From Magallana gigas (Eukaryota): a stretch of 64,000 bases of DNA. The stretch covers positions 10,354,001-10,418,000 of the forward strand of contig NC_088854.1 of assembly GCF_963853765.1 (NCBI RefSeq). The letters run 5' to 3'. This document shows, piece by piece, positions 1 to 64,000 of this stretch; positions within the stretch are counted from its first letter, which is position 1, and each line of letters opens with the position of its first letter. A model generated the notes under the pieces. That model searched no databases and was not told the DNA's origin. It worked only from the letters and a program-made list of their open reading frames with translations. The position numbers and the translations under genes were made by a program.

Positions 1-2764
1 AACAACTTGTTTGAGAAAAAAAATAATTGAAGTGGGCCAAAATTTGTTCTAACCAACACCAAAGGTCATAAAATGTTTTGCTTTGTTCAAATTCTGATAA
101 TGACAATTCCCCATAGAAGAAAAATTCTTTCCTAACAAGCAATACATGCATGGAACTCTACTCTAATCAGGAGGTGATGATTAATGACCATCGCTAAGTC
201 AAGTTATCAGAGGATGCAATGTTGCAGTCATTCACAAATGCCATTAATTAAATTAGACCGTTTGAAATGTAAAATGACAGAATAGGTAATGAATCTGACC
301 CCAATATAGCAGATTAGCAACAGAAAAGATTGATATCGAATTTCTGCTCGGGAGGGAAATTTGGGCTTGCTCGGTGTTGACAGGTAATGTAAACAAACTG
401 CAAATTTTAAAGTGCATTAAACAGTTATAACAATTTAATGCTATGTACCAGTTTACAAATGTTTACCAATCGGGTAAATGATGTTGTACTTGGGAGATTG
501 GGGGGGGGGGATTCTAAGTTTTAAAGTTAATCGCTTTGGTATTGGCATAATTTACTCCTTAACAACAGTAAGAGCAATGCTGTACATACGTGTCATAGGT
601 ATTTTCTGTGTGTTTAGACATGGATTATATTAATCAAACTTGAAAAATTGGTCACTTGTCATATATATTTTTTCATATGATAATTCTTCAAACATTAAAT
701 AGGTTGAATTTTTAATTTATGAAAGAAATCAATAAATGAGAAAAAAGATATTTTGTAATTTGAGGTCAACATTTTTTGAAGGCCAGGTAAATATTTGGGG
801 CCAGGCCAACTTTAAGGCCAGACCAATGGTTTTAGAGTATGCCATAATAAAACATGAAAATACTATATAGGTACAGTAGAATAATAACACAGTCTGTATA
901 ATGTATTCATTGCTTCAAGTGCCAATACGCCACACACGTTCTGGTTCTCTTAAAAATCGAATGGACAAAATCTTTTTGGTAGCCCCACTCCCTTAATATT
1001 CCTTGTTGTCAAAATATATTGCTTGTTTTTTGAGAACAAGTATTAAATGATTGATATTTACATTTCTATTAAAATTGAGATCATTTTAATTTGAATTACA
1101 CAATATTCAGTTCCTACGTATGATTTTTAAATTTACATTTTCTTTATTTTTGGTTTCTTAAAAATTGACTTTTAGGAAAGTTCTGTTAAGTCAAACTAAA
1201 TTGTGAAGTTCAATTGAACAACATTTGGAAAGACGACGAGGCGAACTAAGCATTCTGAAGAAAACGTTTATCAAATATACCTATTTTGTATTGCTAGGTA
1301 TTCATTTACATTAAACAACATTAGTCGTAATATAATCAAACATTTTGATTTGCTCATGTTTGGTTTACGTAAGGATTAAACCCCGTTTTTCGTAAATATC
1401 GAACACCTTGAGAGGAAATGCCGAGCAAAAAACAGCAAGCAATTCAACAAACTTGAACGTGGTTCTTTATTTTCATTAACTTGAATGAAAATTATGCTAC
1501 TGACAAATTATATTTTTAAAGGATCTAAAGTAGAGGACTAATCTCTTTTCGAGCTTTCGTTTCCTTTATTTTTTACCATTATCACAAATCTAAAACGGTT
1601 GTATACGCTACGGCCGATGAAGCATTGCGTTGAGTGATGACTTTTTCTAATCGGTGTGTATTTTAAAGCGCGATTCGCAACAAAGATTCTGATTGGCGTA
1701 TTTATATAGACCCGCCCATTTATCAAATACATGTTCTCAACATGATACTAACACGTGAAGAATTTCGGAGAAAGAAAACTTATAAAGTTGTACTCGAAAG
1801 TTGAAAAATCACATACAGAGTTTTTTTTTTAACAAATGGGGCGACGTTTACGTACATGTGTAAATAAAGTTAGTGGAGAAAAAGAAAAAGTTCTCATAAA
1901 GTACGGACCAGCAGATTGTACTTCGCTCATCAAATAACGTTATTCAGTTTATTGTAACGAAATTCGTCAGAAACTGTTTCGTGAACAAATACATTTTACG
2001 TTACCGTTTATAATATACCATATGTATGAAATAATCGCTTGAGCTGAACAGACTATTCTTCCTCATAAAAAGCTTGCTGCAAAAAGTAAAATCCATGGGA
2101 AAATTAATATTCGGGTTGACACGCCTTTAAATCCATTAGACGTTCTACGGCATATATCTTCACTTATTTGCTTATAATAAATCTGTACTGAAAATCATCG
2201 ACATAAAATGAGGAAATGATTGGTTTGTTTATATACATGTAAAACTGTAAAATGGCGACTCGATCTGCACGTGAGTTTTACAATCCAAGGTCGAGAGAAA
2301 GTCAGTGGCAAGGAAAGCGTCAACATCAGTAACAAATATTGTCTGATGAATATTGAGGTACATGTAATAAAAAGAATGTCTTACAGACTGTCTGAGTTAC
2401 AAAATCAGGTTAACCACAGATCAGTCCAATATTGAACACGTTTGTGCGTAAATTTCAAGTTTTTTGTATGTTTGTAAACGCATGCACAATTGTAGAAGAA
2501 AGTGAGTCATTAATCGGTTGAAGTTCAATAACATGCAATTCATCTAATATTTATTGTCAGTATCTCCCACAACCTTGACGGTCACCTGAGTACTATGGCC
2601 CGCAGATGGACGGAAGTTCTAACTTCATATTATAGTCTCAACCCTAATCTAAGACTCCTCTGACTGTTACCCCCGATTTAAGTATTTAAACCCCTAGGCT
2701 ATTGGCAGTAAAATGAAAGTACGGAAGACATTTTTGTATTAAGATTTTATACAGTTTTATGAAG

Positions 2765-3200
2765 TGGCCATATTGGTCCTGCCCGAGAGCCTGAACCTCT
2801 GGCCCAGGGGCCATGAATTTAACAATTTACGTAGAGGGTTTCAAGAACATCAAGAAAATCAAACATCCATTTTTTCTCAAAAAGATATTGGAGTAGAGAA
2901 GAAGCTCTTCTAAGATTATTTAATTAATCACGCTCTAGGATCTCAACCTCTGACCCAGGGTCATGAATGTTCGGTAGCGGGCTTTATGGACATCATCAAT
3001 TAAGTTTATTTCTTTCCGCACATGTTTACGAGTAGAGAGGGGATTTTTGAAAATTTAAATTTCTTGCATAGATGGCCTAAGCAGGATATGTTCATAAATT
3101 TGACAAATCAGATTCCTTTTATCCTAGAGATGCTTCCATTCAATTATGGCATTGATGGACTCTGTAGTTTTCAAGATAAAGTTAAAATATAAAATTAAAG
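2765..3200. repeat. Degenerate satellite-like monomers (~150-170 bp), resembling the oyster Cg170-type repeat
   Basis: aacctctg(g/a)cccaggg(g/t)catgaa and gagtagagaag recur (2794, 2945); family resemblance is from memory only. Confidence 0.45.
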
Positions 3201-3262
3201 AGATCTCGATGAGCATGGCCATGTATAGACTGCATAAACTCCTTTATAAGAAGAGCTCTATT

Positions 3263-3970
3263 AAACAAGCATTCTGAGAGTATTGGATAAGCAATACGTC
3301 CCCTAATGGTTTGTATTATTCTATGAAATCTTCAAAGCATACATCTATTTCAAAACTATTATAAACGAGATATAATGCTTTAATCAGAGAAAAAGAACAG
3401 TGGAAATTCAAACTACATACTTGATATAGAAATAAAATTTTTAAAAAATGGGTAAAATAATACTCTTTATTTTATCTCCTGTTATTTCGCCAAGTCCATT
3501 AAGTATTTGCTGGTAGAAATTTGTGAAAACAATGCACTGTTATGCAGAATATCATTTCTTACCGTCTTCTGTACCTAGAATCAATAGACCAACCCGATAA
3601 CGAACCCGATTGTTATAATACAAAAAACCCTGTCGATTTTTACAACACAATGCATGACACTATTTTACTTATTTGTTTGTTAGAAACAATAAAAGGAATG
3701 GTACAAGTAATGCACGATATTATTACTGACTACATAATTTCCTCGTTTCTTCAATACACACCGAACCCGATAACGAACCCGAACATTAAAAATTGGAATA
3801 TAAATAATCAATTTTTGGAAAATATGTCAACAAGACGCTAAAATGTGTAAATTTGATTTGTAGTTTGACATTTTGAAGCTGTTCAGCAAATTTCATATTA
3901 TTCCTTTAATGCATAAAGAAAAAAGTGGGACAGACAGACGTGAAACCAGGTGAAACCGGTAGGGGACTAA
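3263..3970 (-). mobile_element. HINE-type Helentron element with ~170-bp internal repeat
   Basis: subTIRs gtcccct/aggggac, hairpin gtattg-gataag-caatac, gacagacagac tract, repeated ccgataacgaacccga (~3594 and ~3766). Confidence 0.6.
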
Positions 3971-4951
3971 AAATACAGAAAAATAATCAAATTTAAAAGG
4001 TAAAATATTTAGGTTTTTTTTCTTTATCAAATAATAGTTTAAAGTTAAACAAATCATGTCTTAAAATTTTATGAAGATCTGGTAGATAATTTGTTGACCA
4101 CGCAGCCCCCTTAAAGAAACACAATTTTTAGCCGGGCTCTGCTGAAAGCAGCGTCCTGGCTATAGGCAGGCCAATCGCCAATGTTACTATAAATAGCTCA
4201 AATAAACAAAAAAACCAAACAGCGTCAAGGTAAAGCTTCCGCTATACCAAATAGTTACACAAAGAGCCACGTTTTGTCAAAAGTGTTGGCATTTTGTTTC
4301 TTTTTTTAAATTTCGAATGAATTGTCTATCTTTTTTAAATGAATCTGAATCCTTTTAGCGATGGGGTCGTTAATGTGTAAGGAAGCCGGGGTGCCCAGAG
4401 AAAACCTATGTGTCCAAGCTAGTGACCATAATACCCGTTCACACACAACCTTACTTATACTTACTTTTACGCATGTTCAGACTTATTTCCTGATTGTATG
4501 TTCATTATGTGTACTAGGAAATCGCACTTTCGTGGATCATTTTTGTGTATTTTTTATCCGACGTAGAATATGAGGTCAATTAAAAATACGTAGGCAGTGT
4601 CGCCGTCTGTATTTTTATGAAAATACTAACTACCACATCAATTTATCCACCAACTTATCTTGTGTTGTTGTGTGTCAAGTTTTATTACAGGTATTGTTAA
4701 TATCTAAACCTAAGTTTAAAAGCAGACGGTAACGTCTACACATAACGTCATGACGAAGCTTGTACAGTTTATTAATATACCCCAACTTTATTCCATACTT
4801 AATATCTTGTGCCATTTTTCTGCATTTTAAAACGGATTGTGTCTTAAATTGATCAGGATTAAGAGGTCTCGTATATGTTTTCAATCTTTTGTTACTGTTC
4901 ATTTCCCAGTAAGAAAAACATTGAACGTCAAAAACATTACTAATTTTTTAA

Positions 4952-5909
4952 GGGGTATGGTCACGATTTTGGTCAAACGATCATTTTCCCAACTCTAATG
5001 TTTACAATGCTTCAGTAAGACATTTTTTCTAAGCAACCAAAATCTGAGTGTCATTTTGGGAGTTATAATCGATTTATTAAGCTATGTGAACAAAGCTTTT
5101 GTTTACATTTTAAACATGGAAGTGAAAATTCGAGTTTAAGACCTAAAGGGGCATGGTCACGATTTTTGTCAAATTTTATTTTACTGTTTTTATTATTTAC
5201 AATGCTTAAGGAATGCATTTCTAATGATCAAATGAAATTTAAGAGTCAGTCGTAGAGTTATAAGCAAGATACAGGACTCACAATTCTATGTCATGTAAAC
5301 AAGGCTCGTGCCCCGTTTTGTTTACATAGGTTAAATATACCGGTAAAAACCTTTTTCAAGCTTATTTGTCTATCTTCTTAGTAATTTTAAGCATAAATAA
5401 ACAGTTTTCAACGTTTAACACATTTATTTTAGGTCTAAAACTGAAATTTTCACTTCAACATTCAAAAAGTAAACAAATGCTTTGTTTACATAGCTAAGAA
5501 TTGCAAGCTCTGTAACTCGCTTATAACTCAACGAATCACGCTTTAATTTTCGTTTCCTATTAAAAATGCCTTACGAAAGCATTGTAAACATTAAAATCGT
5601 AAAAATAATGTTTGACCAAAATCGTGACCATGCCCCTTAAGTGTTAAGAACTGTTTATATATGCTTAAAATAAATAAGAAAATAGACAAGTCAGCTTGAA
5701 GAAGATTTTTTACCGATATATTGAACCTGTGTTAACTAAAATACGGCACGAGTCTTGTTTACATGGCAAAGAATTGTGAGCCTTGTATCTTGCTTATAAC
5801 TCTACGACTTATTCTCAAATTTAAATTGATCATTAGAAATGCCTTTTTAGAGCGTTGTAAATGATAAAAACAGAAAATTAGAATTTGGCCAAAATCGTGA
5901 CAATGCTCC
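4952..5909. mobile_element. Two nested copies of a TTAA-target (Kolobok-type) MITE, inner copy 5148-5636 in opposite orientation
   Basis: TIR GGGG(C/T)ATGGTCACGATTTT(G/T)GTCAAA four times (4952, 5148 forward; 5636, ~5909 reverse); TTAA at 4948-4951 and 5637-5640. Confidence 0.8.
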
Positions 5910-6036
5910 TAACTATATCATTTTTCTTTCGGGCTTTTGGTGTTCAAAACTTCTACTATTCCAAAATAGTAAACATCAAAACACAAAAAGAACATTTCAC
6001 ATATCATTTCAAATATTTAGGTCTACCAATTTTATT

Positions 6037-6191
6037 TAAGCTTTAAGTGCTTATTTTTGGATGTAGTCGGTCCTTTAACACACCAATGTTGTGTAGACAA
6101 ATTGGATGCGTGTTAACGCGGTACAAATAATTTGTTTGCCTTGGTGTGCTATTACAACCGACGAAATCCAAAAATAAGCATTAAATGCTTA
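6037..6191. mobile_element. ~155-bp MITE
   Basis: Imperfect ~35-bp TIR taagctttaagtgcttatttttggat...gtcggt / accgac...atccaaaaataagcattaaatgctta. Confidence 0.7.
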
Positions 6192-6590
6192 TATTTATAT
6201 TCATATTGATGTTTATTTGAATGAAGTATTTGTGTATTGTCGCTTTTAAGCCAATATATACACTTTTACTTTAAGATGTGAAACATACAAACATTAAATA
6301 CGCTCTTAGTCAGGGATATGGAACATACATGGACAGTCTTACTAACATGTTATTTAGTTCAAATTTGCGACTAATAATGAAGCGCCAGAAACTTTGTAGA
6401 GATAAAACATTTTTAACGATGATATATGATTAAACGATTTATTATTATTTTTCTTAAGTACATATCAAATTGGTTATGTAAGTTTCAACTTTTCATTTAA
6501 CCTTACAATAATCAATATATTCAAACCGCGTGATGCTGTTTATATTTTTGCTCTTGCGCACAAGTGTTTTCAGAGTAAATTGAACGTTGC

Positions 6591-6744
6591 AAACAATAAA
6601 ATGCTTTCATTGGTGATTCATGCTAGATATGAAGGTGGCGACATTGCAGAAAAATTACATGACCCGCTAACTGTAATTTTTTTTCTTTAAAGATCGCTGC
6701 CCTCATAACCCGCATGGATCATCAAAGAAAGCATTTTATTGTTT
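6591..6744. mobile_element. ~154-bp MITE
   Basis: TIR aaacaataaaatgctttc...gattcatgc / gcatggatc...gaaagcattttattgttt. Confidence 0.7.
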
Positions 6745-6923
6745 ATGTTTACATCTTTCTTTTAACAATTTAATAAACTGATTGTAAAAAGTAAGTAAAA
6801 TTCACTAAATTACTAATTTTTTAAAAAATTTTTTTTTTGATGGCAAAAAGTTTTATGATATTAATTTCATTTGCACATACAATATATCATACAATATATA
6901 TATACATGTAAGTATATTTAGCA

Positions 6924-8707
6924 TAAAAAGCTGTACGTACAGATAGAAGAGCATACATAGATGCCTTAGCAACAAAAGCAGAAGAGGCAGCCAACAAAGG
7001 GGAACAAGGAAATCTATACAAAATAACAAAAGTAATATGTGGGAAAAACAGACCATCACCAAACCTTCCCATCAAAGACAAACAAGGAAAGCTGATAACA
7101 TCAGAGAATGAAATGGTGGAACAGTGGACAGAACATTTTAAGGAGATCTTAAACAGACCACCTCCGATCCATGAACCTGAAATCAGTGAACCCGAATCAG
7201 AGTTGAATATCAACACCAATCCACCAGACGTTCCAGAAATTACATCGGCCATACAGTGTTTTAAAAATGGGAAATCTCCTGGGAGTGCCAATTTAAATGC
7301 TGAGCTATTCAAAACGGACCCACTCCTTACAGCTACCATCCTCCAACCAACCTGCAAAGAAATCTGGGAAAGTAAGACCATACCAGATCAATGGAATCAC
7401 GGAGTCATCATTAAAATACCAAAAAAAGGAAATTTAAATGACTGTAATAACTGGCGTGGAATAACACTTTTCTCCATTCCAAGTAAAATCATGGCTAAAA
7501 TTATCATCAGAAGAATATCCAAAGCCGTAGATGTCAAACTACGGAAGGAACAAGCAGGGTTCAGACCAGGACGAGGATGTATCGACCAAATATTCACACT
7601 GAGAAACATCATTGAACAGTGTACGGAATGGCCTTCGACAGCATTCATAGAAACAGTCTCTGGAGAATTGTGCGTTCGTACGGCATCCCCCAACATCTTA
7701 TAGACATCATCAAGAGTTTCTACGTCAACTTCAGATGCAAAGTTGGAAACTCAAGCATCGAGTTTGATGTCAAAACTGGAGTTCGCCAAGGTTGTGTAAT
7801 GTCATCAACGCTCTTCATCATAGCCACCGACTGGGTCATGAGGAACACAACATCAGACATCCCAAGAGGCATTAGATGGGGAACGTTCACAACACTTGAA
7901 GACTTGGACTTTGCCGATGATATTGTCCTGTTTTCCCACTCCCATCAGCACATCCAAGACAAAACACATAGGCTCCACGAGTATGCTGGATACATTGGAC
8001 TGAAGATCAATGCCAAGAAAACTGAAGTCATGACCCTAAATGTGAATAACCCACAAGGAATTAAAATGGACAATTACATCCTTCCATATACAAACAACTT
8101 TACTTATTTAGGGAGTATTGTCACAACAGATGGTGGAGCAGACAGGGACATTCAGCAGAGACTAGCCAAGGCCAGAGCAGCATTTAAGAACTTGCAAGCT
8201 GTGTGGAAATCCAGCCAGTATACCAACAGGACAAAGCTCAAACTGTACAAAAGCTGCATCATACCAATTCTTTTGTACGGTTCAGAGTGCTGGAGAATGA
8301 CAGAGAACGACCTTAACAAACTGTCAACTTTCCACACCAAGTCACTGAGAAGAATCCTAAAAGTAGTTTAGCCAAATACCATCTCAAATCAGGACCTTCT
8401 CAGCAGATGCGATCAGGAGGATATGGCCACCATCATCACCAGGAGACGATGGACCTGGATTGGCCACATAATCAGAAGGGACCCTGAATCCATCATAAAG
8501 ACAGCCCTCTTCTGGACACCAGAAGGAAAAAGGAAGAGAGGGAGACCAAAAGTTACCTGCCGGCGAACAGTGGAAGCCGAGATGAAAAAGCATCAGAGAA
8601 GCTGGGGCACTCTCCAGAAGCTAGCCAGTGACAGACAGGGATGGAGAGCCCTCGATACTGCCCTATACGCCAAAGGCGTCACGGGCAGTAAGTAAGTAAG
8701 TAAGTAA
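6924..8707 (+). mobile_element. 5'-truncated RTE-clade LINE, reverse transcriptase pseudogene with (TAAG)n tail
   Basis: NWRGITL, EQAGFRPGRGC, GVRQGC, LDFADD, LLYGSECW; deletion/frameshift near 7630; TAG (likely from TGG) at 8369-8371; tail (GTAA)n from ~8688; TSD gtaagtatatttagca at 6908-6923 and 8708-8723. Confidence 0.93.
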
Positions 8708-9044
8708 GTAAGTATATTTAGCACAATTGAAAAGTCTGTTGACAGGATCAATTTTAACAAATTTAAGGGAGAGAAAATGAGGAACAGTAGGAAATGGAGA
8801 GTGGGGGGAGAGAGTGGGGGAATTATGAGGATACATGTATCATGTCAGAAATATTTTATTAATAATTAGGCGTAATCAAAATATTTACTGCCGAGTTGTT
8901 GTATTCAGACAAGGTATATATAAATCGTGCCTTATGTAAATATGTCAATGGTCGGGATCTACATGTACATGAGAAAAAGCCAGTCAGTTCATTGGTTTAA
9001 GAAATTATTATATTTGCCTTGTTTTGTTGCAGTGTATTTAAGTG

Positions 9045-9649
9045 TACTGTAAACGAGGTTATATTGCCGAGTTCAAAATTTGACGATTTTATAGTAAGAG
9101 ACAATTGGCGAGTTTTAATTTTGACGAATTTTTTAATAAGAGCAAGAGTTATCTATCTTTGATGTTTTTATAATGCCAGGGTTAGAGTTATCTTTCTTGC
9201 GAACTCTTTTACAAGCGTTGGTTTTAATAAAATTTATCTTTGATTGAAAAAAAAGTATGTACAGATTTGATGGAATAAAATTGTTCATTGTATTTTGTTT
9301 TACTATACGATACTGCCTGAGGTAATAAAGTTGGTCACACACGGCATGATAATTACGCACGCAAAGTTATTATAGAATGTTGTGACGATTGAGTGATAAT
9401 TGCATTTAAAACATGCTTGATTAGATTTTATGGGTTTTTTCAATGCTAATTACGTGTTTTTATAGCTATTTACATAAAGGAATCATTAACTTTGATCTAG
9501 TCCTAACGGGATAATGCCGATAAAAAATTCTGGTATTAATACGCTATATATATGATGTGAAGTTTGGCGAGTGGAAATTTTGACGAGAAAATAAAAATCG
9601 CCAACATAGTCAAAATTAACACATCGTCAAAATGTCCACGTTTACAGTA
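9045..9649. mobile_element. TA-target MITE (Tc1/mariner-like) inserted in Tx1 ORF2
   Basis: Termini TACTGTAAACG...CGTTTACAGTA; removing it with one TA restores the frame HITTLKYTATKQGKYNNFLNQ. Confidence 0.8.
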
Positions 9650-12600
9650 GTTATATGGGTTTTGAGATCAATCAAGTTCATGGATTGATAAGTTTCCTGT
9701 AGACATCTTTTCCTGTATCTGTAAGATTTGATTATAAGAAAAATTATACCCAAATAAATTGAATTAGGGGTTCCTAATATAAATGATTTTTCTTCTAATG
9801 TAATATGTAAACCTTTTCTGTCACATATTGATATAAAGTGGCTTAAAAGATTTTGGACATGTAAACAGTCCCAAAACAGATGCATGATAGTTTCTTCGTT
9901 ACTTTGACATAAAGAACACAACTTTGTGTCAGTTTTACCTATTTTAAATAAAAATGAGTTTGTTGTCAAAATATACTGATTTATTCTAAATTGCAACCAT
10001 TGCAATTTAGAATCTTTGGTGTATAAAAAAGGAAATGTGAAGATATTTTCCCACTGAAGGTCTGAAATTTCAAAAAACTTTCCCCATTTTACTTTACCAA
10101 GAGGAGTAATTTTTTCTGTAGTCAGAATATTGTAGATATGTTTTTTGTTGTTACAAAATGTTTTAATATTATGAGGAAGAAATGGTCTAGGGCTATTTGT
10201 TCCAATTTGAATTTTTGAGCTTGAGAGACTTGCTTTAATTGAATTTCTAAGAATAATTCATATAATTTGTTTTTATCTTAATTTTTTTTCGTAAATCTTC
10301 TGAAGAATAAAAATTTCCATTTTCATCAAGCAAATCTGCTATGTATACTATGTTCTTATCAAACCAGTTTGTATAGAAAACTGTTTTATTTTCAATTTTG
10401 ATTTTCGGGTTGTTCCAAATAGGCTGAGTAATAAATTCATCCCATGATTGAACTTATAAATTTTCTTGAATTATTTGAAAGACAGTAAATGTATCTTTCC
10501 AGAAAGGATTTTTTATTTCCTTTTTAACAACATTAATATAGTCTGGTCCAGTTTTTAATATTTTTTCTATAGATACAGTTTTGCCAAGCAGCACTTTCCA
10601 TTTTGTTTCTTGGGAATAAAGAATTCTTTTTATCCATGATGATTTTAATCCCAGATTGTAATTATAAATATCAAGCATTTTTAAACCTTCATTAATATAG
10701 TCTTGCACTACTTGCTTTCTTTTAAGTTTATCTACTTTGGAATGCCATAAAAAATTTAAAAGAGTTTCATTCAGATTTTTCATGAAAGTATTTGATTGGG
10801 AGGGTAGAGAAATGAAGAGGTGATTGAATTGTGCAATAAGCAATGATTTTATCAGAGTTAATCTGCCAAGTGGAGTAAGTCGTCGTTTACTCCATTGATT
10901 AATGATATGCTTGATTTTTACTTATTTCTTGTCATAATTAAGTTTTGGTATATTTGTTAAGTCCACATCAAAATATATACCTAAAAGTTTAATGGTGCTT
11001 GTCCATTGAAAGTTCATTTCCTCACATATTATATTATAAGAGTATTTTTTATTACCAATCCAGACAAGTTGAGTTTTTGATATATTTATTTTGAGACCAG
11101 AAATTTGATAAAAGTTATTTAACTCTCTAATTGCTTCTCTGAGAGACCTCTCACTGCCATCTAATATAATAAGGGTATCGTCTGCATATTGTGATAACAA
11201 AAATTCTGAATTATCTATGTTAATACCATTTATACTTTTACTATTTTTTAATTTAATAGCTAGTACTTCAGCACATAGTAAAAAGGTATATGATGAAATT
11301 AGGTCACCCTGAAGACAACCACGCTCTAATTTAAAAAAGTTGGATAAGTGACCTGCTTGTGATTCAGAGGAGGAGGTGTTTTGTTGAAAAACTGATATCC
11401 ATTTTCTGAGCGATGGACCAAATTTAAAGAATTGAAGCGTTTTATCAATAAATTTCCATGAGACAGAGTCAAATGCCTTTTCAAAATCAATCATTAACAA
11501 TAATCCAGGAATGTCATTATTCTCGGTATATTGCATTAAATCATAAACAAGACGAGTATTTTCACCTATATATCTTCCTGGAACAAAGCCATTTTAATCA
11601 GTACTGATAATTGAACTGATTATTGTTTTCATTCTTTGAGCAATGCAGCCTGACCCTATTTTATAAACTACGTTTAATAAAGAGACTGGCCTCCAATTTT
11701 TCATGTAAAATTTACTTTTTCCATCTTTTGGTATGCAGGTGATTATACCCTGCTTTTGTGTAACAGATAACTCCCCTAGATTGTATCCGTGATTTATTGA
11801 TCTAATAACAAAGTCTCCTAAGTATTTCCAAAAGACTTTAAAGAACTCTGTAGTGAAACTGTCACTTCCAGGACTCTCATTATTCGACATTTTTTTCAAT
11901 ACATGATAGTCTTCATTCTAAGTTATTTCACCTTCAAGGGTATTTCTTTGAGTATCGCTTAATTTAATTATTCAGAGTCTGATTCTAGAATCTCATTTAA
12001 ATCATAGTCTTGAAATTCACCCTTGTTTTGATATAGATTTCTATAATAATTTTCTATCTCTAACAGGATTTCCTTTTGTCCATTAATTTCTTCGGAACAA
12101 TCTTCTTTTATTAATTTTGGGACAATTTTATTTACAAAATTTCTATTCTCAAGATTAAGAAAGTAACTTATTGGTTTCTCTCCTTCACAGGTCCATTTAG
12201 CTCTTGATCTTACTAGACTTCCCATGAGTTTGTGATTTCTGATATTTTCTAATTCTTTCTTTTTAAAATTAATTGTTTGAATGTTTTCTTCATACTTTTC
12301 CTCCAGCTGTTTTATTTGGTTTATAAAAAATTTCTCCTTTTCGTTATTTTTCTTTTTGGCATAGCTAGAATATGATATACATTTGCCCCTGATTTCCATT
12401 AATAGTGTTTCAAGAAAGAGCTGGTCATTGACAGTGAATTGAATTTCATCATTTGGAATTTTGTCAATAGATGCATTGTTATATACAGGTACTGCATAAT
12501 TTTGTTTTATTTCTTGTATTTTTTTATTAACAACATATAGGAATTCCTTATCATATAAAAGTGCATTATTGAACTTCCATAAACCTTTTCCATGTGTAAA

Positions 12601-14700
12601 TTCATTGAGTTTTAGACTAAGGAGTACTGGTGAATGATCTGACTTATAACTTGCTATGATTTCACTTTCTTGTGACATACATAGTAGGGTATTTGATATT
12701 AAAAAGAAATCTAGTCTTGCTTGTTTAAGAGGGGTTGGTTTACGCCATGTATACCTTTTCTTATCAGGGTGAGTTCCTCTAAAAATATCAATAAGATTGA
12801 ATTGATTTATTTTTTCTATTACTTTATCTCTTGCATTAGGATTGTTAAGATGAAGATAATTGTAATAATCCATATCGGGATCCATAATAAGATTAAAATC
12901 ACCAACAACTATTCTGTCTTTATTTCCTATTTCACTTACAATTAACTAAATTACTATTAATGTACATCAGTACGTTAGCAAGAAACAGCCAAATCGTTTC
13001 ATTTGGGAATTTAAAACTGCCATCATCCTGATTATTTCGTGCATTCCGTGATTTTGTTTATAGGTCTATGTAGGTTTCGACCAATCGATAAACTGGGCAT
13101 GTTGACTTCAGTCTGGCTTTTTCTATTGAGCTATGAATTAACTTTAAGTTTTCGTAAGAAATAGAAAGAATCATACTCGGTAGAAGTAAATATAAATCTA
13201 TTATGTTAAATGAAAAAGCTAAGTCAAAAGCCTTCGTATTCTTTGATTGACCCTCGTATCTTTCTAAAAAATCATGTAACATTGCATTAATTATATTGAC
13301 GTTCTGTCTCTTCGTCGGAAACTCGCCATTGATTACGCTACATTTCTAGAAAAGTACTCAAACGTGGGCTTTTGGACGACAGTATTTACGTAATTGGACA
13401 ACAAGCGCATAAAAAAGGTATTAAAAATTCAGTACATGCATTTAAAGTTTACTTCATTGAAGTTTAGTAATGTTATTCGGGTTTACCAAATAATTGTATG
13501 ACAAAAAGCCCAACACCGGAGACGCATGCAATGGTTGAAAATCTCAGTCTTAATAAGAATTGGATCCATGTCTCTAAACTCTTCCATCTCTATTGTCTGG
13601 TCACAAAAAATGTGTAAAATAATTGTTAGCTAAAAATGTCTAAACCAAACATCGATTTAAATACATTAGAGTTACATACCATTTTAATATTTGGAACATG
13701 ATTAACATTTGTTAATATCAGTAGGTGATGAATTAGCGAGTCTAAAATTATGACTCGATATGTCCATGAAAAGGTAAGTTTTTTTTAATATTCAAAACAA
13801 TGAACCAAATTAATTCAGAAAAAATTAACTGAGAATTCAAGTATTTTCTTTTGTCCAAATCAAATATGAAACTTAGACATGGTATGAAGTAATAAATGAC
13901 GCAACTCAAGTTTCAAAATGAATAACGATTTTACATGACAACGGTGCGAAAAACCATCGTTTTAAGATGAGCCACTTTTTTTTAACACAATGTATATACA
14001 ATATACAGTGAGTTTGAATATGCTTTCTAACAACTTACAAGGTTCTCGCTCTATTTCAAATAATGTACAGTTCTCATATACATAATATATGGAACAAGAG
14101 AGGTTATTTAAGTAACTTTTCATTTATAGGATTCCGAATCAGGCCCCGAGGTTAAAAAACTTTCTTGATTACGATCTCATACTCCAAATCGTACTCCGTG
14201 CTCCAAATCGTACTCGTACTCAAGGTATCGGGGTTATAAAACTTTTTCATACTCATACTCCGGCTGAGTACAAAACGGCGATTTTCTGAGTAAGATTTGG
14301 AGCTTTCTCAAAGTCGTACTCAAGACATTAAATCTAAATAAAATGTAGTGCAAACATATAATATTGTTCATATTGTAATGTTGCTGTATTATACGCTATA
14401 ATTTAATCATAATTACATATGTACATGTATATGAATTAAAATGGAAAGTTTTTACAATTTCATCAATGACATATCTATAGATTTAATGAAGGTGAATTTA
14501 AGAGTAAGGGCGAGCTCAACCAAGATTATCAAAATAACTTTTAGATATTCTGCTTTATAAATTAATGTACTTATACATTGTACATGTAAATCTACGTACA
14601 AAATTATTTCATTGAATATCTCGACTTTTTAAGAATTCTGTTTTTAGTCAAATACGACCCATACTCCCCATCATTTAAAACCAAGAAATCAATGTACATG

Positions 14701-14703
14701 CAT

Positions 14704-14737
<34 letters not shown>

Positions 14738-14872
14738 GAAGGATAATTGTGTTTGCCAGGGGGGGTCCGAGGCATATTTTCGCGATAATTTTACTATGTA
14801 AATTTAATAAATTTTCATTTTCCAGGGGGGGTCGGGACCCCCCCGACCCCCCCCCCTCTAGATCCGCGCATG
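14701..14872. mobile_element. hAT-like GC-rich MITE
   Basis: TIR CATGCGCGGATC / GATCCGCGCATG, G/C runs; TGTACATG target on both sides (overlapping the right end). Confidence 0.7.
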
Positions 14873-17800
14873 TACATGTACCGTTATTAATCAATTTTTA
14901 TCGGTGCACTTGCGGGGTCCCTTCTTTGATTACAGTGAGAATGTACGTAGGTTAGTTCTAAACATTACAAAGGATGATGGATGCATAAAAGTATAACACT
15001 TTCTATTACTTACTTACTCATCATTTATCATTTATGTTGCATTCCACAAACCTTGGAAATGGAAACATTTTATAGAATAAGCGTTAAATCAGTGGCGGAT
15101 TTAATGAGGGCGCACCCGGCGCCCCCTAAAATTGTCAAAATAAAGTTAAATCATATTCCTTCTTGCAAAGAAAATGTACAACTTGCGAGTGTTTTTTTTG
15201 TTGTTGAAAACTTGGGGGATTTCTCTACATTAGACTGATTTCAATGGTGTAATATGAAGAAAACCCGTGTGTTCAATGTTGTAACGTACATAGAAAGCCC
15301 ATTTTAGTTACGCTGTCCTTGTGTTATCTTTTATAACATATATACTAGCTGGGCAAAATTGTTCACCGGGCCAGAATAAGATTGTTCATATACTTTATAA
15401 ATGCTTATTGATTCAATGTAATATTGACTTTTTTAAGAACCATGGATTGATTGTATACATTTGGTTTCCGTATACCAGTAGACAGCTAGAGAGTTTGCAT
15501 CATATCATGGACGAGACCACGGTTATGAAAGCTCTTTTTCTTTTCCGTATAGCTGTATTTTATCGACAGGAAACTTATCCTTTTTCAGTTTTGTAACCTT
15601 TACTCTAGTTTGCTGAATATAATACGCTTGGGACTACTTCGTGTTACCATTGTAGATTATTATGCCTTCTGTCAGTTTGTCACTATATACTCAATACTCA
15701 TCTATTTTCGCATAGTATACAAAGGATTTATATAGCGTAAGCATACTATGTTATAGAAATAGAGCACGGCAAATGTTTTCAAAGCGCCGACAGCGGGTTT
15801 CGAACTCATTCCAGCTTAGAGCCCAACGCGCTATTTTAGCCGATAATGTTATCGGCGGTATTTATATATATAAAACGTAGATATATATTCAACTTACATC
15901 AAGCAATTAAACTTATAAATTTTTTTAAAAACACTTCATTATTGACGGTAATTTTAAAGTTAAAGTTTCTGATAAACTTTTGAATATATTGATTGAACAG
16001 TTTTCAAAGAAATTCCACATGAGAATTACAAAAACGCTTTTTGAAATGACGTTTGATAAAGAATGTACAAGAAAAAGAAATCAATGAAATTTCGTCTGCT
16101 AAACATTTCGAGTTTTCTCGGTAAGGTCAAACGTCTCTCATTTCTTGAAAGAACATGAACCTTTGTTGACTTTTTATTGTACAACAAATTGTTAGTTAAA
16201 TAAACAATCAAATCAATTGATTAATTTGAAGAAAAAAAACCCAAAACAAACGCTTGCTTTTCCGGTGATTATTTTTAGGGACTAACGTTATAGTCAACAC
16301 TCAAACGTCACAGCTACTTAGTTTATTCAACAGTCGGCATAATAATGATTTCAGCCTCCGGCTCTATGTATCTATGTATCAAACCCTGACTACTATTTAG
16401 GCTTAGTACATGCACAACACAACACTATTATATAAATGTTGTAGAATGGTGTATTGTTAATTATACTGTATTTTCATTTGTCCCTTCCTCGTTCTCGAAG
16501 ACGGTATATCATATTCATCGGTGTTAACAAATTATCAACGAATTATAATTTTGAATTAAAAAAAAAGAAAACGGAAAGTTCTTTTTCTTTTTATTTAAGC
16601 CTTCTTAAAACCTCAGTATGATATGGTTTGGTTCCTGCATGCATAATTCGCCTGGAATTAGTCTGGAAGTTTTAGAGACATTGTATCATTTGTATCGTAT
16701 GCTGTGGAGTTTAAGTTTTCGGTCATTAATAACAGACATGACACCATTCGTCTCCTCAATTGATAGCTTTTCCTGCTTTGTTTCGCTCCAAATACGGTTG
16801 AATTTATCGAATTTTTGGGGAAAATGTATTAACACGTATCAAAAACTTATTCATCATTTATTAATAATTTAAAAAGGAGAGTCTTTCAAATATTCATTTT
16901 ATCAGTATTGTAAAAAAAATTTTAAATAGATTAGAAGTCATGTTTTCAGTAAAGATTAATCAACTTTTAAAACCGAGACAAAAAGAACGAAAGACACGTT
17001 TAAGCTATTAGGGGAAAGATAAATTAGAAAAAGTATTTGTAGCTCTGTAATCAATTTAGATTACGACAACATGTTACCCTGTTCATCTATGATTTTCTGA
17101 AGTTAAGTGTTTTTAAACTACTCTGTTTCCTTAGCTATCTCTACATGACTCGAGTTATTACGATTTGCAAATAGTACAGGTGCAAATGACAACCTACAAT
17201 TAAAAACAAAACATAAAATACGTGAAGGTATATAAATATGGTTTATAATTTTATTTTAGGAATACAGAGATTCTATCATCAGGTATGTGAACATTTTTTG
17301 AAGATAAGGGGACAATGCAGAGTGTTGAAGATGCATATTTGTTGTTTTTCACATGCTTTGAAACCAAAAAAAATATTTAAAAACAAAAAACTTATTTTTA
17401 TTACTGTTGAGTGCAATTCGAGAGAAAATAAAAAAAATATTTGGTTAGATTTTTTCCCATAATTAAATGATTTAGAATTGAGTTTTAAAATGCATACTTG
17501 CTTTAATGTGGTCAACATACCCTATCCGTGAAAAAAAAATGTATTTGCAGAACAATACATATTTAATTTAAGATAATCCAGGTAGATGTCTTCCTATATA
17601 TCCCATATACATCATTACTGAGAAAACTTTAATATTCGTGAAAGGTCAGTCACTTGCATTTCAAATTATCAACGTAATAAAGAGATGGTTTTTGTAAATA
17701 TTCACCGACATATTTGTATAAATTTCAAGTTACTTTTTACAATATCTAAATAAAACATGTGCTGCCCAAAGACGTCAATGTAAAATTCTATGTACAATTA

Positions 17801-18000
17801 CTTGGAGCAGATGGTTTTTTTGACAATTTCTTTGGGGGAGTATTTTTATTCTATAACACCGTCAAAATGATATCATGATGAAGAATATCGGACCATTAAT
17901 AGATACAAAATGTGATCGCTCTACATTGATATGATAACAATCATTATTACTCAGATGAATTATTAAGATGATTGAATTTAATCTTTTATCGTTTTACAGA

Positions 18001-18052
18001 ATGTTCATCGCTCTACTTTTCACTGTCAGCATCGCGGTGTATGGAGTTGCAG
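18001..18052 (+). pseudogene. Orphan signal-peptide exon MFIALLFTVSIAVYGVA(G) with apparently mutated donor
   Basis: ttttacag|aATG; hydrophobic 17-mer ending G-V-A; a phase-1 donor would be expected after it but the sequence reads G|ggaaat instead of G|gtaaat. Confidence 0.4.
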
Positions 18053-19036
18053 GGAAATCTCCTCTGAAAGTAGCTCAGTGTTTTCTATGCTTGATTTATT
18101 TATATAGTATGTCAAATATGACGCTGGATTTTTACGATCAGACTATGATGCATCTACAGTAAGGCCAGATTGTCTGACCTTTATAATACTTCTTGTGTTT
18201 AACCGTTAAACACGGCTCAGACTATATTAAACTCGAGAAGCAGAGATTTTTTTATAAATATATTGAAAAATATTCAAAGTTTGGTGGTAAAACATTTCCA
18301 AATTCTTTTACTATAAAGTTTATAAATCGTAGCAAAAAAAAATAACAATGCTAAGATCCCACTGTCGTATGATCTGTTACAAACACTACGGTTGTAAGAA
18401 CGTAACTTATCTTGGAAATTCTCTATAATATTAGGGTTAGGTACGGGATGATCTATGAGTCTATATGTTCTTAAGCGAATTGATATGGGCTTTGATACGA
18501 TAGACATATTTCAGTGCGTATCAATACGGTGATATGCAATTTCTTGAGCTTTGATACAATACTATCACGATAGATACTTCGCAGGGACGCAGTCTGTCCA
18601 ATTCAAGATGGAAGATGGTCTCAAACTGAGCTACGATTACTCGACAACAAATCTAATTAGCCCGACTGACCCTATTGGCACGTCGCAGCTGAATGCAGTA
18701 TGGTGCTTGTTTCCCGTAAGATTAATTCATATCAACATGATTATTGGGGGGGGGGGGGGTTAAATGCGATGTGTTTAGTAACGATACATTGCGACCTGAT
18801 ACGATGATAGCAACTAATTACGATTAAAAATTTGTTGTGTTGATCGTGAAAAAAAAAATGACTCAAAAACTGATCCACGATTAAGGCGAATGCCACAGCA
18901 TACATAAGATTTAATGAGAATTGATGCGATTACTAGGATAACTCTACGATCAAATCCGCGATTTTAATTGCATGCGTTGTGAATCGTGATAGTGAGAACG
19001 TAGCATTAAGAATAATTCTGTTAAAATAAGGTATTT

Positions 19037-19565
19037 ATGGCCTTGTGCATTTGTTTGTCCACTTATGATGCTGCTGATGTTTGGATTTATCGAATATCAT
19101 TTTGGGCGCCAATATTCCGTGTCATTTTGGTACGTACGATTTGAACAGCGGTGTTGAAATTTCCTTAAAAGAATTTCTGAGTGCTACAAGAGGCTTCACA
19201 AAAATGGATCCAACTACACTGTTTGAACGCTTGGACACAAATGGTAAGTGAATTGCTTGAGGATGGTTAATCACTTTTTAACACATGGGACCCTGACATT
19301 AGTAACTCTATTTAAATGCTGTAGGATTATGGTTTTTTTATGTTTAAACCAACATGTTACCTTCTGAATTGTTTCAGGTGACGAGACTATCAGTATAGAC
19401 GAATTTACTCACGTAGACCCAACTTTGGGAGATGCGGGAATCATTCCTCGTTGTCGGCGTGGTTGGTGCGTGTCTATTAAAATTGGATGCATTACTATTA
19501 CTATCAGTTCTGACAGGCAGACGCCTACCCAAGCTGAAAGTGAAAAAAATTCTTCTGAGAATTAA
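19037..19565 (+). pseudogene. Small secreted double EF-hand precursor with furin site and C-terminal Cys-pair peptide; signal peptide frameshifted (pseudogene or assembly indels). Exons 19037-19243, 19378-19565
   Basis: Open frame 19078-19243, AAT G|gtaagt donor, gtttcag|GT acceptor (phase 1); EF loops DLNSGVEISLKE and DTNGDETISIDE; RCRR at 19449-19460; stop 19563-19565; AATAAA 19578. Removing 1 C (19059-60) and 1 T (19086-88) gives MALCICLSLMMLLMFGLSNIILGA. Confidence 0.7.
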
Positions 19566-21073
19566 AAATGTATGTTAAATAAACATCAGAGAATGGAATT
19601 ATTTGTTTTGAATTGCATAGTAAGGAAAGTTTATGGCTACATGTATATACATAATATGTGAACTGCAAAACTCATTTAAGCGACGATGATCAAAGTTTAG
19701 CTAAGGTTATCCAAGAATTCTAGAGGAATTCTACATATGAAAGATAACAAAGACAGACAGACATACTTTTCAGGGTTAGATTGGTTTGACACCATAAAAG
19801 TTTAAAGGTCAGGCACAGTTTAAAAAAACAAGGGAAGGGGTGTGAAGAGAAAATTAGTCGACATAATGTACATTCACGCATATTTTCATATGCGGGGGTA
19901 GGAGTGAGGTCGCCAAGAAACTCCGAGAGACAGAAGCCTTTGAAAAGACTTCTTTTTTTTCACTTTAATCAACTCTTCTATGCAGTTACTCTGGCAAACC
20001 GGAAGTAAAACAGTGTTTGCCCCTAAGGACAAATCATCAACGCTGACAAAACGTAGTACTTGAGAATAATCGATAAATCCGATGTAATGTATTTTGAAGC
20101 ATTGTTTGTTAAGAAAACTTACTTATAAAAACCTTAAAAATAGTCAGATTTTTTATAGTACGAAAAATTTAGATATTTTTTGTAGTCGTATGTATTCCTA
20201 CGCAAAAGCTCGATTACAGCGGTAGCAACAAACTGTCCAATCTAAAGATAGAACCAGTACTGGCGTATTCTAGATCTCATTATCATTTGCTTGTTAAAAA
20301 CTGCTTTGATACACTTTTCAAAAATATTTTAATTACAGATACATTATATATCGTAGATTTTGATCGCGTTAATTCTATCTTTGTATATTACACAACGTGG
20401 TTCATATGGAGTTTTCCGTCTATAGCTGGGAATTCTTGTCGGAAAATCCCGTTAGAAAACAATGTGCGTAATTATTCAAATACAGCTGAGAAACTACTTG
20501 CCATGCGAAATAACATATGTTGACATCAAAATAAATAATAATCAGTAAAATCAACTCCCGTCATTACAATGTACTTGATTAAAAGGCAAAACCGTTCAAA
20601 TTGCCTTAATTTTAAATATATTTGTTTTCCTGTTAATGTATATTTGTCTGTACAACTAATGTACGTATATTTCCTTTTTAGAAAGTTTGTACAAAATATT
20701 GTATCCCCCCCCCCCCCGAAGTTGGTCAATTAAGTTAAAATAACTCAGCTGGGGCTTCATCCTGGATAGTCAGGTAATCCGCCATTAGATCTTCCTAATT
20801 TAGATAAAAATTTTAGCCATTAAAAATATTCTTTAAGAAAAATTATTCAATGTTTTAGCTATAAATATTGAATTGTTTCCTATATCTTCTTCAAAACTCT
20901 CCTTCTAAAAGGAAATACAGTATAAACATCCCTCTTGTCAAATAAGGATATATAAAGTGTCTTTTTGAAATACAACTCCAAACTTAAAAGACCAATATAT
21001 GCTCCAAGTATATTTTTTGTGGTTGGGGAGGGGGTATTTTATAGAGAAACACAAAAAAAGGATTTAGCTTTAA

Positions 21074-23864
21074 AGGGTACCTGCAGTGCCGGTCAATTTT
21101 TGATATAAAGAAGATCTTTGTGTAAAAACATCATCCTGAAAATTTTACAGCGATTGCATAAGTAGTTTTCGAGATATTTGGGGAAAACCCGATTTCACAC
21201 CTGAACGAGTTTTGAATCAAGCCGATTTGGCGCGAGATGAACTGTGACGTCACGGGCTCAACGCGACTGTTGTTCGTTTTCTTGCATTGTTTAATCGATA
21301 TATGAACATTTTTTTCTGTTGTTTTATTTCCTTATCAACCCTGGATGACTAAATATACTGCTGTTTGAGTTTAAACCCGTTTTTTTATCGAAAAAAAAAT
21401 GCCGAATTCGGAAAATTGTTTGCTTCATGAATTTAGTCAAATGTGTAACACATTTTGCATATAAATGCACAGCATATGTAGCAAAATGGCAATTAATCAA
21501 ACTTTTGTTTTAAGAAACATATTTTGTTAATATTGTCATTCTTTCGAATGATATTCCCGTGACCTTATTTACCGATTAATAATATTGATAATACATATTT
21601 CGTAAAAGGTAACGCGGGGTCTATTCCTTGTATAAGGCATAAAATTACAAATGATTTCGCCCGATTATTCAATAATAATGATATAGGACTAATAACAATC
21701 AAAATAGTATGCATTCTTTAACAAACAAACAGGGATTATAAACGAATCAAGGCGAAAGTCCAAGATGGCTGCATGATTAAGTCTGTCTCGTATTCTTTTA
21801 AAATTTCATTTTACATTTATTTACATCCTTTGTCAAAATGTTCAAGTTACTTCAGATTTCATAATGATTAGCTGTCAGTATCACAGGGGCCAAGCCCGTT
21901 TTAACATTAATTTCAATGTAACCATAAATAAAGAAAGGGGTCGAACTCTGACCCAGATAAAAAACTACCAGCTCGCTTCAAAAGCCTAATAAATCAATTA
22001 TTTTTTACAACACTTGCAATATGCATATATTTTTCAGAAAAGTAATGTCTAAGATACACTCATGCCGAATTTCAAGTTGATGGGTCTTAAAATAGCGGAG
22101 ATATACGTCATTATTCTCTCGAAGTCGCCAGTTTATTTTTACTCGGACATTTACCGGTCCAGGGCTCACGATGGGATTAGCAGCAGTAATGCAACAAGCC
22201 GAGAAAAATTCGCACTAATCTTTTAAAATCTCACATCAAACGCACGCTACTTACATCCTTAAATTCCGATAAAATTCCGTAAATACTCTCCAAACTGAAC
22301 TTTTATTCTGCAGCCACATCAACTTCTGACCAGCCCGGCCATTTTGACGTCTTCGAGAAAGACTGATTCTGATTGGACCATCAGGAATATTAACCAATGA
22401 AACTGAGTTTAAACATTTTCTATCACAATGGCCGAAATAATTACTTGATCACATAAAAAAGGTTTAAATCGCTGAATTGTAAATTTGGTCATTATTTCAG
22501 TGATTAGATAAGTAACAATAAGGCATTTACTTCGAACATTAGTTTTACTATTTGATAATCTTTAATCACTGATTGACGGACTAGATCTTCGTTAGTTTAC
22601 CTGTTTAAATGTGTCATTGTCTCGGATCACTCGTGTATGAAAGGATATTATGTAATCAAAGAATGAATAATGAACATAAATCTGCCCATGCAAGCGTTTT
22701 AAGATATCGTATTCATCGGTAAAAGGGCGACGAGAATAGCAAATTTTAAAATCCTTTAAAAATAAATCTGACTGTAAAAAAATAATTACGGATACAAATT
22801 TCTAAATCTACAATACTTAAAATAACTAGATACGTCAAAACATCAGACCTATATTAATCATTTTTGCTGAAAAATCGAATTTAATTTGTAAAGCTTTGTA
22901 AAGAAATTTCCCTCCTGTTGACATCGTGACGTCACTTCCGCTGAAGCCTTGTTATCGCCTAATCACCCCTGCGAATGTGTTCGGAATGTTTTCTTTATCG
23001 TTGCTAAGTTTTTAATAAATCCAGAGGTGCTCGAATGAAAGTTCACGAGACTTCACCGAGATTTGTTCAGTTCCTGTGAAATTTCGAGCGGAAGTATAAG
23101 TGTTCGGATAATATTCTCAAAATACGTAAGTACTGGTCGATTTTCATATCATATTCTACTTTGATTTATGTTAAAACATAAATATCTTTTAATATGTATG
23201 TCTTATTTCACCATTTAGCGGTTTTTTAAATTAAACGATGATATTCAGAATAGAGTTAAAATCATAGCCATGTTTGATGCTTGTGGTGTGCAATATCATG
23301 TTTTTAAAAATAAATAATGGGTGAATGTTTTGCATAAAAACTTAGTATATCGAGCCATTTTCAAGGAGCATTCTGCATAAAATAGTACAGTCTGTTTCAC
23401 TATTGATGTTATTACTAGGTCAGGCGCGGATCGAAAATTAATTCTTAAGGGGGATCTCTACTACGCATGTTAATTGTCGCAACAGCAGAAAAATAACTAT
23501 TTTTTGTATTGTCACATTTATTTCTAGAACACATTTTATCCACCAATTAATGAAGATAAAGTTTAAAATCAATAAACCTCTAGAATTTATATTTGACTAC
23601 CTAGATTCTCTAAAATAGACTATAAACACGAGGCACGATTTTTACTGCGAAACTGAGGGGGTCAAATAAAACCACGTGGTCTAAAATTTAAATGACAATA
23701 ACATTCGCAGGGGTGATTAGATTTCCCAAAGCAGATAAAAATAGCCACTTTGAAGCGGCGTAACTCCGTTATTTTTGCATCGATTTCGATGCGGTTTTTG
23801 CATTAAATTTTGGTAATTAAACTCTTTGACATATGTTTCACATCGGCTTGGCTGCAGGTACCCT
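21074..23864. mobile_element. 2.8-kb non-autonomous Kolobok-type DNA transposon
   Basis: 13-bp TIR AGGGTACCTGCAG / CTGCAGGTACCCT with perfect TTAA TSD (21070-21073, 23865-23868); RR..YY termini; no ORF >=60 aa in the track. Confidence 0.85.
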
Positions 23865-24352
23865 TTAAATAAAACGTTATTCTACATGGTAAGATGAATG
23901 AGTCCCGTCGTTTTAAGATAATGTAAGCAAAAATATCATATTGTTTAAACTGTGCCCTTCGTCTCAACAACCTCTTCACATTTTTTAATGTAAAAAATGT
24001 TCACAATTTTGCCCGCATATCTTTGGTTTCAGTAAAACCGGTGTCGGAAAATAAATAAGATTTTTCGTGAAATCCAATTTCACCGGTAATTCTTCTCTTC
24101 TTCTTCTTCCAGTACAGAGTCGGACTCTTCTTGAGTGTATAGATGACTCTTGCTCGTACAATCATGAGGCCTTCCCTCCTCACTTAATAAAAAACTATTT
24201 ACAAGAAAGTTATTTACAAATAAAACTATGAACATCTGGGGTCGAAGGAGTTCTAGGTGTGTGAGGCTCCTGTCAATTAAAAGTTAAGGGGTAGTTATTT
24301 GCTATTCACCATTTGAATGGTATTGTCGAATTGTATATTTTGTGTTTACTGG

Positions 24353-26901
24353 TATGGAGGGTAATCGTGTTCAAAAATCCAGACATGTAAACTTGTAAAT
24401 CCGAATATGTAATCGTGTTGGTGTGTGAGTCTGAGTATGAATATGTGTAATTCTGACCGTGTAACCTATAAAACTCGGGCATAAACACGTGTAAGATTTG
24501 ACTCAGTTCCTTCGCATGATGCACAATTCGCAGCTTTATTGCTTTCATCAGTTAATTAAACCTTCAACTTTGCACACTTTCAATCCGTAGTTTCTGCATT
24601 TGTATCTTCAGACTCGGCAATAGCACATCTGACATAATACAAATTGACAAATGTAAAGTCTACAAGTTTGTCGAATTTTGACATGACCATATATATGGAA
24701 ACAGTGACGTCACAGATAGAAAAAGGTTAGCTGCAGGTAAAGGCATGCCGTAATCGCCGGAATAGGGACGGAATAAATATAAAAAAATATAAGGATGGTC
24801 TATAATCATAATATCTCTGGATAACAACTTTTCTTAGAAAGTACTATTTTTCGGAAAGTTATCGATAAGAAAAACAAAGAATTTAAAGACATATATTGGT
24901 TTTGAGATTTTGATTAATATGAGACATAAGAAGCGCCCTTTAAAAATAAATAAATAAAAATTCCAAAGATAAGGTTAACTGTCGTGAAATTAAAATGTGT
25001 ATAAATTATTTTTAGAAATGTTTCATTTTGCATTGTCAGCAATATGTAGGGAAAAAAGCCTATCATGCAGGTGAAAATGGCATTTTTTAAAATTTCAAGC
25101 AATTATTACGGAATATGAGCATGACGTCCTGAATGTCGGTTCAATACAGACTCACTTTGTGAAATTGGTTGATAAAAAAATCCCGGAGAGCTATTATAAT
25201 ACAGCTTTACAGCCAATTGTAAACATGTACTGTTTGCCATAAGCAACTATAGTCTGTCCCAAGATATTTATGCAGCACATTTGGACGATTTTTTAATTAA
25301 AATACACATACCTGTGAAAGAAGTGCAATTAAAATAGTTGAATGGGATAATTTCCAAGATAATTTCATTGACACATTATCATCTTTCACTCGGAAAAACT
25401 CACAGGAATAAAAACAGATTCCTTACGGAGATTTATAATGGGGAATGTTTACATCTTTTCTCCATTTGGGATACTCTCGGAATACATCGCACAATTTTTC
25501 AACGTTATCAGCCGGGCTTGCTGCAATACAAAATCTCCGTAGACATCACATTTTTTAGCATTGTATTGAAACCTGATAAGCTAACAGGGGTGTTTCGACT
25601 GAGAAATCTTGGAAATTTTTCCCAAAAAGTATAAATACATGCCAATGTATAGTTACATACATTTTTCCGCAAAAAATTAAAAATAACAAGAGAAAAGCTC
25701 TCAATGTAACAATGTAACACCGGGTTTTCTTTTGTGTGATCACTATCCATATCATAATCCATTTGTCAATCCTGAATTGATAAATACTACCTATCCAAAA
25801 AAATGGGGTACTCTATATGCAATGTATTTGCCAAAAAATGACTAAGTTCAACAGCTGATATTTTTTGACAAATTATCAGAAATCAAAATCCTAGCAATTT
25901 GCATAAATTTATGTCTGATTTATGTATAAGTGTTATGCAAAAGAACAATTTCCTATCTCAAAAACTGTACGAGGAGTTATCGGTAGAATAAGGGTACCTT
26001 TTTGGCAGCCACTCACCCGCCCGCCATTTGCACTTTTTCAATAATCGAAAAACCCGGTTAAAATTCTCTCTAAAAATTCTTAGAAGTCAGAAGCAATGGA
26101 GTTACAACATGGGACCTCACGGCGGTCTCCGAACCTCATGCTGCTCAAAATATATTTACCCCCTTAAGAAATTTCTTGATCCGTCTCATTTCTAGAAAAG
26201 AGTACGCATTTACTTATATTCCAGTTTAAATTACATGTCAAATTATTTTAGAGAAATAAGATATTAGGCATTTCTTTTTAACCCTTATCATACAATACCA
26301 TGAGAATTATATTACAGAAATTAGCGCATTCGTCACATCGGCGACGATTTTTATGTGTATAACCCTCTTCCTGTTTGGTCCAGTTTCAATCATACCTAAA
26401 AAAAATTTCTAAAAATAATACCGGTATTTTCGATAGAAAATAGATAAATGTCCTTCATTAAAAGCTTATTGCAACATTTAAGCTGAATATTATGTTTATG
26501 ATTTATCCATTCCGGCGATTACGGCATGCCGTTTCCCCGCAGCAAAGCAGTTGCCATATAAGGTCATGTCAAAATTCGACAAACTTGTAGACTTTACATT
26601 TGTCAATTTGTATTATGTCAGATGTGCTATTGCCGAGTCTGAAGATACAAATGCAGAAACTACGGGTTGAAAGTGTGCAAAGTTGAAGGTTTAATTAACT
26701 GATGAAAGCAATAAAGCTGCGAATTGTGCATCATGCGAAGGAACTGAGTCAAATCTTACACGTGCATGTTTATGCCCGAGTTTTATAGGTTACACGGTCA
26801 GAATTACACATATTCATACTCAGACTCACACACCAACACGATTACATATTCGGATTTACAAGTTTACATGTCTGGATTTTTGAACACGATTACCCTCCAT
26901 A
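24353..26901. mobile_element. 2.5-kb long-TIR non-autonomous DNA transposon, IS3EU-type by termini/TSD
   Basis: ~340-bp near-identical TIRs (one substitution and one 4-bp indel seen) with similarity extending to ~410 bp; termini TATGGAGGG...CCCTCCATA; 6-bp TSD TACTGG (24347-24352, 26902-26907). Confidence 0.8.
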
Positions 26902-27409
26902 TACTGGGTGGGTGTAAAAACAAAATGTCTAATATGACAACTAGTTTTCATATTTACGCCCACGCAGTAAATTTGAAATTTACAACAAGACAGTATTCTG
27001 TGATCAATTACTAGTGCCATATGTTTTCTGATAAATGCAAATCCCACATTAACTTTCTTCTATTATCGAAAACAAAAACCCAGTAAAATAGTAAAAATTG
27101 TAAAAAGATGGGTGAATAAGGCGTGTAAAATGCCTATATGAGGAGAGATAAGATACTGCAAAATTAAAATATCTTCAATGCTTCTTCTTTTAAAGTGCGA
27201 GTCTGGGCTCCACATTTTTGTCATAGTCTAAATAAGGTTTAATGGTAATCAAACATATTTCTATCAACAAAGACGTGGAGAGATGACCCACTATACTTTT
27301 AAATGTCATTTTGTATCCCAACAATTGAACATCATAGATAAATAATACAAGTCCGTAAATTCGTGACCATAGTCTCATATAGCATTTAAACAACAGTCTT
27401 TGTTGTGAC

Positions 27410-27515
27410 TGAAATGGCTCAGTGGTTAAAGCACCAGACTTTGGAAAAAGATTAACTAGACTTTAGGTAACTTATTAGAACTAGGGTCTTTAGGTTTTGG
27501 GTTCGATACCACTAA
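27410..27515 (+). mobile_element. Degenerate tRNA-derived (Pol III box) segment within a repeat; similar at 15781-15840 (-) and ~39090-39150 (+)
   Basis: A-box tggctcagtgg, B-box ggttcgatacc, spacing too long and no cloverleaf, so not a tRNA gene. Confidence 0.5.
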
Positions 27516-27789
27516 ACCTTTGTAATTTACTTATCTTTTGTTAAAAATTCTAAACTGAATATAGTTAGAAGCATTCCTTTTGTTAACTTGTACTATAACA
27601 TATCAAATATACTTAACTGAAAAAAAAATTAAAATTGTATTTTCCAACTAAACCAAATGGGCATTTGCGCTATCTCGTTCCCCCATCTTCTTTCAGAAAT
27701 GAGCTGACCAGTGACATATTTCGCTAGCCTGGCGGGCGTTATCTATTGTATACTGCTGGGTACAAGATACAAGGGACTACCTAACAATT

Positions 27790-28325
27790 TAAGTCTTCAT
27801 ATTTGGTAAGAATGGGGCCTCGGGACAGACAAGTTGACCCTCAAAAGGAATTAGATTTAAACGACCATCAACAGGTACAGCTAACCTGGTGAAAACATCA
27901 AAATTTATACAATACATTTATAATGGGAATTTTATTCAAGGGGCAAACTTACATCCAAAACCCCATATTTAAACCTACATCTTTGGTTAGAATGGGGCCC
28001 CGGGAAAGACCCGTTGTCCATCAGAAGGAACTGAGTTTACACGACCGTTAACAAGTATAGGTAGCCTGGTGAAAATAGTAAATATCGGATAATACCGATA
28101 TAATTGGAATAGTATTCTAGAGTTATGTCCTTTATTTAAAAAAAAATTTCAACCCCCTTACCGTATGGATGATTTGTACCAAGTTTGATAAAGAACCTAG
28201 TAGTTCTATAGAAGAAGCCAAAAATGTGAGAAGTAATTTAGAGACAGACGGATGGGCGGACCAATGGCGGACAACAGGTGATAAGGAAAAGCTCACTTTA
28301 ACCTTCGGTTTAAGTGAGCTAACAA
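27790..28325 (-). mobile_element. HINE fragment with two ~180-bp tandem monomers
   Basis: aatggggcc... units at 27811 and 27991; terminus aagctcactttaaccttcggtttaagtgagct resembles that of 51933-52445. Confidence 0.55.
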
Positions 28326-29466
28326 AATTACATCTGAGAATGATTATAGAGCATATAAAGTATGTAGGACTTCTATGATTTTTATGACAATGACGCATTA
28401 TTTTCCATAAGTCCATCTGTATGAAAACATTCTATTTCTGGTGACTAGCTAAGGAAAAAAATTGAGAAGAGACACCAGGAATTAACAATCTATTACTTCA
28501 AAAACACCATCAAGTTGAGCATATCTAAACATCAGTGAAAGGACATCATTATCATTTCATGATACAACAAAACTATGACAGAAGAATTAGCACCCAAAAC
28601 AATATAGTCAATACAACAATGGGATATATGAAAAGCCTTAAGTAACAATGATATTGGTCAACTGGATAACAATATGTGTTCTACAGTTCATGTATCGATG
28701 CCATTCTAAAAATTATTTCAAAAAGCACAAGGAGTTGAGATTAAATGCAAATGAAAATAATATGACAGTAAAAGAAGTTTGTGGAAAACATGTAAAATTC
28801 CTTGTTAAATGAAGAAATCAAATATAAAATAATAAGATTGTTTTAAAGACATCATGTTTTGATGTAAATATAAAGAACCTTAAAGTTAAAGATGTGAAGA
28901 ACATGTAAACTTTTTTCTGTTTGATGAAAAATTCAAATGTTAAGATCATGTAACTAGAAGTTTTGATAAGCATGGTATTGTGATAGTATGGAAACAGATA
29001 AAAATTAAACACTTTCACATAATTATGCCCACCTGGATTTAATGTTCTAACGTTTGAAAACATGATCATTTCATAGTCATAAAAACATGATTTAACAGAA
29101 CAGACTTTATCACAAAACGTGACATGTTCTGAGAGGACTGAAATATGGGAATAGTCAACAATGACATTCATTGACTAATGAATAAAATCTATACCCTCAC
29201 ATTTAATAGTTAAACCCCTTTGATGAATTAGCATATTATAATACTAGAGCACTATACACTCTTAACACCACAAAATTTGAAATCAATAAAAACAACAAAA
29301 TTGACAACAAAACCATTATAAAAACAAATATAAAATGATAAAAGAATATCCATGTATCAAAAATGTTTATATCATATCACAAGTGTGTTTTCAAATAAAA
29401 TTTCTGATATTTTTTATATCAGAACAAATCAGATCATTACAAGTATTTGAGTCACATGAACTGCAA

Positions 29467-29924
29467 TCACAGAAAAGTCACCCTCCTGGCCGGTGATTTG
29501 GGTACGCCACTGTAGGCGTCATATATCTCTGGGTTGCAGGCCATACTGGGGCTCAAACAGGCCGCCAAACCCTCTTTCACCCCTCCAGCATCCCCCACAA
29601 TGGAATGATGGTCCATCTTGGGGCTGTTTTCGTTTTCTATATTGAGGTCCAGGGATTCCCCAAGTCCCTCATCAGTGCGTAGAGAACCTATGCCCCTCCG
29701 TGGACTACGCCTGCGAAGGTTGTCTGGTTTTTCCAGGAAAGTGAAGGACGCAGTACCCTCCTTGTCTTTTTTTTCACCAGCAGCAGTACCCTGTGGATTT
29801 TTGTCTGGTAGGACTTGGTCTGGATTGCCATTTTTGTTGTTGGACTCTTTTATGGTTCCCATGGTCATGGTTCTTTTCAGTCTTTCCAAGTTGACTTGGT
29901 TACGGCGTCTGTAGGATCTTCGAT
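29467..29924 (-). CDS. TRPgamma: TRPC terminal coding exon ending ...SPARRVTFL*
   Basis: ttttattttctag|AT CGA AGA; phase 1 matches donor at 32236; in frame with ORF 29467..29889. Confidence 0.85.
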
Positions 29925-32900
29925 CTAGAAAATAAAATTTTGTATTCTTACGATATCTTTAGCCAAACAATAAATAATCAGTTACATACATCGTTGCATC
30001 AAAGTCATTTAATTTTATAGCCTCCACCAGGTTTCTAGTAATATTTGTGTGGCAAACATTAAAATTTTGTAAGATTCTCCTTGTAAATTTTACACAGACA
30101 ACTAACAATTATTTTAAGTATAGGAAATATTCAAGAAATTTTTTGCTAAGGAGAATAAAGAGTACCAATATTGGTTTGAATTTTGATATAATGTTAGTTT
30201 AGGCAATCCAAGTTCTACAAAATTTACATATTTTCCCTTCAAAGTTCAATTAAGCCAATATGAAGTCCAAGAAGACACATTTCTTGGGAGTAATTATTGG
30301 TAAGGTTCTTTTAACTTGCTACAGATTTTAATAAATTCAAGTAGAATTTAAGATATTTTACAGATGATTGTGAAGGAGAAAAATTTGTACAACACTGAGA
30401 AAGAGCTGTTGTTATAAATGAAGCAAAATAATAAAGAGAACATGTATATTTTAAACTACAACAAAAAGAGCTCTTTTATAAAGAAAAAACCCCATTTATA
30501 TATTTAGAGCTATTGTCTAATAGCTATAAGCAACAAAAATTGTGTAGCACTACAGGAATATAGATATATACAAGGAAATAGAAATTCAATAAATAGGCCA
30601 GAGAAAGCTATGGAAGATCTTACCAATTACAATGACATACATTTATTCAAATTGTTGAAATAAAAATTAATTCGATACTATGTAAATTATGCAAAACGCC
30701 GAGAAATAAAACCATGTGTTCCCTCACATACAAATTATATTGGCTCTTTTAAATATTTATAACTTTTCATCTATTTTTAATTGTGGTGTTGCAAAGGAAC
30801 ATTGTTGCTAAGTTTTAAAATGAAGAAAAAAAATACGTATAGACAAGTGAGTCTTGTTTATACTGAGAAAGCCATTCATTATGTAGTTAGGAAATTAAAA
30901 AAAGGTAAATAAAAAAATTATAAGATATTGTGAATTTGTGTTGTATTATTTTAGGAGTATATATCTGAGATATAACTTTGGTAAGTTTATTGAGTACCAG
31001 CCTCTACTGAAATCTTTCCATCTTGATGAAATTGGTTTCATCAAATAAATCCAACATCACCATGCCTTATTGTACACTAACATATAAGAAAATATGCTTT
31101 TCCTATAATAATAGTCACAAAAGCAAATGCTAGACTAAATCTTCAATGTTCATTCATATTTAGACAAAATAATATATGAAAGAACATAATTTCTTTCATG
31201 TAAGTTTTAAGTTAGAATAAAGCGGAAGTTTGTTCACTTCAAGAGTAGAATCTAGAAAATATATGTATAATATATTAATATGTAAAATATATAGACAAAC
31301 TGTACCAGCACTAAAATAGCTGTTAATTGTTGTTAGTAAAAGGCAAGCCATTATAGTGATTATTAGTATTTGTTATATCAAATGACACCTTTCACAAGAA
31401 AATTCTAGGAGGTTTTATGATACAAAATTTTTCATTTTTTGTAGAACTATTAACAAAAAAATAGAATTTTCCTGTGAAATGCTTTGCAGGAACAAACGAA
31501 GATAGAGTATACTTTGATAGCCAATCGTCTATGGTGTATTAAACTTATACCTGCAACATGAATGGCCTGCCTTCTTGTCCCATGACCAACTTCCCATCTG
31601 CCATCATCCAAGTGGTTAGGGGTACTTTTAACTACAGTACTTTTAATAGTATTTTAAATCACAGAGAAAAAATAAAGAGGAAACTGCATAAACTACAGAA
31701 CTCTTAAAAATTTGGAAGACAACAGTAACATTCAAGCACAGCAGTGGTTCCTATAGCAACAACATCACTATAAGTAAAAGAAATAGTGGAAAAATAAATA
31801 ATACAATGTAATGCCATCTGGCCGATTGTCCCCATACACAAGAAACAAACATGGATTAAGAGAAGATTGAATGTTTAGGACTATGCCAGATAACATGTTA
31901 CATAAACACAGACTCTAAACATGAGATCTTGTGTGTGAGTAAAAACTGGACTACCATGTGAATATGTTCAAAACAAACAATGTTGTTTCACAAAAACAAC
32001 CATGGAAGAACTCATTTTTTCTCTCTGACAAGTGACAATTTGATTTTTTTTTGCATCCATATGGTAGCCCCAAAAGGCTAGAGAGGAACAAACAAGCAAA
32101 GCATTGGATTGCTTTGATAAACAGTGAAAAAGGGAAAAGTGCTCTATTCCATTGGGAAGCCATTTTGACTCTGAGTGGAATCAAAACTCTCTGAAAGCCC
32201 TCCACAGAGCTGCTTCCAGTAGCGCATCTTCTTACTGGTCGGTTTTGGCTGATTGGGGTTTGGAGTTTTCATTCCATTATTACGTAAAATTTCAAGCAGT
32301 TCGTATCTAAACGAGGATATGTCCTGTTTTATTTCTTGCACGTCGTCCTCGGTCACACCTTCGCCTCGTAGCGGACCTCGCTGTTTTTGCATAATATATC
32401 TTTTTATCAAGTCTCTCATGACACGCTGAAGAAAAGAAGAGAAAAATAAAGTCTGATCCATTTAGAATGTGAACAAATATCCCTAACGATAAAGAATGTC
32501 TTCAATATTGAGAAATATATCCTGAATTGGAGAGTTATGATAAATGCTGATACTGTAGTACATATTTGATGGATATAAAATTATCATTTCTAAAACATGG
32601 TCAGTTAGAATGTACATATATATACTAATGATCTACATACCTGATATCTAATTTCCTTTTCATTAATTTTCTTGACAATTTTCTGAAGATAAAAAATAGT
32701 TTCATTGCAGTTTGCAATACACAGTCATAAAAACAAATGGCAAACAGTTTAGGAAATAGAAAACATTTGGAACCATTTCAAATATCATACTTTTAAAACA
32801 AGAGTTTGAATTATGAAAAAGTGTTATCAAACAAAGTTCTTTGCAACCATTTGAGCACCCACTCGTATACTCTGCCATCTGTTTCTCTTCTGGTGGAGAG

Positions 32901-35900
32901 AACATGAGAACACGTTACGTTTGAACCACAGTAGGAGATAGATGCAGGACTTGGGACTAGGTATGATGTTGAATGGAGCAGGCAGAGTCCCGCTGTCCTC
33001 AAAGTAACTCATCCACAGCTTGGATCGCGCAAACTTCCACTCCTCATCTGCCTGGCTCTGAAGCAAAAAAAACAAGTATTCCTTTTAAAGGAATGATCGG
33101 CAATAATGATATATTGATAGCTAGAAGCAATCAACATGATCAGTTTGATGTAAAATAATTTAAAAAGTACTGTATTTTTACAAAATATAGAATATTTTGA
33201 ATATGTACACCATAATTTCATCATTATAAACTGTCAACAAATTTAATTTTGAAATAATTTGGGGAAAGCCGTTCGTAAACTCCTTGTCTAGTTTTATAAT
33301 TTTAACGTAATCATTAAATGTTAATGTATCTTCTTCTTCCTCAGAATACTAGAACTGAGAAGGGCTCTTCAAAGAGCATTAACACGTATACAAAGAAAGT
33401 GTTGTATTAAAATAATTTAAAACATTGAATGCTCATCATAACTTGCTATTGAGGTCGCATTATAACGTAACGTTTATAAATCAAGCCGTCTTCCTAGCTA
33501 CTATTATGCAACATCAATAGATCGAGGTCAGTTCATGGAGCATCTTCTTAAATGATTGAGGTCAGTTCATCGAGGTCAACTGCATTACTGAATGAATCTT
33601 TCGATCGAAATTCTTACGCGTGAGACAAAATGTGCATTCTTGAATTAACAGGTCGAACTGTATTTTATGTATGTTTGCATCTCTTAAGGTAAATGAATTG
33701 AAATAAAACTGAGCAAAATGTTATATAAATACTAAACCAAACTTCATATTTTTATAAGAACTACTTATGCAAGAAGAATGTGTGCGCACGTGGAAGCATT
33801 TGCCGGATGCCTCATATGGACACAACAGTGATCGGCCGAAGCCGATCACAAAAAAGATACCATGATCAGATGGTGTTTAAAATTTTTCAAAATGTCAGCA
33901 ACCAGAATTTAATTGCATCACCTCCCTCATATTTTCTGATGAGATGTACTCTGTGAAAAGTGAGTTTATTTAAACCATTTCACAGAGCATATTTATTGTC
34001 AATATATATAATACATTGTATTTAATTCATAAAACACCTTTAACCATTAATAAACAATCAACTCTCTATGAAGAATAACTAGAAATTTCACAGAACACTT
34101 CTGAAAGAGTTCCTCTGCACACTGAAGGATTTTTTTTCTATAGTACTTGTTAAATTAGAATTTTTTGCTCTTTGAATATTGAATAAAGATAAAATTAACT
34201 ATCTTCTACAATGTATGTAGTAATAGGCAATTTCATTTTACACATTTCTAATTTAATATTTGTTTGATTTTAAATGTGCATGACATTCAGCTATTGTGGA
34301 AACTGTCTTCTGGCAAAGATGCTAAAGAAAATACACTGGTACATAAAATACATACAGTATATAAAGTGCTTTATTTAACAATATATGCATTTCCCTTTTT
34401 TTACCATTAAGTTTCTCTATTACATTTTTTCATTGTTTCAGATAATTTTTTGGTAGAGAAAATGGCCCATTTTTGAACTAGACAAATCAAATATGTACAT
34501 CTTCATGTAATGTAATGTAATGTTTTCAGAGTCCAAAATTAATTTCCTTACTGCATAGATGTTCTCAAAAAGTCTCATAGTGTATAAAGGGTCCTTAAAA
34601 TACTTTGCACTCTAAGAACTTACTGAGGTATTGTGGTAGGAGTTACTCATCATGGCAATGAGCAGGTTAAGGAGGACAACCAGGGCTATCCAGCTGTACG
34701 ACCCAAACATCAGCTTGCCGATAAACTCCGTAAATATGTGATTCTCCAGAAGCTCTGCATTGTTTAAATCGATCAAACCATAAATCGACCAGTAAAGAGT
34801 CTGCAGAATCTGAAATAAGCTGCCAAAGTAAAACAGACACTTTTTTATTATGAAAAACTCTGAATCAAAATGGAACCATTTTAACAAGAGCTTGGACTTT
34901 CAATTGAGTAGTTGTGTCAAACAGCAATGTGGTGTAGGCCTGTTTATTTCATTAATGCTGGCTACTCAGCCATGGCTCTTTGAAATCATCAAGATTTGTT
35001 TGGTTTTTGAGCCAAGACTATGCAATCTATGCATATTTCACTCAAAACAGCATTATTTTAACTCATTTTGATGCAAGAAATAGATATAAAGTTAAGCCCA
35101 ACCGAAATTCCAAGGTCTTGTTTAAATGGTTCTAATAAACATGGGTAAACATATGTAATAGAGAGACAAAGTGAGAGTTACTATGAAGTGTATTATTTAG
35201 TGTCCACAATCTTACGAAAATTATTTTTTTTTCAACAATTAGAATTTTAAATATTTGATTTCATGCAATTCAGAATGTGCCTATTTTATGCATATAAGCA
35301 TGACCTTTAGCAATTTATTCCATCAATTAAGCAGAAGTGTTTTGAGACAAATACCTAGAGCCAATGTAATACTTTTACAGGTATTCAGTTTGAAAATTTA
35401 TTTCTTCCTATATAGTCTGACAAAATAGAAGGAAAAGTTTTTGGCTGCATGCATTTCTACCAGTATTAGTTAAAGTAACAGCAATTCCCCTTTGCTTACC
35501 CTTAAAAATGCCATAACATCTCTTCAATTTTTAAATCTTGTTTTTATTTTTGCATCCAGCAGATATGCAAAACACATAAACTATTATAAATACTTGGCAT
35601 TTATATATTCATTATTTGATGCAAAACGATGTAATGCCAGAATTAAGTACTTGCATAAAATAAAGAATCCACCATATTAAAATACAATATGAAATAAGCA
35701 GGTATCAATTTTTGATGACTTACTTGGCAAACCTCTTATATCTTCTATCACATGACTCCTCAATATTCTGCACCTTACATTCTCTCTCCCTTAATGTTGC
35801 ATAGTACCAATACAAATGGTTCAGTCCACAAGCGAACGAAAAAAGCACCAACCCGTATAACACCGCAAATTTCATAATGTCCAGGATCATTCGACCCAGT

Positions 35901-38900
35901 GAAATCTGCAGGGGCCCCAAATGGGGATTAACTGTAAATATGTATATAAGTTTTAAAGAACTAAATATATTGGCTGCAGCAAACAATGACTCCGCTATGA
36001 GATTCGGGTCGTATGCATTCCAGTCTTTTCTTTCTAGTTGTGCACTTGCTTTATTTTCTTGTATTTCTTTCTGTACCTATGAAATAATAAAATACAGTAA
36101 GTGCAACTCTTGTAGAATTTTAAAGCTTGACTTCGATGGTAACTCTAAGCATGAGAGATATTTACAACTTGAACACATTTTTAAGTTTTAAAATTCACAA
36201 ATTTAAATGATTAAATTACTCATCCACATTAAATTTGGTATAGATCTAGAACTACATGAATGATAAAATGATACTTATCAGACAGTTTAAAACAAGAAAG
36301 ACACAAGATAGAGAACAAAGTGATATTAAAAAAGTTTATTTATCAGCATTTTTAGCTCATTGAGACAAAGTGGGGGGGGGGGGGGGATGGGGTGTTGAGC
36401 TTATGCTATACCCTTAGTGCAGACTTCCAGACCTGGTCATCTTTCGCCTGCCAAGGATTTCTGATCTGCTACTCATTGTTTATGAGGAGAGTAGCTGATT
36501 TTTGTATAATAAAATAATGGTGGATTTATAAAGGTGATACTTCGTCTCGGTGAGCCCTGCAATCTTGAATTACCTACGTTTTGTTGGTTCCTACCTGTAA
36601 GTAAGCTATTAATCTAAGTGTGAATGTGGCTATGTACAAAGAATTGGTGACAAAGTCCAGAATGTTCCACATATCATGGACGTAGTCATGGGCTCCCTCA
36701 TCCCACAGCTGCTTGATCTCTGCCCATATCAGTCCTATAATCATAAAATACAGATATTGTAGTCATAACATATGAACAGTGTACAATATCAGACCTGTAA
36801 TGATAAAATAAAGACTGTCATTATAACATATAAACAGTGTACAATATCAGACCTGAAACTAGGCAACATTGAATTGGTGACCATCTCAAAGGGCCCAGCT
36901 TAGATAATGGACAATAGGATGGTAAGAATTTCAGAGAATTTTGCTTTGACCTTGACCTTTAATTTCTTTGCTGGCATCGAACTTCTAATTAAATCTTATT
37001 ACCCTTTTCACACAGGCATTTTCGTTCAATCTGAGCAAGATTAAGCAAATGGGAAATAATCTAGGGTCTAAAACTGTTTATAAAAAGATCTGCTGTGACC
37101 TTCACATTGACTTGGTTTAAGGTCACTGTGCACCATTAACCAAACATCTCTATTTAAATACAGTATTAGCCAATTAGGCTAATTGGACAATATATACAAT
37201 GCTCTTAAAGTAATGGATTTTTGCAGTCTAATATGACCTTGAGACTTGACCTATAAACATCATTCAAGGTCACTGCATATCCTTTGATCAAAGGCACCAC
37301 ATGGGTTAAGTATGAGCCAAATTGGCGCAATGGGAGAGAATATATACTTTGGACAAGAATTTTTCATTTAATTCTCTTATGACCATAGACATACACTCTC
37401 TGAAAGAAGAATAAGCCAGATTAGACCAAAGGGAGAGAAGATATGCCCCGGACAAAGATTTTACATATAATTCTGCTATGACCTTAACCTTAGACCTAGA
37501 AACATGGTTTAAGGTCACTGCACACCCTTTACCCAAAGGCATTCTGTGAATCGAAAAAACTTATCAGAGTACATGGCATCATATGAACATTCTAATAATG
37601 AGGTACCATTGGTGATTGGACAGAGAAGATGTGTGAAATAACAGTGAATGTTTTACAAAATATTACAATGTCTCACTTCTCAATTTAAAGCTTGTAGTGT
37701 AAATTTACCTAAATTATTGAGTTCTTTTGTATTATCTACACTAAGCAACTTAAGGAGGTTGACTTTAGTTTTCGTTGCACATGTTTCGTGTATTCTAGTA
37801 AAATACAGTGTATATGTTTTAAATTCTTTTAATTAAAAAAACAATTACATATTAGTTCTTATTTTGAATTCAGGGCCATGATAATTGATATATTGTTCAT
37901 TCATAATATCTAAATTTATGTCAGTTGAATGAAGTCAGAAACACTGAGGATAATTAACGATCTGATAATTTACTACGTGAGCATTAATGCTTACATATAC
38001 ATGTATAAGTGAATTAGTACAAAATAGAAAGGTTGAGATTTCAAACGTGTAAGGGTTAGTGTACTAGGGGAATCACCTAAATTCTTTGCGAATTAAGTCA
38101 TCAGTATTTGTGACAACATTCTACATGTACTCTAAACTTGTGGATCGAGTGTTGTCTACATGTAAGAACAAACTTTTAGCTCAAAATATCCATATCATTG
38201 AAAAATAAGAAAACTTCATGAATCAATTTAAAAGGTTTATATAAAAAAGAATCCTTCAAATACACTGGTTATAGAAGTAAAGCTGCACTCAAAGCTTTGA
38301 TTTAATCCTTACCAGCGACATAGGCCAGGATCATCCACTCCACCATGGTGGCAGGTGCCCCCCTCTGCTCTAGCTGTATCTTATCCAGGTCAGTCGCCAC
38401 TTTGTCCCACAGGCCTGGTATAGGAATCTCCACCCGCTGGGACACCAGAATTAGTAAAACTGTTACAGAAGGAAATCAAAATAAATTAAACATTTGAGGA
38501 ATAAATGTTGGATAACCTGGAAATCTAAATTTATCTATAAACTTAGTCAATAATTTGGTAGAATCAGCTCTGAAATTTATCAAAAAGTCAGAATACATAT
38601 CAATTTGGCAATTAACATTTCTGATTTTAATAATATTGATTATAAAATCATAAAAATCTTTGTATAATTTTAATAAATATATCCAGAAACTAAAAAACAA
38701 CTTACCCAGGAATGTTATATAAGAAGCACTGTGACATATAAATTTTATAAAGGGCTTTCGTATAAGTTTTCCGAAGCGACTCTTGGGTGCGATCAGATAG
38801 AACAAGGAGAGTAATGGGAAGGTAAATCCTATCATGAACGTGATCAACAGTCTGGACACAATATTATGACGACGGAAACCCGGCAAGCCTTCATACCACA

Positions 38901-41900
38901 GGGACGCTAACAACTGCTGGCAGTTGGGATGAGACACAAACTGAAAAGACAAGAAATGTACAGTTATCTTTCTTTTATTATAGGATGTATTAAGTGCTAT
39001 GCTGTATAGATGTGCAGAAATAAAAATCTTCTAGGGTAGTTTAATGCATGTGTACCAATTGGGGCTATATAGACTGTTGATATTTGCCTCATGGTAGAGC
39101 TCCTGACTAGCATGCAGATGTCCTGAGTTTGATCCCTGATGCAGCCATTTAATTTCAATATTTTTACTCATTCAACCTTTTCTTCATTTTATTTGCCATT
39201 TTTATTTTAAAAAAATAATAGTAACATATACACTTGTTTATGTATTGGATTTCAATGTCTTTCTCATGAGTTCTGAAATGTTGCTCACAATTTTATTTTT
39301 CATGCCTAACCAACTGTATTATTTTTTTATGTCACATTAAAAATACATGTAGTTCCACTGTTTTTTTGCTTAATGAAAAGGAGAGCTGATATCTGTTTTC
39401 AAAAGATGCAAAACTTGTTTGTCATTAGGACTTGGATTCCAACCTTCAGAGATGCACTTTATTGACAGTGTAGCTGATTGATTGAGGACTAAAAAAAGAA
39501 CTGCCTCAGTACTTGTCCCTGAATCCCAGACTACCAGGCGGCTAAATATACAACTGAATAAACACCGAACAAAACATTCAGGTGCTAATTTAATCACAAC
39601 AAATATTTAATGAGAGCATAGATGATCATGCACAAATGAATATCTTTGAAATATTAATTCTGAAGTGTATTGCTTCGAAAAATAAGTTATTCAAGAAAAC
39701 TGGTTAATTTTTGTAATTAATTGATGCAAATCATAAATAAATGCAAGTGCAATTTTTTAAATGCACTTCAATAAAACACTACTGAATAATTTTTTACAGA
39801 TTGATGGAATGAAATAATATTGGTCTGGTTCTGAAAAATAAAGGAAAAAATTACTGAAGCCATGGAGAGAACACTACAGCTGAGCTATTTTTGAGAATCA
39901 TATTTTTGTAGTGGAAATAAAATCCAAAGTGATAGCAACAGTACAATGGTCTAAATTTTCATTATAAAAATGTCTTACCGGTATATCATTTGCCATAAAA
40001 ACTTACAAAAGTATACAGCAAGCCTAAAATTTACCTCGGTATAAAAGTACATTGAAAAAAAATTAGTCATTGAAGATATTATTTAGAATTATTTAATCTG
40101 ATAACTATATATACAAGTTTCCTAAAGGGATGTTGACAACAAACAACTTCTTAATTCAATGTCGCGTAACATCGTATCTTCAGATCAGAAATAAGCCACT
40201 TACTGTACACTCTGTGTAGAGCTTCTGTATTGATCTTTCTCCTACATAATTATCAAACATCCATTACAGTCCCTTGACCTTGCCATTAACAAATTGATTT
40301 TTAAATTAAAAGACATGTACCGGTACTATCCCAAGGTCATTAGCAAATGTTGTGCAACACATGAATCTTGAAAAGATAAGAGGTGTGGCTACAAGACCTT
40401 GAATTTAGGACCAAATGAACTTCCACCAATAAAGATAACTTAACTTCAACAGAAACTTAAGTTTTGATGCAAGTCTAGAGATTAGTATGAAGACAATGAA
40501 TTCCAGTTAAAAAGCTTCAAATGGATATTTGCACTTATTTTCAGAAAAATTAGTGTTGATAGTTATTTTGCTCATTAAATAAGTTTATTATACGTTAAAT
40601 TAAAATGGTTCATAGCAGATTTTCAAGTTTTTATTAAAACTTTTTTGGAGGCAATTTGATTAAAACAAAAAACACTGTTAAAGCTTTTTGAACATGAGGT
40701 AAACAATGATGCCTTGAGTATTTCCAGAATATAGGAGCATGTGATCACATGAACATTGAACATTGAACGTTGAACATTAGTACTCAGTATATAGGAGCAT
40801 AAGCAATAAACAGCTAGTGCATATCTGTAATTATATACTAGTAATATAGAAGTATGTGATTAATAATGCATGTCGATCAGTACTTTCAGTACTTTGATTA
40901 TGAATTATTTGTTAAACAGACAATTATACAAAGGTATTTAGATAAAATGGAAAAATTCACAGTATTCAAACCAAATATAACATTTTTTTTTTCAGATAAG
41001 AACTGATTAATATATCCAATATTTGAGGCAGTTAAGACTTAATAATGCATGTACTGATGAAGAGCAAAAAATCCCATGACACTATTAATGGATAAAATTT
41101 ATACATTTTAAAAAATGTCAACTATTTAATAGTTTATTCCTATTAATAATTGATAGAAAAAATTAGCTCTTTTTCTCAGAAATTGATTAATTCATTTTTG
41201 CATAGCAATTGCAAACTTCAAAGGGAATACATAAATCTATAGTGTCTCCTAATGGAAAACGGTCACTTTAAATTCTGAAAGAACATTTTGCTTGCCATAT
41301 ACCGTCCGGAATAGGTCGGTTGAATCAGTTTCAAATATTTTGACATACTACGAAGTACAAGTATATTACAGGTAACAGTAGTAATAAAACATATGTTATT
41401 GTATCTATAAAAGCGCTCTATTCTATTAAACAGATTGTATTCGTCTTTAGACAGAATGTTTCATAATTATAACTGACTGAATAGAATAGCTAGGTCTCAG
41501 GGCCTGATGTTTCATGACAACTGCAATTAGGTAATTTCATCCACTTGTTTAACGTCAACCCAAACAAGTCCATAAATGCCTAAATTTTCATATGTTTTGT
41601 CTCAGACTACTATAGCTATTTATCCCAATATAGTCAGTCTCTTGGGATGTTAATACAGACGGCTCATGTTTTAAAAGAAAAATCTGTCATCCCTATATTA
41701 TTTGCCATTGCGAACACCAGCATTGAAAAAAGTAAGTTGGATAAGTCTTAAATCCGACTACAGATTTCCCTTGTGGACTCCCAGTGTGTTCAAGTGAATC
41801 AGATTGGGAGGGATTGAATACAGGAAGCGGAAAATTCAATTTAAGGACCCGAGGTAGCAATGACAGTCTTTACAACACTGTCTGATTTCATGTGGGGTTG

Positions 41901-44900
41901 GAATAGCAAGCAAGAATAAAGAAAGCCATTCCTGCAGTTCAGCAAATAGAATGTAATGATTTTTCACATCTCGGAGAATATGGCATCTCTTTTCGAAGAT
42001 GTAGTAATAACTTGCTTAGAGAAAAATTGCTTATATCTTTTAATAAATGAGCCCTCTTATTCTTTGTATGAGAGTGGGTCATTAGCAGCTACAAGCCAAT
42101 GACAATAATACCAATGTGTCCTATATGATCTGTGAAGGAGCAAAATTATGAAAAAGAACAATTCTAAAGAGATTTAGCACTCAGATGAGGATGAGTCAGG
42201 CAAGATATGTATTGGCAGTACTGATAAGGACAGAAGTATTAGAGAGAAAATGATGAATGAATGTGCAGAAAAACAATCCCGCACTACAATGATTGTGTGA
42301 GTATGGGAAACGAACCATGTAATATGTGAATGAGAAAATGGAGACATTATGTTGAGCTAATTATTCTTATGTTTTCTTTCAAAAAACCTCTAAATACATA
42401 TTGTGGCTTAATTATACTGAGATTACTGCAGTGACATCTGTGTTTAAAAAAAGGAGACCTGTGATATAAAAATAAAACATTTCTGATATAAGTAGTCCAC
42501 TGAACTTGACCAACTTCCTTACATTTGGAAAGCCAAAGGGTTCAATATTCTATCTATGTAATTATGTACCTGTGTTTTCGTTGTGTTATTCATTCAATGT
42601 AAATGGCAATGGCGTTGGAAGCAAATTGAAAGTGGGGGGGGGGGGGGTTTACTTATCAGAAATCTTGACAAGCAAAAAAACAAAAAGAAGAAAAAGGTCA
42701 AGACTATATTTCTTACTTTGCAAAAAAACTGGGGAGGCTAAGCCCCCCCCTTCCTCTAGTTCCCAAATCATATGGATGGAGAAATGTTGATTTTTAAATC
42801 TGTTATTCATTCTTCGAATATTGTATATAAGGATCTGTAAAACATCATTTGTAAGATTTTTCAGATTTTGGTAAATTGTTGATTCATAATCCGTTTGATG
42901 CAAGTTTGACATTTGTACTCGGTCATTTGTGATTCTTATTTTTAGATTTGTAAGGTAATGTATCATTATGACGACAGGGGGCGCATGCTACGTCTAATTT
43001 TTGGAAACAGACTATAGAACCAAGGTATCCTCTCAGCATGTACAACAGTTTTATAATAGTACATTATCATACAAATCTCGAAATAAAAATCAAATGATGC
43101 AAATACAAATGTCAAACTTGCATCAAACTGATCATGAATCAACAATTTACTGAAACCCAATTTACAAATGGTGTTAATCGAAGACTAAGTAACAAAGTTA
43201 AAAATTAACATTTCTCCTTTTACATACTGAATCCTTTGGCTTTCCATACTCACACGTTCAATGACTTGCTAATTATATATACTGTTAAACATATATACCC
43301 TTCAAAAACAATGATTATTTAGATACATGTATCAGAAAAGGTACACACCATCACACAATGATGTATTGAATAATGTAAATACCTTTTTCTGTTTGAACTT
43401 GATGGCCAGTTTTAGCCGACTGAGCTTCATCTTGTCTGTGGGTTTGGGCTCAATTTCCTGTTCCCCCTCAGAGTAGGCCGGATTGGTCGTGTCATGGTTC
43501 AGAATCACCTCCAGCTCCTTGGATCCGCGGATCTGATCCAGTAAATCCACCGCAAATTCTTGGCACTTTTTGGCTAATTTTTCATAATCCAACTTGAACT
43601 CATTCTCAAGTTTGCTAAGTCTCCGAAGTTCCCAGCTCAATTCAAAAGAAGTCAGAATCGGGTCTTTACTGGATAAAGCTATGAGTGAGGGGCTTGCCAA
43701 TGCCCGGTAGGCATTGATGCGTGACCGACTGTGACGGAGGCTGTCATCAGTACTTTCATTGATGCATGACTTACAGTGACACTTGATGTTGTGGGGTTTT
43801 GGAATTCGGTAGCCCCTGTCTAAGAGTAGTTTGATGATTTCATAGTTGTCCCGATGAGCTGCCAGAATAATTGGGGTTATATCTGGAGTGAATGAGCTTG
43901 AAGGAACACTCTGGTGTAGAGACTGAAAAAGACAAACAGGTTGTGTGGTCAAAAATGTAAAAACCCCACCATCTTATTATAGAATAAAAATCAAAGCTAC
44001 ATTATTGTTATGTTTGATAAAAATGTTATCAAAGTCAGGTTTGTTTTGCAAATGGGAAAATATTAAGAATCTGCGTCAAGAACAATATAAATCAATAGTT
44101 TTAAATACATGTATAGTTTAACTATCATACTCATCATAAAATTTCATTGCTGTATCAATTACATGCGCCTTTATAATTTTTAAAGAAAATCACTGCTTAA
44201 GGGGGCTGGATGGTTGTGGCCATTTTTAGACTGTATTGATCTCTTTTCGAAGAAGAGCTCGATCTATAAAAAAATATAGAAAATACCCAAATCAAAAAAG
44301 GTTATTTAATATGGTGTTTCTCTTTACTAAAAGATAGTTCATAACTAAAAAATTCATATTTTAAAATTTAAGGTAGATCTGATGGTTAATTTGGTGACCA
44401 CACAGCCCCCCTAATATTTATGTTTATCAATGTCATTATAAAACTGCCACTCAACTGAAGAAAACTGATGAAGGTTAACTCAAGGGCAATGCGCATATGT
44501 ATAGATCTTTAGATTCAGAAAAATGATGGAGGCAGAATGACTAACTTAATCTGCATAAAATTTCTGACTTCTGTCCACATCTGCTTCAAGTACAAATTCA
44601 TGCATCACTTTGAGGGCTATATTTTGTGACAATGGAGGGCAACTGCCCCTAATCATATTCAAAATATTGGTGATAATAAACAGCCGAGAATGTGGGGATT
44701 GAGACTTTTGTCTTGTTTTCTAATGGTTTTAGACCTTCCAATGTGTTCATAGTTATAAGAAAAGAAGAGCAAGAGGCACTATCATTGTTCCAGGGTTCAA
44801 ATTATAATACTCAATGCACAGTTTACAATGTATATTGTAGATAATAAATAAGTCCTTGGGATTTGTATAAAACTGCACCTGCAGATTAATAGAATTAAAA

Positions 44901-47900
44901 TTTGATCCAAATTCCATTTATGATAACACGTGTAATTAACTGTGGTTCAAATTCTCTTCTTAATTCTTTTTTATATTAATTTTATAGATAATTTTGACTT
45001 TTTACTTACTTAAATTAACTTAATAGAATACACTGGAAAACAAAATCAAAACATTTTCTTGTTGTGATCTTTCTCAACTTCTTAACATCACATCTTTATA
45101 TTACGTTTATAGGGATGAATAAATAAAAAATATGGCTTCAAAAGATTAATGCATGTAATTTAAATCCCTAGCTGAATCATAATCCTCATTAAAATATATT
45201 AAGCTTATAAAAATATATCAGATGCATTAAAAAAAAAATCAGACATGAACATCAAATTGAAAAGCTATAAATTACATAAAAAGCACTAAAAGCATACAAC
45301 AGCTTTTACAGTTACTCTGAACATGTAAACGATGTATAAGCATTATACACATTGTGGTATATACTGAAAAAGCAGAAATTTTTGTGTGGATACAATGATT
45401 CATAGATATGTGATTGGTTTCTTAGGGATACTATTACATATGGTTTCAAAAATAACCATACAGGTACTCACAATATACTGTTACCATATATGGGATTCAG
45501 TTTCATTGATAAATGTTATCAAACTAAATTTATTCATTTTTTTCTGCTTTTACAATTATTGCAATGGGGGCAGAAATGTATATGAACATGTTACATTCTA
45601 AGAAAATAAATCATGCAAATGAATCATAAAATCAAAAGCTAGACCAAACATTAAAAAATTAGGGAATGCCGGAGTATCCAATAAATTCATGGAGAGGGAT
45701 GGAAGCATCAATGATTCCTGATAACTCCCTATGATAAATATTAGGCTATAACATTAAAGTAACAATAAAAAATTAAAATGTTGATTTCAATGATTTTTGT
45801 TCTAAAATATATAAAAAAAGAAAAGAAATTAATGTGGTATGGGACACCTCTATATTAAACGAACTATTTATCGAAATAAACAATAAAATCAAGTATATTT
45901 TTGTAAATCATAAGTTTCTTTCCCAACATTATCACCTAACAGCGTAGTGGTGTGGTTTAATTCTCTACGAATCTGTATGTAAGTCATATATGAGTTTGAA
46001 TTCTGTTGGGGATTTGAAATTTTTACCTTTCCAAACATTTTTAAATCATGTTTTTTGGTTAATATTGTAAAATGTGAAAATTCTAAACCGGTTGAAGCAT
46101 TTTACTTATATATGTACTTTAATCCATACTTAACAGATGTCCCATACCACCTTAATATTTTCCAATAGGGAATTTGAGGGAAATTTAATTGAGGAGAGAG
46201 AGAAAGAGATACATGTAATAGATAAATACATGTAAATCCCTGTTATATAAGAACAATAAATAATGATCATCATTTCAAATACAAATTAACACCCTTAAAA
46301 ATTAAACTATAACTTTGAAATACTGTGGGGGGTTTTCCTATAGAAAGTTGTTTGAGAATCAAAAAGAAAAATGATAATTATAATAGTTATTCAGAAATAC
46401 AGTGTATGTTTAATGTGGCAGCATGGTTGATTTCAAGGGAGACTACTTACCCTTTCATGACGACGTGACTGCAATAGAGCAACAAAGTATTCTAAAGCGA
46501 GAGCATGTGCCATCTTCTAACTCCCACATATCAAAGTGTAACAAGTTTGTTTTTTCTTTGTAAAAATCAATTGCATGATCTAAACCACTTACAGCAGTGC
46601 TTTGATTGCATAAAGAAATTAATTCTTGGATTTGCTAATAGATTGTACAAGTTCAAGCAGTTCAAAGTGTTCACAATTGGTGACAAAGATGTTTTACCCC
46701 ACTTCTCTGAAAAATATTTTGTGGAGAAAAGAAATTAAGAGAAAGAAATTAAAGAATATATCTTATCATGACACCTGTAAAAAAATGCCATAACTGATGA
46801 TGCATATAATGCACTTGATATGTGAGAGCTAGGTGTTACAATCAAAGACAACATCTAATTTAGAAATTCATCAGAGGAAACAGATGTTTAAACATACAAG
46901 CATAAAAGATTATTGCACATACAATACACATATCTAATTAACCTGAAGAAAAAGGTGTAGTAGTGAGATTAAGGAAAAACAAAAAAGAAGCAGCTGCCGA
47001 GGGCAACAGAAGTACACAATGTGGCGAGTGTTAACTGTTCTAAGGTGATGGATTAAGAAAAACACAGAGCTGGCTGTAATTAAGCTGGTGAGAATAATGA
47101 AAGAACAAGCAGTCGACATGTTAAATTAAGCAACTAATTCCAACTTAAACAACTCATTTTGTTGATTCTAATTCAAGTTAGATAACTCTTACATTTAAGT
47201 TGACAAGACTTCAGTTAGTTTTGGTTTATTACTGTGTATATGAAAAAACACATATTTTTATCAACTAAATAATATATTAACAATTAAATGATTTTTTTTT
47301 GTTTGGTTCATATGGGTATAATTGGGGTGAGCATTGCCAAAAGATAATACACAAACCCTATGATAGAGTTTTACATTATTGAATTTTTTTGGCAGTGATT
47401 AAAACTAAAATATATGATCCCCATGAATCAACAAGGAAATTATTTAATTGTTTATCTTCACTTCTTTCTTTAATGCATTCACAAGTAGAGGATGTTAATA
47501 AAAGTGCATAGAATAGGGACTATATGTTAGCAATCAGTATGTTACATAGAGATATTACCTCAGTATATTGTATACAAAATTGGTCATGTAATACATCTGA
47601 ATTATTGATTTTATCCAGTATTAAGAAGTTATAACTGCATGGATCTAATAAAACTGTTTGCATCCTGTTACGAACAAGAATCACTTTTTGTAAGAAAATC
47701 ACAAGTAGATTTTCACTGGTCCAATGGCCATGCTAGCTGGCTGAAAATGACCATTCATTACAGCAAGATAATGCAGGATAGATGTTCATCTGAGGTTTAA
47801 ATGTACCATTAAATTTCCAATTGCAAGTGAAACATAGTTTCATTTCTAGATATACAATGTAGGGCAAATTTGATTGTAAGACTTGATCCTAATTTGAATA

Positions 47901-48697
47901 AATCTATTCATAACAGGTGGTTTTTCAGGTATTCAAGATGCTTCTCTCTTCTTTCCAATAATAAGCACATTGTATTCATTTTGCAAAATCATCAACAGCG
48001 CACAAAAATGTTTGAGTTGACAGAATTCCAAATCCAGCAAGAAAGCTGTTTTTTCAATGTCTAGATACCTTAGCAGTACTGGCTCCATAATTTAATGGAC
48101 ATAAGGTGTTGTTCTTACAATCAGTAAATGAGAAGCCTTGTCAGATTAATTACATTCTGTTTACATCACGATATTCCGCTCCCAAGGTGTGATGTTATCA
48201 GATGCATAACTGTAGGCTTCTTCCATGACTTACTGTATTGTTTATGATTTACCCACTGAGCATCACAGAGTACGCAAGACTTTGGAGTGCAATTTAGGGA
48301 ATTTTTTGCTCTTTTACAAAAATAAACAGCTGTTAGGGTGTTCTCTCCATTGTAATAAACATTAAAATGACCTGCTGCTAAACCCATTCTTTTGTCAGAT
48401 CAGAAGATCCGATAAAATAAGCCAACTGATAATTCATTGTGAACTAGGTTACTTTCGTGGCAAAGGTTTATAAAATGGTCTTAAACTGGTGAGACAGGTT
48501 ATGACATAACCCAGCAGGCCTAATAGAAGTTGCAGACAAAACATATCACAGATTTATGTGGAAGACACTTGTTTTAATGTTTTATCTTCCAGATTTTTAA
48601 CACATGGAAATGGAGTAACTGCTTTGGAATTAGACTTAGAACAAACAAACCTGGTACCTGGTATGATGAAATGACCAGACATGATATGATAGATTAA

Positions 48698-48765
<68 letters not shown>

Positions 48766-61582: not shown

Positions 61583-63689
61583 GGGTACCTGTAAAGTGCG
61601 AAATGAAATAGAAACGAAACGAAATGAAACGAAACAAAATCTACCGAAACTAAACAAAACCTACGAAAACAAAACGAAACGAAATCATTAAAGGTATGTA
61701 ATTATATATATAATGTGTGAGGATTATTCTTTACTTCATATAAAATTAAATAATTCAAGCACTTGTTATATAAAATTTGTCACCTATAAAGGCTCCCTTC
61801 TCTATTCAGGTATTTCATTTATACGTGCATACTGTAAATCAGAAGCAAGCTACAAATATGCTCGTGCATACTATTTATTTTCAAAATACTTATTTCAAAA
61901 TATGCGTAGTAATCTCTTTTATTTTGTCTTACTCTTATTTTTAGCTCTTAATCATCTAAATACAACAAATTTCTCAAAATTGATGTTACATGTAAAAGCT
62001 CGTTTATTTACGGATCGAAATGGTGTTGCTATGCGAAATAAAGTTACTATATACTGTTGTACTGTAAATGTATGTAAACATAATTTGCGAAAAAAAAACC
62101 AAATAACTGTACACATTTGGTTATTCATACATGTTATTATGTTATCAATTAAAAACTGAACTTTATTTATTTTACAACGATTGATAAACAAGTTCTACAA
62201 CTTATATTAATATCTCTCGTTGGCACGAATGTTGGCCTGGATGTTAGCGCAGGGGGGTCATTGTGTGGGAAGAAGCCGGAGTACACGGAGAGAACCCACG
62301 TGTCCAAGCGGGCGACTGCTGTACCCTATCACTTACAACCACTGATCATGGAGATCAAACTTGGGTCGCAGAGGTGAGAAGCGACACCTGATCAATTATA
62401 CAAAGCCCATTTATCATAATTTAGATCATTGTCGAGTCCAGCCTTTTGAGAAGTAGGACACCCTTCCCTTTTCAAGGCATATGTTTTATATATATATTAT
62501 TTATATATAAGGGGGTAAAAAATGCTCCCCCCTCCCCCCACCACTTTTTCTTGCAGCAAGCATTTTTCTTAGATTTACATATTAAAAAGTGAATAAAGAC
62601 GGAGCCATTCTCCATGGGTTTTTTTTTGCTTGCCAAGATTTTTTTTATCAGTCTGCCCCCCCCCCCCCCTCTTTCAAAGGTGTGTTCCCATTTCGCCTTA
62701 ACTGTGAAGTGGTGGTAAAAAAGCAGAATAATAATTAGTTAATAACACAGATAAAAATAATGAGATTGGGAAAATGAAGAAAAATCAATGTAATATGTAA
62801 ACATTAATAACATAAATAACGAAAAATTAAAAAATATTATGAGAAAGTAATTGAAAAAGATTTATTCTAAAATTCAATATTAGAATAAGCCAAAAACTCA
62901 CATGTAGTAAAACTGAATTCACTTCATGAATAGTGCTGCGATATATAAATATTATCATTATTATTTGACGGTACCCGATTGACAGCTTAGAGAGCCCTAA
63001 ACAAAAGTGAGATAATATTTGATTGGCACAGAACTTTTGATCAGCCAATGAAAGTTGTTTATGCATTAAGTAAGTTAGATCATATCAAATAAAATTTACA
63101 CGATTAACTAATTAGGAAGGGGTACCGCGCTCACTTCGCCCCTTCTTAATCAAGTAAAATTTACTTAACTTGTTTGAAAGAAACAATTGAATGCACCTAA
63201 AAAAAGCCTGATCACTTTAAGGCTTTGACTGAAAAAAATTGTCAATATCATTCTTCTTGAAAAATAATGATCTATAACATAGTTTGGTGTTGGACCAAAC
63301 GCAGACCAGGAATCACCAGTAAAATCCAATTTTGTTTATACAAGTATACATACCAATGGATTATATTAACAAGAACCCGAAACTGATAATTTAAGTTAAA
63401 TATGAAGGCACAGTCTAAAGTGCTGTTTTGAACTATAATGAGCAATATCTATTTAAAAGGGTAATCCATTATATTTACAAATGCACACAATTAGTTTTTT
63501 TTCCCTCGCTGCGATTCTTAAGACTTAGAGACTTGTCGCTTCTAAAATATACATTATTTATATATATTTCGATATCATTTAGCTCGATTTTATTTTGTTA
63601 TATTTCATTTCGGTAGACTTCGTTTCGTTTTGGTATATTTTGTTTCGTTTCATTTCGTTTCTATTTCGTTTCGCACTTTTCAAGTACCT
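61583..63689. mobile_element. 2.1-kb Foldback/MULE-type element with (GAAAC/GAAAT)n-rich TIRs
   Basis: Inverted arms ggtac(c/t)tg(t/a)aaagtgcgaaa...gaaacgaaa at both ends; 9-10 bp TSD (T)GTACATTTT at 61573-61582 and 63689-63698. Confidence 0.8.
62220..62390 (-). mobile_element. tRNA-derived SINE with V-domain-like core; second copy ~4335-4450
   Basis: Minus strand gtgggttctctccgtgtactccggcttcttcccac resembles the V-SINE core; B-box-like caagtttgatctcc. Confidence 0.55.
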
Positions 63690-64000
63690 GTACATTTTAG
63701 GGATTACAATATGAGGAAATTAAATGCCAATGAAATTGTATTTGGTTTAAAAACAACGAAATTTAACCCAACAAAAATATGTACTTCTACAGTAATTGCT
63801 TAAATAAATAATGTGAACAAATTTCTCCTTGATTCATTTTTCATTGTATTGATTTCATCCTTACAGTAGTGCATTGGTTAATACAAATCCAAGGCCATGG
63901 ATAGGAGTAAGTCAATAAGTCATGGTCCAAATTACAATAGATTCCTTATTAATCACAAGGAGTTAACATTCGTGATAAATCGCAAGAAGCATCTCTTGCC

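What the first reader, a model, noticed from the sequence alone, without database searches (positions are those of the whole stretch)
19037..19565. Candidate novel secreted peptide precursor: signal peptide - EF-hand pair - furin site - disulfide beta-hairpin-like peptide
Seen: two exons joined in phase encode NIPCHFGTYDLNSGVEISLKEF...LDTNGDETISIDEF...PRCRR|GWCVSIKIGCITITISSDRQTPTQAESEKNSSEN. Known: R-X-R-R is the furin/PC consensus; EF loop 2 (D-N-D..I..E12) is near canonical and loop 1 is degenerate. Beta-hairpin peptides such as arenicins are made with a chaperoning prodomain (BRICHOS), and mussel mytimycin precursors carry an EF-hand extension. Inference: cleavage would release a 34-aa peptide whose first 17 residues alternate hydrophobic/polar around a C-x6-C pair, followed by an acidic tail. 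A Ca2+-binding prodomain could hold a beta-aggregating or membrane-active peptide until processing (defence, adhesion or shell matrix). The odd Cys in RCRR may be a CpG decay of CGT (RRRR). I do not recognise this architecture as a named family.
Basis: partly seen in the sequence, partly recalled or inferred. Interest (0 to 1): 0.8.

Follow-up and report, generated by a model that had tools for sequence, protein, structure and literature searches.

The report
Crippled oyster secreted EF-hand gene copy
The stretch is a real three-exon gene of a small, oyster-restricted and so far uncharacterised family of secreted calcium-binding (EF-hand) proteins, but this copy has lost a splice site and part of one calcium site, and its "furin site plus peptide" is the family's conserved cysteine-rich end rather than a demonstrated released peptide.

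Summary
The two in-phase exons are real (19105-19243 and 19378-19565). The splice sites, intron position and AATAAA signal are conserved in four related oyster contigs and in Crassostrea.

ATG 19037 lies in another frame, inside intron 1. The true signal-peptide exon is 18001-18069.

The conceptual 131-aa product matches, end to end (137.6 bits), a family of 110-121-aa secreted EF-hand-pair proteins. RefSeq annotates them only as "uncharacterized" in C. gigas, C. angulata and C. virginica.

All members carry four cysteines and a C-terminal motif G-I-x-x-H/R-C-x-R-x-x-C-x(2-6)-C. The "odd" Cys of RCRR is one of these four. A strict R-x-R-R occurs only in the window and its nearest relatives. 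The 3' tail evolves almost neutrally.

This copy looks crippled:
- TG replaces the AG acceptor of intron 1, which all five compared sequences keep.
- Two window-specific substitutions remove loop positions 5 and 6 of EF-hand 1.

A second family exon (13486-13602, minus strand) is a relic.

The precursor idea is not excluded for the family. A basic cluster always precedes the last Cys pair, and one subfamily always ends in Gly or Gly-Lys-Arg. It remains untested.

The earlier scan notes hold no finding of this gene family.

The parts
18001..18069 (+). Coding exon 1: start codon and signal peptide (23 codons, predicted cleavage after VAG), followed by donor GTAGCT in phase 0
   Evidence: tblastn of P0004, P0010, P0020, P0021 and P0024 residues 1-23 hits here (45-52% identity). 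The layout matches C. angulata L001, including the 'tttag|aATG' context.
18070..19104 (+). Intron 1 (1035 nt). It ends in TG (19103-19104), not AG
   Evidence: Alignments A2 and A5: the window reads CATTTTG|GGCGCC. L005, L007 and L002 read CATTTAG|GGCGCC, L003 reads CATTCAG|GGTGCC, and C. angulata reads TATTTAG|GACGTT.
19105..19243 (+). Coding exon 2: conserved Cys (IPCHF), EF-hand 1 (degenerate loop at 19138-19176), linker GFTKMDP, and the first 3.3 codons of EF loop 2
   Evidence: 66-70% identity to Crassostrea exon 2. 95% DNA identity to L005 against 80-89% in the introns. A language-model search calls it EF-hand, score 0.94.
19244..19377 (+). Intron 2 (134 nt, GTAAGT...TTTCAG, phase 1)
   Evidence: The position is conserved in L001, L002, L003 and L005.
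19378..19565 (+). Coding exon 3: rest of EF loop 2 (to 19406), the G-I-I-P-R-C-R-R-G-W-C-x6-C motif (19437-19490; RCRR at 19449-19460), a Thr/Ser/Pro-rich tail (19491-19562), and stop TAA
   Evidence: The core is 97.6% identical to L005 and the tail 91.9%. Against L002 the tail is 74.6% identical, versus 78% for the introns.
19578..19583 (+). AATAAA polyadenylation signal, 13 nt after the stop
   Evidence: It is conserved in L005, L007, L002 and L003.
13486..13602 (-). Solitary exon-3 relic of the Trp-ending subfamily (DQTIEMEEF...HCMRLRCWAFCHTIIW). The acceptor AG is missing and no exons 1-2 are found
   Evidence: tblastn gives E 7e-17 and 74% identity to C. angulata P0025. The window has TTTTTTGT where L014 has TTTTTAG|GT. 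No exon 1 or 2 was found.

Best explanation
The locus is a three-coding-exon member of an oyster-restricted family of small secreted proteins. Its layout is signal-peptide exon 18001-18069, exon 2 at 19105-19243 and exon 3 at 19378-19565.

Each family member has a signal peptide, one EF-hand pair and a C-terminal motif G-I-x-x-H/R-C-x-R-x-x-C-x(2-6)-C, then a short variable end. There are four conserved cysteines, one in the entering helix of EF-hand 1 and three at the C-terminus. Shown here: homology, gene structure, Cys pattern and Pfam EF-hand matches of the homologues.

Inferred mechanism for the family: an extracellular Ca2+-loaded EF-hand pair whose basic and hydrophobic C-terminal segment is held by two disulfides, one probably to the N-terminal Cys. 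That segment would be the functional surface, and the protein would most likely act as a single chain. I put this at about 0.5. The cleaved alternative is listed as a rival.

The window's lineage carries a longer Cys loop (x6) and a fast-evolving Thr/Pro/Ser-rich extension.

The copy in this window has TG in place of the intron-1 AG acceptor. It also has window-specific substitutions at positions 5 and 6 of EF loop 1 (Asp to Gly, Gly to Val). I therefore read it as a recently inactivated gene or a null allele, at about 0.6-0.65.
For: Family membership:
- The profile search with the two window exon-3 pieces found 8 hits, including full-length P0004.
- Named homologues are C. gigas LOC105333400, LOC105345404, LOC105348303 and LOC105333399, C. 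angulata LOC128192442, LOC128192183 and LOC128156596, and C. virginica LOC111126654.
- The conceptual 131-aa product scores 137.6 bits against an HMM of ten Crassostrea proteins, over model positions 1-107 of 111.
- The homologues pass the Pfam EF-hand_1/5/6 cut-offs.
- C31, H96, C97, R99, C102 and C106 are invariant in alignment A6. Mature proteins have 4 Cys, or 6 in C. virginica.

Gene structure:
- The C. angulata gene has the same three exons and the same intron phases.

Lesions:
- AG to TG at 19103-19104 is unique to the window among six sequences.
- Codons 39 and 40 read GGT GTT in the window. L005, L007, L002 and L008 read GAT GGT or GAT GGG there.
- No AG lies between the last in-frame stop (19075-77) and exon 2. 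I checked the nearest upstream AG (19029-30) and two AGs inside exon 2 by eye; each gives an early stop in phase 0 (read).

Relatives also decay:
- L002 has a 14-nt deletion in exon 3. The L008 group (16 contigs) has a 1-nt deletion at the exon-2 start.
- The 13.5-kb copy is an exon-3 relic.
Against: - Exons are clearly more conserved than introns between the window and L005: 95-98% against 80-89%.
- Window-branch changes are about 4 non-synonymous to 4 synonymous. Any inactivation is therefore recent, and the gene could still be functional.
- TG acceptors are used in rare cases.
- The other haplotype, or other individuals, may carry AG.
- No expression data could be consulted.
- The single-chain reading has no direct support. 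AlphaFold leaves the last 14 residues unmodelled, with pLDDT under 50.
- No function is known for any family member.
Confidence: 0.7

Rival explanations
1. The proteins are peptide precursors. The EF-hand pair, with its own disulfide (C31-C97), is a prodomain. A proprotein convertase cuts in the basic cluster. A small, hydrophobic, disulfide-looped peptide is released, which in one subfamily is C-terminally amidated. In the window the released product would be the 34-residue GWC...C peptide.
For: - A basic cluster always sits directly before the last Cys pair. R-x-x-R or a dibasic pair is present in all members seen except the 13.5-kb relic.
- Two Cys lie upstream of the cluster and an even number lie downstream: 2, or 4 in C. 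virginica (CCWICLFCFG).
- One subfamily always ends in Gly (P0004, P0010, P0020, P0041, P0044, P0022, P0043) or in Gly-Lys-Arg (P0019, P0007, P0042) while the neighbouring residues vary. From general knowledge, these are the classical amidation signals.
- The C-terminal part is the most variable region behind a conserved framework, as in toxin or AMP precursors.
- AlphaFold does not pack the last 14 residues on the domain.
- Precedent for an EF-hand part next to a dibasic site in a bivalve AMP precursor comes from mytimycin (PMC8004829).
Against: - Strict R-x-[KR]-R is not conserved. The invariant residues are C-x-R and a preceding His, which fits a structural motif equally well.
- The Trp-ending subfamily and the window's subfamily have no amidation signal.
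- The EF-hand part is the better conserved part, and it is a complete folded domain rather than a spacer.
- No peptide or proteomic evidence was found.
- For the window copy itself, the broken acceptor makes production of any product doubtful.
Confidence: 0.2
2. The window copy is an intact, expressed gene. Either the TG at the end of intron 1 is a private allele or a consensus error of the assembly, or it is used as a non-canonical acceptor. The altered EF loop 1 would be a tolerated or adaptive change, giving a one-site Ca2+ binder.
For: - All three exons are open, and the donors, the intron-2 acceptor and the AATAAA are intact.
- The exon cores are 95-98% identical to L005, well above the introns.
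- Loop position 6 is also unusual (Trp) in the apparently intact L003 gene.
Against: - Three independent window-specific substitutions all hit functionally critical positions: acceptor position -2, loop position 5 and loop position 6.
- Substitution errors are not the typical assembly artefact.
- No spliced product of this subfamily turned up among the candidates of the profile search.
- Sister copies in related genomes carry frameshifts.
Confidence: 0.3
3. There is no gene. The ORFs and motifs are chance products of AT-rich sequence.
Against: The product matches the family profile end to end at 137.6 bits. The exon-intron structure is conserved across genera.
Confidence: 0.01

Closest known systems
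Crassostrea 'uncharacterized protein' paralogues: C. gigas LOC105333400 (XP_011434651), LOC105345404, LOC105348303, LOC105333399; C. angulata LOC128192442, LOC128192183, LOC128156596; C. virginica LOC111126654
   Same: Same three-exon structure, signal peptide, EF-hand pair, GFTKMDP linker, four Cys and G-I-x-x-H-C-x-R-x-x-C motif. Overall protein identity is 42-58%. The genes lie in local clusters (L001 holds a tandem pair).
   Different: The window's lineage has Arg for the invariant His, a six-residue rather than a 2-3-residue last Cys loop, and a 25-residue tail after the last Cys against 4-9 residues. The window copy lacks the intron-1 AG and two EF1 loop residues.
Extracellular molluscan EF-hand proteins of the shell matrix: Lottia gigantea EF-hand calcium-binding domain-containing protein 1 (B3A0Q5), Pinctada EFCBP (Huang et al. 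2007, cited in PMC6231486), abalone Hdh-SMP5 (PMC10741955)
   Same: These are secreted molluscan proteins built on EF-hands. B3A0Q5 is the best Swiss-Prot structural match of the model (E 9e-3, 29% identity over 87 residues).
   Different: The match is weak and at the level of the generic EF-hand fold. Those proteins are longer or have three EF-hands, and they lack the C-terminal Cys motif. No family member was found in the shell-proteome texts searched.
Mytimycin precursors of mussels (PMC8004829)
   Same: A bivalve secreted precursor in which an EF-hand part is separated from a Cys-rich peptide by a dibasic site.
   Different: The order is reversed: there, the 12-Cys mature peptide comes first and the EF-hand is a C-terminal extension. 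No sequence relationship was seen in any search.
Two-EF-hand proteins such as polcalcins and single calmodulin lobes
   Same: The fold of the 60-70-residue core is shared, with TM 0.54-0.63 to polcalcins.
   Different: Those are cytosolic or pollen proteins without a signal peptide, cysteines or a basic Cys-rich C-terminus.
BRICHOS-type precursors of beta-hairpin peptides (arenicins)
   Same: Only the general idea of a folded prodomain followed by a C-terminal disulfide-bonded peptide.
   Different: Pfam finds no BRICHOS domain in the homologues, only EF-hand families.

Membership tests
Oyster small secreted EF-hand-pair / four-Cys family (C. gigas LOC105333400-like) | End-to-end sequence similarity to the family profile | tested here: met
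   HMM of A6 against the conceptual three-exon product: 137.6 bits over model positions 1-107 of 111. blastp gives 42-58% identity, E 1e-29 to 1e-43.
Oyster small secreted EF-hand-pair / four-Cys family (C. gigas LOC105333400-like) | Separate first coding exon with the signal peptide, a phase-0 intron, and a phase-1 intron in the Gly codon of EF loop 2 | tested here: met
   Exon at 18001-18069, with the same layout as in C. angulata L001.
Oyster small secreted EF-hand-pair / four-Cys family (C. gigas LOC105333400-like) | Four conserved Cys and the C-terminal G-I-x-x-H-C-x-R-x-x-C-x(n)-C motif | tested here: met
   All four Cys and the C-x-R are present. His is replaced by Arg, and the loop has n=6 rather than 2-3.
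Oyster small secreted EF-hand-pair / four-Cys family (C. gigas LOC105333400-like) | Intact gene with canonical splice sites and an open frame | tested here: not met
   The intron-1 acceptor is TG in the window and AG in L005, L007, L002, L003 and C. angulata. The frames themselves are open.
EF-hand (Pfam PF00036 / PF13405 / PF13499) | Two helix-loop-helix units with 12-residue Ca2+ loops (ligands at positions 1, 3, 5 and 12, Gly at 6) | tested here: inconclusive
   Homologues pass the Pfam cut-offs, and the exon-2 piece is called EF-hand by the Atlas. The window's separate exon pieces give no Pfam hit because loop 2 is split. Loop 1 has Gly5/Val6 and loop 2 has Glu6, so Ca2+ binding by loop 1 is doubtful.
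Furin / proprotein-convertase-processed peptide precursor | A conserved R-x-[KR]-R (or dibasic) site at the prodomain-peptide boundary | tested here: inconclusive
   RCRR occurs in the window, L005/L007, P0033 and P0035. L002 and P0034 have RCPR, L003 has HCRRR, Crassostrea has LRRR, QRRR, KRLR, RRFR or RRLR, and the 13.5-kb relic has MRLR. A basic cluster is conserved but the strict consensus is not.
Furin / proprotein-convertase-processed peptide precursor | Demonstrated cleavage and a free mature peptide | not testable with these tools
   Needs peptidomics or in vitro cleavage. No literature on any family member was found.
Mytimycin-type precursor | An N-terminal 12-Cys mature peptide followed by a dibasic site and a C-terminal EF-hand extension | tested here: not met
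   The architecture here is EF-hand pair first and a 3-Cys end last, with no 12-Cys domain.
BRICHOS precursor (arenicin-like) | BRICHOS domain | tested here: not met
   Only EF-hand families are found in the homologues.

The most novel reading that the evidence does not exclude
The whole oyster family may be a new type of peptide precursor. A Ca2+-binding EF-hand pair, closed by its own disulfide, would serve as prodomain or carrier. A convertase cut in the conserved basic cluster would release a tiny, hydrophobic, disulfide-looped peptide. In one subfamily that peptide would be C-terminally amidated (Gly or Gly-Lys-Arg ends). It would diversify quickly between paralogues, in a conopeptide- or AMP-like layout. 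The window's lineage would be a variant with a longer loop and a glycosylatable tail.
Probability: 0.2. Interest if true: 0.65.

Novelty: new member of a known kind. Interest (0 to 1): 0.3.

Why it matters
For this locus the result is mainly corrective. It gives the right gene model, places the copy in an existing but unnamed oyster family, and shows that this copy and its neighbour are decaying.

The family itself is more interesting than this copy. It has about ten annotated Crassostrea genes and more in other oysters. All are secreted EF-hand pairs with an invariant Cys/His/Arg end. One subfamily ends in amidation-type signals. Nothing is published on any of them.

If the C-terminal piece is released, the family would be an unrecognised class of bivalve signalling or defence peptides. 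If it is not released, these are extracellular Ca2+-binding proteins that could be tested for roles in shell formation or haemolymph. The locus also shows lineage-specific turnover of such genes, with independent lesions in three related genomes.

Tried and rejected
- **Pfam on separate exon pieces.** No hits, because EF loop 2 is split by the intron. I replaced this with Pfam on the homologues and a local family HMM.
- **Atlas on exon 3.** Unrecognised, with only chance lantibiotic-like neighbours at 0.47-0.65. Disregarded.
- **Apparent hit CHFGSYN at 5049.** Stop codons lie close on both sides in that frame, so I took it as chance.
- **Exons 1-2 of the 13.5-kb paralogue.** Not found with sensitive tblastn or a split-loop regex.
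- **Alignment A3.** MAFFT placed the exon-3 fragments on EF-hand 1, because of the internal repeat EF...FTKMDP / EF...FTHVDP. I discarded it and used trimmed fragments instead (A4, A8).
- **AlphaFold on full-length P0004.** Poor, with pLDDT 54. The mature-domain model is usable for the EF pair only. The C-terminal motif is unresolved, so disulfide connectivity could not be inferred.
- **Literature searches.** LOC and UniProt identifiers gave nothing. CGI_10012241, an acidic EF-hand larval shell protein, could not be linked to the family because the paper's supplements are not held.
- **Search with the spliced 131-aa protein.** I did not type it into the big database tools, since it has no reference and typing long sequences is discouraged. 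An exact look-up of a spliced transcript of this copy was therefore not done.
- **Species of the window and of the Logan runs.** Not determined. The window is not C. gigas, C. angulata or C. virginica, because their homologues are only 42-58% identical.

Full report
**What is in the sequence**

The window is AT-rich DNA (33% G+C, no N).
- It carries LINE-type reverse-transcriptase fragments at 6.9-12.9 kb.
- It carries a TRPC channel gene on the minus strand, with TRP_2 and ankyrin exons at 43 and 50 kb.

The ORF 19081-19243 ends at a textbook donor (AATG|GTAAGT). A 134-nt intron ends in TTTCAG|GT. The joined frame then runs to TAA at 19563-65, and AATAAA follows 13 nt later. The junction rebuilds an EF-hand loop (DTNG|DETISIDEF).

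The signal peptide proposed at 19037 does not exist.
- ATG 19037 and ATG 19065 are in the other two frames.
- The EF frame is closed by stops at 19066-68 and 19075-77.
- No AG lies between those stops and the conserved sequence.

**Homologues and the true gene model**

A profile of the window's exon-3 piece plus a similar minus-strand exon at 13486-13602 (A1) was searched against 1.84 billion representatives. It found eight proteins.

One hit, P0004, is full-length (112 aa). It has a signal peptide, two canonical EF loops and a C-terminal HCLRRRCWAICIDIHVG. It is C. gigas XP_011434651, 'uncharacterized protein LOC105333400'.

A fragment-augmented profile (A4) then recovered a family.
- In C. 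gigas: LOC105345404, LOC105348303, LOC105333399, K1QXQ7 and A0A8W8N116.
- In C. angulata: LOC128192442, LOC128192183 and LOC128156596.
- In C. virginica: LOC111126654.
- It also recovered many ORF calls on short oyster contigs.

The C. angulata gene (L001, a tandem pair) has three coding exons: signal peptide, then EF1 and linker, then the rest.

The same tblastn run placed the signal-peptide exon of the window gene at 18001-18069. It reads MFIALLFTVSIAVYGVAG|KSPLK, with a phase-0 GTAGCT donor and the same 'tttacag|aATG' context as in Crassostrea.

The model is therefore 18001-18069 / 19105-19243 / 19378-19565. The conceptual product has 131 residues. It matches an HMM of ten Crassostrea proteins over positions 1-107 of 111, at 137.6 bits. 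The homologues pass Pfam's EF-hand thresholds.

**The family signature and the 'furin site'**

In alignment A6 the invariant residues include C31, G92, I93, H96, C97, R99, C102 and C106. Mature proteins have exactly four Cys, or six in C. virginica.

The window's P-R-C-R-R-G-W-C-x6-C is this same motif.
- Its 'odd' Cys is family Cys C97.
- The second Arg after that Cys is the invariant R99.
- The Arg before the Cys replaces the otherwise invariant His.

The C-terminal table and the third search show three groups.
1. Gly-ending members (...IHVG, ...IHIG, ...INHG/INYG, ...FCFG) or Gly-Lys-Arg-ending members (...ISGKR, ...INGKR).
2. Trp-ending members (...NVIW, ...SIIW). The window's 13.5-kb exon belongs here.
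3. The window's own group (window, L005/L007, L002, L003, P0033-P0035). It has a six-residue loop and a Thr/Pro/Ser-rich tail that differs between species.

Strict R-x-R-R is found only in the window, L005/L007, P0033 and P0035. L002 and P0034 have RCPR, and L003 has HCRRR. A basic cluster is thus conserved, but the furin consensus is not.

**State of this copy**

Orthologous genomic contigs were fetched: L005/L007 (86% identity), L002 (81%), L003/L004 (75%) and L008-L013.

In alignments A2 and A5, every sequence except the window has AG at the end of intron 1. The window has TG at 19103-19104.
- The nearest upstream AG (19029-30) and the two AGs I checked inside exon 2 each lead to an early stop in phase 0. 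I read this.

The window alone has GGT GTT (Gly-Val) at loop-1 positions 5 and 6. L005, L007, L002 and L008 have GAT GGT or GAT GGG (Asp-Gly) there.

Exon cores are much better conserved than introns: 95-98% against 80-89% versus L005, and 88-92% against 78% versus L002. The tail is not: 92% versus L005, and 75% versus L002.

Window-branch changes are roughly four non-synonymous to four synonymous. The gene was therefore under constraint until recently. The lesions are young, or confined to this haplotype.

Decay is not unique to the window.
- L002 has a 14-nt deletion inside EF loop 2.
- The L008 group has a 1-nt deletion at the first codon of exon 2.
- The window's 13.5-kb copy keeps only exon 3. 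It has lost its acceptor, whereas L014 from a related oyster holds a complete gene of that subfamily.

**Structure**

AlphaFold on the mature domain of P0004, with a 24-row alignment, gives a confident EF-hand pair (pLDDT 78-89). The last 14 residues have no confident structure. The full-length run was poor.

Foldseek finds only generic EF-hand pairs. The best Swiss-Prot match is the Lottia gigantea shell-matrix protein EFCB1 (E 9e-3), followed by polcalcins.

**Interpretation**

I file the locus as a member of this unnamed oyster family and read the window copy as probably non-functional.

For the family I favour a single-chain extracellular Ca2+-binding protein, with a disulfide-stapled, basic and hydrophobic C-terminus as the working surface.

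- The basic cluster always directly precedes the last Cys pair.
- The Cys split 2 upstream and 2 or 4 downstream of the cluster.
- One subfamily conserves terminal Gly or Gly-Lys-Arg while nearby residues vary. From general knowledge, this is the usual amidation signal.
- Mytimycin precursors give a bivalve precedent for an EF-hand part next to a dibasic site, though in the reverse order (PMC8004829).

None of this shows cleavage. The window's own subgroup also lacks the amidation-type end.

No publication mentions any family member. Secreted EF-hand proteins are known from mollusc shells (PMC10741955, PMC6231486), but I could not link them to this family.

**Verdict**

This is a real gene of an existing, uncharacterised, lineage-restricted family. 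The peptide-precursor reading is untested and is not specifically supported for this copy.

Noticed in passing
window 13486-13602 (-): A lone terminal exon of the Trp-ending subfamily (74% identical to C. angulata LOC128156596). It has an open frame and all Cys kept, but it has no acceptor AG and no exons 1-2 nearby. It is probably a relic beside LINE fragments.
   Followed up: yes
window 6887-12885, both strands: Several ORFs with reverse-transcriptase (RVT_1) and zf-RVT matches. These are fragmented non-LTR retrotransposon copies in opposite orientations.
   Followed up: partly
window ~29000-51000 (-): Exons of a TRPC-type channel gene: TRP_2 domain at 43335-43952 and ankyrin repeats at 50252-50701. 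The EF-hand gene lies downstream of it, in convergent orientation.
   Followed up: partly
L002:~700-760 and L008:~1240: In a related oyster sampled by a large resequencing project, the ortholog carries a 14-nt deletion in EF loop 2 (L002). Another allele carries a 1-nt deletion at the exon-2 start (L008-L013, 16 contigs). These are independent disabling lesions in a sister lineage.
   Followed up: partly
P0003, P0006, P0011, P0012 (Logan ORF calls): In some oyster contigs the family's stop codon appears to be read through (...IHVG-W-NW......NIVW-W-TQ...). The L014 and L015 loci fetched for P0003 did not translate to it, and L014 has a stop after NIVW. If real, stop-loss extensions would offer a possible origin of the long tail in the window's lineage.
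   Followed up: no
window 19180-19218 vs 19401-19424: An internal repeat. Each EF loop is followed by F-T-x-[MV]-D-P-T (FTKMDPT and FTHVDPT). This misleads MAFFT when fragments are aligned.
   Followed up: partly
window 18747-18760: A run of 14 G inside intron 1.
   Followed up: no
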